A stretch of 64,000 nt of DNA, taken from contig CAVYSW010000006.1 in assembly GCA_963771275.1 (NCBI GenBank), forward strand, positions 1-64,000. The letters are read 5' to 3'. Both the position numbers and the translations under genes were made by a program. The notes beneath the pieces are model-generated. The model saw nothing but the letters and a program-made list of their open reading frames with translations. It did no database searches and was not told where the DNA came from. Of the stretch, positions 1 through 64,000 are shown piece after piece. The stretch comes from an uncultured Gemmatimonadales bacterium. GTDB lineage: Bacteria > Gemmatimonadota > Gemmatimonadetes > Gemmatimonadales > GWC2-71-9. Position 1 is the stretch's first letter. Each line of letters begins with the position of its first letter.

Positions 1-904
1 CTGGTGCGCGCTCTCGTCGAACGCCGGATCGTCGAACGCCACCGAGAAGGTCCGGAGATCGAACGGCGACGCCTGGGCCGCGAGCGCGCACGTGATCGTC
101 GAATCGAGGCCGCCGCTGAGGTACCCGCCGACGGGCACGTCCGCCCGCAGCCGGAAGCGCACCGACGACTCGAGTAATCCGTCGAGGTCGTCCAGCCGCC
201 CCAGGATCTTCTTCCCGAGACCTCGGGGAACGTCGGCTCCCAGTACCGTCGCACCTCGCAGCGACCATCCCGCACGTGCGCGAGGCAGCCGGGCTCGAGC
301 TGAAGGACGTCGCGGAACACCGTGCGGGGTGGCTTGGCAGCCCAGAAGGTGAAGACCTCGTCCAGCCCGACCGAGGTCGGGCTCGGGCGTCACCTCCCCG
401 CTCGCGAACAGGGCCTTCACCTCGGACGCGAAGAAGAAGTCGCCCGCGCGCTCCGCATAGAACAGCGGTCGCACGCCGAAGCGGTCACGCGCGAGGAACA
501 GGCTATTGGCCGCGACGGTCCAGGATCGCGAACGCGAACTGGCCGTTGAGGCGCGCTGGGCAGTCCGTCGCCCCATTCCTCGTAGCCGTGGACCAGGACT
601 TCGGTGTCGCTCCTCGTGCGAAAGCGGTGGCCCCTGGCTTCGAGCTCCTCGCGCAGCTCGATGTAGTTGTAGACCTCGCCGTTGTAGACGATCAGCGAAC
701 CGGCCGTCCTCGTTGCCGAGCGGCTGCGCCCCTCCCGCAATGTCGATGATGCTCAGACGGGCGTGGGCCAGGCCGGCGCGCGCCCCCACGTACACCCCGT
801 AGCCGTCGGGCCCGCGGTGGCGCATGGCGCCCGCCATCCGCAACAGCGCCTCCGGGCGAGACCCCGACGGGGCGCTTCCGCAGGATGCCGGCGATGCCGC
901 ACAT
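1..904 (-). CDS. asnB: Asparagine synthase (glutamine-hydrolyzing) family amidotransferase, 5' part; frameshifted and running off the window edge
   Basis: N-terminal MCGIAG (Ntn Cys), [25 protein letters not shown], and LSGGLDS near 105-125 are spread over several frames. Confidence 0.88.
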
Positions 905-905
905 G

Positions 906-1886
906 CTACGCGATCTCCGCGACCGGCTCGACGCAGCAGCGAGGTCAGGTGCAGGTACCGGGTGGTCGAGCGCCTCTGCTCGATGTCGCGGTACATGTGC
1001 GCCACCGCTCGGGCGTCATGCCCACTTCCCGGGCGACCACCTCCGGGGGAATGCCGTGGTTGTCGCCGTACAGCACGAGGTCCATGATCTCGACCGGCGC
1101 GCCCCAGTAGAATTCCTCCTGGGTCTGCGGCAGGGAGTAGGTGTCCGTGGTCGGGGGCCGGCGCGTCACGCCTTCCGGCACACCCAGCTCGTGGGCGAGC
1201 TGGTACACCTGCGTCTTGTAGAGGTGAGCGATCGGCTTTACGTCGGCGAGGCCGTCACCGCCCTTCACGAAGAAGCCCTGGTCGTACTCCAGTCGGTTGG
1301 GCGTCCCGATCACGGCGTAGTGCAGCCGGTCCGCGTGGTAGTACTCCAGCATCTTGCGGACCCGCTGCTTGAAGTTGGTGGCCGCCACGATCTCCCGGTA
1401 CGCGACCGGCGGCAGCCGATGGCGCTGCGTCGCACCCCCGGGGGAACGCACCGTGAGGTGAAACACCGTGAGCCCGTCTTTGGCGTGCCGATCAGCATCC
1501 ACGGTGATCTTGCTCGACCATCCCGGCCCGAATTCCGGAACGATGCACTTGATGGCTGTGTCCCGCCGCTCGTACGCGCCGCAGGCCTTCAGTACCCCCG
1601 AGATGTCCTCGACCTGATAGGGGATGCCGAGCTTCTCGGCCCACTCGCGGCCGAGCGCGAGGTCTTCGCCACCGCTTTCCGCTTCCGGCAGCAGCAGGCC
1701 GAATACACGCTCGGGTCCCAAGGCCTTCACCGCGAGCCCCGCGCACACGGAGCTGTCCACGCCGCCGCTCATCGCGACGACTGCTCCACGACGGTGCAGC
1801 TGCTCGAACACCAACGCCCGGAGCTTCGACGCCAAGTCCGGCAGCGTGGCACCGGCACCGAGAACCAGCTTGTCCTTGATCGCCAT
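906..1886 (-). CDS. nadE: NH3-dependent NAD(+) synthetase-like protein (C-terminal frameshift)
   Basis: AMSGGVDSS PP-loop, NFKQRVRK, GTPNRLEYDQGFFVKGGDG, PIAHLYKTQV, PPTTD. ATG at 1886; probable TAG at 906-908 after an indel. Confidence 0.85.
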
Positions 1887-1925
1887 GTAAGAAGCGCCAC
1901 CCCTTCGAGTCAGTGATCCCACAGG

Positions 1926-1940
1926 GCAAGCTTGGCGCCA
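1926..1940 (-). promoter_or_regulatory. sigma54-type -24/-12 promoter upstream of the nadE-like gene
   Basis: Minus strand reads TGGCGC-CAAGC-TTGC (GG-N10-GC). Confidence 0.6.
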
Positions 1941-1966
1941 ACCTGCTCACCCGAGAAGGTGTCTCA

Positions 1967-1991
1967 TAACGACTTGTCGATAAATCACTTA
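1967..1991. promoter_or_regulatory. 25-bp palindromic IHF-like motif
   Basis: TAA CGAC TTG TCGAT AAA TCAC TTA; recurs at 11619, 36030 and 46705. Confidence 0.55.
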
Positions 1992-2046
1992 GCAACGCAA
2001 AGCACAACTGCGTTGCATGCTCGCCACAGGAGGGACCTCTGGCTGA

Positions 2047-3114
2047 TTACCTCACGGCACGATCTGCACGTCCAAGCCGCCACGCGGCTTCAGGCGCCAC
2101 GTCCCCAGCCCGTCCGGGACGAGGACGCCTGTGGCATTCATCACGACTCCCGGGACATAGGTCGTGCGCGGCAGTGGCGCGAACGCGCGTGCGGTCGAAC
2201 ACGACGATGAGCGGCCCCGATCCATCGTCCATGGTTGCGACGTAGTTCGAGTCCCCCTGTACGGCCACGGTCACCGTGTCGCTGATCGTCGCGGCCACGA
2301 CCCGCACCAACGCCGCGTCCAACCGCCCCCCGTCCGCCGTCGCCGCGACCGCCGTGGTCACCGTCTCGGCGGGCCGGCCGGGCCCCGTCACCAGGACGAT
2401 CGCCTGCGCCCCGTCCAGTACCGGCTGGCCGTCACGCGCCGCCAGCTTGCCGAGGAACCGCACGCTGTCACCCAGGGCCACCAGCGGCCCCCGGACATTC
2501 GTGATGCGCAGGGCGCCCGTCGTGTCCACGATGCTCACCGTCGTGTCGCCGAACGTCGGGAGCGAGTTGAGCGCCACGCCTTCGATGAACACCTTGGTGC
2601 CGAGCGGCAGCTGCCGCGCTTCGGCGATGGTCACCGCCGGGAAGCTCACCGCGACCTGGACCTGCACCGTGTCGTCGGGATTGAGTGAGATGTCGGCGGT
2701 GTCGATCCGCACGATCGAAATCGTGTCGCCGAATACCGCCTCGCCGGGGACGACGACGGTGTACCGGCCCACCGGGACGCTGCCGAGCACGAAGGTGCCG
2801 TTGGCATCGGAGTTGGCCCGCGCCACCGTGTCGCGCGTTCCCGCCACCACCAGACGCACGCGCACGTTCGCCAAACCGTTGTCCGGGCCCCCGGCCTGCC
2901 GGTTCCCGTCGGCGTCGAGGTACACCACGCCCCCGACCAACCCCGTGCCCGGGATCGACAGCACGCGGCTCTCCCCGGCGTTGGGGCAGGCCATGGTCGC
3001 GACCGCACCACCGGCTACCGCTACCAGAGCCATGGAGTAGCGCAAGGCCAGCCGCAGTCGCCGCCTGAACTCCACTCGAGCATTCCGCGGTTCTGCTGTT
3101 CTGTCTCTATTCAT
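2047..3114 (-). CDS. Probable lipoprotein with carboxypeptidase-regulatory/SdrD-B-like domain and OB-fold-like repeats
   Basis: Hydrophobic stretch ending ATMAC; VYLDADGN...GLANVRVRL...SDANGTF; TIAEARQ repeat starts. A C-terminal indel is likely (WRLKPR..D..IVP* ending near 2052). Confidence 0.65.
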   Translation of the reverse strand: MNRDRTAEPRNARVEFRRRLRLALRYSMALVAVAGGAVATMACPNAGESRVLSIPGTGLVGGVVYLDADGNRQAGGPDNGLANVRVRLVVAGTRDTVARANSDANGTFVLGSVPVGRYTVVVPGEAVFGDTISIVRIDTADISLNPDDTVQVQVAVSFPAVTIAEARQLPLGTKVFIEGVALNSLPTFGDTTVSIVDTTGALRITNVRGPLVALGDSVRFLGKLAARDGQPVLDGAQAIVLVTGPGRPAETVTTAVAATADGGRLDAALVRVVAATISDTVTVAVQGDSNYVATMDDGSGPLIVVFDRTRVRATAAHDLCPGSRDECHRRPRPGRAGDVAPEAAWRLGRADRAVR

Positions 3115-6100
3115 AGTTCACCCGAATGCCGAACCGCAGCGCGCGGCCCGATCCGTAGCGCCTGATCGCCTTGCCGAAGTTGGGATTCGCCACCAGCGGG
3201 ACGGTCACCACGCCGGTCGCCGGATCCGTCGTCAGGCTGCCCGCCGGATCCACGAGATACAGCGCGCGGTCCACAGCCGCGTACTCCGCGTCGAGCAGGT
3301 TGAGCCCATCCACCACGAGCGCGACCGGCGCCCCCAGCCGGAACGGTCCCAGCACGACCCGGAGATCGAGTCGCGAGATTCCCGGCCCGCGGCACGAGTT
3401 GCGCTCCGCGAACCGCCCGATCTGTCCCTGCAGACACGGCCACGCGCCGATCACGTCGCCGATGCCGGCGATCTGGTCGTCCACGTACGCCGGATCGTTG
3501 CCCCACGAGCCGTCGCCGTTCGCGTCCACGCCGTCGCGGAATCCCGGTGTGAACGGATGGCCCGACCGGAACCCGTAGAACGCGGCAAGCCGGAAGCTCC
3601 GCAGATTGATCTCGGTCCCGAACACCACCCGCGTAGGGGCGTCGAAGTCGGAACGCCCGTCCGCCCAGTCCAGACCGCTGAGACTGTCCGGGAACGGAGT
3701 GACCTGAGCATCGGGACCACCGGCGGCGCCGACCCAGTTGTCCTGCGTCTTGGAGTAGGTGTAACCGGTGCTGAACGTGACGAACCGCCCCACCCGCTTC
3801 TCGATCCGCGCGCTGATGCCGTAGTAGTCGGAGTAGCCGTCCTGATCGAGCGCCGTGACCACGTCGAACGTGTCGAACCGTCGGTTGGAGCCCGGCTGAA
3901 CGAACAGCGCCGACCCCGACTGCACGAGCGTGCCGTACACCGGCCGGCCGTACTGGTCGTGGCCGGTCGGAGCCTGGATCAGGTTCAGGTCGTGCCGGCG
4001 AATCAGGTAGTCCGTGTGACGGTACGAGGCGGCGAGGTGCAGCGCCGCGCCTCCGCCGAGCGATCCCGAGACGCCGAGCAGGGCGCGGCCGGTGCGCGGC
4101 GCACTGAAGCTCGGGTTGAGCAGCGCGAGCGAGGGCCCGGTGACGGCCGCGACGGCCGAGTCGGGCGTCGCCGGCCAGCGGCCCAACGCGCCGGCGCCGC
4201 GCCGTCCGTCGACGCCGTTGGCGGTCGCGACGGCTTCGGCGAACGCGTCCTCCGGCGCGACGCCATGATACCAGCCGCCCTCGGCGCGCACGATCCAGCG
4301 ATGCTGGTTCGCGACGTCCCACACGAGGCCGATGCGTGGACTCAGCTTGGTGTGCGTGGCACCGATGCTGTCGTTCCGCATGGCCGTCTGCGCCTGCCAC
4401 GCTGAATTGAGCAGGATCTTGCTTGCCGGCACCCGCTCCCGGTCGAATCGCAGACCGACGACGAAGTCGAACCCGGGTGCGCCGCGCCAGCGATCCTGAA
4501 TGAACGCGCCGAATTGGTAGGTCGAGTAGCGGGCCACCGGAATGCGGCCGACCACTTGCTGAAACCCGCCTTCCCGCACGCCCAGCAGGCTGTCCGAGCC
4601 GATCGCGAATTCACCGCCCCGATCGTAGGCGTAGGTGTCGTTGATGCTGCTGAAGCTGCCGCCGCCGCCGAGCTTCAGGCGATGGCGGCCGGCCGTGATG
4701 TGAATGGTCTCGCCGAGACGCACGCCCGTGCGGGAGAACTGCCCGGGGAGAGCGGGATCCGTCCCGAACGCCGCGGGACCTCCGGGCAAGAACGTCAGGG
4801 CGGTATCGTTCCCGGCATACTCCCGGCGGCTGTTCTCGAAGCCGGCGCGGAATTCCAGGGCGAACTTCCGCGACAGCACGGAAGTGAGGGTGGCGCCGGC
4901 AGCGATGTCATGGGTCTTCGCGGTCGCGCCAAGCGTCGCAACGCGGCCCAGGCCGACGGGCGCGTTGGTCGCATCGAGCAACGCGCCGTTCCCGAACACG
5001 CTCAGCCGGCTCCGCCCCGACGCCTGCCAGTCGAACCGGGCGAAGCCGGTGAGCGCCTTGATGTCCGCCAGCCGCGGGGCGAGCTGGGGACCCAGGTCCA
5101 GCCCGAACGAGTCCGCCGCGATCGCGAGGAGCGCGCTGTCCGACGGCGTGGCTTCCCAGGTCGGCGGCAGCGGGGTCTGGAGTCGCTGGCCCTCGAAGCC
5201 GAGCACGAAGTGGGCGGTGTCGCGGATCACGGGGCCGCTCACCAGCAGCCCGCCGCGGAACGAGTTCCCACTCAGGTCCTGGGGCCTGAAGAACTTCGAG
5301 CTCGTGACCGGCGTGCCGCTCCAATCGCCGAACAGGCGGGATTGCAGTGTCGACGTACCGCGCACACCCGCAGCGCTCAGCCGGCCGGATGCGAAGTCCG
5401 ACCACTCGACGTCCACGCCGCCGGGATCGAGCACGGCACCGCTCACGCTCATCAGCGGGAATGCCGAGGTGCCGGGATCGAACGCGCCGAACACCGGGTG
5501 GCGGGCGCTCCGGAAGCCGATCCCGTCCATCGTGAGGCCGGCCAGGCCGGGCGGGAGGCCCTCGATCACGCCGTCGTCGTCCCCGATGGTCGTGAAACGG
5601 CTCAGCGACCCGATGTCACGCCGGTCGTCGGGCAGGCGCCGCATCTCGAAGGTCCCGAACGTCCAACCCGGTCCGGCCGCGGACGCGGTGAGGGCGTTCG
5701 GCGTGTACCGCTCGATCGTGCGCTCCATGACCGGTGGCTCGGCGGCTTCCAGTCGCACATCGAGACTGATCTCGTCGCCGGCGGAAACGCGGACGCCCCG
5801 AACCTCGACCGGGCGGTACCCGAGCTCCTCGGCGAGGAGGTCGTATTCGCCGGGCGGGAGGAACGTGAACGAATACCGGCCGTCGTTCTCGGTCGTCATC
5901 GACCACGTGAAGCCGGAGGTCCGGTCCGTGAGCGCGACCCGGACGCTCGCCATGGGTTGCGAGGTGGTATCCTTCACCGTCCCGACAACCGCTCCGGCGG
6001 AGATGCTCTGGGCGGACAGCGCGCCCGCGCACCAGCCGGCCAGCAGGATCGTCGTGAGGGCAGTGGGAAGAGTGCGCAGAAGGCGCTCCAAGTGCTGAGG

Positions 6101-6136
6101 GCGGTCCAAGTCCGGTAGGCCGGACGGCGACGCCAT
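3107..6136 (-). CDS. Oar-type TonB-dependent receptor with N-terminal carboxypeptidase-regulatory domain
   Basis: Signal peptide ending ALSA-Q; GTVKD...TTENDGRYSFTFLPPGEY; alternating beta strands; C-terminal RALRFGIRVNYE. Start is uncertain. Confidence 0.85.
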   Translation of the reverse strand: MASPSGLPDLDRPQHLERLLRTLPTALTTILLAGWCAGALSAQSISAGAVVGTVKDTTSQPMASVRVALTDRTSGFTWSMTTENDGRYSFTFLPPGEYDLLAEELGYRPVEVRGVRVSAGDEISLDVRLEAAEPPVMERTIERYTPNALTASAAGPGWTFGTFEMRRLPDDRRDIGSLSRFTTIGDDDGVIEGLPPGLAGLTMDGIGFRSARHPVFGAFDPGTSAFPLMSVSGAVLDPGGVDVEWSDFASGRLSAAGVRGTSTLQSRLFGDWSGTPVTSSKFFRPQDLSGNSFRGGLLVSGPVIRDTAHFVLGFEGQRLQTPLPPTWEATPSDSALLAIAADSFGLDLGPQLAPRLADIKALTGFARFDWQASGRSRLSVFGNGALLDATNAPVGLGRVATLGATAKTHDIAAGATLTSVLSRKFALEFRAGFENSRREYAGNDTALTFLPGGPAAFGTDPALPGQFSRTGVRLGETIHITAGRHRLKLGGGGSFSSINDTYAYDRGGEFAIGSDSLLGVREGGFQQVVGRIPVARYSTYQFGAFIQDRWRGAPGFDFVVGLRFDRERVPASKILLNSAWQAQTAMRNDSIGATHTKLSPRIGLVWDVANQHRWIVRAEGGWYHGVAPEDAFAEAVATANGVDGRRGAGALGRWPATPDSAVAAVTGPSLALLNPSFSAPRTGRALLGVSGSLGGGAALHLAASYRHTDYLIRRHDLNLIQAPTGHDQYGRPVYGTLVQSGSALFVQPGSNRRFDTFDVVTALDQDGYSDYYGISARIEKRVGRFVTFSTGYTYSKTQDNWVGAAGGPDAQVTPFPDSLSGLDWADGRSDFDAPTRVVFGTEINLRSFRLAAFYGFRSGHPFTPGFRDGVDANGDGSWGNDPAYVDDQIAGIGDVIGAWPCLQGQIGRFAERNSCRGPGISRLDLRVVLGPFRLGAPVALVVDGLNLLDAEYAAVDRALYLVDPAGSLTTDPATGVVTVPLVANPNFGKAIRRYGSGRALRFGIRVNYE

Positions 6137-6318
6137 GGTTACGCAAGGGCGACGCCACAGACAGGGCATCGGTGACGCCCGAGAGTGAGCGACCTTAACG
6201 TATTGCGGGAAAAGGGGATGCGCAAATGACGCGACGGTGGCGGCTGGGCACGGAGGGGCGTAGGCCGTGGCCGTGTATCGCGCACGCCACACCCCGCCGT
6301 GACCGGGGTGACCGCGCC

Positions 6319-7389
6319 GTGCGACTGACCAGGGCTGCGGGTGCCACCCTTGGCGCCGCGACGACGGCAATACTCATCGCGACACTGCGACCGGACTTCT
6401 CTCGCGAGGCCCAGAGCTGGACCAACTGCATCCTCTGCGGCGAGCGGGGGACGGCGGACGCCCTCGTCAACCTGATCCTGTTCGCCCCCTTGGCGTAGGG
6501 CTCCGGCTCGCCGGGCTCCCGCTCCGCGCGGGCGATCCTGGTCGGCGCGCTGCTGTCGGCGCTGGTGGAGCTGGCCCAGACCGTGATTCCGGGACGGGAC
6601 CCGAGCCTCGGTGACGTGCTGTTCAACACGCTAGGGACGGGCGTCGGCTTCGGACTGGCCGCCTGTGCCCCGCGGCTCGCTCGGCTCCCCGATGCCACGG
6701 CGGCCCGCCTCTCCCTCGCCTTCGCGATGCTGTTCGCCCTGGTCGTCGCCGCGACAGGGATCCTGCTGCAGCCCAGCTTCCCGCACACCACGTACTTCGG
6801 GCAGTGGACGCCGAACCTGGGGCACCTCGAGTGGTATCGGGGCAGCGTGGCGATCGCAACGGTGGGCGACGTCGTCGTGCGCTCGCGCCGAATCGAAGAC
6901 TCTGAACGCGTCCGCGAGCTGCTCCTCAGCAGGGGCTCCCCTTGCCGTCGAGGCCGCGGCGGGCCCCCCGGTGCCGCGGTTGGCATCGCTCTTCAGTATC
7001 TACGACGAGAACCAGGTGGAGATCGTCCTGGTGGGTCCGGACCGCGACGACCTCGTCTACCGCTACCGGACGCGCGCCTCCGCGTGGCGGCTCGACCAAC
7101 CGGACTTGCGGCTCGCGGGGGCGATGCGGGTTCGTCCGCACGTGGTGATCTGTGCTCACGTGGGTCCCGAGCGTTCGGCGACCGCTGCCTCGAAGTCAAC
7201 GCGCGACGCCGTGCGGCCTCGGGTTCACGGCGGGCCTCGGCTGGGCCTGCTGCACTACGCCGAGTCGTTTCCACCATGGCTCGAAGCGGTCTCAGCTTCC
7301 TCTGGGTGGCGATCCTGGTGGCGCCCGGTCGGATTCTGGCTTCGCCGACGCTGGGAATCGGGCGTCGCCTGGTCTTTGGGCTGACTTGA
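6319..7389 (+). CDS. VanZ family membrane protein (several frameshifts)
   Basis: DALVNLILFAP and ELAQTVIPGRDPSLGDVLFNTLG are VanZ signature segments; the C-terminal part is split across frames. Confidence 0.7.
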
Positions 7390-7439
7390 GCCTCGTGGCG
7401 CCGCGGTGGGGTGCAGTCACCGGGTCCGGTGCTGGTCGG

Positions 7440-8632
7440 CGGGGCCTTGCTGGTCATGGCTTGCGGCGGCCTGGCTCGGTAGGAGGATTCGTTTGGCACC
7501 ACGATGAGCCGCTCGGTTGTCAGGTACTTGTGCAGCAGGTGCGCGACCAGTTGGTGCGCCCTCGGCGTCCAGTGATAGTCATCCGCGCTCCGGAACACGG
7601 GGCTGCCGCCCGCAGTTGTCCTGAGCAGCGGTAGCGGATCCACCACCCGGATGGCCTCCGCCCGGCAGTACTCGCTGGACGACGTCGTTGTAGACGTCCT
7701 GCGCGGGACGGAAGCTGCCGTCGGCTTCCTGGGGATTAACGAGCAGCACGATCATCGTCACGCCCGCGGACCGGGCGACGGCATCCATCCGCCCAATCTC
7801 GTGCAATACGGGCGCGAACACCCGCCGCACGGTATCGACGGCGATGCCGCCATCCGCGGGCCGGGAGACCTGCTCTCTCGGGTGCGAGAGGAAGAGACCG
7901 TCGACGCGCTGCGCCACGTCCAGGAGATGCGCTCCGAGCTCGAAATGCTGGTTGAGCCAGATGTCGAGGCGATGGAGCCACGGCCACTTCCCGATCCGCG
8001 AGTAGATACAGCCCCCTGGGGCCGGCGGTGACGTGGGGAAGCACGGACGATCGCACGAGCTGGCCGCCGTAGTAGACGTACGGGTCCGCAACCCTCCAGT
8101 ACGTTTCACCGTTCATCGCGAACAGGAGGACCTGGGGGCGGAGCTGCGGCAAGAGCTCTTCCGCGGTTTGGCGCATCTGACTCGCGCTGTACCCGGGCAC
8201 GCCCGCATTGACGACGCGGGCGCGCAGGCCGTCCTCACTGTCGGAGCATGGCCTCGAGCTGCTCGGGCCACGCATCTGGTCGAGTCGACGCCAAGCCCCA
8301 GCGTGAACGAGTCGCCGACCGCGAGCATTCGCACGTCGGACCTCATGGCCTCGCCAAACGAACCGTCACGGAAGCCGCGGCCATTGACGTCGATGCGGGC
8401 GCGATGCCCGCCGGCCTTGTAGTAGCCGACCGCGCCCGGGAGCAATGCGTAGCCTCGCTCCAAGTGCGTGGTCATGATGGGCGTCTCCTGCGGTCGCGGG
8501 TACAGCGCGGGAGGGCGCAGCGCCAGCCGGACGAGGATCTCGGCGCACCCGACCGTCCCAGCTATCAGCAGCGCCCAGAAGAGCGCGAGCCTCGTCGCGC
8601 TAGTGCGCCCGACTATGACGGCCGCTTCTCAC
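7440..8632 (-). CDS. SGNH/GDSL hydrolase family protein with N-terminal TM anchor (frameshifted; ends approximate)
   Basis: LAVGDSFTLG (block I), VVNAGVPGYS (block II) and DDYHWTPRAH (block V) lie in successive frames. Confidence 0.75.
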
Positions 8633-8672
8633 CCGTGGGGCGGGCTGGCTCGGAATCTGCGATCGAGTGACC

Positions 8673-9185
8673 TCAGCGGTGCGCCCGCTTCCGCTCCGAG
8701 ACCGTCTCGGCGATCAGGCGGTGTCCAACCGGATTGGGATGCCCATCCGAGTCTTCGAAGGCGGAAGCGCACCGGAGGCCGATTGTGCTGGTCAGGAGAT
8801 TCAGGCGATCGATGCCGCGACGCAGGCCATCCACTTGACGATCTCGCGGACGAATCCGCGCTTCGTTCAGCACGACGCTGCGGACCACCGTGCGCTTCAT
8901 CCCAAGCCCGTCAGCGTAGGCGCAAACACGCTTTGTCGGGTGGGCCGCCGCCAATACTGCGGAGTTCCGTCGGCACAGCCTGACTTACGCGCCGCCCCCT
9001 CCCTTGGCCGGCTCCGTGGCGGACGTCAACTCCCGAACTTCACCAACATGCCCAAGGCATCGGTCAATGCGATCGTAACTTGCGCGAAAGACAACTTCCA
9101 CCTGCCCTTCGGGGTCGCGGATCTCTCGCGTCGCGATTCGGCAGGGGTCGAGTGGCCAGGACCAGAGCATTCGCCCCCGCCACAT
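8673..9185 (-). pseudogene. Degraded or mis-sequenced SGNH hydrolase remnant
   Basis: Only the C-terminal DGHPNPVGHRLIAE (block V) is recognisable; the rest is garbled. Confidence 0.4.
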
Positions 9186-9195
9186 TCTCGGTCGC

Positions 9196-9348
9196 CTAGA
9201 AGATCGTGTAGATGAACGGCGCCAGCGCCGACCCCTGCGCGAACACCAGCAGCGCGCCGACCAGCACCATCACCACCACGATCGGCAGCAGCCACCACTT
9301 CTTCCGCACCTTGAGGAACTGCCAGAACTCCGAGACGAGGCTGGCCAT
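9196..9348 (-). CDS. DUF5989/SxtK-like small membrane protein (50 aa; absent from the ORF track)
   Basis: MASLVSEFWQFLKVRKKWWLLPIVVVMVLVGALLVFAQGSALAPFIYTIF*, with GGAG RBS upstream. Confidence 0.9.
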   Translation of the reverse strand: MASLVSEFWQFLKVRKKWWLLPIVVVMVLVGALLVFAQGSALAPFIYTIF

Positions 9349-9358
9349 TGCGATCTCC

Positions 9359-9757
9359 CTAGAACTGGTTGGTCATGGTACCCCGCACCTGGCTGCGGGG
9401 CGCCCAATAGCTGTTACCCTCAGGTTTGTGACGGACGGGGTTCCGGCCGAAAAGCCGCATCAGCAGCCCGATCGGGGTGATGATCACAAAGAACACGATC
9501 CCCATGAAGACCGGCGTCGTCACGCGTGAGATCGCGCGGGCCAACCCCATCCAGCCGCGTTGGACCGGCCCCAGCCGCCCAGGGACCAGCACGCCGGCCA
9601 GCACGAGGGCCGCCCCGGCGCTCCCAAGGACGTAGGGGGCAATCTCGTGTCCACGCCACCACGAGATGGCGGTGAGGACCAGGAAGGCGATGCCGACCGT
9701 AAAGCCGAACTTGCGGCCTTCCTTCGCGCTCAGTCGAGCTGGAATTCGCTCTTCCAA
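9359..9757 (-). CDS. SxtJ family membrane protein
   Basis: RKFG..VG..., WMGLA..I..V.TP..MGIVFF..ITPIGLLMRLFGRNP, SYW, MTNQF*. TTG start overlaps the upstream gene. Confidence 0.85.
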   Translation of the reverse strand: MEERIPARLSAKEGRKFGFTVGIAFLVLTAISWWRGHEIAPYVLGSAGAALVLAGVLVPGRLGPVQRGWMGLARAISRVTTPVFMGIVFFVIITPIGLLMRLFGRNPVRHKPEGNSYWAPRSQVRGTMTNQF

Positions 9758-11554
9758 TCGGCCTTCTCCTCCCACGCGGGCTGCCGCGTCTTGTCCAGCA
9801 AGAACGGCCCCAGCACCAGATAGTCGATGTGCGTGCGCATGAAACACTGATACGCGTCGCGCGGCGTGCAGACGATCGGCTCGCCCCGCACGTTGAACGA
9901 CGTGTTCACCACCACCCCGCATCCCGTCCGGCGCTCGAATTCGCTGATGAGGTCGTAGTAGTCGGGGTTGGTATCACGCGAGACCGTCTGCACGCGCGCC
10001 GAATAGTCGACGTGCGTGATGGCCGGAATGTCGGACTTGGGCACGTTGAGCAGGTCAATGCCCCAGAGGCTCTGCTGAGTCTCCGTGAGCGGTATCCTCG
10101 CGCTCGTGCTTCACCGGCGCCACCAACAGCATGTACGGCGAGTCACAATCCATCTCGAAGTAGTCCTGCACGCGCTCGCGCAGCACACTCGGCGCGAACG
10201 GCCGGAAGCCCTCCCGGAACTTGATCTTGATGTTCATCTGCGCCTGCATCTTGGGACTCCGCGGGTCCCCCAAGATGCTCCGGTTCCCGAGCGCGCGCGG
10301 CCCGAACTCCATCCGCCCATTGAACCAGCCGACGATCTTCTCGTTCCCCAGGATCTCCGCGACGCGGCAGAGTAGATCGCTCCGCTCGAGACGCTCGAAC
10401 TCAGCCCCTTGGGCCTTGAGAAACGCCTCGATTTCGGAATCCGGGAAGTCGGGCCCAAGGTAGGCGCCCTTCATCCTGTCGCAGCCTGCGATCCTTGGCT
10501 GCTGACAATGCCGATGCCAGATGAGCTGAGCGACACCCAACGCCCCACCCGCGTCTCCGGCGGCAGGCTGAATCCAGAGCTGCTTGAATGGCCCCTCGCG
10601 CAGCAAACGCCCATTCCCGACGCAGTTGAGGGCCACCCCACCGGCCAGACAGAGTCGATCCAGCCCTGTCTCCTGGTGAACCGTGCGAGCCATACGCAAC
10701 ATGATCTCCTCGCACACGTCCTGGATCGAGCGGGCAAGGTCCATCTCACGCTGTGTGAGCTTGGACTCGGGCTCGCGCGGCGGGCCGCCGAACAGGTCCT
10801 CGAAGGCGCCGTTCGTCATCCTCAGCCCGGTGAGATAGTCGAAGTACTTCTGATTCACCCGGAACGAGCCGTCTTCGCGCAGATCGATCAGCTCCCGATA
10901 GATCAGGTCCACGTACTTGGGGCGGCCGTAGGGCGCGAGCCCCATGACCTTGTACTCGCCCGAGTTCACCTTGAAGCCCGTGAAGTAGGTGAAGGCCGAG
11001 TACAACAGTCCCAGCGAGTCCGGCCACTTGATCTCTCGGACCAACTCGACGTCACGTCCCTTACCCACACCCCACGCCGCCGTCGCCCATTCGCCCACCC
11101 CATCCATCGTGAGGATCGCTGCCTCCTCGAACGGCGACGGGAAGAAGGCGCTCGCGGCGTGTGACTCATGGTGCTCCGCGTAGAGCACCTCACCCTTGTA
11201 GCTACCCAACTCGTCACGGAGATTGCGGTCGAGAAACAACTTCTCCTTCATCCAGACGGGACCGGCCTTGAGGAACTGCAGGAACCCGCGGGGGGTGACG
11301 CCGAGGTAGGACTCGAGGATGCGCTCGAACTTGAGCAGTGGCTTGTCGTAGAACCCCACGTACGCAAGGTCCGCGACCCCGATCCCTCCGGCTTTGAGAC
11401 AGTAGTCCACCGCGTGTCGCGGGAAGGAGGAGTCCCCCTTCTTCCGGGTAAAGCGCTCCTCCTGCGCGGCGGCGACGATCTCGCCGTCCTTGAGGAGGCA
11501 AGCCGCACTGTCGTGGTAGTAGGCCGAGATGCCGAGTATCAGATTCGACGCCAT
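9730..11554 (-). CDS. O-carbamoyltransferase (NodU/CmcH/SxtI family), frameshift near 10060-10090
   Basis: ILGISAYYHDSAA, AAQEERFTRKK, HHESHAASAF, DGVGE, GEYKVMGLAPYG, GGVALNC, EFGPRALGNRS, THVDYSARVQ, NTSFNVRGEP. Confidence 0.95.
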
Positions 11555-11618
11555 TCGCATTCCAGAATCGGTCGAGGCCGGAATATCGCAAGGTTGGGGC
11601 GCGCCAGAACAAGACGCA

Positions 11619-11643
11619 TAAACCATTGCTGGCAAATGTCTTA
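11619..11643. promoter_or_regulatory. 25-bp palindromic IHF-like motif
   Basis: TAA ACCA TTG CTGGC AAA TGTC TTA, upstream of the carbamoyltransferase. Confidence 0.55.
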
Positions 11644-11708
11644 CGCATATCCAACAAATCGATGAACCCGAGGGGTTGCTGCGGATGTGCAACAGGTGAG
11701 AAGGTGCG

Positions 11709-12341
11709 TCAGGGGCTCGGGGACAGCACCTCCCCAACCACCCGCAGCACATCACCCAGCGGAAACCCTCGCCGACTCAGGTAGCCCACCAGCCGCCGCT
11801 TCCGCACGTCGGGCGACAGCCCCGCCATCTGCCCCGCCCTCTTCCGCGCCACCGCCTCGAGCTCCGCGAGTCGTTCCGTCTCGCCTCCTACCTGAAGCTC
11901 CGCGACGGCCAGCTCGGCCACGCGCCGTTCCACTCCACGCGCCGCAAGATCCGCGAGGATCCGCGCGGGCCCGTACCCGCGCTCGGCACGGCCTCGCGCG
12001 AACGCCCGGGCGAACTCCTGGTCGTCGAGCAGGCCCCTGGCCTCGAGACGGCCCACGGCCTCCGCGACCGCCTGCGCCGGCATCTTCTTCTGCCGCAGTC
12101 GCCGAATGACCTCCTGCACGGCACGCGGCCGAGCGGCCAGCAGTCGCACCGCACCCCGGTACGCGTCCTCCGCCTGGGCAGCAGCGTCCAGCCGTTCCCG
12201 CCCGGCCTCGTCGAGCTCCCGGCCCCGCACGAGCCCGAGCGCCCGCACCCGCTCGATCGGCAACAGCGCGACGCGGGCCCCGTCCACCTCCACGATCAGG
12301 TAGCCGGCGGTGCGGGAGGGTCGGAGGGAGGTGACGCGCAC
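11709..12341 (-). CDS. recX: Regulatory protein RecX
   Basis: A.RLLA.RPR..E...RL, LLDD.EFA, GP.RI..DL..RG, YLSRRGF; directly downstream of recA. Confidence 0.92.
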   Translation of the reverse strand: MRVTSLRPSRTAGYLIVEVDGARVALLPIERVRALGLVRGRELDEAGRERLDAAAQAEDAYRGAVRLLAARPRAVQEVIRRLRQKKMPAQAVAEAVGRLEARGLLDDQEFARAFARGRAERGYGPARILADLAARGVERRVAELAVAELQVGGETERLAELEAVARKRAGQMAGLSPDVRKRRLVGYLSRRGFPLGDVLRVVGEVLSPSP

Positions 12342-12348
12342 AACGACG

Positions 12349-12413
12349 GTGAAAAGTGAAAAGTGAAAAGTGAAAAGGCACGGAACCGCTTTTCACTATT
12401 CACGTTTCACTTT

Positions 12414-12417
<4 letters not shown>
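12349..12417. repeat. Inverted heptamer-tandem element (GTGAAAA)x4-loop-(TTTTCAC)x4
   Basis: Read directly; the recA stop codon (12414-12416) lies inside the outermost unit. Confidence 0.9.
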
Positions 12418-13461
<1,044 letters not shown>

Positions 13462-13476
13462 GTTGCCTCCCACGGA

Positions 13477-13597
13477 GTGAAAAGTGAAGAGTGAAACGTG
13501 AAAAGGGGTGAGCGGGCCGACTCCGGCTCCGGAAGTCGGAGATGGGGCGCGAATCAGCGCGGAGCCGGCTTTTCACTTTTCACCTTTCACTTTTCAC
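13477..13597. repeat. Inverted heptamer-tandem element (GTGAAAA)x4-65 nt-(TTTTCAC)x4 in the recA leader
   Basis: Arms at 13477-13504 and 13570-13597; inner stem CCGGCTCCG/CGGAGCCGG. Confidence 0.9.
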
Positions 13598-13634
13598 TGT
13601 TTCCACCGTCCCGAATATAACCCGAAGATCCACC

Positions 13635-14037
13635 TCACCGCCACCCGGGCCGAAACGCGTCCTCGACATGTTGCACGCGTGCAGCACCACGCTCCCGCAG
13701 GTTCACCCCGATGACGTCGAACCGGTACACGTCCTGAGGCCTGCCGCAGCGGTCCATCCAGGCCCGCGCCACCCGCACGATCTCGCGCTGCTTGGCCCAG
13801 GTGACCGCCTCGAAGGGCGCTCCCGAACCCGTCCCCGCCACGGGCCTTCACCTCGATGAACGCGACGACCGACCCGCGCCGCGCGACGAGGTCGACTTCC
13901 AGCCGACCCATCCTGAACCGGTGGTCGAGCACCTGCCACCCACGCGACTTCAGGAACTCGATCGCCTCAATCTCGCCGGCGAGCCCCTGCTTGTGGCGCG
14001 GGTCGGTCCATTCCGAAGGGTCGGACTTGATCGGCAC
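13635..14037 (-). CDS. yraN: YraN (UPF0102) family protein, frameshifted
   Basis: G..GE..A..FL..RGW, EVDLVA, FIEVKAR, then EAVT..KQ, YRFDV, HVEDAF in a second frame. Confidence 0.9.
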
Positions 14038-14107
14038 GCGGACAACGTAGCGTCCAAGGCCCTCTCTGCGTTACCGAATCGTCGCGGATCGTGGCGAAAG
14101 CACGAGG

Positions 14108-14231
14108 GCCGACAGCCGATGGCCGAGAGCCGACAGTCGGTACCCCATGAGCCTACACTGCGCTCGTGACCCACCAAGTGACCGACCGCAATCGGCAACC
14201 AGCCCATCGGCTATCGGCCATCGGCTATCGA
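14108..14231. repeat. Inverted heptamer-tandem element (GCCGAYR)n...(CYATCGG)n
   Basis: Four left units at 14108-14135 and four right units at 14204-14231; the ftsK TAG lies in the last unit. Confidence 0.85.
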
Positions 14232-16537
14232 CAGTACTCGTCCACCTGCTCGATCCCGATCAGCACCTCCCGCGGCTTCGATCCGTCCGGGGGGCCGAGT
14301 ATGCCGGCTTCGTGCAGCTGGTCGATGATGCGGGCGGCGCGGCCGTAGCCGATCCGGAGCTTGCGCTGGAGCAGCGAGGTGGAGCCGAGCTGATGCTGGA
14401 TGCAGGCCTCCGCGGCCTCGCGGAACAACGGGTCACGCTCACCGGGCGGAATGGCGGCCGGACTCTCCTCACCCGTCTCGGCCGCCTCGATGGCCTGCAC
14501 GACCGCCAGGATGTCCGCTTCCCCACTCTCGGGCGGGAGCATGCCCCGTGCAACGAGCGCGGCGTCGCGCTTCGCCTTCTGCGCCGTGTACCACTCCGTG
14601 AGCCGCTCGGTCTCGTCGGTGGAGATGAACGCGCCCTGAATGCGCTGGGGCTCCGCCTTGCCGGGCGGCAGGAACAGCATGTCGCCGTTCCCCAGCAACG
14701 CCTCCGCGCCGTTCTGGTCGAGGATCGTGCGGCTGTCCACCTTGGACGCCACCCGGAACGCGATCCGGCTCGGGAAATTGGCCTTGATGAGACCGGTGAT
14801 GACGTTGACGCTCGGCCGCTGGGTGGCGAGGACCAGGTGGACGCCGGTCGCGCGGGCCTTCTGCGCCAGCATCGCGAGCGGCCGCTCGACCTCTCCCTGC
14901 ACCGTCATCATGAGATCCGCCAGCTCGTCGACGATCAGGATGATGAACGGGAGGGTGCCCTCAGTGTACGGCTGGCCGATAGCCGATGGCCGATGGCCGA
15001 TGGCCGAGAGCCGAAGCTCCCCCTGTGGACCGGCGGCAAACGGCTCACGGCTATCGGCTATCGGCTGCGGTAGGAATAGCTCCTTCCCCTCCGCGACTTT
15101 CCGATTGAAATCCCCGACATTCCGCGCGCCATTCGCGTGGAACAGCTCGTAGCGCCGTTCCATCTCCATGACGAGCCATTTGAGCGTCTGCGCGGCGTGG
15201 CGGTTGTTCGTCACCACCGCGTGGCGGAGGTGCGGGAGCGCGTTGTAGCCGGAAAGCTCCACCATCTTGGGATCGATCATCAGCAGGCGGAGCTGGCGCG
15301 GCGTGTAGCGGTACACCAGGCTCGTGATCAGCGCGTTGATGCAGACCGATTTCCCCGACCCGGTGGCGCCCGCGATCAAGAGGTGCGGCATCTTCGCGAG
15401 GTCGGTGACGACCGGCTTCCCTTCGAGGTCGCGGCCCAGCACGATCGGCAGCACGCCGCGTGAGCGGTCCCACTCGGGAGTCTCCAGCAGCTCGCGGGCG
15501 CGCACGATGCGCGGCGTGGGATTGGGCACTTCGACGCCGACCGCCGCCTTGCCCGGGATCGGCGCCACGATGCGGATCGACTGCGCCCGCATCGCGAGCG
15601 CGAGATCGTCCGCCAGGGCCTCGATCCGCCCGACCTTCACCCCGGGCGCCGGCGCCACTTCGAACTGCGTCACCACGGGGCCGGTGGTCCGCCCGACGAT
15701 CTTCCCGTCCACACGGAACGTTGCGAGCGTGTCGATCAGGACTTTCCCCAGGCGCTCCAGCTCGGCCTCGCCGGCGTCGATCGCATCGCGCGCCGGCGGA
15801 TCGAGCAGCTCGATCGGTGGAAGCTCGTCCCCCTCGCCTCGCGCCTCTGCCCGGCGGAGCGGCGGTATGGCGGTGCGACGCTCGGGTGCTTCCACCGCGC
15901 GTCTACCGACCTTGGGCTTCCTCCCCTCACCCCCGGGCCCCCTCTCCCCCTCGGGCTCCCCCTCACTCTCGTCGTCCGCCCCTCCTGCCCCCACGACCCG
16001 CCGCCGCGCCGCAGGCTCAGCCGCAGGGCCCATCCGCGGGATGGCAGCAAGTCGTCTGAACGGGTGCCAATCGAGCGTGAGGATCGTGAGTCCCGACAGT
16101 CCGATCAGGCCGAGCACCACGGCGCCCGCGGACCCGATGACGGCACGGACGCCGACGACCATCATCCCCGGGATCAGCCCGATCAGCTTGTGGGTCAACG
16201 ACCAGCCGGCCCAGTCCGCCCCGAAGTCGGAGCCCTGGCTGACGCCGCTCGCCACACCGATGGCGTAGGGCACGAGCAGCACCAGCCCCCCACACAGGAT
16301 CGTGAGCCGGCGGAGATCGAGCGCCTTGAGCCACCCGAATCCCACGAGGCCGGCCCCGACGCCGAGCAGCGGGAGCACCACGGCCCCCGCGCCGAGCCCC
16401 GTCTTGAGCATGCGCCCGAGCACGCCCCCCACGGGGCCCGTGAGTCCATACGGCAGCAGCGCCAGGGCGACGAACAGCCCGGCCAAGAGCGCCACGATGG
16501 CGATCAGCTCCTGTCGGTGTCGGTCGGAGAGTGGCAT
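14225..16537 (-). CDS. ftsK: DNA translocase FtsK
   Basis: N-terminal TMs, PHLLIAGATGSGKS, MIDPKMVEL, IVDELADLM, ATQRPS, C-terminal gamma domain (LQRKLRIGYGRAARI). Confidence 0.97.
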   Translation of the reverse strand: MPLSDRHRQELIAIVALLAGLFVALALLPYGLTGPVGGVLGRMLKTGLGAGAVVLPLLGVGAGLVGFGWLKALDLRRLTILCGGLVLLVPYAIGVASGVSQGSDFGADWAGWSLTHKLIGLIPGMMVVGVRAVIGSAGAVVLGLIGLSGLTILTLDWHPFRRLAAIPRMGPAAEPAARRRVVGAGGADDESEGEPEGERGPGGEGRKPKVGRRAVEAPERRTAIPPLRRAEARGEGDELPPIELLDPPARDAIDAGEAELERLGKVLIDTLATFRVDGKIVGRTTGPVVTQFEVAPAPGVKVGRIEALADDLALAMRAQSIRIVAPIPGKAAVGVEVPNPTPRIVRARELLETPEWDRSRGVLPIVLGRDLEGKPVVTDLAKMPHLLIAGATGSGKSVCINALITSLVYRYTPRQLRLLMIDPKMVELSGYNALPHLRHAVVTNNRHAAQTLKWLVMEMERRYELFHANGARNVGDFNRKVAEGKELFLPQPIADSREPFAAGPQGELRLSAIGHRPSAIGQPYTEGTLPFIILIVDELADLMMTVQGEVERPLAMLAQKARATGVHLVLATQRPSVNVITGLIKANFPSRIAFRVASKVDSRTILDQNGAEALLGNGDMLFLPPGKAEPQRIQGAFISTDETERLTEWYTAQKAKRDAALVARGMLPPESGEADILAVVQAIEAAETGEESPAAIPPGERDPLFREAAEACIQHQLGSTSLLQRKLRIGYGRAARIIDQLHEAGILGPPDGSKPREVLIGIEQVDEYCR
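14975..15065. repeat. GCCGATR heptamer palindrome inside the ftsK reading frame
   Basis: Six left units at 14975-15016 and four right units at 15038-15065; translated as PIADSREP...LSAIGHRPSAIG. Confidence 0.85.
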
Positions 16538-16559
16538 GCTGGAAGATAGCCGAACGATA

Positions 16560-16805
16560 GCCGATAGCCGATGGCCGATCGCCGTTGGCCGCAGGGGACG
16601 GTTGGCAGGAGTCGCGGCGGGGTCCAGGAGGACGCGTCAGTGAGCGGTAGCATGAGCTTCCAGCTACCGTATTCGCGAACTGCAGCGGCCGGAGGGATCC
16701 CCGCTGGCGATCGCCAATGTCCAATAGCCAATCTCGAACGGCTAACGGCGAACGCCACTGAGATATCGGCCCTCGGCTATCGGCTATCGGCCATCGGCTA
16801 TCGGG
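16560..16805. repeat. Composite GCCGATR/GCCAATR heptamer inverted-repeat element
   Basis: Left arms at 16560-16594 and 16713-16754; right arm (TATCGGC)n at 16764-16805 contains the comB stop. Confidence 0.85.
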
Positions 16806-17529
16806 CCGTCACCTGCCGATTGGCATAGACCGGGACCAGATCGTAGCAGTCGCACGCCGTGGCCGCGAGGACATCCTCCTTGAATCCCTTGGCGCCGAGC
16901 TCGCGCGCCGCCGCACTGGCGGAGATCGCGCGCTTCCACTTCTCGCCGTAGCGCTTGACGAGCTCCAGGGCCGCGACCGCCGCGTCGTTGAGCTGCACGC
17001 GCCGCCGCATCCCCTCCGGGATGAGGGCGTGGGCGAACCGGCCGGCGGCGTAGGCGTCCTCGAGCGCGAACCCCCGCTCCCGACCGGCGCAGAGAATCAC
17101 GATCTCCCCGGTGGCGTCGAACGCGGCGCGCGCCCGTACCACGGCGGCGCTGAAGTTCGTCGCCGCGCCGATCAACACCGGATTGCCGTCCTCGGCGGCC
17201 TGGATCGCCACCGTCCCGTTGGTGGTGGACATGACGAGCGTCTTCCCACCCACGACCTCACGCGTCATCTCGCGCGGCGAGTTGCCGAGCGCGAAGCCGC
17301 TGATCTTCTCGCCCTTCCGTTCGCCCATCAGGAGCACGTCATCCTTGAGATTCTGGGCGATGCGGATCGCCTCGTCGGTGGCGCCCGCCGGCACGATGGC
17401 GCGCGCGCCGTTGGCCAGCGCCGCGACGATCGTGGTCGTGGCCCGCAGGATGTCCACGACCACCACCGGCTTGCCACCGATGTCCGCATCGGGGACGCCG
17501 AGCGGCGTGAAGTAGACGCCGATCTTCAT
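16798..17529 (-). CDS. comB: 2-phosphosulfolactate phosphatase (ComB family)
   Basis: [42 protein letters not shown]. Confidence 0.92.
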
Positions 17530-18884
17530 GCGCCCCCGTTCATCAGCTCGGGATTCCGCTCGAGGAACATGGTGTCCACTTCGCCCTTCACGAAGTCGGG
17601 ATGCTGGATCACGCGCCGCAGGAACGGAATCGTCGTGGTGACCCCCTCGATGATGAACGAATCGAGGGCCTGGTGCATGCGCGCGAGGGCTTCCGTGCGG
17701 TTCCCGCCGTGCACGATGACCTTGGCGAGCAGGGAGTCGTAGTAGGGGGGCACCGTGTAGCCCGCGTAGATGTGGGTGTCGACGCGCACGCCGGGGCCCC
17801 CGGGCGGGTGGTAGACGGTGATCATGCCCGGTGACGGCTGGAAGTTTCGGGACGGGTCTTCCGCGTTCACCCGGCACTCGATGGCGTGACCGCGCACCTT
17901 CCCACCCTTGAGCGTGAGCTCGAGGTGCTCGCCAGCCGCCACCTTGATCTGCTGTTTCACCAGATCGAAGTTGGTCACCATCTCGGTGACCGGATGCTCG
18001 ACCTGGATTCGGGTGTTCATCTCCATGAAGTAGAAGTGACCCGACGCATCCAGCAGGAACTCGATGGTTCCCGCCCCGACGTAGCCGATCTTCGCCGCCG
18101 CGCGCACGGCCGCGTCCCCCATCTGCTCGCGCAGAGCCGGGGTCACGACGGGACTCGGCGCCTCCTCGATGAGCTTCTGGTGGCGGCGCTGCACCGAGCA
18201 GTCGCGCTCCCCCAGGTGCATCAACCGTCCGTGCTGGTCGCCCATGATCTGAATCTCGACGTGGCGCGGCCGGTCGAGGTACTGCTCGACGTACACCGCC
18301 GTCGAGCCGAACGCCGCCAGCGCCTCGTTCCGGGCGAGCTGGAACGCCTGGCCGAACCCCTCGCCGTCCCGGGCGATCCGCATGCCCTTCCCGCCCCCGC
18401 CCGCCGCGGCCTTGATGATCACCGGGAACCCGATCTGCTCGGCGATCGCCTGCGCGTCCGCCGCCTCCTCGATCACCCCCGCGGAGCCGGGGACGACCGG
18501 GATGCCCAGCTCCTGGGCGAGCTTCCGGGCGGCGGCCTTGTCGCCCATCAGGCGGATCTGCTCGGCGGTGGGGCCGATGAACGTGACCCCCGACGCGGCG
18601 CACGTCTCGGCGAACTCCGCGTTCTCGGCCAGGAAGCCGTACCCCGGGTGAATCGCGTCGGCGCCGGTGATCTCGGCGGCCGCGATCAGCGCGGGAATGT
18701 GCAGATAGGACAGGCGCGAAGGGGGCGGACCGATGCAGACGTCATCGTCGGCAAACCGCACATGCAGCGACTCGCGGTCGGCTTCGCTGTAGACGGCCAC
18801 CGTCGACACGCCCAGCTCGCGGCACGCCCGAATGACCCGCAGCGCGATCTCGCCGCGGTTGGCAATCAGGATCTTGGTGAACAT
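17526..18884 (-). CDS. accC: Acetyl-CoA carboxylase biotin carboxylase
   Basis: [60 protein letters not shown]. Confidence 0.98.
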
Positions 18885-18947
18885 GGATTCGGTGAAACGA
18901 ATCTCAGTTGATGGACGCGCTCGGCACTGGCCGTGACGTGCGCTCCA

Positions 18948-20120
18948 CTAGTGGCCGTGGCCCTCGGACAGGCCGTCGTCCCGCCGCTCCCCTATGCTCT
19001 CCTGCATCTCGTCGGAGAACGTGCGGTCGGACGTGCCTTCGATCCCGCTCACGCGCAGCGCGAACTCGCTCGGGTTGGTCGAGTAGAACAGCGCGTTCTC
19101 GTAGCTGATCACGCCGCGCCGCAGCCAGTTCATCAGCGACTGGTCGAACGACTGCATGCCGTACTGGATGGTGCCCTCGCGGATCAGCTCCGGGATGTTG
19201 AGGGCCTTCTCCCGATCGCGGACGTTGTCCCGCACGGCCGCCGTGTTGATCAGGACCTCGCACGCCGGCACGCGCTTCTTCCCGTCAGTCGCCGGCACGA
19301 GGCGGAGCGAGATCACCGCCGCGAGCGCCGTCGCCAGCAGGTTGCGAACGGCGTCGTGCTCGTGGGGCGGGAAGAAGGAGATGATGCGGTTGACGGTCTG
19401 CGTGGCGTCCGTCGTGTGGAGCGTCGAGAACACGAGGTGCCCCGTGTCCGCCGCCTTCATGGCCGTATCGAGCGTCACCCGGTCACGGATCTCGCCGATC
19501 AGGATCACGTCGGGATCCTGGCGCAGCACGTGCCGCAGGGCGCTCTCGAACGACAGCGTGTCGGTGCCCACCTCGCGCTGCGAGACGTTGGCGGAGCCGT
19601 CCCGGTGCAGGAACTCGATCGGATCCTCGATCGTGATGATGTTGCAGCGGCGGTTCTGGTTCACGTGGTTGATCATCGCCGCGAGCGCCGTGGACTTGCC
19701 CGATCCCGTCACCCCGGTGACCAGGACGAGGCCCCGGGGCTTCATCGCGATCTTCTCCAGCACCGGCGGGAGGTTCAGCTCCGCGATGTTCTGGAGCTCG
19801 TAGGGGATCGAGCGGAACACGAACGCGAGCGTGCCGCGCTGCTGGTAGACGTTGGTGCGGAACCGGCCGATCCCCGGCACCCCGATCGCGAAGTCGGCCT
19901 CCTTGTGCTCGGCGAACTCCTTGACCTGGCGGGGCGTCATGATCTGCTCGGCGAGCCCTTTCAGCTCCTCGGGCTTGAGCGGCGATTGCTCGAGCTGGTA
20001 CAGGTCGCCGGCCACGCGGATCGTGGGGGGACGGCCGACCTTGAGGTGCAGGTCGGAGCCGCCGCGTGTGACCATCTCGGTGATGGCCTGCTTGAAATTG
20101 AATTGCTGGGCTTCAGGCAT
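18948..20120 (-). CDS. PilT/PilU-family type IV pilus ATPase
   Basis: SDLHL, GLVLVTGVTGSGKST, TIEDPIE, LRQDPDVILIGEIRD, TGHLVFSTLH, GMQSFDQ; no canonical AIRNLIRE, so PilU-like. Confidence 0.93.
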   Translation of the reverse strand: MPEAQQFNFKQAITEMVTRGGSDLHLKVGRPPTIRVAGDLYQLEQSPLKPEELKGLAEQIMTPRQVKEFAEHKEADFAIGVPGIGRFRTNVYQQRGTLAFVFRSIPYELQNIAELNLPPVLEKIAMKPRGLVLVTGVTGSGKSTALAAMINHVNQNRRCNIITIEDPIEFLHRDGSANVSQREVGTDTLSFESALRHVLRQDPDVILIGEIRDRVTLDTAMKAADTGHLVFSTLHTTDATQTVNRIISFFPPHEHDAVRNLLATALAAVISLRLVPATDGKKRVPACEVLINTAAVRDNVRDREKALNIPELIREGTIQYGMQSFDQSLMNWLRRGVISYENALFYSTNPSEFALRVSGIEGTSDRTFSDEMQESIGERRDDGLSEGHGH

Positions 20121-20595
20121 TGGGATCCACCCGGAACAGAACCTGGCCGAACTCCACCGGCTGCGCGTCTTCCACGCAGATCTCCCGCAATACGCCGGAC
20201 ACCTCCGCATCGAGCGGGTTCATGATCTTCATCGCCTCGATGATGCAGAGCGTCTGTCCGGGACTGATCCGGCCGCCGACCCGCACGTACGGTTCGGCAC
20301 CCGGCTCCGGCTGCGCATAGAACGTCCCCACCATGGGGGACTTGATCTCGGTGAGCGCCGACTTGGCGGTCGCTGCCGCTGCTGCCGCCCCTGCGGCCGC
20401 CGGAGCGGCAGGGGCGGCGGGGGCGGCAGCAGGGGGGGCCGGGGCTGCGACCTGGTACGTCACGGGCGTCCCGGGATCCGCGAACCCGCCCTTCGAGACC
20501 CGGATGGTGGTCGTCCACCGCCGGATCTCGATCGTCTGCGCATTCGACCGATTCAGCAGGTCGAGCAGTTTTTCCAGGAATCCGAAATCGATCAT
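20113..20595 (-). CDS. accB: Biotin carboxyl carrier protein
   Basis: SPMVGTFY, EAMKIMN biotinylation motif, Ala/Pro linker. Confidence 0.97.
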   Translation of the reverse strand: MIDFGFLEKLLDLLNRSNAQTIEIRRWTTTIRVSKGGFADPGTPVTYQVAAPAPPAAAPAAPAAPAAAGAAAAAATAKSALTEIKSPMVGTFYAQPEPGAEPYVRVGGRISPGQTLCIIEAMKIMNPLDAEVSGVLREICVEDAQPVEFGQVLFRVDPNA

Positions 20596-20625
20596 ACGCG
20601 CTCGAGAATACTCGTCACCTGTCGC

Positions 20626-21711
20626 TTACGGAAGCTCGCGCAACTCGGTGCGCCCGTCGGAAAGCAACTCCGCCCCGGCTCCGGTCAACCAGACATCGTC
20701 CTCCAACCGGACCCCACCCCACCCCACAAAGTACACGCCGGGCTCGATTGTGACCACCGCGTCCTCGGGGAGCGGCTCGCCGTTGGACCGACCCAGCCGG
20801 GGCGCTTCGTGGACCTCGAGCCCGAGACCGTGGCCCAGCGAATGCCCGAACGCCGCGCCGTAGCCTCGCGCCTCGATCACGCCCCGCGCCAGCGCGTCGG
20901 CGGCGCTCCCGCTCATGCCCGCCCGCACCCCGTCCCGGGCCCGCTGCTGCGCCTCGCGCACCAGCTCGTACATGGCGCGCTGGCGCTCGTCCGCGCGACC
21001 CACCACCACGGTCCGCGTGAGGTCGGCGCAGTAGCCATCCAGCTGCGCGCCGAAGTCGAGCAGCACCAGGTCGCCCCGTTCGACGGAGCGGCCGCCGGTG
21101 CGCGCGTGCGGCAGCGCCGACCGGGGGCCCGAGGCCACGATGGTCGGAAACGGGTGCCACTCGCTTCCCCGGCGGCGCAGCTCGCGCTCCAGCACGGCGG
21201 CGAGATCCCGTTCGGTCACGCCCGGCCGCACGGCACCCGCCGCCGACTCGAACGCCTCACCCGCCAGCCGCGCCGCTTCGCGGATGGCCGCAACCTCCCA
21301 GGCGCTCTTGCGCGCGCGCAGCCGCTCGACCCGCCCGCCGGCCGGTCGCAGCTCCACCCCCTGGGCGGCTTCCGCGGCCCGGCGCAGCGTCGCGACCGTG
21401 GCCACATCGTCCTCGAAACCGAGCGTCTTCACCGGGATCCCGCGCAGCAGCTTCGCTGCCCGGTCCCACAGATCCGCCGCGGCGATCTCGACGGTCGCGG
21501 CCCCGCCGACTTCGGCCGGTGCCTGTGCCTCGTAGCGAAAATCCGTCAGCAGGATCGTGGCCGCCGGCAGAACCAGCAGGATCCCGGAGCTGCCGGTGAA
21601 CCCCGTCAGGTAGCGGATGTTGGGCAGGTGGGTCACGATCAGGCCGTCGAGCTCGTCCGCCGCGAGCCGCCCCCGCAGCGCCGCCTGTCGTGCCTCCCGC
21701 GCTTCAGCCAC
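20626..21711 (-). CDS. Xaa-Pro aminopeptidase (M24B)
   Basis: NIRYLTGF, DFG..Y.ADLTRT, HSLGHGLGLEVHE, EPGVY, GVRLED. Confidence 0.93.
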   Translation of the reverse strand: MAEAREARQAALRGRLAADELDGLIVTHLPNIRYLTGFTGSSGILLVLPAATILLTDFRYEAQAPAEVGGAATVEIAAADLWDRAAKLLRGIPVKTLGFEDDVATVATLRRAAEAAQGVELRPAGGRVERLRARKSAWEVAAIREAARLAGEAFESAAGAVRPGVTERDLAAVLERELRRRGSEWHPFPTIVASGPRSALPHARTGGRSVERGDLVLLDFGAQLDGYCADLTRTVVVGRADERQRAMYELVREAQQRARDGVRAGMSGSAADALARGVIEARGYGAAFGHSLGHGLGLEVHEAPRLGRSNGEPLPEDAVVTIEPGVYFVGWGGVRLEDDVWLTGAGAELLSDGRTELRELP

Positions 21712-22144
21712 GCTCCCGCAGGCGGTGCACGAGCGCTTCGAGCCCGAGCACATACGATTGTGGCCCGAACCCGGCAACGACGCCCACGGCGAGGTCGGCC
21801 AGCAGGCTGTGCCGCCGCTCGGGCTCACGCGCGAAGATGTTGGAGAGGTGCACCTCGACGAACGGCACCTGCACGGACAGCAGCGCGTCGCGTACGGCCA
21901 GCGACGTATGCGTGAACGCGGCCGCGTTCACCAGCGCGCCGTCCGCCGTGGCCGGGAGGGCCTGGATCAGCTCGACGAACGCGCCTTCGTGATTCGTCTG
22001 ATGCCAGGCGACGGTCGCCCCGAGCTGGCCGCCCCGCTCCACGACGAGCTGTTCGATGTCCCGGAGCGTGCGCCGGCCATACAGATCCGGCTCACGCGTG
22101 CCGAGGAGATTGAGGTTGGGGCCGTTGAGAACGGTGACGCGCAC
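21704..22144 (-). CDS. aroQ: Type II 3-dehydroquinate dehydratase
   Basis: LNGPNLNLLG.REP.YG, FTHTS.A.RDA, EVHLSNI.AREP. Confidence 0.97.
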   Translation of the reverse strand: MRVTVLNGPNLNLLGTREPDLYGRRTLRDIEQLVVERGGQLGATVAWHQTNHEGAFVELIQALPATADGALVNAAAFTHTSLAVRDALLSVQVPFVEVHLSNIFAREPERRHSLLADLAVGVVAGFGPQSYVLGLEALVHRLRERG

Positions 22145-22145
22145 T

Positions 22146-24349
22146 CTAGCTCTTGAGGCTCTTCAACCAGTCGCGGAACGCGTCGTCACCCTCGTCGTCC
22201 GCGAGCGTGTCACGCACGGCCCGATCCTGCTCGGCCGACCCCGCCGTGCCCCCCGTGCCGAAGAAGTCGTCGAACGAGAAGCCACCCGGCGCGGGCTCAC
22301 CGCCGCCCGGCGCTTCGGGCGCCCCGCCGGATGGCGGCGGAGCCGGCGCGGCCTCCCCGAAGATCGCCGCGAGCGAGACCTCGTCGGCCGCCGGCTGGGT
22401 CGGCTGTCCTCTGATCTCTCCGGGTCCCTCGTCGAACGCCTCGTCCATCGGCTCGGGGCCCAGAGGGAGGTTGAGCCCGACATCCACCTCCGACGGCGTC
22501 ACCGTCGCCGTGGTGGCAGGTGGGTTGAGCAGGTCGGCGAGGAAGTCGCGGACCCGCTGGCCACCGCTCTCCATCGCCAGGTAGCGAATGGTGGGCTGCG
22601 CAATCGGGCGGTCCGGCGCCTCGAGCTCGGCGAGGCGCGCGGTGAGCCGCGGGTCGCCGGGGCGCGCTTCGAGCAGCCGGTGGTAGACGTCCCGTGCCTC
22701 GGTGGTCAGCCCCTGCCGGGCGTACAGCTCCGCCATCGTCTCGGTCAGCACCGGCTCCGGCTCCGCCTCGACCACCAGCGGTGCCGACGCCTCCTCTTCC
22801 GGCACGAAGACCGGGAGTCCGGCAAGCGACGCCCGGCGCTCCGCCTGCTGCTGAAGCGCCTCCTGCGCCTCAACCTCCGCCGCGTCGAGCAGCAACGGCG
22901 CCTCGGCCACGAGATCGGGCTCCTGCGGCTCGGGCTCATCCGGCGGCGTGGAACCCTCGACGGCATGGCTCTCGAACCCCTCGACCGGCGTCACCTCCGG
23001 CACGATCGTGGGCGCCACCTCGAGGCCGTCCACCTGCGCCGCGCCAAGCGCCGCGACGTCCGCGGCGTCGGGAAGCGCGGCTTCGCCGGGCTCCAGGATC
23101 CCCTCCACCGGAATGGCGAGGCTCGCCTCGTGCAGCTGCTCGGCCACCGCGAGATCTTCCGACGAGATCTGGTGTGAGACGCGCTCGCCCGCGTCCCACC
23201 CGAGCGACTCGTCGAACGGCTCGATCACGAGCTCATCAGCCTCCGACCGACCCTCCGCCAGGTCGAGCGTGATGGGCTCGGCCTCCGGCTCCTGCTCGAT
23301 CCACATCGCGGCGTCCGCCGGCGCGGCGCCCGCGGCCGGCTCGGGGGCAGGGGCTTCACCCCGCCGCCGACCGGCTCGGTCTCCCCGGTCGCGGACTCGG
23401 GCGCCGCCTCCCTCACCTCGGCGGCCGCCGTCGCGTCCGTGCCGAGCGGCTCCGCGATGGCATCACGTACCACCGCGCCGAGCAGCTCGTCCTCGAGCGT
23501 CGCTTCCTCCACCGGCGGCTCGACCGGCATGTCCGCCTCATTGATCCGCTCGACCGGCAGCGGCTCCAGCTCGGCCGGCTCGACGGCGTACTCCGACGAC
23601 GCCCGCTCGATGGTCATGTCGCCGGCGAATTCCGCCGTCCGCACCTCGAGATCCTCGGACGGCGTGAACTCCTCGCGCTCGATCTCCGCGGCGAGTGCCG
23701 GCCGCCCAGGCTGGTCCGGCGCACTCCACGGGGCCGCTGGGGCCCACGCCGCCGGGGCGATCTCGGCCGGGGGCGGCGATGGCGCCACGGCGAGGGGCTC
23801 GGCCCAGGCGGCCGGAGCGATGTCCGGCGCAGGCGGCGCCGGCGCCTCGACCTCATGCTCCGCCCATGCCGTGGGCGCCGTCTCCGCGGGCTCGGGCGTG
23901 GGTGCCATGGGTTCAATGGGTGCGGCGGCATCGGGGCCGGCGACCACCGCGTCGGACGACAGACGGCTCAGGGCGGCCGCCGCGTCATCGTTCATCGGAT
24001 CGATGTCGAGCAGCCGCTGATACCAGTCCCGCGCCACGCCGGCCTGCCCGGACCGGCCGGCGATTTCCCCCAGGGCTTTCAGGGCAATGATGTGTTCACT
24101 GTCCACCGCGAGCACGCGCTCGAACGTCTCCCGCGCTTCGGTGTCGTTCTGCTGGTCCAGCAGGCACCGGCCGAGCACGACGAGGCCGCTGACGTAGTTG
24201 GGGCGGTCGGTGAGGTGGGCGCGCAGGACATCGAGCGCGTCGTCGAGGCGGCCGAGTTTACGGTAGCTTTCGGCCAACTGAGCGAAGTTCCGGCCAGGAT
24301 CTTCCTGGTACCGGCGCTCAAGCTTTTCAAGCTCGGGTTGGTAGGCCAT
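22146..24349 (-). CDS. TPR protein with long acidic Pro/Ala/Glu-rich region (frameshift near 23330)
   Basis: N-terminal TPRs (FAQLAESYRK.G); ETMAELYARQG TPR near the C-terminus; ends DDAFRDWLKSLKS. Confidence 0.75.
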
Positions 24350-24360
24350 TGTGATGCTCG

Positions 24361-24390
24361 AACTTAGCGATTCTCCCGGAAAACTGTCAA
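24361..24390 (-). promoter_or_regulatory. sigma70-like promoter for the TPR-aroQ-acc run
   Basis: TTGACA-N18-TAAGTT on the minus strand. Confidence 0.55.
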
Positions 24391-24412
24391 CCGGGGAACC
24401 CACGTGAACGGC

Positions 24413-24441
24413 TTGAGATTCCCCGTTGTCGGACTTAGACT
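24413..24441 (+). promoter_or_regulatory. sigma70-like promoter for the SurA/PpiD gene
   Basis: TTGAGA-N17-TAGACT. Confidence 0.55.
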
Positions 24442-24481
24442 TAGCCCCTCTCGACCACGAACGGGCGGGGTGTAGCAGCTT

Positions 24482-26341
24482 ATGATGCGAACCATGCGGG
24501 CCAGCGCCAAGTGGATCATGGGCGTGGTGGCGTTTCTGTTCGTCGGCTGGATGATCTACGGCTACGGGATGGACATCACGGGCCGGGGCTCCAGCCGTTC
24601 GAACGTCGTTGCGCGGGTCAACGGCCGCCCGATCGACGCGCAGACGTTCTACCAGGCGGTCCGCAACGAGCAGGAGCGGATGCGCCAGCAGCAGCAGCCC
24701 ACGCCGAGCACGCTGGAAGAGCAGCGCCAGCTCGAGAACGACGTCATGGAGCAGATGGTCCAGAGCATGATCCTGCGCGACGAGCTCGCGCGGCGCGGGA
24801 TCACGGTCACCGATCAGGAAATCCGCGACGCGGCGCAGACGTCGCCGCCCCCCGAAGTCCTGGACATGCCGGAGTTCCAGACCGAGGGTCGCTTCGACAT
24901 GCAGAAGTACCAGCGGTTCATCCAGTCGAGCGCCGACCCCAGTTTCCTGCTGGCGCTCGAGGCGCGCTACCGCGACGAGCTGCCGCGCATCAAGCTGGCG
25001 GAGCAGCTCACCGCCGGGATCTTCGTGTCCGACGCGGAGCTGTGGCAGGAGTATCACGACCGGCATGATTCGGTCACCGTGGCCGCCCTGGCGCTCGTAC
25101 CGCAGGCGGCGGCCGACTCCGCCACGCCGGTCAGCGACGCCGAGATCGAGGCGTACTACCGCGATCACCGCAAGGACTTCGAGCGCCCCGCCACCGCGTA
25201 CCTGAGCTTCACGGCGGTGTCGCGCCGGGCGAGCGCCTCGGACTCCGCAGCCGCACTCGCGCGCGCCCGGGCGGACCGCCAGGAGATCGTGGACGGCGCG
25301 GATTTCGCCGACGTGGCGAAGCGCGAGTCCGCCGACAGCACGTCACGCGTCAAGGGTGGGGATCTGGGTGAGGTGCCGCGCGGCTCGTTCATCCCCGACT
25401 TCGAGCGGGCGGCCCTGGCGCTCCGCCCGGGGCAGATCTCGGAGCCGGTGCTGACGCAGTACGGCTATCACCTCATCAAGCTGCAGTCGCGGACCGACTC
25501 GACGATCCACGCCTGGCACATCCTCATCCCGATCGAGCCGTACGGGGAACACCTCGCGCAGGTCGAGGCGCAGGCCGACACGCTGGACCTGTTCGCCGCC
25601 GAGCAGGACGATCCGACCGCGCTCGACAACGTGGCGCGCCGCCTCGGCACGCCCGTAGCCCAGGCCCGTCCGCTGCGCGAGGGAGACCGACTCCAGCTCG
25701 GCCGGTTCCTGATCGGGGATGCGGGCATCTGGGCGTTTGGCGGCGCCCAGCCGGGACAGACGTCGCCGGTGATCGAGACCGAGTGGGCCTACTACGTCTT
25801 CCGGCTCGACAGCCTGACGCCGGCCGGCGTCGCCCCGCTCAGCGAGGTCAAGGCCGAGGTCGCGCAACTCGTCGACGGCGTTCGGGCCAAGGAGGCGCTC
25901 AAGCGGACCGCCGCCGAGGTGGCGGACCAGATCAAGGCGGGGGCGAGCCTGGAAACCGTGGCGGCACAGCGCGGCCTGACCGTGCGCACGTTTGGCCCGT
26001 TCACGCGCTACACGCCCCCGCCCGCGCTCCAGGGCGCCCCGGGGGTGGATGGGGCGGCGTTCCGGCTGCGGGTCGGGGAAACCGGGGGGCCCTACCCCAC
26101 CACCTCCGGCAGCTATTTCCTCCGGTCGCTCAAGAAGACCCTGGCCGACAGCGCGCTGTTCACCACGCAGATCGATACGCTGCGCGCGACCGCGCAGCGC
26201 CAGGCCCGCCAGACGCGGGTACAGCTGGTGCTGGCATCCCTGCGGCAGTCGGCAGACGTGAAGGACCTGCGGAAGGAGCTGGAGCAGGCTCAGCGCGCGG
26301 CGCAGGACGCGGCGCCGGCGCCAAGCTCGCGCAACCAGTAG
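24482..26341 (+). CDS. PpiD/SurA-family peptidyl-prolyl isomerase
   Basis: N-terminal TM, SurA N domain, parvulin motif F..VAKRESAD...GGDLG...S.PV.T.YGYHLIK. Confidence 0.9.
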   Translation: MMRTMRASAKWIMGVVAFLFVGWMIYGYGMDITGRGSSRSNVVARVNGRPIDAQTFYQAVRNEQERMRQQQQPTPSTLEEQRQLENDVMEQMVQSMILRDELARRGITVTDQEIRDAAQTSPPPEVLDMPEFQTEGRFDMQKYQRFIQSSADPSFLLALEARYRDELPRIKLAEQLTAGIFVSDAELWQEYHDRHDSVTVAALALVPQAAADSATPVSDAEIEAYYRDHRKDFERPATAYLSFTAVSRRASASDSAAALARARADRQEIVDGADFADVAKRESADSTSRVKGGDLGEVPRGSFIPDFERAALALRPGQISEPVLTQYGYHLIKLQSRTDSTIHAWHILIPIEPYGEHLAQVEAQADTLDLFAAEQDDPTALDNVARRLGTPVAQARPLREGDRLQLGRFLIGDAGIWAFGGAQPGQTSPVIETEWAYYVFRLDSLTPAGVAPLSEVKAEVAQLVDGVRAKEALKRTAAEVADQIKAGASLETVAAQRGLTVRTFGPFTRYTPPPALQGAPGVDGAAFRLRVGETGGPYPTTSGSYFLRSLKKTLADSALFTTQIDTLRATAQRQARQTRVQLVLASLRQSADVKDLRKELEQAQRAAQDAAPAPSSRNQ

Positions 26342-26348
26342 CGCGCGC

Positions 26349-26591
26349 CTACTGACTCAGCTTTTTCGGCTCGCCGTCGCTGACGTCCGCCGTTGCATCC
26401 AGCCGGCGCGTCGGCGGCGGGTTGCTCGTTCCGGCATCGACGCTCTCCTGCACTTCCTTGATGCTGCGCTTGAACTCCCGGATGCCCTTGCCGAGCGCGG
26501 AGCCCATCTCCGGAAGCCGCTTCGCTCCGAAGACGAGCAGCACGATCAGGAGAATGATGAGAATCTCCGGCATGCCGATCTGGCTGAACAT
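26349..26591 (-). CDS. tatA: Twin-arginine translocase TatA
   Basis: EILIILLIVLLVFGAKRLPE.G.ALGKGIREFK. Confidence 0.95.
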   Translation of the reverse strand: MFSQIGMPEILIILLIVLLVFGAKRLPEMGSALGKGIREFKRSIKEVQESVDAGTSNPPPTRRLDATADVSDGEPKKLSQ

Positions 26592-26611
26592 GGGCCCTCG
26601 CTGGTGTAGTG

Positions 26612-26884
26612 CTAGAACAACGACCGCGCGACCAGGTAGGCGATCACGATTCCCACCAGACCGAGGAGGGAAACCTGCAGGCCGACGGGGCCGAGCGTCA
26701 GATTGAGTATAACGAGATCGAGGTGAAACGGCCCAATCGTCGGCGTGACGGTCCAGGTGAAGAACTCCTTGGCCGGCCCGGCGGGGAGAAACCGTTTGAG
26801 GAGCGCCGACAGGAACCCGCCGAGCACGAACCCGACGGTCAGCACTCCCAGATAGAACCGCGGACGCCTGGCCCCGATCGCCAT
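26612..26884 (-). CDS. DUF4321-like small membrane protein
   Basis: Two hydrophobic segments, DLVILNLTLG, SLLGLVG. Confidence 0.65.
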   Translation of the reverse strand: MAIGARRPRFYLGVLTVGFVLGGFLSALLKRFLPAGPAKEFFTWTVTPTIGPFHLDLVILNLTLGPVGLQVSLLGLVGIVIAYLVARSLF

Positions 26885-26885
26885 A

Positions 26886-27881
26886 TCAGCTCCTTCGCGC
26901 CACGGCGTACACCAGGCAGTCCGCGAGGGCGTCCCGCGCCTGCCCGGCCGGCAGCGCCTCCAATTCCCCGGCGCCCCGGTCCGCGTACTCGGCCGCCCGC
27001 GCCCGGGCCCCATCGACTCCGCCCCGCAGGCTCACCACCTCGATCACCTCGGCGACCGCGTCGTCGTCCGGCGCCGGCGTGCGCATCAGCACCGCCACGC
27101 GCTCGCGCTCGGCGGGCGTCATCCGGGGCAGGGCCGCGATCAGCGGCAGGGTGATCTTGTGCTCCTTGAGATCCAGGCCGGACGGCTTGCCCGTCGTGCG
27201 CTCGGACTCCGTGTAGTCGAGCACGTCGTCGGTGATCTGGAACGCCATGCCGAGGTGCGTCCCATAGCGCCGCAGGGCCGCGCGCAGCGCGGGATCGGCG
27301 TCCGTGACGCCCACCTCACAGGCTCCGGACATCAGCGAGGCGGTCTTCGCGCGGATCAGCGCGGTGTACGCGTCCTCCGAGTAGTCGAGCGCGTCGTACG
27401 CCTCGAGCTCGCGCATCTCACCGACCGTCATCTCCGTGGTGACCCGGCTCATCACGCGCAGCGGCTCGGGATCGTCCAGGTTCACGAGCTCCACGATGGC
27501 CCGGGAGTACAGGTAGTCCCCCATGATCACGGCGACCTGGTGGCTGAAGATCGCGTTGATCGTGGGCTGGCCGCGCCGCAGCGCCGAATGGTCCACCGAA
27601 TCGTCGTGGACGAGCGTCGCGATGTGGATCAGCTCGACCGTCGCCGCCAGCGTGACCTTGACGGGCGTGAGCCGGCCGATGGCCCGGGCGGCGAGCAGCA
27701 GCAGCGTGGGGCGGAACAGCTTGCCCTTCATGCGCAGCAGGTGCGCGCTCACGTCCTCGACCATCGGGAAGTCGGACCGTACGATGCGTCCGAGCTCCCC
27801 GAAGGCGGCATCGAGCTCGGCGCGGACCGGGTGCTGGATCGACGCCAGCGTGGCCGGCGCGAGGGGCGAGGTTGCCTTCAA
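26886..27881 (-). CDS. Polyprenyl diphosphate synthase (IspB/HepT-like)
   Basis: GKLFRP, LVHDDSVD...RRG, GDYL, KTASL, FQITDDVLD. Confidence 0.95.
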   Translation of the reverse strand: MKATSPLAPATLASIQHPVRAELDAAFGELGRIVRSDFPMVEDVSAHLLRMKGKLFRPTLLLLAARAIGRLTPVKVTLAATVELIHIATLVHDDSVDHSALRRGQPTINAIFSHQVAVIMGDYLYSRAIVELVNLDDPEPLRVMSRVTTEMTVGEMRELEAYDALDYSEDAYTALIRAKTASLMSGACEVGVTDADPALRAALRRYGTHLGMAFQITDDVLDYTESERTTGKPSGLDLKEHKITLPLIAALPRMTPAERERVAVLMRTPAPDDDAVAEVIEVVSLRGGVDGARARAAEYADRGAGELEALPAGQARDALADCLVYAVARRS

Positions 27882-30183
27882 TGCCCGGCCCCGGAGAGCC
27901 GCTTCACGCGCTCGGCGACGTCCTGAAAGCGAATGTCGAGCGCGAACACCCGCTGATAACACGCGATGGCGTCGGCGTGCTTCCCCATCTCCTCCCCACA
28001 CCGCCCCAGCCAGTACAGCAGGCCGATCTTGGCCTCGTCCCCGGATGGGTCCGTCTCGATGGCACGGCGCATCACGGTGGCGGCAACGGAGAACTGCCCC
28101 TTGTCGAAGAAGCAGGTGCCCAGCGCCTCCGCCGTGCGCAGCCGGCCCGCCGCCGAGCGCAGGGCTTTCTGGAACTCGGCGATCGCCTCGTCGAGCAGGC
28201 CCATCTCCTTGAACGCGACCCCGAGGTCGTAGTGCGCCTGCCAGTCCTCCTCGGCGATATTGGCCTCGATGCCCCGCTTGAACTGCGACAGCATCTCGGC
28301 AAAATCGCGCTCCTCATCCCCCGTCGGCTCCTCGTCCTCCACCCGCATCCGGGTGTCCATCGCGAGCTCGTCCTCCAGGACGAGCGCCCCGAGGTCGATG
28401 AACTCCCCCTCCGGCTTCGCGGCCTTCGCCACCGGCTCGGCGGGGTGCGCCGGCGCGAGCGCGGCGAGGGCCTGCTTGGCCTGCGGGCTGTGCGGATCGT
28501 GCTCCAGGACCCGCTTGTACACCATCTGCGCCCGCTCCAGCACACCCGCCCGTACCAGGGCGTCGCCCAGCCCGAGGTAGGTCTCGACGAGCCGATGCTT
28601 GTCACCGGACCGGTAGGCGTGCTCGACGCGCTTCTGGTGATGGCGCACGCTGTTGGGGTCGAGCCGGATGATCTCATCGACCAGCCCCGCCGCGCTCCGC
28701 CAGTCCCCACCCCGCTCGAACAGGCCGAGGGCGATGTCGAGCTCCTCCAGGGCGCGCTCCCGCTGCCCGACCTCGGTCAACGCCTCGCCGAGCGCCACGT
28801 GGCGTTGCGCGCTGTCGGGGTCGTCCGCCACCGCCGCTTCGAGCGCCCTCACGTCCGGCACCGCGACGGCCACCGCGCGCTCGGCGTCCGCCGTGGTGGC
28901 GAGCACGATCTCCGGCTCCGGCTCCTCCTCTGCCTGCTCCGCGGTCTCGGCGGCGGCTTCCCCTGCCGCCTCTGCCGCTTCTGCCGTTTCGCGGTCAACG
29001 GGTTCTGCGATCAGCGCGTCCGCGCCGTCGATGTCCAGCTCCGGCACAGCGAAAGCCTTGGCGTCCGACGTCCGGATCGCCACGCCTTCGGCGGGAACCT
29101 CGAGCAGCGGGAGGTCGTCGAGCGCCGCCCGCACGTCGTCCAGCTCGGGCAGCTCGATGTCGCCGATGTCGTCGAACTCCTCCCCCTCGGACGGCTCCGT
29201 CGGCGCCTCGACGGCAGTGGCTCCGGCCTGCCAGCCGCCGAGGTCCTCGTCGTCGTCCTCGGCGAGCGATGTCCGCTCGATGTCGAGGCCCGGAGCATCG
29301 AGCTCCGTCGCCCGGAACTCCTGCTGCACGTCGAGGCCATCCAGCCTGCCGACATCGGTGACCTCGTCGTCGGTGACCAGCGCCGTCGACTCGACCTCGA
29401 GCACGTCCGGCCCGACGACCCCCGACGGCTCTTCCGTTTCCGCGACGGCATCCGCCCCGCCGGCCGCCTCGTCCGAGCGGTACGTCTCGTCGAGATCGAG
29501 GAACACGAGGTCGGACGACTTCTCTTTCCGCTCCTTGATCTTGGGCCTGGGCACCCGGCTCGGATCGAAGTCCGGATCGATCGCCTTGATCTGGGCCAGC
29601 GTGCGGCGCGACCGCCGCTCGTCGCCGCTCACCCGCGCCTCGTGAAACAGCTTGGCCAGCTGCTCGCGCGCCTCCGTGGTCCGGGCGGCGGCTTTCAGCT
29701 GCTCCGCGAGGAGCAGGCGGATCTCCTCGTTCTCCGGTGAAAGGTCGGCGAAATCCTGCAGGGCGCGGAACGCCTCGTCGGTCTTCCCCGCCTTCTGCAT
29801 CCGGTCCGCATACTCGAGCAGGTTCTGTTTGGCCTCGGCCACGAAGCCGCGCTCGACCATGAGCTGGGCGAGGCGGAGATAGACGTGCGTCCGCCCGGGC
29901 GCGTTCCGCAGCACCTTGTTGCAGAGCGCGATGGCGTTGTTGGGGAAGCCGAAATCGGCGTACAGCGTTGCCGCACGCTCGTACATGTCGACCGATTCCG
30001 GCACCATCGAGATCTTGAGGTAGAGATCGCCCACCTTGTTGAACAGCGCGAGCTCGGAGGCAAGCTCCGGCCTGCCCTCCAATTCCCGGAGCACCTCGAC
30101 GTAGGCCTCGATCGCCTTCTGAACCTGCCCCTTCTCTTCGAGCTTTCGGGCCCTGAGCTTCTGCCTCTCGACGTTCAGGGATG
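27878..30183 (-). CDS. Multi-TPR protein with acidic disordered middle region (start approximate)
   Basis: Three TPR clusters; C-terminal HYDLGVAFKEMGLLDEAIAEFQ; the frame extends upstream of the called ORF to about 30183. Confidence 0.8.
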
Positions 30184-30224
30184 ACCTCGCGCCGGTAATG
30201 GTGGGAGCCGACTACGCAACTCCG

Positions 30225-31490
30225 CTAAGCGAGTGAATTTAGACCTGCCTCACGGGGGTGACAAGGCAAACCACCCACCCACACCTCCGCGACCAGATTG
30301 CCGCCGTACCAGTATACCAGTTCCCGCCAGTCGCGAGCCGCGGCGAGGGTCAGGTCGGCACGGAACCCGGGGGCGATCTGCCCCCTCGACGCCGCCTCCC
30401 CCAGCGCCGCCGCGCCGTTGACCGTGATGGCCGTGATGGCCTCCGCCGGCAGCATGCGCAGCTGGGAAACCCCGAGCGTTCCCATCAGGGGGAGACTCAC
30501 CCCCGGCGAGCTGCCCGGATTGAAGTCCGTCGCCAGGGCCACCGCGCCACCGGCGTCGATCAACTGGCGGGCCGGCGCCCGGTCCGCCTTGCCGAGGAAG
30601 AGCATGGTCCCCGGCAGCAGCACCGCCACGGTTCCGCTCCGGGCCAGCGCGGCAATCCCCGTGGCCGACACCCGGGCCAGGTGGTCCGCCGAGACGGCTC
30701 CGAGCTCGGCGGCGAGCTCCGCACCACCCGACCCGTCGAGCTCGTCGGCGTGCAGCTTGAGGCCCAGGCCGTGCCGCCCGGCCGCCTCGAGAATGCGTCG
30801 CGACTCCTCCGCGGTGAACACCCCCGGCTCACAGAACACGTCGCAGAACCGCGCGATTCCCTGGCGCGCCACCGCCGGCAGCATCTCGTCGATCACGAGC
30901 CGCAGGTACGCCGCCCGGTCGTCCCGGTAGTCGAGCGGAACCTCGTGGGCGCCGAGAAACGTCGCGATCAGACTGGGCGGGCCCGGCGCCAGCGCGCCGA
31001 TCACGTCGAGCATGCGCAGCTCGGTCGCGGTCTCGAGCCCGTAGCCGGACTTCACCTCGACGGTCGTCGTGCCGTGGGCCAGCAAGTGGGCGAGACGCCG
31101 CCGGGTGAGGTCCGTCAGCTCTGCGGCACTCCGCTCCCGCGTGTCAGCCACCGACGACAGGATCCCGCCGCCCGCCGCCGCGATCGTCTTGTAGTCCATG
31201 CCGCGGGCGCGGCGCTCGTGATCGGCCAGGCGTGCCCGGCCGAACACCGCGTGGGTGTGGGCATCGACGAAGCCGGGGAACAGGACACCCTCGATCTCGA
31301 CGATCGGCACGCCCGCCAGCTCGGGCTTCAGCTCGCGATAGGGCCCGACGGCCGCCACGACGCCGTCGCGCACGAGGACCGCGCCCTCGGCCACGACCTC
31401 CAGGTCGGCCATCTCCCGGCCGCGGCGCGCCCGGGCGGGCCCACGGCAGGTGACGACCTGCGTCGCCCCGACGAGCAGCCTCCCCCTCAA
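30225..31490 (-). CDS. hutI: Imidazolonepropionase
   Basis: [41 protein letters not shown]. Confidence 0.96.
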
Positions 31491-33148
31491 CTACCCCCCT
31501 CCCGCATCGGCAGCCGGATCCCGTGGCGCCGCGCCGTCTCGAGCGCGAGATCGTAGCCCGCGTCGGCATGGCGTGCGATCCCGATCGCCGGATCGTTGGT
31601 GAGCACACGCTCCAATCGGCGCGCGGCTGCGTCGGTGCCGTCGGCGACGATCACCTGGCCCGCGTGGAGGCTGTTGCCGATCCCCACCCCGCCGCCGTGA
31701 TGGAACGACACCCACGACGCGCCGGACGCCGTGTTGAGCAACGCGTTCAGGATCGGCCAGTCGGCGATGGCGTCCGAGCCGTCCTTCATCGCCTCGGTCT
31801 CGCGGAACGGCGACGCCACCGAGCCCGTGTCGAGGTGGTCGCGCCCGATCACGACGGGCGCCGAGAGCTCGCCCGCCTTCACGAGGTCGTTGAGGGCGAG
31901 CCCGAAACGGGCCCGCTCCCCCATTCCCAGCCAGCAGATCCGGGCCGGCAGCCCCTGGAACGCGACCCGCTCGGAGGCGATGCGAATCCAGTTGGCCAGG
32001 TGACGGTTCTCCGGGAACAGCTCGAGCACCAGCCGGTCGGTGCGGTGGAGGTCGCGCACGTCACCCGAGAGCACCACCCAGCGGAACGGGCCTTTCCCTT
32101 CGCAGAACAACGGGCGCACGTACTCGGGCACGTAGCCCGGGATGTCGAACGCGTCCGCGACGCCCGCGTCGAGCGCCTCCGTGCGGATGTTGTTGCCGTA
32201 GTCGAACGCGACCGCCCCGCCACGCTGCAGGTCGAGCATGGCGCGGACGTGCGCCACGATCGACGCCCGGGCGCGCCGCACGTATTCCTCCGGCTCGCGG
32301 CGCCGCAGCTCGGCCGCCGCCGCCAGGGTCAGTCCGGCCGGGATGTACCCGTTGAGCGGATCGTGCGCCGAAGTCTGATCGGTCAGCACGTCCGGCATCC
32401 AGCCGCGCCGCACGATCTCCGGCAGCACCTCGGCGCAGTTGCCTGGCAGCCCCACGGACAGGGCCTTCCGTGCGGCCTTGGCGCGCTCCACCTGCTCGAT
32501 CGCCTCGTCGAGCGAGCGCGCGGCCACGTCGAGGTAGCGGGTGGCGAGCCGGCGCTCGATGCGCGCCGGGTCCACCTCCACCGCGAGCATCACGCCCCCG
32601 TTCATCGTGGCGGCGAGCGGCTGCGCGCCACCCATGCCCCCCAGCCCCCCGGTGAGCACGGTGCGGCCCGCCAGCGTCCCGCCGAAGTGCCGCCGCCCGA
32701 CCGCCCCGAACGTCTCGTACGTGCCCTGGAGAATCCCCTGCGTCCCGATGTAGATCCAGCTGCCGGCCGTCATCTGCCCGAACATGATGAGGCCGGCCCG
32801 CTCGAGCTCGCGGAACTTGTCCCAGGTGGCCCACCGGCCCACGAGGTTCGCGTTCGCGATCAGCACGCGCGGCGCGTCCGGGTGCGTGCGGAACACGCCG
32901 ACCGGCTTCCCCGACTGCACGAGCAGGGTCTCGTCGTTTTCCAGGGTGCGGAGCGTGCGGCAGATCGCGTCGAAGCAGGGCCAGTCCCGCGCGGCCTTGC
33001 CCGTGCCGCCGTACACCACCAGATCCTGCGGTCGCTCGGCGACGTCCGGATCGAGGTTGTTCATCAGCATGCGCAGCGCCGCTTCCTGGATCCATCCCTT
33101 GCACGACAGGTCGGTTCCGCGTGGCGCCCGCACCGTTCGGGTCGTCAT
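31487..33148 (-). CDS. hutU: Urocanate hydratase
   Basis: [43 protein letters not shown]. Confidence 0.98.
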
Positions 33149-34668
33149 AGCAGCGTCTCCCTGGCCGTCAGCATGAACAGGGCTTCGAGGTCCGGGCTGA
33201 GCACGCGATCGGCCGCCAGCGGCGCCACCACCTTGCGGACCCGCGCGTGGAGCCGCTCGACCCCACGCCCCGGCCGGAGCGGCTTGCGGTACTCGAGGGC
33301 CTGCGCCGCGCACAGCAGCTCCGCCGCCACGACGCGCTGCGCGTTGGCGAGCACGCGGCGGGTCTTGTGGGCCGCGGCCATCCCCATCGGCACGACGTCC
33401 TCCTGGCTCGCGCTCGTCGGGATGGACTGCACGCTGGCCGCCGTGCAGAGAGACCGCGCCTCCGCGACCAGCGACGCCGCGGTGATCTGCACCATCATGA
33501 GACCGGAGTCCACCCCAGGCCGGGCGGCGAGAAACGCGGGCAGCCCGTCGGACAGATCGGGATTGAGCAGCCGCTCCACCCGTCGCTCGGCGATGCCGGC
33601 CAGCGTCGTGAGCGCGATCGCCAGCACGTCGAGCGCCAGCGCCACCGGTTGGCCGTGGAAGTTGCCACCCGACAGGATGGCGTCCTCGAACACCAGCGGG
33701 TTGTCGGTCGAGGCGTTGAGCTCGACGATCGCGATGCCGGCCGCGAACTCGACGGCGTCGTGCACCGGGCCAAGCACCTGCGGGGTGCAGCGCAGGCTGT
33801 AGGCGTCCTGCACGCGGGGATCATCGTGGCGGTGCGACTCCCGGATCTCGCTGTCCGCCAGCAGCTCGCGCAGCAGCGCCGCCGAGGCGAGCTGTCCCGG
33901 GTGGGGCCGCGCCCGGTGGATGCGCTCGTCGAACGGCTCCGGGGTGCCGCGCAGCGCCTCGAGCGACATGGCCGCCGCGCCATGCGCCGTGCGCCACAGG
34001 CGCCGTGCGTCGTGAACCAGCAGTGCCAGCACGGCCGTCTGCACCTGCGTGCCGTTGACCAGCGCCACGCCCTCCTTGGCCTCGAGGCGCAGCGGCGCAA
34101 TCCCGGCCCGCCGGAGCGCGTCCCGCGCCGGCATGCGCGTCGCGGGCGCCGTCGCGTCGTCGGGACGCCGCACATCCACGTCCCCCTCACCCAGCAGCGC
34201 CAGCGCGATGTGCGCGAGCGGAGCGAGATCGCCCGACGCCCCAACGCTCCCCTGCTCCGGCACCACCGGATGGATCCCGGCGTTGAGCAGCAGCACGAGG
34301 TGCTCGGCGACTTCCGGGCGGGCACCGCTGGTTTCCCGCAGCAGCACGTTCGCCCGCAGCACCATCGCGGCGCGCACCACGTCTTCGGGCAGCGGCGCGC
34401 CCACCCCGGCCGCATGGCTCAGGATCAGGTTGCGCTGCAGCTCGCGCAGCTGCTCCGGCGGAATCCGCACGTTGGCGAGCTTGCCGAACCCCGTGTTCAC
34501 CGCATAGATGGTGGCGCCGCTCGCGAGGGCGCCCTCGATCCGCTCACGCGACCGGACGGCCCGTCGCGCCGCCTCGGGGGCGATCGTCACGGGGGCGAAG
34601 TCCCGCGCGACGGCCACGACGCCCGCGATCGTGAGGGAGGCACCGTCGAGCGTGATGGGTGGAGGCAT
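33145..34668 (-). CDS. hutH: Histidine ammonia-lyase
   Basis: [17 protein letters not shown] (MIO ASG), [14 protein letters not shown]. Confidence 0.97.
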
Positions 34669-34716
34669 GACGGTAAGTTAGACGACGGGCCGCAGCTTGC
34701 GCGAGTCGCGCGGCTG

Positions 34717-34810
34717 CTCAATGTCCAATGGTCAATGGCCGAATAGCCGACGGCTTTCGGCCATCGGCTATCGGCTATCGGCTTTCGGCTACCGGGTGTC
34801 GGCTACCGGC
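34717..34810. repeat. Composite heptamer inverted-repeat element
   Basis: (NYCAATG)x3 plus GCCGA units, then about eight TATCGGC-like units at 34755-34810; the lipoprotein TAG (34803-34805) lies at the outermost unit. Confidence 0.85.
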
Positions 34811-35960
34811 GCCGTACCACCACCGCGCCCTGCGCCTCGCTGGTCGTGAGCCCGCCGTGGACCTGGAGCTCGGGGTTCCCCGGGTCGGTCTGGTAGCTCC
34901 AGTCGAAGATGACGAAGTTCTGCCCCACATGCGTCGGCCGGATGGCGCCGTAGCGGGCGAAACTGTCGCCGCCATCCATCTCGAACACGTAGCCGAACCC
35001 AGGCTGCGCCAGCAGCTGCGTCGAGCCGAAGCCCGACAGCGGGGCGATGTCAATCGACGTGAGGTCGTCGACCGGGCTCAAGCCGTACTGCGTCACGGTG
35101 GCCTGCGCCGGCGCAACGAACAGCTGCTGGGTTCCTGGGTCGCGGTGAATCGTGAAATCCGACGCGGTCGACGCGGCGCCCACGAGCCCGAGCTCGCCCG
35201 GATCCACCTGCCCGTTGCCGTTCAGGTCCTGGAAGAAGCGGAACCCGGCCTGGCTCTGGTTCACGGCGTCGGCGTAGATCACCACGTTGCGCGCGTCGGG
35301 GCGCGGCGTGTCGAACCGCAGCGGCGACCACAGGCTCTCCCAGCCCTCGATGCTCTCGGCCGACACCCCGAAGCAGCGCGGTACGCCGTTCTCGAGCGCC
35401 GCGGCGATGAACTCCGGAGACACCGTCGTCCCCTCCAGCGCCCAGGTCGCGTCGCACAGATTCTGGTCGATCGAGTACCCCGTGCTGTAGACGCGGTACT
35501 CCATGAAGCCGCTCGGCTCCGAGGTAAACGGCGTGTCGTCCCACGCCAGGTAGATCGCGCCGTTGAGCGAGGTGCTGGTGAGGTACGTCGGCGCGCTGAG
35601 CCGCAGGCGCTCGTCCACCTCCACCTCGGTGAGGGCGCTCTCATCCCCGCTCGTGCTCACCGCCGACACGGCGTAGTCCAAGTCGGGGATGCCCGCGTCG
35701 TGGAACGTCGTGGACGTGGTCTCGCCCCGCAGGTCGTACTGGCCCGATGAGCCGGGTCGCGAGTAGACACGGTAGACGGCGAGATCGCTCGCCGGCACGG
35801 GATCCCACTGGAGCAGAATACCCGCCGGCGCCTGCGGGTCGCCGCTCGCGTCGAGCACGTAGAACAGGTTCTGAGGCCGGTCGATCGTGACGACCACGAC
35901 GTCGTTGCTGCACGCCGCCGCCGCGACCAGCCCAACGAGTAGCACGGGGTATCGCATCAT
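34803..35960 (-). CDS. Hypothetical lipoprotein with fibronectin-III-like domains
   Basis: MMRYPVLLVGLVAAAAC lipobox; two LxWD...YRVY...(Y/F)xVSA....ES repeats. Confidence 0.7.
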   Translation of the reverse strand: MMRYPVLLVGLVAAAACSNDVVVVTIDRPQNLFYVLDASGDPQAPAGILLQWDPVPASDLAVYRVYSRPGSSGQYDLRGETTSTTFHDAGIPDLDYAVSAVSTSGDESALTEVEVDERLRLSAPTYLTSTSLNGAIYLAWDDTPFTSEPSGFMEYRVYSTGYSIDQNLCDATWALEGTTVSPEFIAAALENGVPRCFGVSAESIEGWESLWSPLRFDTPRPDARNVVIYADAVNQSQAGFRFFQDLNGNGQVDPGELGLVGAASTASDFTIHRDPGTQQLFVAPAQATVTQYGLSPVDDLTSIDIAPLSGFGSTQLLAQPGFGYVFEMDGGDSFARYGAIRPTHVGQNFVIFDWSYQTDPGNPELQVHGGLTTSEAQGAVVVRRR

Positions 35961-35997
35961 GACCATTCGCCTCGTGGAAGACTCCGGCACGACCAAG

Positions 35998-36013
35998 AGC
36001 ATGGGCCGTGCCC
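35998..36013 (-). promoter_or_regulatory. sigma54-type promoter
   Basis: Minus strand GGGCACGGCCCATGCT (GG-N10-GC). Confidence 0.55.
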
Positions 36014-36029
36014 GGCACTGAATGTCCAA

Positions 36030-36054
36030 TAACCAATTGCCAGTCAACAACTTA
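36030..36054. promoter_or_regulatory. 25-bp palindromic IHF-like motif
   Basis: TAA CCAA TTG CCAGT CAA CAAC TTA. Confidence 0.6.
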
Positions 36055-36145
36055 GCACAACGGACGATCACCTCATCGGTGTCCCCTTTTTCGGACGAAT
36101 CCGCACGAACCCGCACCCAGGCTCGCCCGGACGGGCAGGCCCCGT

Positions 36146-39100
36146 TTACCTGCCCTGTGTGAGCGTCTGCTGATCGTATTGCAGCTTGATATCCGGCTGG
36201 TCGAGCAGCGAGATGAAGAAGTTGAATGCGAAGTTCCCGTTGGGCGACTTGAGGAACTGGAACGTCGCGCGCCAGCGGTGCAGGTCGCGCTCGAGCCGCA
36301 CGACGTGCTGGCCGAACTGCTTCGTGGTGAGGTTGTACTGCGTGCTCCAGGAGAGGGACCAGTTCCTCGTGGGGTCGAAGGCGAACGACAGACCGAGCGT
36401 CTGGTTGTCCGTGAACGCGCTGGGGACCGACGGGCTCTCTGCGCCGGTCGGGCGCTGGCGCTGGCTATCATACGTCACCGAGAGCGAGAGCGGGCGCTTG
36501 CCGGTCCCGCGCGTGGGGCGCAGGTCGTAGTCCTGGAACCGGTCTCCTCTGGACGTCGGGATCAGGCTCGGGGTGACGGCCGTATCGAGCGGCTCAGGGC
36601 GCTCCTCGTCGGTCGACGGGGTCGGGCCGTGCCCCGTGATCAGCCCAACGATGCTGCTGAACGTCCGCTGCGACACAGTGAATCGCGCCGAGACGTGGCT
36701 GAGGAACGGGGCGAACTTGGCGCTGTCGGTGCCCACCGGTCCGTCCCACAGATCGTGCGTGATCCCCAGCGAGAAGCCGGGCAGCAGGTCCGAGGTGAAC
36801 TGGTTGCTGATCGACGACGTGACCCACCCGGTGCGACCCTCTTCCTTCGCCTGCTCGAAATCGTAGCTGAGATCCGACGTCTGAATGCCGAGCAGCTTGA
36901 CCTTGCGGGCGTTGGCGGGGTCGGTGGTCGTGTCGCCCGGGGCCGGGCGCAGCTTGCCCTCGAGGTTCTGCGTCAGGCCGAACGAGATCCGATGCTGCGC
37001 GGGGCTGCGCAGCTGCGGGGTCCTGCCCGGTCCCGCGAGGGCGCGCGCGTACTCTTCGGGCACGTTCGCCGCCGGCGCGTAGCTCCAGCGGATGACCGGC
37101 GAGATCTTGTGGCGCATCCGGCTGATCGGTCCCACGCCGGGAAAGAAGCCGAAGAAGCTCGGCGAGATCCCGGCCCCGAAGGAGAGCCGCTTCCCCTGAC
37201 GGACGAACGACCCGTTCGTGTAGCGGTTCCGCAGCATGAACGCGCCACTCGTGCTGTTCTGGATGCCGATCGTCGGCTGGAGCTTCCACGTGGCCGGGAA
37301 CAGGGCGGGCAGACCGAAACCCGTGCTCCAGTCCACCGACGTGGCAAAGCTCAGGCCGAAGAACGTGTACGTGGTGTCGCTCGGGTCGTTGGGGTCCACG
37401 GTCAGCACGCTGTCACGCCCTTCGCGCATCTCGTCGTGCACCGAGATGCTGTTCTGCCAGTTCCACCCGCCGATGCGAAACGGCGTGCTCAGCTGCAGGT
37501 CGGTGGCGCGGTTCTGGAAGAAGATCGAGTCGACCGGAATCACCGTGTCACCCGGAAGAGGCGGGATCGGTATCGTCCTGGAGAACTGGTGCGACGCGCG
37601 GGAGTTGGTGAACGTGAGACTCGGTGACCACGTGACGAAGCTCGCGAGGTCGATCGGCATCGGACTCAGCGTCAGCGTGGGGAGCGTCTGCGTGACCCCT
37701 CCGTTGGTGAGATCCTGCTGCAGCGATCCGCCGAGCGACAGCGTGCCCCAGCCGAACACCTTGGAGAAGTTGATGGCGCTGTTCAGCTTGGCGGTCGCGA
37801 CGTAGGGATCCACCGTGTTGCGCTCCACCACCCGCGCGCTGGTGACGTAGTCCACGCTCGCCGCGAGCCGGGTGCGGACGTTGAAGTTCTGGTCGTGGCG
37901 CCACTGCACCCCAAGCGAGCGGCCACCCGGTCCGGCGTCGGTGCCATGCTCCCACAGACGCGTGAGGGCGATGCCCCCCTGGAGGAACCGGTCCAGCCAG
38001 CGGTAGCGAAACTGGCCGTTCAAGGAGGTGGAGGTCCCGGCATACCAGTCCATCGACGCCTGGAAGTCGAGGTAGTCGCTGAGGGCGAAGTAGTACCCGA
38101 CGTTGGTCACGTGGCGGGCGTACCCCTGATTGGGACGCACCAGGTCGTTGATCCCGAAGCGCGGCACGAGCATGCCGCTGCGACGGCCGGGACGCATGTC
38201 CTGGAAGATGAACGGCAGCCAGAGCACCGGGACATCCCGCACGTACAGCACCACGGGCCTGGCGATCAGAATCGTGTTGTTCACCCACTTCACCGAGCCG
38301 GCCCGGAAGTGGTAGTGCGGGATCGGCAGCTCGCAGCTCGTCAGATCGCTGCTGCGGGCGAACAGACGCACGGACGCGGAGTCGATGGAGAGCCCGCCGC
38401 GAAGGAACCAGTCCACACCCGACTGGACGAAGTTGGTGAGCGCCTCGTCCACGAAACCGCGGCGCTCGCAGGTGTCGTAGCGCATCTGGTGCCCCACCAG
38501 CACGGTGCCCTTCTGAAACAGCGTCGGCCGGCCGCGCGCCAGCAGCTCGCAGCGGGCCTGGCGAAACCGCACGGTGTCGGCCTCGAGGGTCGCGCCCTCC
38601 TGCTCGACGAGGCCCTGCCCCACCAGCGCCACCGCCTGGGAATCGGCGAACAGGGTGACGCTGTCGGCGGCGTAGCGGACGATCTTGTACGCGGTGTCTG
38701 CGAGCAGGGCGCGGATGATGGAGTCGGCCTCGGGGAAGGAGCGGGTGGGCGCGGTGGGAAGCCCCAGTTGCCGGGCCGCCGCCGTATCGAGGCCCTGTCC
38801 CGGTCCCGCGCGGGCGCGCAGGCTGTCCTGGGCGACGACCCGCGTCGAGTCGGCGCGCGGCGGCCGGGGCGGCCGCTGCGCGTGCAGGACCCCGGGAGCC
38901 GCCAGCGCCACCAGCACCAGGAGACCAGCCACCCCCCCGAGCTTGGGCTGCTGCCGCGCCTTCCAGACGATCCGCGCGATGAGGACCCCACCCTCGTAGA
39001 GCAGGATCAGCGGGATCAGCAGCATCATCATCGAGAGGGCGTCGGGCGGCGTCAGGATCGCCGCGACGATCGACGCGATCACCAGGGCGATGGGCCGGTT

Positions 39101-39685
39101 GCGGGCGAAGAACTTCGGGTTCACCAGCCCGAATGCCGCGAGCAGCACGATCACCAGCGGCAGCTCGAACATCACGCCAAACGCGAGCACGAGCTGGGCG
39201 GCAAACCCGAAGTACTCGTCGGCCGTGATGATCGACTCGAGATCGGCCCGCTGGAAGCTGAACAGGATCCTCAGCGCCGCAGGCAGGACCCATTCGTACG
39301 CGATCGACACCCCGACCACGAACAGCACCAGCCCGGCGAACAGGGCCGGCACGACGAACCGCTTCTCGCGCTGGTACAAGGCCGGAGAGAAGAACGCCCA
39401 CACCTGCCAGATGACGATCGGCGCCGCCAGCACGATGCCGACGAGCGCCGCGAGCTTGAGCGTGATGATGAACGCATCGGTGGGGCGGGTGATGAACAGC
39501 TTGCCGTCCGGCAGAAACGGCGCGATCGGGCGCTTGAGCAGCGACAGGACATCGAAATGCTGTACCACCAGGAAGCCGATGAGCGTACCGGCGATGACCG
39601 CGGTGAGGCTCCAGAGGATGCGCCACCGCAGCTCTTCCAGGTGATCCAGGAAGGGCATTTCGCCCCGCGTGCGCGCTTCGTCCAT
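36146..39685 (-). CDS. tatC: TatC fused to an LptD-like LPS-assembly outer-membrane protein
   Basis: aa 1-241 are TatC (MPFLDHLEELR, PALY..EKR, FELP, LTPPD, LYE). aa 242-269 resemble a signal peptide. The remainder is LptD-like (TSC..P.PHYHF, LWLPF, RRSGML.PRFG, GYYFALSDY.D, RDLHRW). Confidence 0.88.
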   Translation of the reverse strand: MDEARTRGEMPFLDHLEELRWRILWSLTAVIAGTLIGFLVVQHFDVLSLLKRPIAPFLPDGKLFITRPTDAFIITLKLAALVGIVLAAPIVIWQVWAFFSPALYQREKRFVVPALFAGLVLFVVGVSIAYEWVLPAALRILFSFQRADLESIITADEYFGFAAQLVLAFGVMFELPLVIVLLAAFGLVNPKFFARNRPIALVIASIVAAILTPPDALSMMMLLIPLILLYEGGVLIARIVWKARQQPKLGGVAGLLVLVALAAPGVLHAQRPPRPPRADSTRVVAQDSLRARAGPGQGLDTAAARQLGLPTAPTRSFPEADSIIRALLADTAYKIVRYAADSVTLFADSQAVALVGQGLVEQEGATLEADTVRFRQARCELLARGRPTLFQKGTVLVGHQMRYDTCERRGFVDEALTNFVQSGVDWFLRGGLSIDSASVRLFARSSDLTSCELPIPHYHFRAGSVKWVNNTILIARPVVLYVRDVPVLWLPFIFQDMRPGRRSGMLVPRFGINDLVRPNQGYARHVTNVGYYFALSDYLDFQASMDWYAGTSTSLNGQFRYRWLDRFLQGGIALTRLWEHGTDAGPGGRSLGVQWRHDQNFNVRTRLAASVDYVTSARVVERNTVDPYVATAKLNSAINFSKVFGWGTLSLGGSLQQDLTNGGVTQTLPTLTLSPMPIDLASFVTWSPSLTFTNSRASHQFSRTIPIPPLPGDTVIPVDSIFFQNRATDLQLSTPFRIGGWNWQNSISVHDEMREGRDSVLTVDPNDPSDTTYTFFGLSFATSVDWSTGFGLPALFPATWKLQPTIGIQNSTSGAFMLRNRYTNGSFVRQGKRLSFGAGISPSFFGFFPGVGPISRMRHKISPVIRWSYAPAANVPEEYARALAGPGRTPQLRSPAQHRISFGLTQNLEGKLRPAPGDTTTDPANARKVKLLGIQTSDLSYDFEQAKEEGRTGWVTSSISNQFTSDLLPGFSLGITHDLWDGPVGTDSAKFAPFLSHVSARFTVSQRTFSSIVGLITGHGPTPSTDEERPEPLDTAVTPSLIPTSRGDRFQDYDLRPTRGTGKRPLSLSVTYDSQRQRPTGAESPSVPSAFTDNQTLGLSFAFDPTRNWSLSWSTQYNLTTKQFGQHVVRLERDLHRWRATFQFLKSPNGNFAFNFFISLLDQPDIKLQYDQQTLTQGR

Positions 39686-39713
39686 TCGGGGAAGTACGCC
39701 GCCTGAGCGGCGC

Positions 39714-40484
39714 CTAGGGAGTCGCCTTCAGCTTCTCGCGGGCCAGAACCGCCTCATCCGAGCGCGGATATTCGGCCAGCACCCGCTCGTAGTACCCCTT
39801 CGCGGCCGCCCGGTCCCCGCGCCGCTCCGCCATGAGGCCGAGCTTGTAGAGGGCGGTGGGCGCGCGGATCGACCTGGGGTAACCCCGGATGACCGCCTCG
39901 TAGGCCGCGGCCGCGGAATCCGTGTTGCTCCCGGCCCAGCTCTCGCCCAGGAAGTACAGGGCGTCCGGGACCCGTCCGTGGCTGGGGTAGGCCTGCAGTA
40001 ACTGCTGGAGCGCCGCGCGGGCCGCCTGTGGGCTGCCACGACGCAGCTGCTGCACGCCGAGCTCGAGCAGCTGATCGGCGCTCGGCAGCGCCTCCGCCGT
40101 CGTGTCTCCCCCCGCTCCGCCCGCCGCCGGTACCGCTTGCTGCTGCCCGCGGCGCTCGATCTGGGTGCGCAGCTCCGAGAGGCGCTGCTGGCTCTGGCCC
40201 GCGAGCTCCTGCACCTGGACCAGCTGGCGCTGGATCTCGGTGAGATCGGAGCGCATGTCGCCGCGCATCACCGTGAGCCAGCGCTGCTGCGCCGTCAGGG
40301 AGTCCTGGACCGCGCCCAGCAGGGCGATCACACGTTCCAACTCGACAGCCCGCGCGGAGTCCGCGCGGGCTGTCTCGGCACGCATCTCCTGAAGCTCGCG
40401 TTCCACGCGGCGGACGTCGCCCTTGAGCGCACAACCGCTCAGGGCGACGCACGCCGCGGCAACGACGCTGTACGACCTCCTCAC
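39714..40484 (-). CDS. cpoB: Tol-Pal protein CpoB/YbgF
   Basis: Lipobox LSGC, coiled coil, C-terminal TPRs (YP.S..AP.ALYKLG); follows pal. Confidence 0.85.
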   Translation of the reverse strand: MRRSYSVVAAACVALSGCALKGDVRRVERELQEMRAETARADSARAVELERVIALLGAVQDSLTAQQRWLTVMRGDMRSDLTEIQRQLVQVQELAGQSQQRLSELRTQIERRGQQQAVPAAGGAGGDTTAEALPSADQLLELGVQQLRRGSPQAARAALQQLLQAYPSHGRVPDALYFLGESWAGSNTDSAAAAYEAVIRGYPRSIRAPTALYKLGLMAERRGDRAAAKGYYERVLAEYPRSDEAVLAREKLKATP

Positions 40485-41119
40485 ATCCCGGCGGGGGCCG
40501 TCAGCTGATCGCCCCCCGCGGTGATGGCAACCTCATCACGCCGGTTCTTGGCCCACGCGTCCTCGGTGTGTCCAGGATCGAGTGGCTGCTCTTCGCCCAG
40601 CGAGGCGGTCATGATCCGGTCCGCCGCAATGCCGCGGTTCACCATGTACTCCTTCGCGGCCAGCGCGCGGCGGTTGCCCAGGGCCAGGTTGTACTCGTCC
40701 GAGCCCCGCTCGTCACAGTTGCCCGTGATCGTGATCCGCAGCATCGGGTTCGCCTGGAGAATCGCGATCTTGGTGTCGAGCATCGCGGCATCGCCGGGGC
40801 GGATGTTCGACTTGTCGAAGTCGAAGTGGATCATCTCGCCGAGCATGCCGGCGACCCGCGCGGTCTCACGGGCGAGGGCCGCCAGGGAGTCGGCGCGACG
40901 GCGCTCCGTGGCGAGCCGCTCGGCCTCGGCCTGCGCGCGGCGAATGCTGTCCTCGCGCGCCCGGGCCGCGGCTTCCGCCCGCGCAATCGAGTCACGAATC
41001 GCCGTTGAATCCACTGCCGGCGCCGGCGGCGGCGCGGGCTTGCCGCCGCAGGCGACCGCCGCAGCGACCACGAGAACACCGAGGCTCAGCGTCAGCGGGA
41101 TGGACAGTCTCATGTGCAT
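40481..41119 (-). CDS. pal: Peptidoglycan-associated lipoprotein
   Basis: Lipobox AVAC, IHFDFDKS, GNCDERGSDEYNLALGNRRA, KNRR. Confidence 0.95.
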   Translation of the reverse strand: MHMRLSIPLTLSLGVLVVAAAVACGGKPAPPPAPAVDSTAIRDSIARAEAAARAREDSIRRAQAEAERLATERRRADSLAALARETARVAGMLGEMIHFDFDKSNIRPGDAAMLDTKIAILQANPMLRITITGNCDERGSDEYNLALGNRRALAAKEYMVNRGIAADRIMTASLGEEQPLDPGHTEDAWAKNRRDEVAITAGGDQLTAPAGM

Positions 41120-41183
41120 ACCTCAGCGTGTTGAGAGTTCAGATTCCGTACCGCACGTCAGGAGCTTGGATAGTGGCACCAAT

Positions 41184-42512
41184 TTAATCAATTCGCGGCG
41201 ACCACGCAGGCAATCGCGTCTCGGCGCCGCGCGTCAGCTGCCGAATCCGGCCGGTCTCGAGGTCGATCACCCACAGTTGCCGCGAGCCCGTTCGGCTGGA
41301 CACGAACGCGAGGTGCCGGCCGTCGGGCGCCCAGGTGGGGTCCTCGTTGCGTCCCGCACTCGTGAGCTGTCGCACCGTCCGGCTCGCCACGTCCATCACG
41401 AAGATCTGCAGCGACCCGCCCACGTCACGATGGAACGCGATCGACGCCCCGTCCGGCGACCATTCCGGCGCGTTGGAGCTCCCGGTGACCCCGTAGTCGA
41501 ATGGGGCGAACAGCTCCTGCGCGGTGCCGTCCGACGCCATCACGTAGATCTGCGGCAGGCCGGCGCGGGTCGAGACGAACGCGATCCGACCGCCGTCCGG
41601 GCTCATCGTCGGGCTGAGGTTGTCCGCAAAGCGCCCCACCGTCAGCCGCTGCAGACAGCAGTCGCCGGCGATGTCGTAGGAGAAGATGTCGGTGCCGTCC
41701 TCTCCCGAGCGGGTGAACACCAGGGTCCGCCCGTTAGGGGAAAACGCCGGCGTGTAGTTGAGTCCCCGGCTCGTCGGCGGCACCATCCGCCGCCCCCCCG
41801 AGGCGACGTCCTGCAGGTAGATGCCACCGCCCCCGTCGGACCGAAACTCGGTGTAGGCGACGCGCCGGCCGTCGGGCGCCCACGCGGGGGAGAACACCCG
41901 GGTGGAAGGCGGTGACAGCGGGTGGAGATCGGCCCCGTCGGAGTCGATCCGATAGACCCGGCCGCCCTGCAGGAACGCGAGGCGCGTCGCCGCGGTGCCC
42001 CGCGCCCCCGTGGCCGCCTGCACCACATCGTCGCTCACGCGATGGACTGCCAGGCGGAAGCCCGGATCCGTCGCGGCCGGCAGCGCGACGGTGAGGTCGC
42101 GCCGCACGGCGGCCCCGCGCACGTCGTACACGGTGACCTGCAACGGGCCCGCGTCCGTGAGCCGCACGCGCACCGCGAAGTCGGCCCCGAGCGCCCCGTA
42201 CAGCCGGTAGTTCACGAAATCCGGCGTCGCGCCGCGTGCGCGCTGGATGCCGACGACCAGGCTGTCGTCACTCGGCAGGGTGATGACGTCGAACTGGTCG
42301 CTGAAATCGAGATCGCGCGCCAGGATCGCCCGGACCGAGTCGAGCACCGGCTCCGGCGGGGCGCCGAGCACCAGCAAGCCAGGGCGGACGCCCGGCCGGT
42401 ACGTGATCCCCACCCGCACGCCCTCCGTGGGCGGCGGCATGGTGTCCTGGGCCACGGCGACGCGTGCCCCCAGGGCGAGCGGCAGCAGCCACGCCAGTCG
42501 GCGCGCGGTCAT
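41184..42512 (-). CDS. tolB: TolB
   Basis: PD40 repeats (PAWAPDG, SPDGGRIAFVS) inside the tol-pal operon. Confidence 0.92.
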   Translation of the reverse strand: MTARRLAWLLPLALGARVAVAQDTMPPPTEGVRVGITYRPGVRPGLLVLGAPPEPVLDSVRAILARDLDFSDQFDVITLPSDDSLVVGIQRARGATPDFVNYRLYGALGADFAVRVRLTDAGPLQVTVYDVRGAAVRRDLTVALPAATDPGFRLAVHRVSDDVVQAATGARGTAATRLAFLQGGRVYRIDSDGADLHPLSPPSTRVFSPAWAPDGRRVAYTEFRSDGGGGIYLQDVASGGRRMVPPTSRGLNYTPAFSPNGRTLVFTRSGEDGTDIFSYDIAGDCCLQRLTVGRFADNLSPTMSPDGGRIAFVSTRAGLPQIYVMASDGTAQELFAPFDYGVTGSSNAPEWSPDGASIAFHRDVGGSLQIFVMDVASRTVRQLTSAGRNEDPTWAPDGRHLAFVSSRTGSRQLWVIDLETGRIRQLTRGAETRLPAWSPRID

Positions 42513-43216
42513 CGGATCTTCGAGGGGTCGAAGAAGAAGCTCACCGGCAGGACGTCATTGGCAAACCCCTCCGGCAGGCTGCCGAAGCTCCCCGCGGACC
42601 CGGCGGCCTCGATCGCCCCTTGCGCCTCGACGTCGAACGCGAAGTTCCCCGAGCGCCTGATGAACCGCAGGTTCGAGATCGAGCCGTCCCGGTGAATCAG
42701 GAAGAACACCTCCGCCTGCAGGGCCGTCTGGCCGCCGGGGCGCTGCCAGCGCCGGAAGACCTGGCCGACGAGATTGTTGATATACTCGGGGTACGGAAAC
42801 TCCTGGCCCTCGATCTGCACCGTGGCCGGGTCCGACCCGGTCGACGGCGTCACACCGGGCAGGGGCTCGGCGGCCGGCGTGGTGCGCGGCGCAGGCTCGC
42901 GCTGCACGTTCGGCTTCGCGGCCGGCGGCGCCGCCGGCGCGACCGTCGTCCGGCGCGGGGCGGGCGCCGGGGCCGGGGCCGGCCGTTCCGCGGGACGCTC
43001 CACTACCGCCGGGGCGCGCCGCGCCTGGGGCTCGGGCCGGGGGGCGGCCACGAGCGACACGCGGTAGATCGGTGGCGCAAGCTGGCGTCCGTACTCGGGC
43101 GCGCCGGCCAGGACCGCCAGCACGGCGCCGTGCAGCACCAGCGTCCCGGCAAACGCGACCCTCCACCCGCCGGACGCGGTCTTGAGCTGCCGCCGCACGC
43201 GGCCCGCCTGCTTCAC
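42509..43216 (-). CDS. TolA/TonB C-terminal domain protein
   Basis: TM helix with His, Pro-rich linker, SGN..FD..A..AI. Confidence 0.85.
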   Translation of the reverse strand: MKQAGRVRRQLKTASGGWRVAFAGTLVLHGAVLAVLAGAPEYGRQLAPPIYRVSLVAAPRPEPQARRAPAVVERPAERPAPAPAPAPRRTTVAPAAPPAAKPNVQREPAPRTTPAAEPLPGVTPSTGSDPATVQIEGQEFPYPEYINNLVGQVFRRWQRPGGQTALQAEVFFLIHRDGSISNLRFIRRSGNFAFDVEAQGAIEAAGSAGSFGSLPEGFANDVLPVSFFFDPSKIR

Positions 43217-43635
43217 CGTCCCAGCTCCTCCGACTCGGCCACCAGCCCCACGTCCCCGACGCCCGCCGCGCGCATCACGGCCAGCACACGCACCACCTGG
43301 CCGTAGTCGACCCGCGCGTCCCCGCGCAGGTAGATGCCCGAGGGCTTGCGCGCCCGGACCATGGCCGGGAAGGCGGCGCGGAACTCCTCGAGCGTGAGCG
43401 GGCTCTCGTCCACGAAGATCCGCCCCTGACGGTCCACCGAGACGATCAGGCCTTCCTTGGGCTGCAGCGGCCGGGCCTCCGCCCGGGGCAGCTGCACGTC
43501 CACCCCGCCTTGCATGATCGGGGCGGTGATCATGAAGATGATCAGCAGCGTGAAGGCGAGGTCCACCAGGGACGTCACGTTGATATCGGCCATCAGTGGC
43601 GGCTCGCCCCGGCCGCGCAGCCCGGCTCCGTTCAT
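43213..43635 (-). CDS. tolR: TolR/ExbD
   Basis: INVTSLVD..FTLLIIFMITAP, RGD..V.YG. Confidence 0.9.
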   Translation of the reverse strand: MNGAGLRGRGEPPLMADINVTSLVDLAFTLLIIFMITAPIMQGGVDVQLPRAEARPLQPKEGLIVSVDRQGRIFVDESPLTLEEFRAAFPAMVRARKPSGIYLRGDARVDYGQVVRVLAVMRAAGVGDVGLVAESEELGR

Positions 43636-43638
43636 GAC

Positions 43639-44349
43639 CTAGAGCCTCCCCTCGCGTGCCAGCGTCGCGACGATCTCGTGCGCGAAGCCCTCCATCTCGC
43701 CGGCGAACAGGCCGAGCCGGCTGACGAGGAGGTTGTAGGCCATGACGGCGGGAATCGCCACCACCAGCCCGGCGACCGTCGTGACCAGCGCCTCCGCGAC
43801 CCCCGGCGCCACCGCCGAGATGTTGCCCGACCCTCCGGTCGCGATGCCGATGAAGGCGTGCATCACGCCGACGACGGTCCCCAACAGGCCCATGAGCGGG
43901 CTCGCCGACCCGATCGTCGCGAGCCAGGGGAGGAACCGGGCCATGATGTCCCGCTCAGCGCCGATCTCCTTCGCGAGCACCAGCCGCAGCGCTTCGAGCT
44001 GCGTCATGGTGAGCGTCGCGTGGGCCGCGTCCACCGTCGCCTGCAGGGCGCCGGGGCGGAGCTCGGCAAAGAAGTTCACGCCCTCCCGCAGGATCCGTCC
44101 GTACGGTGACGGCGGCAGCTTCATTACCGCGTGGTACGCGTCCTCGAGCCGGGTCGTCCGCTCCAGCGCGCTGAAGAACCGGTCGCCCTGGCGGCGGACC
44201 CGCCGGAATTGCCGGAGCTTCATGAAGATCAGGAACCAGCTGAAGAGCGAGAAGAACGCCAGCACCGCCAGAATGACTTTGGTAATCGGCGTCGAGGCCG
44301 CGACCAGGTCCCACGTGCTGGTCGGGAGCGCGCCTCCCACCTGCATCAT
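43639..44349 (-). CDS. tolQ: TolQ/ExbB proton channel
   Basis: LATIGS.SP..GLLGTV.G, PGVAEAL.TT.AGL.VAIPA. Confidence 0.92.
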   Translation of the reverse strand: MMQVGGALPTSTWDLVAASTPITKVILAVLAFFSLFSWFLIFMKLRQFRRVRRQGDRFFSALERTTRLEDAYHAVMKLPPSPYGRILREGVNFFAELRPGALQATVDAAHATLTMTQLEALRLVLAKEIGAERDIMARFLPWLATIGSASPLMGLLGTVVGVMHAFIGIATGGSGNISAVAPGVAEALVTTVAGLVVAIPAVMAYNLLVSRLGLFAGEMEGFAHEIVATLAREGRL

Positions 44350-45299
44350 GCCGCCTCCAACCCGCTGATCCACTCGTAGGTGCGCCGCAACCCAGCCCCG
44401 AGCGCCACCTCCGGTCGCCACCCGATGGCCGTCGCGGCCTTTGCGATTGCCACGGCGCTGCGCCTCAGCTCGCCGGCCCGTGCCGGCTCGTGTGCGATGG
44501 GCACCTCGATGCCCACCGCCCGCATCATCGTCCGGGCGAGATCGTTGACGCTGGTCTCGACCGTGGTCCCGATGTTGACGGCGGCATCGTCCAACGATCC
44601 GGGCGGTCCCACCGGTGCCTCACTCGCCAGCACGCTCGCCCGCGCGACGTCGCGCACGAACACGTAGTCGCGCGTCTGCTCTCCGTCTCCGTACACCGTG
44701 ATGGGGCGGCGGTGCCGCAGCCGGCTGCCGAAGATCGCCACGACGCCGGCTTCGCCGTGCGGATTCTGGCGCGGCCCGTACACGTTGGCGTACCGCAGAC
44801 ACCGCACCGCCATGCCGTGGAGGATGGCGTACTGCGCGAGATAGTACTCGGACGCGAGCTTGCTGACCCCATACGGCGAGACGGGCAGCTTGGGCACCGT
44901 CTCGGCATAGGGCAGGGCTTCGCCTTCGCCGTAGACGACCCCACCGGAGGACGCGAACACCACCCGCTTCACGCCCCCCTCGCGCGCACCTTCCAGGAGA
45001 TTGAGCAGCCCGAGCAGATTGATGTCGGCATCGAGCCGCGGGTCGCGCACCGAGACCCGCACGTCCGCCTGCGCCGCCTGGTGGTTCAACACCGCAAAGC
45101 CACCCGCGGCGAGGAGGGCGCGCGCGGCAGGCCCGCGCACGTCCTCGTGGACGAACTCGGCCCCCGCAGGGACGTTTTCCCGCCGGCCGGTCGAGAGGTT
45201 GTCCACGATCGTTACGGCGTACCCGTGCTCGAGGTACTGCTCCGCCACGTGTGACCCGATGAACCCCGCCCCACCCGTCACCAGCACCCGTCCCTTCAT
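44346..45299 (-). CDS. UDP-glucose 4-epimerase-like NAD-dependent epimerase
   Basis: VTGGAGFIGSH, YGVSK, NVYGPRQ, TRDYVFV. Confidence 0.92.
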   Translation of the reverse strand: MKGRVLVTGGAGFIGSHVAEQYLEHGYAVTIVDNLSTGRRENVPAGAEFVHEDVRGPAARALLAAGGFAVLNHQAAQADVRVSVRDPRLDADINLLGLLNLLEGAREGGVKRVVFASSGGVVYGEGEALPYAETVPKLPVSPYGVSKLASEYYLAQYAILHGMAVRCLRYANVYGPRQNPHGEAGVVAIFGSRLRHRRPITVYGDGEQTRDYVFVRDVARASVLASEAPVGPPGSLDDAAVNIGTTVETSVNDLARTMMRAVGIEVPIAHEPARAGELRRSAVAIAKAATAIGWRPEVALGAGLRRTYEWISGLEAA

Positions 45300-45422
45300 G
45301 CCCGATCCTCGCGTCTCAGTCCGCGTTCCCTGCCGCCGCAAACGAAGCGGCGGGGCCCGTGCCGGATCCCATCGTCGTTGGTCCGGCTGAGCCCCGCCGC
45401 GTCGAGGCCGTCAGCGGCCTCG

Positions 45423-46619
45423 TCAAGACGGCATCTTGCGGATCAGCCGCACCGGCACGCCGACCGCTTCCTGGCCGGCGGTCCGAATCCCCAGCGTGTA
45501 GATCTCGCTCACCAAGGCCGTCGCCGAGCGGTCCCGCACGTGCACGACACGCACGTCGGCGAGCGTCTGCGGCTCATCGCCCTGCGGGACGGCGCCCTTG
45601 CGCGGGAGCACCTCGAACACGTCTCCCGGCGCGATGCCGGCGTTGCGGCCCAGATCGATGAACACCACGTCGAACTGCTTCGGCACCTGGTGGATGTCGC
45701 GCAGCGCGATGATGTTGCCCTGCACGCCGTCGGCGACTGGAGCGGGCCGCACGACCCCCGGGTCCTTGAACGGCTCGAGCGGCAGCGCCACCTGCCCGGT
45801 GCCGACCCGGTCGAACTGCATCACGATGTCGCCCTCGACATCGCGCCCCTCGACGCTCGTCACCAGCACGATGCCGGTGGGGTAGACGATCTTGCCGTGG
45901 CCGGACACCCCGCGCGTGAGCAGCGCGGTCAGCAGGCTGTCGCCCACCTGGTACGTCGCGCCGCTCGGCGGCCTGATGCGCACCCGCTGATAGATCACGG
46001 CCGTGGTCCCGGTCACGCCACGGGGTGCCGCGACATCGGCGTTGCCCAGCACCTCGGCCCAGGGGAGCTTCTCGTTCTCGGTGAGGAACCCCGCCGCGTA
46101 GAACTCGCCGGACCGCACGGCGCGATACGTGTCGGCCGCCCGGGAGATCGGGCCGGAGATCGTACTGCGCGGCGTGCTCGCGAACACCGTCGGGGTCATC
46201 GTCATCGGGGGGGGCGGCGGCCCCTGCACCGCGGCCGGCGCCTCCACCTGTGCGGGCGGCGGTGCCACAGGCAGCTGCCCAGCTGGCGGCTCGGTCACCG
46301 GCGGCTGCGCAACGGGAGGAGTCGGCTGTGCGACGGGCTCGGGAACCGCCACCGCCGTGTGATCCACCGGAGCGAGCACCAGCTCCTCACCCGGGAAGAT
46401 CCAGTGCGGGTCCTCGACCACCGCCGTGTTGAGCCGGTAGATCTCCGGCCAGAGAAACGGGTCGCCAAAGTAGAGTTGCGCGAGCCCCCACAACGTCTCC
46501 CCCGACTGAACCACATGCCGCGCCGGCGGCGGCGTGACTTGCTGGGCCCGCGCCGTGGCGGTGACCCCCGCGGCCATTGTCGCCCCCAGCAACACCGTAA
46601 CGAAGTTTCTGCTCCTCAT
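45423..46619 (-). CDS. LysM peptidoglycan-binding protein (TsaP-like)
   Basis: Signal peptide; HVVQSGETLW..A..Y.GDPF.WP.I...N...DPHWIFPG; Pro-rich linker; FlgT-like C-terminus (V.IDLG..AG..PGD). Confidence 0.8.
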   Translation of the reverse strand: MRSRNFVTVLLGATMAAGVTATARAQQVTPPPARHVVQSGETLWGLAQLYFGDPFLWPEIYRLNTAVVEDPHWIFPGEELVLAPVDHTAVAVPEPVAQPTPPVAQPPVTEPPAGQLPVAPPPAQVEAPAAVQGPPPPPMTMTPTVFASTPRSTISGPISRAADTYRAVRSGEFYAAGFLTENEKLPWAEVLGNADVAAPRGVTGTTAVIYQRVRIRPPSGATYQVGDSLLTALLTRGVSGHGKIVYPTGIVLVTSVEGRDVEGDIVMQFDRVGTGQVALPLEPFKDPGVVRPAPVADGVQGNIIALRDIHQVPKQFDVVFIDLGRNAGIAPGDVFEVLPRKGAVPQGDEPQTLADVRVVHVRDRSATALVSEIYTLGIRTAGQEAVGVPVRLIRKMPS

Positions 46620-46704
46620 ACGGTTACCCCTCTCCCACCCCAGAAGCCGGAGCCTCCGTGGTGGTCGTGACGGAACTGGCGCATCCCGATCGGCCATCAA
46701 TATA

Positions 46705-46729
46705 TAAGTCACGTGCTGGCAACGCCATA
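46705..46729. promoter_or_regulatory. Degenerate copy of the 25-bp palindromic motif
   Basis: TAA GTCA CGT GCTGG CAA CGCC ATA. Confidence 0.35.
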
Positions 46730-46895
46730 GCTGCCCTACTATCATGTATCGCCGCAGGGCGTCCGGCTCAGCCACGAAACTACCGGTCCAGCCACCACGC
46801 CGGTGTGACGGGTGCCACACCCGCGGACCCCCGAAAACGCGCCCGGCGGGTCCCGATGGAACCCGCCGAGCGCTCACGTCCCACGACCCGCCCCG

Positions 46896-47375
46896 CTAGA
46901 AGGGCAAGTCGTCCTCTTCCCCATCGAGCGCTTCTGGGAAGTCGTCGAACGACTCCGCCTTGCCCTCCGCCGCACCCGCCGGCGCTGGCTTGGCGCGCGC
47001 GGGCGTTCCTCCTGCTTCCGCCGCGGAGCCGCGCGGCGACAGCATGATCATCTCGCGCGCGTTGATTTCGGTCGAGTACCGCGTCTTCCCGTCGCGGTCT
47101 TCCCAGGTCCGATACTCGATCCGCCCCTCGACGTAGACCTTGTCGCCCTTTTTCAGGTACTTCTCGGCAAGGTCGGCGAGCTGCGAGAACTTGGTGTTCC
47201 ACAGCACCACGCGATGCCACTCCGTCTTCTCCTGGCGCTCCCCCGCCCCGGTGGTCCACTGGCGGCTGGTGGCGACCGACAGCGTGGCGACCCGCTGGCC
47301 GTTGGCCGTGCTGCGCACGTCGGGATCCGCGCCGAGATTCCCGATCAGGATGCATTTGTTCAGGCTCCGACTCAC
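46896..47375 (-). CDS. ssb: Single-stranded DNA-binding protein
   Basis: LNK.ILIGNLG.DP, TEWH, YVEGR, C-terminal DDLPF. Confidence 0.97.
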   Translation of the reverse strand: MSRSLNKCILIGNLGADPDVRSTANGQRVATLSVATSRQWTTGAGERQEKTEWHRVVLWNTKFSQLADLAEKYLKKGDKVYVEGRIEYRTWEDRDGKTRYSTEINAREMIMLSPRGSAAEAGGTPARAKPAPAGAAEGKAESFDDFPEALDGEEDDLPF

Positions 47376-47474
47376 GACGACCTCCGCGAGAACACGAGAT
47401 GGGCACCGGACGAGGGGAAGGTACCGGGCGCCCGGCCGTAGCGTCAACCAAAGTCGCGCACCACCCCGCCGGAA

Positions 47475-47933
47475 CTACGCGTACGATGCCGTGGGGCTGA
47501 CGTCGCGGGCGAGGATCAGCGCGTCCTCGCGCGGGTGATCGTAGTACCCGGGCCGGCGGCCGACCTCGCGAAAGCCCGCGTCCCCGTACAGCGCGCATGC
47601 CGCGGCGTTGGACACGCGCACTTCGAGAAACACGCGCCGCGCGCCGGTCCGGACGATTGCCGCAAGCAGCGCCTGGAGCAGCGTCCGTCCGGTCCCCTGC
47701 CGGCGCCCGGATGGCGCGACCGCGACGTTGAGGATCTCCGCCTCGGGACCGAGACACCACGCCACGGCGTACCCGGTGACGCCTGGCGCGCCTTCCGCCA
47801 CCAGGAACACGTCGTCCAGCCGCGCGCGAAACGCCGCGCGCGACCAGGGATCCGGGAAGCTCGCGCGCTCGATCTCGGCGACGGCCGGGAGATCAGCGGA
47901 AGTCGCCGCGCGAATCCGGCAGCCGGACGCCAT
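47475..47933 (-). CDS. rimI: Ribosomal protein S18 alanine acetyltransferase
   Basis: IERASF.DPW, EILNVAV, LEVR.SN..A..LY, YY..P.EDA. Confidence 0.92.
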   Translation of the reverse strand: MASGCRIRAATSADLPAVAEIERASFPDPWSRAAFRARLDDVFLVAEGAPGVTGYAVAWCLGPEAEILNVAVAPSGRRQGTGRTLLQALLAAIVRTGARRVFLEVRVSNAAACALYGDAGFREVGRRPGYYDHPREDALILARDVSPTASYA

Positions 47934-48621
47934 GCGCCTGCTCCCACCGCACCTGCGCTTCGGCCGGCCGGCCATAGTCCGGCTCGAAGCACATGATGTC
48001 CGCGATTTCGCGGGTGCCCCCACGCGCGCCGTCCACGGCGAGCAGCGCCGCGGCCGCCGGCGCTCCCGCCGGGGGTCCGACCGGCTCGCGTCCGGTCCAG
48101 CGGCGCACCGCCTCGGCGTGCACCACCGCGCCGTCACCAACCGCCACGACCGGCCGCACCGCGCAGGCGACGGCCAGGGCGTCCACCGTGAGGCGGCGCG
48201 GCGGCGCGAGGCAATCCACCGCGCCGTCGCCAAACCGATAGACCGCGCCGTACACCTCGCCGCGCAGGGCGTCGTACAGGGCGGCCACCGGGCCGGTGTG
48301 GAATCGCGCCGCCTGCCACGCCGCGGCGAGCAGCGAGGGCGCCGTGCCGACCCTGATCGCCGGACGCGCCCGCACCAGTCCCTGGACCGTCGCCACGCCG
48401 ATCCGGAGCCCCGTGAAGCTGCCCGGGCCGTCGGCGATGAGCACCCGATCCACGTCGCCGAGCGACGCCCCCGCAAGGCCAACGAGCTGCTCCATCCCCG
48501 GGAGCAGGGCCGCCGCGTGCCGCCGGCCCGACAGCGTGATCTCCGCGAGGGCCACGCCATCCACGCCGATCGCCAGCGACGCGATCTCGGTCGCCGTGTC
48601 GATCGCGAGCGTGAGTGTCAC
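47893..48621 (-). CDS. tsaB: t6A biosynthesis protein TsaB
   Basis: LAIDTAT, GPGSFTGLRIG, DA.RGEVY. Confidence 0.94.
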   Translation of the reverse strand: MTLTLAIDTATEIASLAIGVDGVALAEITLSGRRHAAALLPGMEQLVGLAGASLGDVDRVLIADGPGSFTGLRIGVATVQGLVRARPAIRVGTAPSLLAAAWQAARFHTGPVAALYDALRGEVYGAVYRFGDGAVDCLAPPRRLTVDALAVACAVRPVVAVGDGAVVHAEAVRRWTGREPVGPPAGAPAAAALLAVDGARGGTREIADIMCFEPDYGRPAEAQVRWEQAHGVRLPDSRGDFR

Positions 48622-49031
48622 GGCGAGCGCTCCAACAGCCGCCGGTCGGGCGCCCGGGCGTGCGCCAGCGTAATGCGCACATCCGGCGGCGGGGCGTGCG
48701 TCCCCGCCCGTTCCGGCCACTCGATGAGCAGCAGGCGGGCGCGCCGCTCGAGATCCCGAAAGTCGAGATCGAGCGCTTCGTCCGGATGCGTGAGTCGATA
48801 GCAGTCCACGTGAACGATGATCCCCTCGGGGGACGGATACTCGTGCACCAGCGCATAGGTCGGACTCCGGGCGGGCGCAGCGCCCGCCGCCCGGGTCACC
48901 GCCTGCACGAACGTCGTCTTGCCGGCCCCGAGCTCGCCGCAGAGCCACACGACGCCGTGCCGCGGCGCCATTCGCCACACGGCCGCCGCCTCCGCGGCGA
49001 GGTCGTCGAGCGACACGGATCGCTCAGCCAC
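48618..49031 (-). CDS. tsaE: t6A ATPase TsaE
   Basis: [22 protein letters not shown]. Confidence 0.94.
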
Positions 49032-51075
49032 GCCGCCGCCGCCCCGCCGGAGGTCCCGATCGGGTCCCCACCCCCACCGGGGACCGCCGCACCGGATCGC
49101 CCGCCGCCTTGAGCTCGAAGATCTGGTCCCGGAGCTGCGCCGCCAACTCGAAATCGAGCTCCGCCGCCGCTTCGCGCATCTGCCGCTCGAGCACCACGAG
49201 CAGCTGCTCGCGGTCGAGCGGCTCGGCACCCAACCGCTCGGTGGCGGGAACCGGGCGCTCCGTCCGCGCGTCGGCGACGCGCGTCACGAAGCGGACCTGA
49301 TCGACCGACTTGTGGATCGAGGTCGGCCGAATGTGGTGCGCGCGATTGTGGCGCTCCTGCGTCTCGCGGCGCCGCGCCATCTCCGCCAGCGCGCGCTCCA
49401 TCGAGCCGGTCACGCGATCGGCGTACAGGATCGCCCGGCCGCGCTCGTTCCGGGCCGCCCGTCCCACGGTCTGGATCAGGGACCGATCCGACCGCAGGAA
49501 CCCCTCCTGATCCGCGTCGAGGATCGCGACCAGCGCGACTTCGGGCAGGTCGAGGCCCTCACGCAGCAGGTTGATCCCGACCAGCACGTCGAACTCGCCG
49601 AGCCGCAGCCCGCGCACGATCTCCATGCGCTCGATGGCGTCGATGTCGGAGTGCATGTAGCGCACGCGCACGCCGGTCTGCTGCAGGTAGTCGGTCAGAT
49701 CTTCGGCCATGCGCTTGGTGAGCGTCGTGACGAGCACGCGCTCCCCGGCCGCCTCGCAGCTCCGGATCTCCCCCAGCAGGTCGTCCACCTGGCCCCTGAC
49801 CGGGCGGACCTCGACCGCGGGGTCCACCAGCCCCGTCGGGCGAATGATCTGCTCGACCACCCGTCCGCGCGAGCGCTCGACCTCGTAGGCGCCCGGCGTC
49901 GCCGACACGAAGAGCATGCGCGGGGTGAGCCCCAGGAACTCGTCGAAGTTGAGCGGCCGGTTGTCCAGCGCCGAGGGGAGCCGGAAGCCGTGCTCCACGA
50001 GCGTCAGCTTGCGCGACCGGTCGCCCTCGTACATGCCGCCGAGCTGGGGCAGCGTGGCATGGGATTCGTCGACGATCGTGAGATAATCGGCGGGGAAGTA
50101 GTCCAGCAGGCACGCCGGCCGCTCGCCCACCTGCCGGCCGGAGAGATGCCGGCTGTAGTTCTCGACCCCGGCACACGTGCCCATCTCGCGCAGCATGTCG
50201 AGGTCGAACTGGGTGCGCGACTCGAGGCGCTGGGCCTCCAGCAGCTTGCTCTCGGACCGGAGCGCGGCAAGCCGCTCCGCCAGCTCCGCCCGGATCAGGC
50301 CGACGGCCCGCTCGAGCCGCGGCCGCTGCACCACATAGTGGGTCGCGGGATAGATGGCGCAGCGCTCGAGCGGCGTGATCACGTTGCCCGTGAGCGGGTG
50401 GATCTTCGAGACGCGCTCGATCTCGTCGCCCCAGAACTCGACCCGCACGGCCTGCTCGTCGTACGCCGGGTAGACCTCCACCGTGTCGCCCCGCACGCGA
50501 AACGTCCCCCGCTCCAGCACGACGTCGTTGCGGTCGTACTGCACCGCCACCAGATCGGCCAGCACCGCGTCGCGGGAGCGTCGCTCGCCCACCGCGAGCG
50601 TGACCATCAGCGCGCGGTAGTCCGCCGGGTCGCCGAGCCCGTAGATCGCGCTGACCGTCGCCACGATGACGACGTCCTCGCGCTCCATCAGGCTCGAGGT
50701 CGCCCGCAGCCGCAGCATCTCGATGTCCTCGTTGATCGAGGCGTCCTTCGCGATGTAGGTGTCCGTGGCGGGCACGTAGGCTTCCGGCTGGTAGTAGTCG
50801 TAGTACGAGATGAAGTACTCGACGGCGTTGCGCGGGAAGAACGACTTGAGCTCGCCATAGAGCTGGGCGGCCAGGGTCTTGTTGTGCGACAGCACCAGGG
50901 TCGGACGCCCGAGCGCCGCCACGACGTGCGCCATGGTCACGGTCTTGCCCGACCCGGTGACGCCCAGCAGAGTCTGGTAGCGGTGGCCCTCACGGAAGCC
51001 CGCCGTGAGCGCCGCGATGGCCGCGGGCTGGTCGCCGGCCGGCTGGAACGGCAGCTCGAGCTCGAAGGCGGTCAT
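49024..51075 (-). CDS. uvrB: Excinuclease ABC subunit B
   Basis: [34 protein letters not shown]-terminal UVR. Confidence 0.98.
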
Positions 51076-51085
51076 GCGGCGTCGC

Positions 51086-53260
51086 TCAGTCGGCGGTCTC
51101 CCGGGTCACCGCGTCGCGGCGCTCCACGGCGTGGACGCCCTTCACCCGCCGCATGGCGCGCATCACTTTGGACAAATGGTCGCTGTGCTCGACCTCGACC
51201 ACGACGGAGCCGAACATCGCGCCGTCCTTGCTCGACAGCTCGGCGCTCTTGATGTTCGTCCCGGTGCCCGACACGGCCTCCATCAGGTCGGCGAACAGGC
51301 CGCGGCGGTCGTCGCCCACCACGCCGAGCGCGACGACGAACAGCTCGCCCTCGACCGACTGCCAGTCGATCTCCACCCGACGCTCGGGATCGGGCGGCAT
51401 GGTCAGCAGGTTGGGACAGTCGGCGCGGTGGATCGAGATGCCGCGCCCCTGGGTCACGTAGCCCACCACCGGGTCGCCCGGCACCGGCTGGCAGCACTGC
51501 GCGTAGCGCACCAGCAGGCCGCCGAGCCCCTGGACCCGCACGCCGCGGCGCAGGCGGAACCGGTCGAACACCCGACCGATCGCCGACGGCTTGGGGGGCT
51601 GGAGATCCTCGGCCGTCTGCTCCGGGAACAGCGCCCGGATCACCTGGCCGGTGGGCACGTCGCCCCGGCCCAACGCCTGGAACAGCCCGTCGGGCGACCC
51701 GACCGACAGCGCGTCGGCGGCGACGCTCAGTCCGTCATCGCCCGGCATTTGCAGGTGCCGGCGCTTGAGCTCGCGCTCCAGGATCTCCCGCCCCAGGGCG
51801 GCACTCGTCTCCGCCTCTTCGCGATTGATCCACTGGCGGATCTTGTGGCGCGCGCGGCCGGTGCGCACGTGGTTCAGCCAGTCGCGACTCGGCCGGGCGG
51901 CGGCCCCGGTGAGGATGTGGACCGTGTCCCCGTTCTTGAGCGGCCGGTGGAGCGGCGCGATCCGCCCGTTCACCTTGGCGCCCTGGCAGCGGGTGCCGAC
52001 CTCGGTGTGCACCGCGAACGCGAAGTCGATCGGGGTCGCGCCGGCCGGGAGGCGCTTGACGTCGCCCTTGGGTGTGAAGACGAAGATCTCGTCCTGGTAG
52101 AGGTCGATCTTGAGGAACTCGAGGAACTCCTCCGGCGAGTGCGCGTCCTGCTGCAACTCGAGCAATTGGCGGAACCAGGCGAAGTGCCGGTCCAGCTCGT
52201 CGGCGCGGCGCCCCTCCTTGTACACCCAGTGCGCCGCGATGCCGTACTCCGCCGTGCGGTGCATCTCGCGGGTGCGGATCTGGATCTCGTAGAGCTGGCC
52301 GCCCGGGCCGAAGATCGTGGTGTGCAGCGACTGGTAGCCGTTCGATTTCGGCGAGGCGATGTAGTCCTTGATCCGCTCCTGCAGCGGGGTCCACTGATGG
52401 TGGATGATGCCCAGCGCGTGGTAGCAGTCCCGGACGGTCTCGACCAGCACCCGGATCGCCATCAGGTCGTAGATCTCGTCCAGCGTCGCATCCTGGCGCT
52501 TCAGCTTCTTGAAGATCGACCACAGGTGCTTCGGCCGCCCGCTTACCTCGAAGCTGGTCAGGCCGGCGCGGCGAAACTCCTCCTCCAGCGGCACCCGCAG
52601 CCGCTCGATCATCGCCTCGCGATCGGCCTGGCTGGCCCGCAGGCTGGTGGACAGCTGCGTGTAGTCGTCCGGCTCGAGAAACTTGAACGCCAGGTCTTCC
52701 AGCTCCGCCCGGAGGCTGGCCATCCCGAAGCGGTGCGCCAGGGCCGCGTAGATTTCCCGCGTCTCCAGCGCGATGCGGTGCTGCGCGTCGCCCGGCTGGT
52801 GCTCCAGGGTGCGCATGTTGTGGAGCCGGTCGGCGAGCTTGACGATGATCACGCGGGCGTCCCGCGCGATCGACAGCAGCAGCTTGCGGTAATTCTCGAC
52901 CTGCTCTTCGGTGCTCGAGCGGAACGTGAGGCTGGAGAGCTTCGTGAGACCGCCCACGATCTCGCCGACCTCGTCGCCGAACACCTCGCGGATCTCGCCG
53001 ACCGTCACGTCGGCGTCTTCCACGACGTCGTGCAGCAGCGCCGCAACGATCGTGGTGGTGTCCATCTGCAGCTCGACCAGGATCCGCGCGACCGCCACGA
53101 CGTGGGAGACGAAATCCTCGCCCGAGAGCCGCTTCTGCCCACGGTGCGCGTGCGCGCTGAACTCGAACGCGTGCCGGATGGCCTCGACGTCCAGCCGGTC
53201 CCGGCGTTCGCGCAGCGCCTCGGCAAAGGCGCCCTCCCACCCCATCGCGACCGACGTCAC
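51086..53260 (-). CDS. rel: Bifunctional (p)ppGpp synthetase/hydrolase Rel
   Basis: [44 protein letters not shown]. Confidence 0.95.
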
Positions 53261-53943
53261 AGCAGGCCCGCTTCGGCAAAGCTGAAGTAGCGATCGCCAC
53301 CGACGATCACGTGGTCGTACACCGGGATGTCCAAGAGCCTTCCCGCCTCCACCAGTTGCCGGGTCACGGCCCGGTCGTCCGCCGAGGGCGCCGGGTTCCC
53401 GCTCGGGTGATTGTGCAGCACCACGATGCCCGCGGCCGCTTCGGCGATGGCCGCGCGGAACACCTCCCGGGGATGGACGAGCGAGCTGTCCAGGATGCCA
53501 CGGGTGATGAGCAGCTCCCGCACGACGCGATGCTGCGTGTCGAGCGCCAGGAGCCGGAACTCCTCGACGGCAAGGTCCCGCAGCGCCGGCCCACACAGGC
53601 GGTGCACGTCCGCCGGGCAGCGGATCGCGCGCTCGTCCGCCCCCTGCTCCGCGGCCACCCGGCGTGCCAGCTCCAGGGCCGCCGCGACCCGGGCCGCCTT
53701 CGCCGCCCCCACGCCGCTCACCCCCGCCACCACTCCGGCCGGCCGTCGCGCCAGCGCCCGCAGCGACCCGCCCGCCGAGGCCAGCACCTCCGCGGCAAGC
53801 GCCACCGCATCCCGCTCAGGAGTGCCGGTCCCTAGGAGAATGGCGAGGAGCTCAACGGCCGTCAACGCGCCCGGCCCGAGCGAGCGCAGGCGCTCGCGCG
53901 GGCGGTCCGCCGGCAGGCTGTCCGAGAGGCGGTGCGGGGCCAC
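53257..53943 (-). CDS. radC: RadC/JAB domain protein (start uncertain)
   Basis: RPRERL..LG, ELLAILL, HPREVF, HNHPSG...PS..D, DH. Confidence 0.93.
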   Translation of the reverse strand: MAPHRLSDSLPADRPRERLRSLGPGALTAVELLAILLGTGTPERDAVALAAEVLASAGGSLRALARRPAGVVAGVSGVGAAKAARVAAALELARRVAAEQGADERAIRCPADVHRLCGPALRDLAVEEFRLLALDTQHRVVRELLITRGILDSSLVHPREVFRAAIAEAAAGIVVLHNHPSGNPAPSADDRAVTRQLVEAGRLLDIPVYDHVIVGGDRYFSFAEAGLL

Positions 53944-54040
53944 GCCGGGAGGATGCTGGGGGCGATTGGTCTGGACATAGGCAAAACAACGCGGGACGTC
54001 GTGCGGGCCGCGGGGCGTAACTCGAGGTTCGCGGTCTGGG

Positions 54041-57327
<3,287 letters not shown>

Positions 57328-57328
<1 letters not shown>

Positions 57329-57903
57329 CAGTCTCCTTCAGCGTACAAACGCCGCTCGGCGATGTAGCGGGCGACCGCGTCCGGGACGAGGTAGCGCACG
57401 CTCTCGCCCCGGCGGCAGCGCGCGCGCACGTCCGTCGCCGCAATGTCGATCCCCGGCACTTCCAGCGTCTGGGCGATCAGCGGATGGGTCGGCGCCCGCG
57501 CCCCGGGCCGTGTGAGCACCACCACCCGCGCGAGCGACGGGATCGCCGCCGCGTCATGCCAAGTGGGCAGGTCTTCCGCCGCGTCCGCACCGACCAGCAG
57601 GCAGAGCTCGGCGTCCGGGTGGGCGGCCCGCAGCTCGCGCAGCGTGTCGACCGTGTAGGACGGCCCCGGCCGCCGGATCTCCCGATCGTCGACCGCGAGG
57701 CGGGCATCGCCCTCGACGGCCAGCCGCAGCATCGCCAGCCGGTCCGCCGCCGGGGCGGCGTGCGCGTCCCGCTTGAACGGCTGCCGGCCCGCCGGCACCA
57801 ACCGGACCTGATCCAACCCCAGCCGGGTGGCGGCCTCCTGTGCCGCGATCAGGTGTCCCATGTGCACCGGATCGAACGAGCCGCCGAACACGCCGATACG
57901 CAC
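57328..57903 (-). CDS. nadD: Nicotinate-nucleotide adenylyltransferase
   Basis: [22 protein letters not shown]. Confidence 0.95.
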
Positions 57904-57906
57904 CGG

Positions 57907-58641
57907 TCAGGGAGCGGCGGGCGCCGGGCAGACGCGATCGAGCCCGTCGGCGTCGGGATAGTACTGCCGCAGGTGCGCGCAGGTTTCCGTCACTTCGTCG
58001 TCGTAGCCGATCTTGCGATAGGTCTGGACGAGCCGCATCAGCGCGGGCGCCGCGTGCTTCGACTGCGGGTAGGTGGCCACGACCCAGCGGTAGTAGATCA
58101 TTGCCGAGTCGTACGCCTTGATGCGGTAGTAGAAGTCGCCGTTCTTCAGGTCCTTTTCGGCAAACCAGTCCGTCAGGACCTGGCTCCTCTGGCGGATCTG
58201 GGCCGCGACGGGCGCGTTGGGATACCGGGCGAGCGCTTCGCCGTACACCGCCTGGGCCTGCTCGCCGTAGGTGGGGTCCAGCGCCGGGCGCTTCCACAGC
58301 TTGGCCAGCGCATCGCCTGCCCGCATCAGGGCGGTCGGCGCCAGCTCGTGATTGGGGAAGTCGTCGGCCACCCGCCGGAATTCCTGCGAGGCCTGAAGGT
58401 AGTCACCCTCTTTGAACCGGCACTCGCCCAACATGGAGCGCGCTTCCGCGATGTGCGGGTCCCGGGCGGGGAACTCGAACATGACGCGCGTGAACCCGAT
58501 GGTCGCGGCGCCGCAGTTGCCACGATCGTAGGCCGCCTTCGCGGCATCGAACAGCGCGACCGGCGTCGGGTACGCCTCCGGCTTGAAGCCGTGTCCGCAG
58601 CCCACGGCGCCGACGAGCAGCACCACCACGCTGGATCGCAC
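57907..58641 (-). CDS. bamD: Outer membrane assembly lipoprotein BamD
   Basis: Lipobox AVGC, TPRs, late FY..+KAY.SA..Y..V...YP pattern. Confidence 0.8.
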   Translation of the reverse strand: MRSSVVVLLVGAVGCGHGFKPEAYPTPVALFDAAKAAYDRGNCGAATIGFTRVMFEFPARDPHIAEARSMLGECRFKEGDYLQASQEFRRVADDFPNHELAPTALMRAGDALAKLWKRPALDPTYGEQAQAVYGEALARYPNAPVAAQIRQRSQVLTDWFAEKDLKNGDFYYRIKAYDSAMIYYRWVVATYPQSKHAAPALMRLVQTYRKIGYDDEVTETCAHLRQYYPDADGLDRVCPAPAAP

Positions 58642-58656
58642 GAGTCTAGAACACCC

Positions 58657-59565
58657 TCATGGAAGTGCGGTTCCCGCGCTGCCGATGCGATTGAGTCGCT
58701 GGCGCGCCAGATCCGCAATGGAGTCACCCGGCGCGGCACCGGCCAACGCGCGCTGATACGCTTCCGCCGCCGCCGTCAGATCGCCCCGGGCATACATCAC
58801 GTCGCCGAGCCCGACGTACGCGGCGCGTCCCGCTGGCGTGTCGTCGGCCTGCGAGACCGCGCGGCGAAACCACTGCTCGGCCTCGTCCGAGCGGTCGCCG
58901 TCGAGCGCGCCGCGCCCGAGCCGCAGGGCGCAGGTGGCGGCCCCCGCGGCCGCCGCGGCGACGAGCGCGGTGGCACGCTGGCGGCGGGCCACCCCCTCGA
59001 ACACGGCCACCGCCTGCTGACAGCGTCCGATCCGCCTCAGGGCATCGGCGTAGGCGTACATCAACGAATCCTGCGCGCGCGCGTCCGACGCCCCCGCGGC
59101 CGCGTACGGCAGGACGGGGACCGCGTCGGCGGGGTGCCCGGCATCGGCGGCCATGGTGGCGAGTTGCGCGCCGAGGCCGCCCGCCATGCGATCGCTCGCC
59201 AGCTCCCGGATGCCGGCGAGCGCCGCCCGGAGCGCCGGGCGATCCCCCGACTGGCTCGCGGCAAGGGCGACCCGCTCGAGGCCATCCGCCGCCTCGCCCG
59301 CACGTCCCCCATCCGCACGAGCCAGCGCGAGATATTCCTCCGCGGCGGCGCGCAGGTCTCCCACGTGAAGCGCTGCCGCTCCCGCCTTGGCGCGCAGTCG
59401 AGCGTTCGGCGTCTGCGCCTGGAGCACCGCCAGACGATACTCCGTGAGGGCGTCCCCCCACGCGTCCGCCACGTAGGCGCGGTCGCCCAGCTTCTCGTGG
59501 TCCGCGGCCCGCCCGGTGCACGCCACCACGAGCAGGCCGGCCGCAGCCCAGCGGCGGCGGTTCAC
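58657..59565 (-). CDS. TPR lipoprotein
   Basis: RRR n-region, VVAC lipobox, Ala-rich TPR helices. Confidence 0.7.
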   Translation of the reverse strand: MNRRRWAAAGLLVVACTGRAADHEKLGDRAYVADAWGDALTEYRLAVLQAQTPNARLRAKAGAAALHVGDLRAAAEEYLALARADGGRAGEAADGLERVALAASQSGDRPALRAALAGIRELASDRMAGGLGAQLATMAADAGHPADAVPVLPYAAAGASDARAQDSLMYAYADALRRIGRCQQAVAVFEGVARRQRATALVAAAAAGAATCALRLGRGALDGDRSDEAEQWFRRAVSQADDTPAGRAAYVGLGDVMYARGDLTAAAEAYQRALAGAAPGDSIADLARQRLNRIGSAGTALP

Positions 59566-60278
59566 GCTTCGTCCGCCTCGCCGCGGTCCAGCAGCGACAG
59601 GTAGACCTGGCCCCGTGGGTCGCCGGGATGCTCGTCCCGCATCGCGGTCCACACGCGCCGCGCCGAGCCGGCGTCGCCCGAGAGGTAGCACGCGAGTCCC
59701 AGGGCAGCCTTCCCTTCGACGGACCGCGGCCGTGCCTGGACGACCTCCTCCAAGACCTCGCGCGCCTCGAGGCTCCGACCGGCCTCGAGCAGCAGCTTCC
59801 CCAGGCGCAGCCGCAGGTCCTGGAACGAAGGCCCAAGCGTCAGGGCCGTGCGGAACTGGGCTATCGCCTCGTCCACGCTCCCCGCCTCGGCGTACGCCTC
59901 GCCCAGGATCGCGTGGTGGTTGGCGAGCTTGCCCGCGTGGTGCGCCGCGATGCCGTTCCGGCCGTGCACCGTCATGTGCCGCGCCTGGGCGAACGCCGCC
60001 TCCGCCTCCTCGACGCGGCCCAGCTCGCCGAGGATCACGCCGCGGTGCACCAGCGCCTCGACATAGCGGGGATTGATGCGCAGCGCCTCCTCCAGGAGCT
60101 CCAAGCCTCGATCGGACTGGCCGGCCAGATGGTAGCAGAGGCCGAGCAGGTGGTGGGCGTCGGCGAAGGCGCGTCCCCGGTCGGTCAACTCCTCGAGCAG
60201 GTGGATCGCACCGAAGAAGTCGTTGAGCGCGAAGCGCTCCTTGGCACGCTCAAGCAGCTGTTGAGGACTGACGTCCAT
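59562..60278 (-). CDS. TPR protein
   Basis: Repeated TPRs (ADAHHLLG, NPRYVEA). Confidence 0.85.
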   Translation of the reverse strand: MDVSPQQLLERAKERFALNDFFGAIHLLEELTDRGRAFADAHHLLGLCYHLAGQSDRGLELLEEALRINPRYVEALVHRGVILGELGRVEEAEAAFAQARHMTVHGRNGIAAHHAGKLANHHAILGEAYAEAGSVDEAIAQFRTALTLGPSFQDLRLRLGKLLLEAGRSLEAREVLEEVVQARPRSVEGKAALGLACYLSGDAGSARRVWTAMRDEHPGDPRGQVYLSLLDRGEADEA

Positions 60279-61241
60279 ACGTCTCCCCGAACCAGGTCAC
60301 GAACGCCGCAATGCCGGCGTCCAACTCCACCTGCGGCGCATAGCCGAGGACGGTCCGCGCCTTATTGGTGTCGGCCCACGTGCCGGGCAGGTCGCCCGGA
60401 TGCGCCGGCCCCAGCTCGATCCGCGGCGTGCCGGCCCATGGCTGCCCCGCATCAACGCAATCAGGGAATCTAAGCCGGACCGGCGGGCCAGTACCGAGGT
60501 TGAAGACCTCACAGGCTGGGTCCACGCTTATTGGTCCAGTTCAGGGCGGCCAGCATGCCTCGCACGATATCGTCGCACGTGGGTGTAGTCCCGCTGGCGG
60601 AGCCGTCGCCGAACCGGGGGATCGACTCGTCCTGGCGCCATCCGCCGGGCGAAACGGTGGAGCGCCAAGATCGGGTCGTTGCCGTGGTCCGTACACGGAA
60701 GAACGAGCCGCACGATCGCGCATCCCCACGCCGGTCCGCGTACTCTCACACAGCAACTTCGCCTTCCCGTTTGGTGACGGCGTACGGAGAGAGCGGGTGC
60801 CGGCGGGACATCCTCTCGGAATGGCACCAGGGTATCATCGCCGTACACCGAAGAAGAGGAGCCAAACACAAAGCGGCGGATGCCCGCTTTCCGACAGGCG
60901 TCGAGCACTGAGACAGTGCCGTCCACATTGATCGACACGTAGGCACCGGGCTGCGCGATGCTCGGGCGGACGCCGGCTCGGGCCGCCAGGTGCATGACGA
61001 CATCGACGTCGGACGCCAAGCGGCCTAGAAGCTCACCGTCCCGAACATCACCTTCGACCAGCGAAAACCCGGGCTGCTCTCGGAGGGTGGCGATTCCCGA
61101 TTCCTTCAGCGCACGATCGTAGAACGGGTCGAAATTGTCGAGCGCCACCACCGACCACCCCTGGTTCAACAGGGCGCTGGAGGTATGAGACCCGATGAAC
61201 CCGGCGCCTCCGGTCACGAGAACTCGGCCGGCAAACGTCAC
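60250..61241 (-). CDS. NAD-dependent epimerase (UDP-glucuronate 4-epimerase-like), multiply frameshifted
   Basis: TGGAGFIGSH, LAARAGVRPS, SSSSVYG, YAVTK, VYGPRQRPD, RDYT, PGD..T.AD. Confidence 0.85.
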
Positions 61242-62547
61242 GTGCGTTCACCCCGACCGAGCCCGACGTATCGGAAACCCAGTGCCGCATGCTCGCCGGG
61301 TCGTAGAGGTTGCGTCCATCCACGATGGGCTCCCTCAGTCGGGACCGGATCTCGTCGAAGTCGGGGTTCCGGAATGCCAGCCACTCGGTCACGATGACCA
61401 GAGCGTCCGCACCGACGAGCGCGTCATACGGATCTGCGGCGAAGACGACCCGCTCCCCGAAGATTCGTCGGGCCGCCTGCATCGCCTGGGGGTCGTAACG
61501 CGCTGACCCGCGCACCTGCTGCAAGCAGTGCTTCCACAAGGTCTATCGAGGGGCTTTCCCGCATGTCATCCGTTTCCGCCTTGAAGGCGAGACCCCACAC
61601 CGCCACTTGCCGTCCGGCGAGATGCCGCCCCCAGCGCCGTTCGCAGTTCGTCGGTACATTCGCAGCTTCTGACGTTCGTTCACGGCTTCGACGGCTTTCA
61701 ACAGCTCGAACGCGACCCCATGCTGGTCCGCGGAATGCACGAGCGCCTTGACGTCTTTCGGGAAGCACGAGCCGCCATAGCCGGGACCCGGGAACAGGAA
61801 GGCGGAGCCGATTCGGGGGTCCGTGCCAATCCCCTTGCGCACGAGAGACACGTCCGCGTTGACCGCCTCACAGAGCTCCGCAATCTGGTTCATGAACGAA
61901 ATCCGCGTGGCGAGCATAGCGTTCGCCGCGTACTTCGTCATCTCCGCCGAGGCAATATCCATGAACACCAGTGGGTTCCCGGTCCGCACGAACGGCGCAT
62001 AGAGCTCCTCGAGGACCGTCTGCGCCTCGGGTGCGTCCACGCCGACAACGATCCGGTCCGGCTTCATGAAGTCGTCGACAGCGGCGCCTTCCTTCAGGAA
62101 CTCCGGGTTCGAGCAAACGTAGAACCGCTGCTTCGTACGTGCCGCAATGGTCTCCCGCACTTTCGCCGCCGTCCCCACCGGTACCGTGCTCTTCGTGATC
62201 ACGACCTTGGGACGGTCGAGGTGTTCACCGATCGTCTCGGCGACCGACAGGACATGCTGCAGGTCAGCAGACCCATCCTCGTCGGGCGGCGTCCCGACGG
62301 CGATGAACACGACCTCCGACGCCTCAATGGCCGCTCCGAGATTGGTCGTGAAGCTGAGACGCCGGGTCGCCTCGTTTCGCTTGACCAGCGGCTCCAGGCC
62401 CGGCTCGTAGATCGGGATCCGTCCGGCCTTGAGCGCGGAGATCTTGGACGCGTCAATGTCCGCGCACACCACTTCGTTCCCCGTCTCCGCGAGGCAGGCC
62501 CCAACCACCAGACCCACATATCCGGTTCCAATGACGGCGACTTTCAT
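61238..62547 (-). CDS. ugd: UDP-glucose 6-dehydrogenase, frameshifted in the 3' third
   Basis: [57 protein letters not shown]. Confidence 0.93.
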
Positions 62548-63830
62548 GCGTGCGTCCTCAACGCGTTCCGCGTATCCACCACGCACGGCGCCGCGCGACG
62601 AATCATGCCGTAGTCCAGCTGCGAGTGGTCCGTCACGATCACCACGCAGTCGCTCGACCGAACCAGCTGCTCGGTGAGCGGGACGGACTGGAGCTGCTCG
62701 CCGTCCTCGTCCACCTTCGCGATGTAGGGATCGTGGTACGACACGAGGGCTCCCTGCTGGTGCAGCAAACGCAGCACGTCCAGCGCCGGACTCTCGCGGA
62801 TGTCGTCGATGTCCTTCTTGTACGCGACGCCGATCACGAGGATCCTGGACCCGCGCACCGCCTTGCCGTGATCGTTGAGCCGGTCCGCCACCTTCCGCAC
62901 CCAGAAGATCGGCATCTCGGAGTTCACCTCGCCTGCCACCTCGATGAACCGCGTCTTGTAGTTGAGCCCGCGCATCTTCCAGGCGAGGTAGTGCGGATCG
63001 ATCGGAATGCAGTGCCCGCCGAGCCCCGGCCCCGGCGTGAAACGCATGAACCCGAACGGCTTGCTCGCCGCCGCGTCGATCACCTCCCACACGTCCACCC
63101 CGAGCTTGTCGCACACGATCGCCATCTCGTTCGCCAGCCCGATGTTGACGCTGCGGAACGTATTCTCCAGCAGCTTCACGAGCTCTGCCGCTTCGGGAGA
63201 CGACACGGACACGAGGCGCTCGAACGCGGGGCCGTAGATCGCCTCGACCACGCGGTTGCACGCATCGGTGACGCCCCCGAACACCTTTGGCGTGTTGTGG
63301 GTCTGCCAGGTCGGGTTGCCGGGATCGACCCGCTCCGGGCTGAACGCGAGAAACACATCCACGCCGACCTTCAGGCCGCCCGCCTCGATCCTCGGCATGA
63401 GCAGCTCCCGCGTCGTCCCAGGATAGGTCGTGCTCTCGAGTACGACGACCTGGCCTGCCCGGATCGTCCGCCCCACCGCATCGGCGGACGCGAGCACGAA
63501 GGAAACGTCGGGGTCCTTGGTCTTCGACAGCGGCGTCGGCACGCAGATCGAGACGAGATCCACCTCGCCCAGCCGCCCCAGATCGCTGGTCGCCTCGATG
63601 CGCCGATCCCTGACGAACTTCGCGAGCCGTTCACTCGGCACGTCCTGAATGTGGGATCGGCCCGCGTTGATCGCGTCCACGACCCCCTGCTTGACGTCGA
63701 ACCCGACCACCCGGTACCCTGCCGTCGCGAACTCGACCGCGAGCGGGAGCCCCACGTAGCCCAGCCCCACGACGCCAAGCACGGCCGAGCGGTCGGCCGC
63801 CTTCCGGATCAACACCTGCTCCATGGTCAT
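62544..63830 (-). CDS. UDP-N-acetyl-hexosamine 6-dehydrogenase (WbpA/WecC-like)
   Basis: [45 protein letters not shown]. Confidence 0.93.
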
Positions 63831-63858
63831 TGCGCGTCCATCAGTGAGCGTTGTTGCC

Positions 63859-64000
63859 CTAGGTGCCGGGTCCGGCGTCGAGCGGTAGGGCCCGTCCGTC
63901 CCCACACAGGGACACGGACGCCAGCTCGAGAATGCGCACCACATCCACCCCGTCCGCGGCGGTGACCCGTGGCGGTTCCTGTCCCCGCGCGGCGGCCACG
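63859..64000 (-). CDS. 3' end of a probable Gfo/Idh/MocA oxidoreductase
   Basis: ...GQEPPRVTAADGVDVVRILELA...* resembles a Gfo/Idh/MocA C-terminus; context fits. Confidence 0.5.
   Translation of the reverse strand, partial: VAAARGQEPPRVTAADGVDVVRILELASVSLCGDGRALPLDAGPGT

Follow-up and report, generated by a model that had tools for sequence, protein, structure and literature searches.

A maintained tatC–lptD gene fusion with an internal signal-peptide-like linker in an uncultured Gemmatimonadales bacterium

How can a single reading frame supply both a component of the Tat system in the inner membrane and an LptD-like protein of the outer membrane? This question is raised by one locus in the window analyzed here (the whole stretch of DNA under study, 64,000 nucleotides from an uncultured Gemmatimonadales bacterium). 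The ORF lies on the minus strand (36146..39685; start codon ATG, stop codon 36146-36148) and consists of 1179 codons plus the stop; PF00902 and PF19838 match its 1179-aa product in the same frame. A complete TatC (aa 1-241) comes first, a linker of 28 residues that resembles a signal peptide (aa 242-269) second, and an LptD-like protein last. The ORF listing, the translation, and the HMM matches all bear out the initial annotation, which had described a single unbroken TatC–linker–LptD frame. We conclude that tatC::lptD is a genuine in-frame merger of two neighboring genes, of the LptD_2 type, and that it has been maintained in evolution. The whole reading, in which this maintained fusion product would insert with seven transmembrane (TM) helices and LptD would be set free by a signal peptidase I (SPase I) cut behind Ala269, is in our judgment probable.

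The two modules and their genomic setting

The TatC module (38963..39685, minus strand) is matched by PF00902 over aa 14-225 (E 3.5e-61; 207.1 bits, with a cut-off of 25.1; the whole model, positions 1-208 of 208) and by TIGR00945 (201.1 bits against a cut-off of 132.7). Similarly, it matches the PDB profile 4htt (E 1.1e-64), and Foldseek aligns it to 4b4a, 9dzz, 9e01, and 9e02 with TMt values of 0.80-0.84 (0.84 for 4b4a, 0.83 for 9dzz). In the AF2 model, its helices fall within aa 12-245, mostly at pLDDT 75-90, and form the glove-like six-TM bundle. This is the single tatC locus of a genome that is 96.7% complete. Two TatA/B-family genes, one in the window (26445..26579, minus strand; PF02416, 72.9 bits) and a second PF02416 copy on contig C3, are its candidate partners, with which it probably acts as the Tat receptor of this bacterium. 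TatC proteins have six TM helices, with both the N and the C terminus in the cytoplasm. Here, however, no free cytoplasmic C terminus follows TM6, and the chain goes on with a further hydrophobic segment, the seventh, and then LptD. A cut at A269 would leave the C terminus of TatC in the periplasm; to our knowledge, there is no tested precedent for Tat function when a signal peptide is retained on TatC.

The predicted mature LptD begins at an invariant Gln270 that opens a disordered, Pro/Arg-rich spacer (aa 270-299; 38789..38878, minus strand). In homologs this spacer measures 17-46 aa, with 17% P and 15% R, and the AF2 pLDDT stays below 50 for aa 261-297. It is followed by a conserved segment (aa 300-328; 38702..38788, minus strand; D-T-A-A-A-R-x-L-G-L-P-T-A-P-x-R-x-F-P-x-x-D-S) with D300, P310, P313, P318, and D321 invariant, which is found in relatives of the same family (f1) and of f3 and is missing from f2. 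Beyond it lie an N-terminal beta-jellyroll (AF2 strands at aa 336-496; 38198..38680, minus strand) and a C-terminal outer-membrane beta-barrel, recognized by AF2, Foldseek, and PF19838 (aa 525-1174; 36164..38113, minus strand). The PF19838 (LptD_2) match starts at aa 474 (E 1.9e-39; 136.1 bits, with a cut-off of 22.5), and no other ORF of the genome is matched by this family.

A jellyroll joined to a very large barrel is also the layout of the solved LptD structures of Proteobacteria. Profile matches to 7omm (aa 335-660) and 8h1r, and to LptA 8onu (aa 336-385), agree with this likeness (profile E 7e-10), as do Foldseek alignments to 8h1s, 7omm, 4q35, and 5iv9 (E 1e-20 to 4e-26; for 8h1s, E 3.6e-26 and TMt 0.54-0.57). 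In contrast to those canonical proteins, the module described here belongs to LptD_2, shares only 10-15% identity with them, and has a longer disordered N terminus. The canonical family PF04453 has no match across the genome, and the NCBIfam LptD equivalogs score 16-19 bits against cut-offs of 683-944. LPS synthesis and inner-membrane Lpt machinery are probably present too, as indicated by LpxC (263.9 bits) and two LptF/G genes. Because the ORF is the only tatC and the only lptD of the genome, both of its products must be functional.

Directly upstream, on the same strand, lies a run of envelope genes (39714..42512): a TolB-like gene (41184-42512; PD40 match), a Pal-like gene of the OmpA family (40481-41119; OmpA match), and a CpoB/YbgF-like TPR gene (39714-40484; TPR_6/YfiO match), the last of which is separated from the fusion ORF by 28 nt.

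Distribution and origin of the fusion

The fusion architecture occurs well beyond chance. It is shared by 117 full-length database proteins of at least 1100 aa, with 51-90% identity and an aligned junction. In addition, a match spanning the junction is present in 109 of the 124 genomes sampled from this family, a count that includes G059 and becomes 107 of 122 when two unpublished genomes (G197 and G077) are set aside. The relatives are thus mostly fused, contrary to the possibility that all of them keep the two genes apart. Fusions are also found in f2 (G029, G243, and G108) and in f4 (G195), with unrelated linkers.

Some loci of this set were inspected for internal stop codons. A congener (G006) has a real TAG approximately 100 codons into the LptD part, and either this copy is not intact or the MAG contains an error; it is the only real internal TAG among the inspected loci, a set that does not include the likewise-flagged G033 and G198. 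The apparent internal TAGs of G009, G011, and all five g33 genomes proved to be the terminal stop.

In other Gemmatimonadota (L013-L023, L036, and L039), tatC likewise precedes lptD, the two forming a pair of separate, tightly coupled genes. The unfused LptDs begin with classical signal peptides that end in A-x-A immediately before Q, and the linker of the fusion is homologous to these ordinary N-terminal signal peptides. The separate pairs of f1 and f3 also share the Pro-rich spacer of the fusion and its D-T-A-x-A-R-R-L-G-L-P segment. They keep, however, a tatC stop and an lptD start, which overlap, touch, or lie up to ~240 nt apart (f2), whereas the fusion has neither. For instance, the TGA of tatC is immediately followed by an ATG in the same frame in G288, and the lptD ATG of G129 lies 2 nt past the tatC TGA. 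From these junctions, the fusion appears to have arisen when tatC, whose end had been closely linked to the start of lptD, lost its stop codon. A quick tree of 35 loci requires at least seven changes between the fused and the split state, which suggests that these states do not differ in function.

The linker and the fate of the chain

The linker (aa 242-269; 38879..38962, minus strand) reads KARQQPK-LGGVAGLLVLVALAAPGV-LHA and is followed by Q270. Its layout, its conservation, and its homology to the signal peptides of separate LptDs identify it as a putative internal signal peptide and predicted TM7, with KARQQPK as the basic n-region, LGGVAGLLVLVALAAPGV as the h-region, and LHA as the c-region. 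The predicted SPase I site lies between Ala269, which ends at nt 38879, and Gln270, which starts at nt 38878. According to heuristic scoring, the linker shows the features of a Sec/SPase I signal (a basic n-region, an uncharged h-region, a helix-breaker, and a small residue at both -3 and -1), although it starts only at residue 242 and not at an N terminus. In the AF2 model, the linker helix is confined to 251-261, is weak (pLDDT ~30-50), and is not packed against TatC.

Across the 117 fused proteins, the cleavage-site pattern is kept; the statistics given here rest on an alignment and regular-expression heuristics of our own rather than on SignalP. Position -1 is A, G, or S in 114 of 117 (A95/G14/S5), position -3 is A, L, G, V, S, or T in all of them (A65/L26/G10/V9/S5/T2), and position +1 is invariably Q (117/117). 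A helix-breaking P or G stands at -7 to -4 in 114 of the 117, and the uncharged h-region spans 12-26 aa (mean 16.8 aa). Position -2 varies freely, and the h-region drifts as well. In the alignment, three of the 117 proteins are without a small residue at -1, which may reflect misalignment.

Gln at +1 also appears to be the general SPase I signature of this genome. Among 542 signal-peptide-like N termini, Q comes directly after a small-x-small site in 212, which is 13.3 times the background, and it is the commonest residue after AxA genome-wide. A comparable Q-rule is called Bacteroidetes-specific in the parts of the paper drawn on here, in which Gemmatimonadetes go unmentioned (PMC5837995). 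The likeness lies in the Gln at +1, genome-wide in this bacterium and invariant at the predicted site of the fusion; the rule as described there covers Bacteroidetes only, whereas the host here belongs to Gemmatimonadota. The genome contains two SPase I genes and no match to the papaya-type glutaminyl cyclase PF05096.

Cleavage by SPase I after Ala269 is most likely, as judged from these comparisons, which favor the initial proposal that the linker acts as a seventh TM helix and Sec signal and that the cut frees LptD. The ribosome would deliver a single chain of 1179 residues, as there is no stop in the sequence, and the six TatC helices would insert with both termini cytoplasmic, in line with the established topology of TatC. 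After a loop with ~8 basic residues, aa 242-269, once the signal peptide of LptD, would enter the membrane N-in/C-out as helix 7 and start the Sec-dependent translocation of the ~910-residue LptD part. Given the conserved cleavage-site features, SPase I would then cut after Ala269 at the periplasmic face. This would leave TatC with one additional short helix at its C terminus and set free an LptD whose first residue, Gln270, is probably cyclized to pyroglutamate, as in Q-rule organisms. LptD would finally reach the outer membrane and work with the LptFG-type machinery encoded by the genome.

Alternatively, LptD could be made mainly by independent internal initiation, with the full-length chain as a minor or degraded by-product. 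The junction has no ATG, as initially reported, and its in-frame GTGs encode V252, V257, and V259. The candidate start is the GTG of Val252 (VAGLL; 38930..38932, minus strand), which directly follows GGGGGG and overlaps a G7 run; in addition, a relic ATG survives near -16 to -18 in the f2/g19 fusions (G029 and G243). However, Val252 has no SD-like motif at -18 to -4, and a product started there would be without the basic n-region. Nor is this GTG conserved in relatives: the n-region has no M, V, or L in 100 of 117 fused proteins, and in 4 of 21 fused loci no ATG, GTG, or TTG precedes -8 in this frame, while the others have non-conserved ones in the h-region. No internal start codon is thus conserved, and a start with an SD-like motif, which only L012 and L035 have among the loci examined, was dismissed. 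Moreover, ribosomes translating tatC meet no stop, so that every TatC would be attached to LptD and processing would be needed anyway. We consider internal initiation unlikely.

Slightly less probable still is a chain that stays uncut or is only partly cut, in which TatC, TM7, the Pro/Arg-rich spacer, and LptD would remain covalently joined and tether the outer-membrane barrel to the inner-membrane Tat receptor across the periplasm. There is neither a stop nor a conserved internal start to separate the modules, ~66 mostly disordered residues lie between Q270 and the jellyroll (aa 336), with an estimated reach of ~20 nm when extended, and the gene follows tolB-pal-cpoB, which are trans-envelope genes. 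However, the -3/-1/+1 pattern and the helix-breaker of the c-region are kept down to ~45-50% identity while position -2 and the h-region drift, a constraint that would be needless without a cut. The h-region is short and resembles that of a signal peptide rather than an anchor. The spacer did not evolve as a tether, because separate-gene relatives have the same one, and the repeated switches between fused and split genes likewise argue against a tether. In a related and doubtful variant, some uncut chains would tether LptD or an assembly intermediate to the Tat receptor, or TM7 on TatC would serve Tat function or a handover of LptD from Sec to the outer membrane.

It is highly improbable that an assembly or sequencing indel, or a recent inactivating mutation, has falsely joined two genes. 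A G7 homopolymer does sit at the junction, at 38932-38938 as first noted, and MAGs make up many of the relatives. However, contigs of runs from three studies (X1, X2, X3, and X5) reproduce the junction with neither a stop nor an indel between the domains, in answer to the check on reads called for initially. The X1 contig, which may come from the source sample, spans 38600-39300 with a single substitution (38891 C>G, computed as synonymous: Gly265, GGG to GGC); within this interval, the others cover parts only and show no differences (X2, 38875-39300; X5, 38917-39067; X3, 38940-39090). None of the runs listed for 38600-39300 is an RNA run. The fusion also recurs in the family genomes counted above, several of which are assembled in 1-10 contigs, and in the 117 database proteins, and it is the sole copy of both genes in a nearly complete genome. 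Both alternative frames stay open past the junction (minus-strand ORFs 38341..38991 and 37548..39626), as had been claimed, and offer TatC no sensible stop. An assembly or homopolymer error was therefore ruled out. Programmed frameshifting at the G7 run, which could be slippery, was dismissed as equally improbable a source of stand-alone TatC, because the other frames run on for ~200 and ~460 codons and would yield no clean TatC, and the junction DNA of congeners has no G-run.

Known polyproteins and what the fusion means

The kind of gene described here, an internal-signal polyprotein, is already known, and the TatC–LptD pairing is a new variant that we did not find in print: among the titles and abstracts of a limited literature collection, no paper on a TatC–LptD fusion turned up in searches that also covered LptD or TatC in Gemmatimonadetes/Gemmatimonadota. 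A close bacterial counterpart is FbcH, the cytochrome b/c1 precursor polyprotein of Bradyrhizobium japonicum. Its single ORF codes for a polytopic inner-membrane protein that is followed by an internal signal peptide and another exported protein, and cleavage of the signal-peptidase type parts the two. Cleavage of FbcH was reportedly shown by experiment (Thony-Meyer and colleagues, around 1989-1991), whereas separation of the tatC::lptD chain into two mature proteins is deduced from the conservation of the cleavage site. The layout is alike, and here too one ORF holds two parts that are otherwise known as separate genes. However, FbcH yields two subunits of a single complex in the same membrane, while the products of tatC::lptD would serve unrelated machines (Tat and Lpt) in different membranes. 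Flavivirus-type polyproteins, as outlined in the sources used here, similarly rely on alternating TM segments as internal signals and on the luminal signal peptidase of the host to separate the products, but they are viral, belong to the eukaryotic ER, and give many products; tatC::lptD, in contrast, is a gene of a bacterial cell, and a single cut is predicted.

Public annotation labels the ~1170-residue fusion proteins merely as "twin-arginine translocase subunit TatC." Because only TatC is named, LptD is overlooked in most genomes of the family, which could mislead surveys of genes for outer-membrane biogenesis. More generally, the repeated gain and loss neatly illustrates how neighboring genes can fuse and split where stop and start codons overlap.

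The fusion forces equal synthesis of TatC and LptD; a 1:1 coupling of Tat and Lpt would additionally require that LptD is not initiated internally and that neither product is less stable than the other. If a tether or a role of TM7 proved true, protein export and LPS insertion would be wired together spatially, at a strict 1:1 stoichiometry. If SPase I cuts the chain, a Sec signal peptide would be shown to work behind six TM helices, and TatC to tolerate a retained seventh helix. The locus would then be a natural substrate for studying how bacterial SPase I recognizes internal signals. With such a cut, one gene and one translation product would give this family an essential inner-membrane and an essential outer-membrane protein, a cellular, family-wide counterpart to the polyproteins known elsewhere from FbcH and viruses.

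The tatC–lptD reading frame and its surroundings

The fusion gene is an uninterrupted ORF of 1179 codons, which runs from 39685 to 36146 on the minus strand and from which, as read, a single chain would be made. In this chain, TatC (PF00902) matches aa 14-225 over the full Pfam model (E 3.5e-61) and LptD_2 (PF19838) matches from aa 474 (E 1.9e-39); the score with the NCBIfam tatC equivalog, 201 bits, lies above its cut-off of 132.7. Public annotation names the protein simply TatC. The junction, ...IVW-KARQQPK-LGGVAGLLVLVALAAPGV-LHA|QRPPRPP (linker aa 242-269 plus Q270; nt 38962-38879), contains a G7 run (38932-38938), no ATG, and three in-frame GTG codons (Val252, Val257, and Val259). The other two minus-strand frames remain open past the junction (ORFs 38341..38991 and 37548..39626), which excludes frameshifting. 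All the sequence statements of the initial annotation on this ORF proved correct. At the 5' end (39656-39685, minus strand), the frame has a second ATG, Met10, besides the annotated start at Met1. Met10 is invariant in a 73-sequence alignment; residues 1-9 are unconserved with low pLDDT, and the true start may be Met10.

Mapping across the junction had been proposed as a check, and Logan contigs of four sequencing runs from three studies were placed on 38600-39300; none of the four (X1, X2, X3, and X5) contains an indel there. A 16.9-kb contig of X1, which may be the source sample, spans the whole interval with a single substitution (38891 C>G), computed as synonymous (Gly265, GGG to GGC). No differences were found in X2, from another study, over 38875-39300, in X5 over 38917-39067, or in X3 over 38940-39090. 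Fused homologues speak more decisively against an artefact than these contigs. A search with the fusion protein gave 1310 matches; among the best 120 are 117 proteins of at least 1100 aa, all of which align across the junction, with 51-90% identity to the query among the matches listed. Where the source gives a name, it is "twin-arginine translocase subunit TatC", with Gemmatimonadota or Gemmatimonadales MAGs as the origin. Together, the indel-free contigs and the 117 database proteins exclude an artefactual origin, and it is virtually certain that the fusion is real and conserved.

Both halves resemble their namesakes in structure. An AlphaFold2 model of the full chain, built from an alignment of 73 fused homologs (mean pLDDT 76.3), comprises a TatC helical bundle (12-245), a weak short helix in the linker (251-261, pLDDT ~30-50), disorder (261-297), and an LptD part with a beta-jellyroll (336-496) and a large barrel (525-1174). 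In Foldseek searches of the PDB, the top match was full-length LptD of LptDE complexes (8h1s, E 3.6e-26); TMt was 0.54-0.57 for LptD (8h1s, 7omm, 4q35, 5iv9) and 0.80-0.84 for TatC (4b4a, 9dzz, 9e01, 9e02). Similarly, a family sequence profile retrieved TatC 4htt (E 1.1e-64) and LptD 7omm (E 7.1e-10) and 8h1r (E 6.4e-8). Between the disordered spacer and the jellyroll, aa 300-328 (38702-38788, minus strand) are strongly conserved, with the consensus D-T-A-A-A-R-x-L-G-L-P-T-A-P-x-R-x-F-P-x-x-D-S, in which D300, P310, P313, P318, and D321 are invariant in 73 sequences. This segment is present in relatives from the same family (f1) and from family f3, is absent in family f2, and could be a candidate docking site for a periplasmic partner.

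In the genome (96.7% complete, 11 contigs), the fusion ORF is the one TatC locus and the only LptD_2 match, and no PF04453 LptD was found. Since the two halves are the organism's only copies, both are presumably needed. The genome also encodes two TatA/B proteins (one at 26445-26579), two LptF/G proteins, LpxC, and two SPase I enzymes in tandem. Directly upstream, on the same strand, lie genes for a TolB-like protein (PD40; 41184-42512), a Pal-like protein of the OmpA family (40481-41119), and a CpoB/YbgF-like TPR protein (39714-40484). The last is separated from the fusion by 28 nt, and the fusion ORF may therefore close a tol-pal envelope operon. Directly downstream, a 437-aa ORF (34803-36116, minus strand) gave no Pfam hit at a threshold of E 0.001, and past this ORF is a gene for an aromatic amino-acid ammonia-lyase of the histidine type (33145-34668; PF00221, E 7e-191).

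Distribution and origin of the fusion

A survey of 301 genomes of the phylum contradicted the possibility, left open by the initial annotation, that all relatives carry separate genes: the junction is crossed in one frame in 108 of the 124 other f1 genomes. A further one, G059, is fused on inspection, with a longer and acidic linker, which brings the total to 109/124 (107/122 without the unpublished genomes G197 and G077). The other 15 (G016, G036, G018, G013, G068, G014, G084, G129, G135, G164, G187, G242, G251, G312, and G241) carry the two genes separately, are interrupted by a contig break, or gave an unclear match or none. The junction was checked at residue level in 21 fused loci, and the remaining genomes were scored from the survey match table. 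Flags for one internal TAG in G009, G011, and all five genomes of genus g33 proved to mark the terminal stop; G033 and G198, which bear the same flag, were left out of this inspection. Among the flagged genomes inspected, a genuine internal TAG is confined to G006, a congener (locus L005, G006:C161). It lies at about codon 368, ~100 codons into the LptD part (G-L-V-E-stop versus G-L-V-E-Q-E-G, with Gln in the others), and reflects either an error in the MAG, a polymorphism, or pseudogenisation of this copy.

Beyond f1, fusions were found in f2 (G029 and G243 of one genus, G108 of another) and in f4 (G195), with linkers unrelated to that of f1. G029 carries, in addition to its fusion (L024, G029:C6), a stand-alone tatC (G029:C2:141617-142339), in contrast to f1 genomes such as the present one, where the fused copy is the only tatC. 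The G029 fusion arose independently.

Where tatC and lptD are separate, they are usually adjacent and ordered as in the fusion, and the tatC stop abuts the lptD start: in G288, TGA is immediately followed by ATG in the same frame, and in G129 the TGA and the ATG after it are 2 nt apart. With stop and start in contact, one substitution or small indel suffices for fusion. In a quick maximum-likelihood tree computed from the LptD portion at 35 loci, at least seven changes between fused and split states are required, all forced by well-supported branches; as the loci were chosen to include both states, this number should be read as a minimum rather than as a rate.

The linker as a former signal peptide

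The N-terminus of separate LptD proteins is a typical signal peptide, such as M-K-R-W-W-L-L-A-A-L-L-A-A-P-A-L-A-H-A|Q in G021 or one that ends in ...S-A-P-M-S-L-S-A|Q in G025; by eye, 11-12 of 13 unfused loci end in A|Q. At the homologous position, fused proteins have a signal-peptide element that lacks a start codon. Judged by its sequence, the linker derives from the former signal peptide of LptD. From our own alignment of the 117 fused proteins, scored with simple rules, position -1 of the predicted site Ala269|Gln270 is A in 95, G in 14, S in 5, Q in 2, and T in 1, and position -3 is A in 65, L in 26, G in 10, V in 9, S in 5, and T in 2. Position -2 is free to vary (E, Q, A, R, H, S, and others), +1 is Gln in 117/117, and P or G occurs at -7..-4 in 114. 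The predicted site thus has the classical (-3, -1) pattern with a c-region helix-breaker. Conservation of the cleavage site and of the h-region had been proposed as a check: the former is conserved, and the latter keeps its uncharged length (12-26 residues, mean 16.8) but drifts in sequence. Because the pattern is kept despite this drift, at identities of ~50%, which would otherwise be hard to explain, the site is probably still used.

Given the invariant Gln, +1 residues were examined across the genome in ORFs chosen by GC3, among which signal-peptide-like N-termini were kept. Gln was the commonest +1 residue (95/540, or 17.6%, versus a background of 2.9%). After a small-x-small site it reached 13.3 times background (212/542), with all other residues at 1-4 times, lipobox Cys excepted, and it was the top residue after A-x-A (89 cases). 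At predicted sites, Gln is therefore the organism's ordinary SPase I signature, to which the predicted site of the fusion conforms. The Q-rule was described for Bacteroidetes and called Bacteroidetes-specific (PMC5837995); the paper makes no mention of Gemmatimonadetes. No match to the papaya-type glutaminyl cyclase (PF05096) was found in the genome.

Fate of the chain and known polyproteins

TatC has an N-in topology and is C-in after TM6. The basic loop of the linker (~8 residues) would accordingly remain cytoplasmic and the h-region would cross N-in/C-out, which is the orientation of a signal peptide. The LptD part would then be translocated in a Sec-dependent manner and SPase I would cut after Ala269, such that TatC retains a short helix as its seventh and LptD, whose N-terminal Gln270 is probably converted to pyroglutamate, goes to the outer membrane. 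We consider this complete scheme, including cleavage at Ala269|Gln270, probable from the sequence comparisons. It is physically conceivable that the chain instead stays uncut as a tether, with ~66 mostly disordered residues between Q270 and the jellyroll. However, unfused relatives have the same spacer, the predicted site is constrained, and fused and split states interchange freely among lineages. LptD could also arise by internal initiation, in this genome at GTG252 directly after the G-run, a start that the initial annotation had raised; but no SD-like motif precedes this codon at -18..-4, and initiation there would yield a signal peptide without a basic n-region. More generally, M, V, and L are absent from the n-region in 100 of 117 fused proteins, and an in-frame ATG, GTG, or TTG before -8 is lacking in 4 of 21 fused loci. 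The others have candidate starts at varying positions within the h-region, and only L012 and L035 of the 21 have an SD-like motif upstream. Even if GTG252 were used, ribosomes translating tatC would meet no stop, so every TatC would be made with LptD attached.

Most closely related to the putatively cleaved chain are the tatC-lptD pairs that other Gemmatimonadota carry as separate genes, and by class it would be an internal-signal polyprotein or neighbour-gene fusion. To our knowledge, the closest precedent for its mechanism is FbcH of Bradyrhizobium japonicum, a cytochrome b/c1 polyprotein; a more distant analogue is found in polyproteins of viruses that are cleaved at internal signals. No description of a TatC-LptD fusion was found in the literature searched. 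Unlike both precedents, it joins products of unrelated machines that belong to different membranes, and cleavage or functional coupling, if true, is what would make this fusion remarkable.
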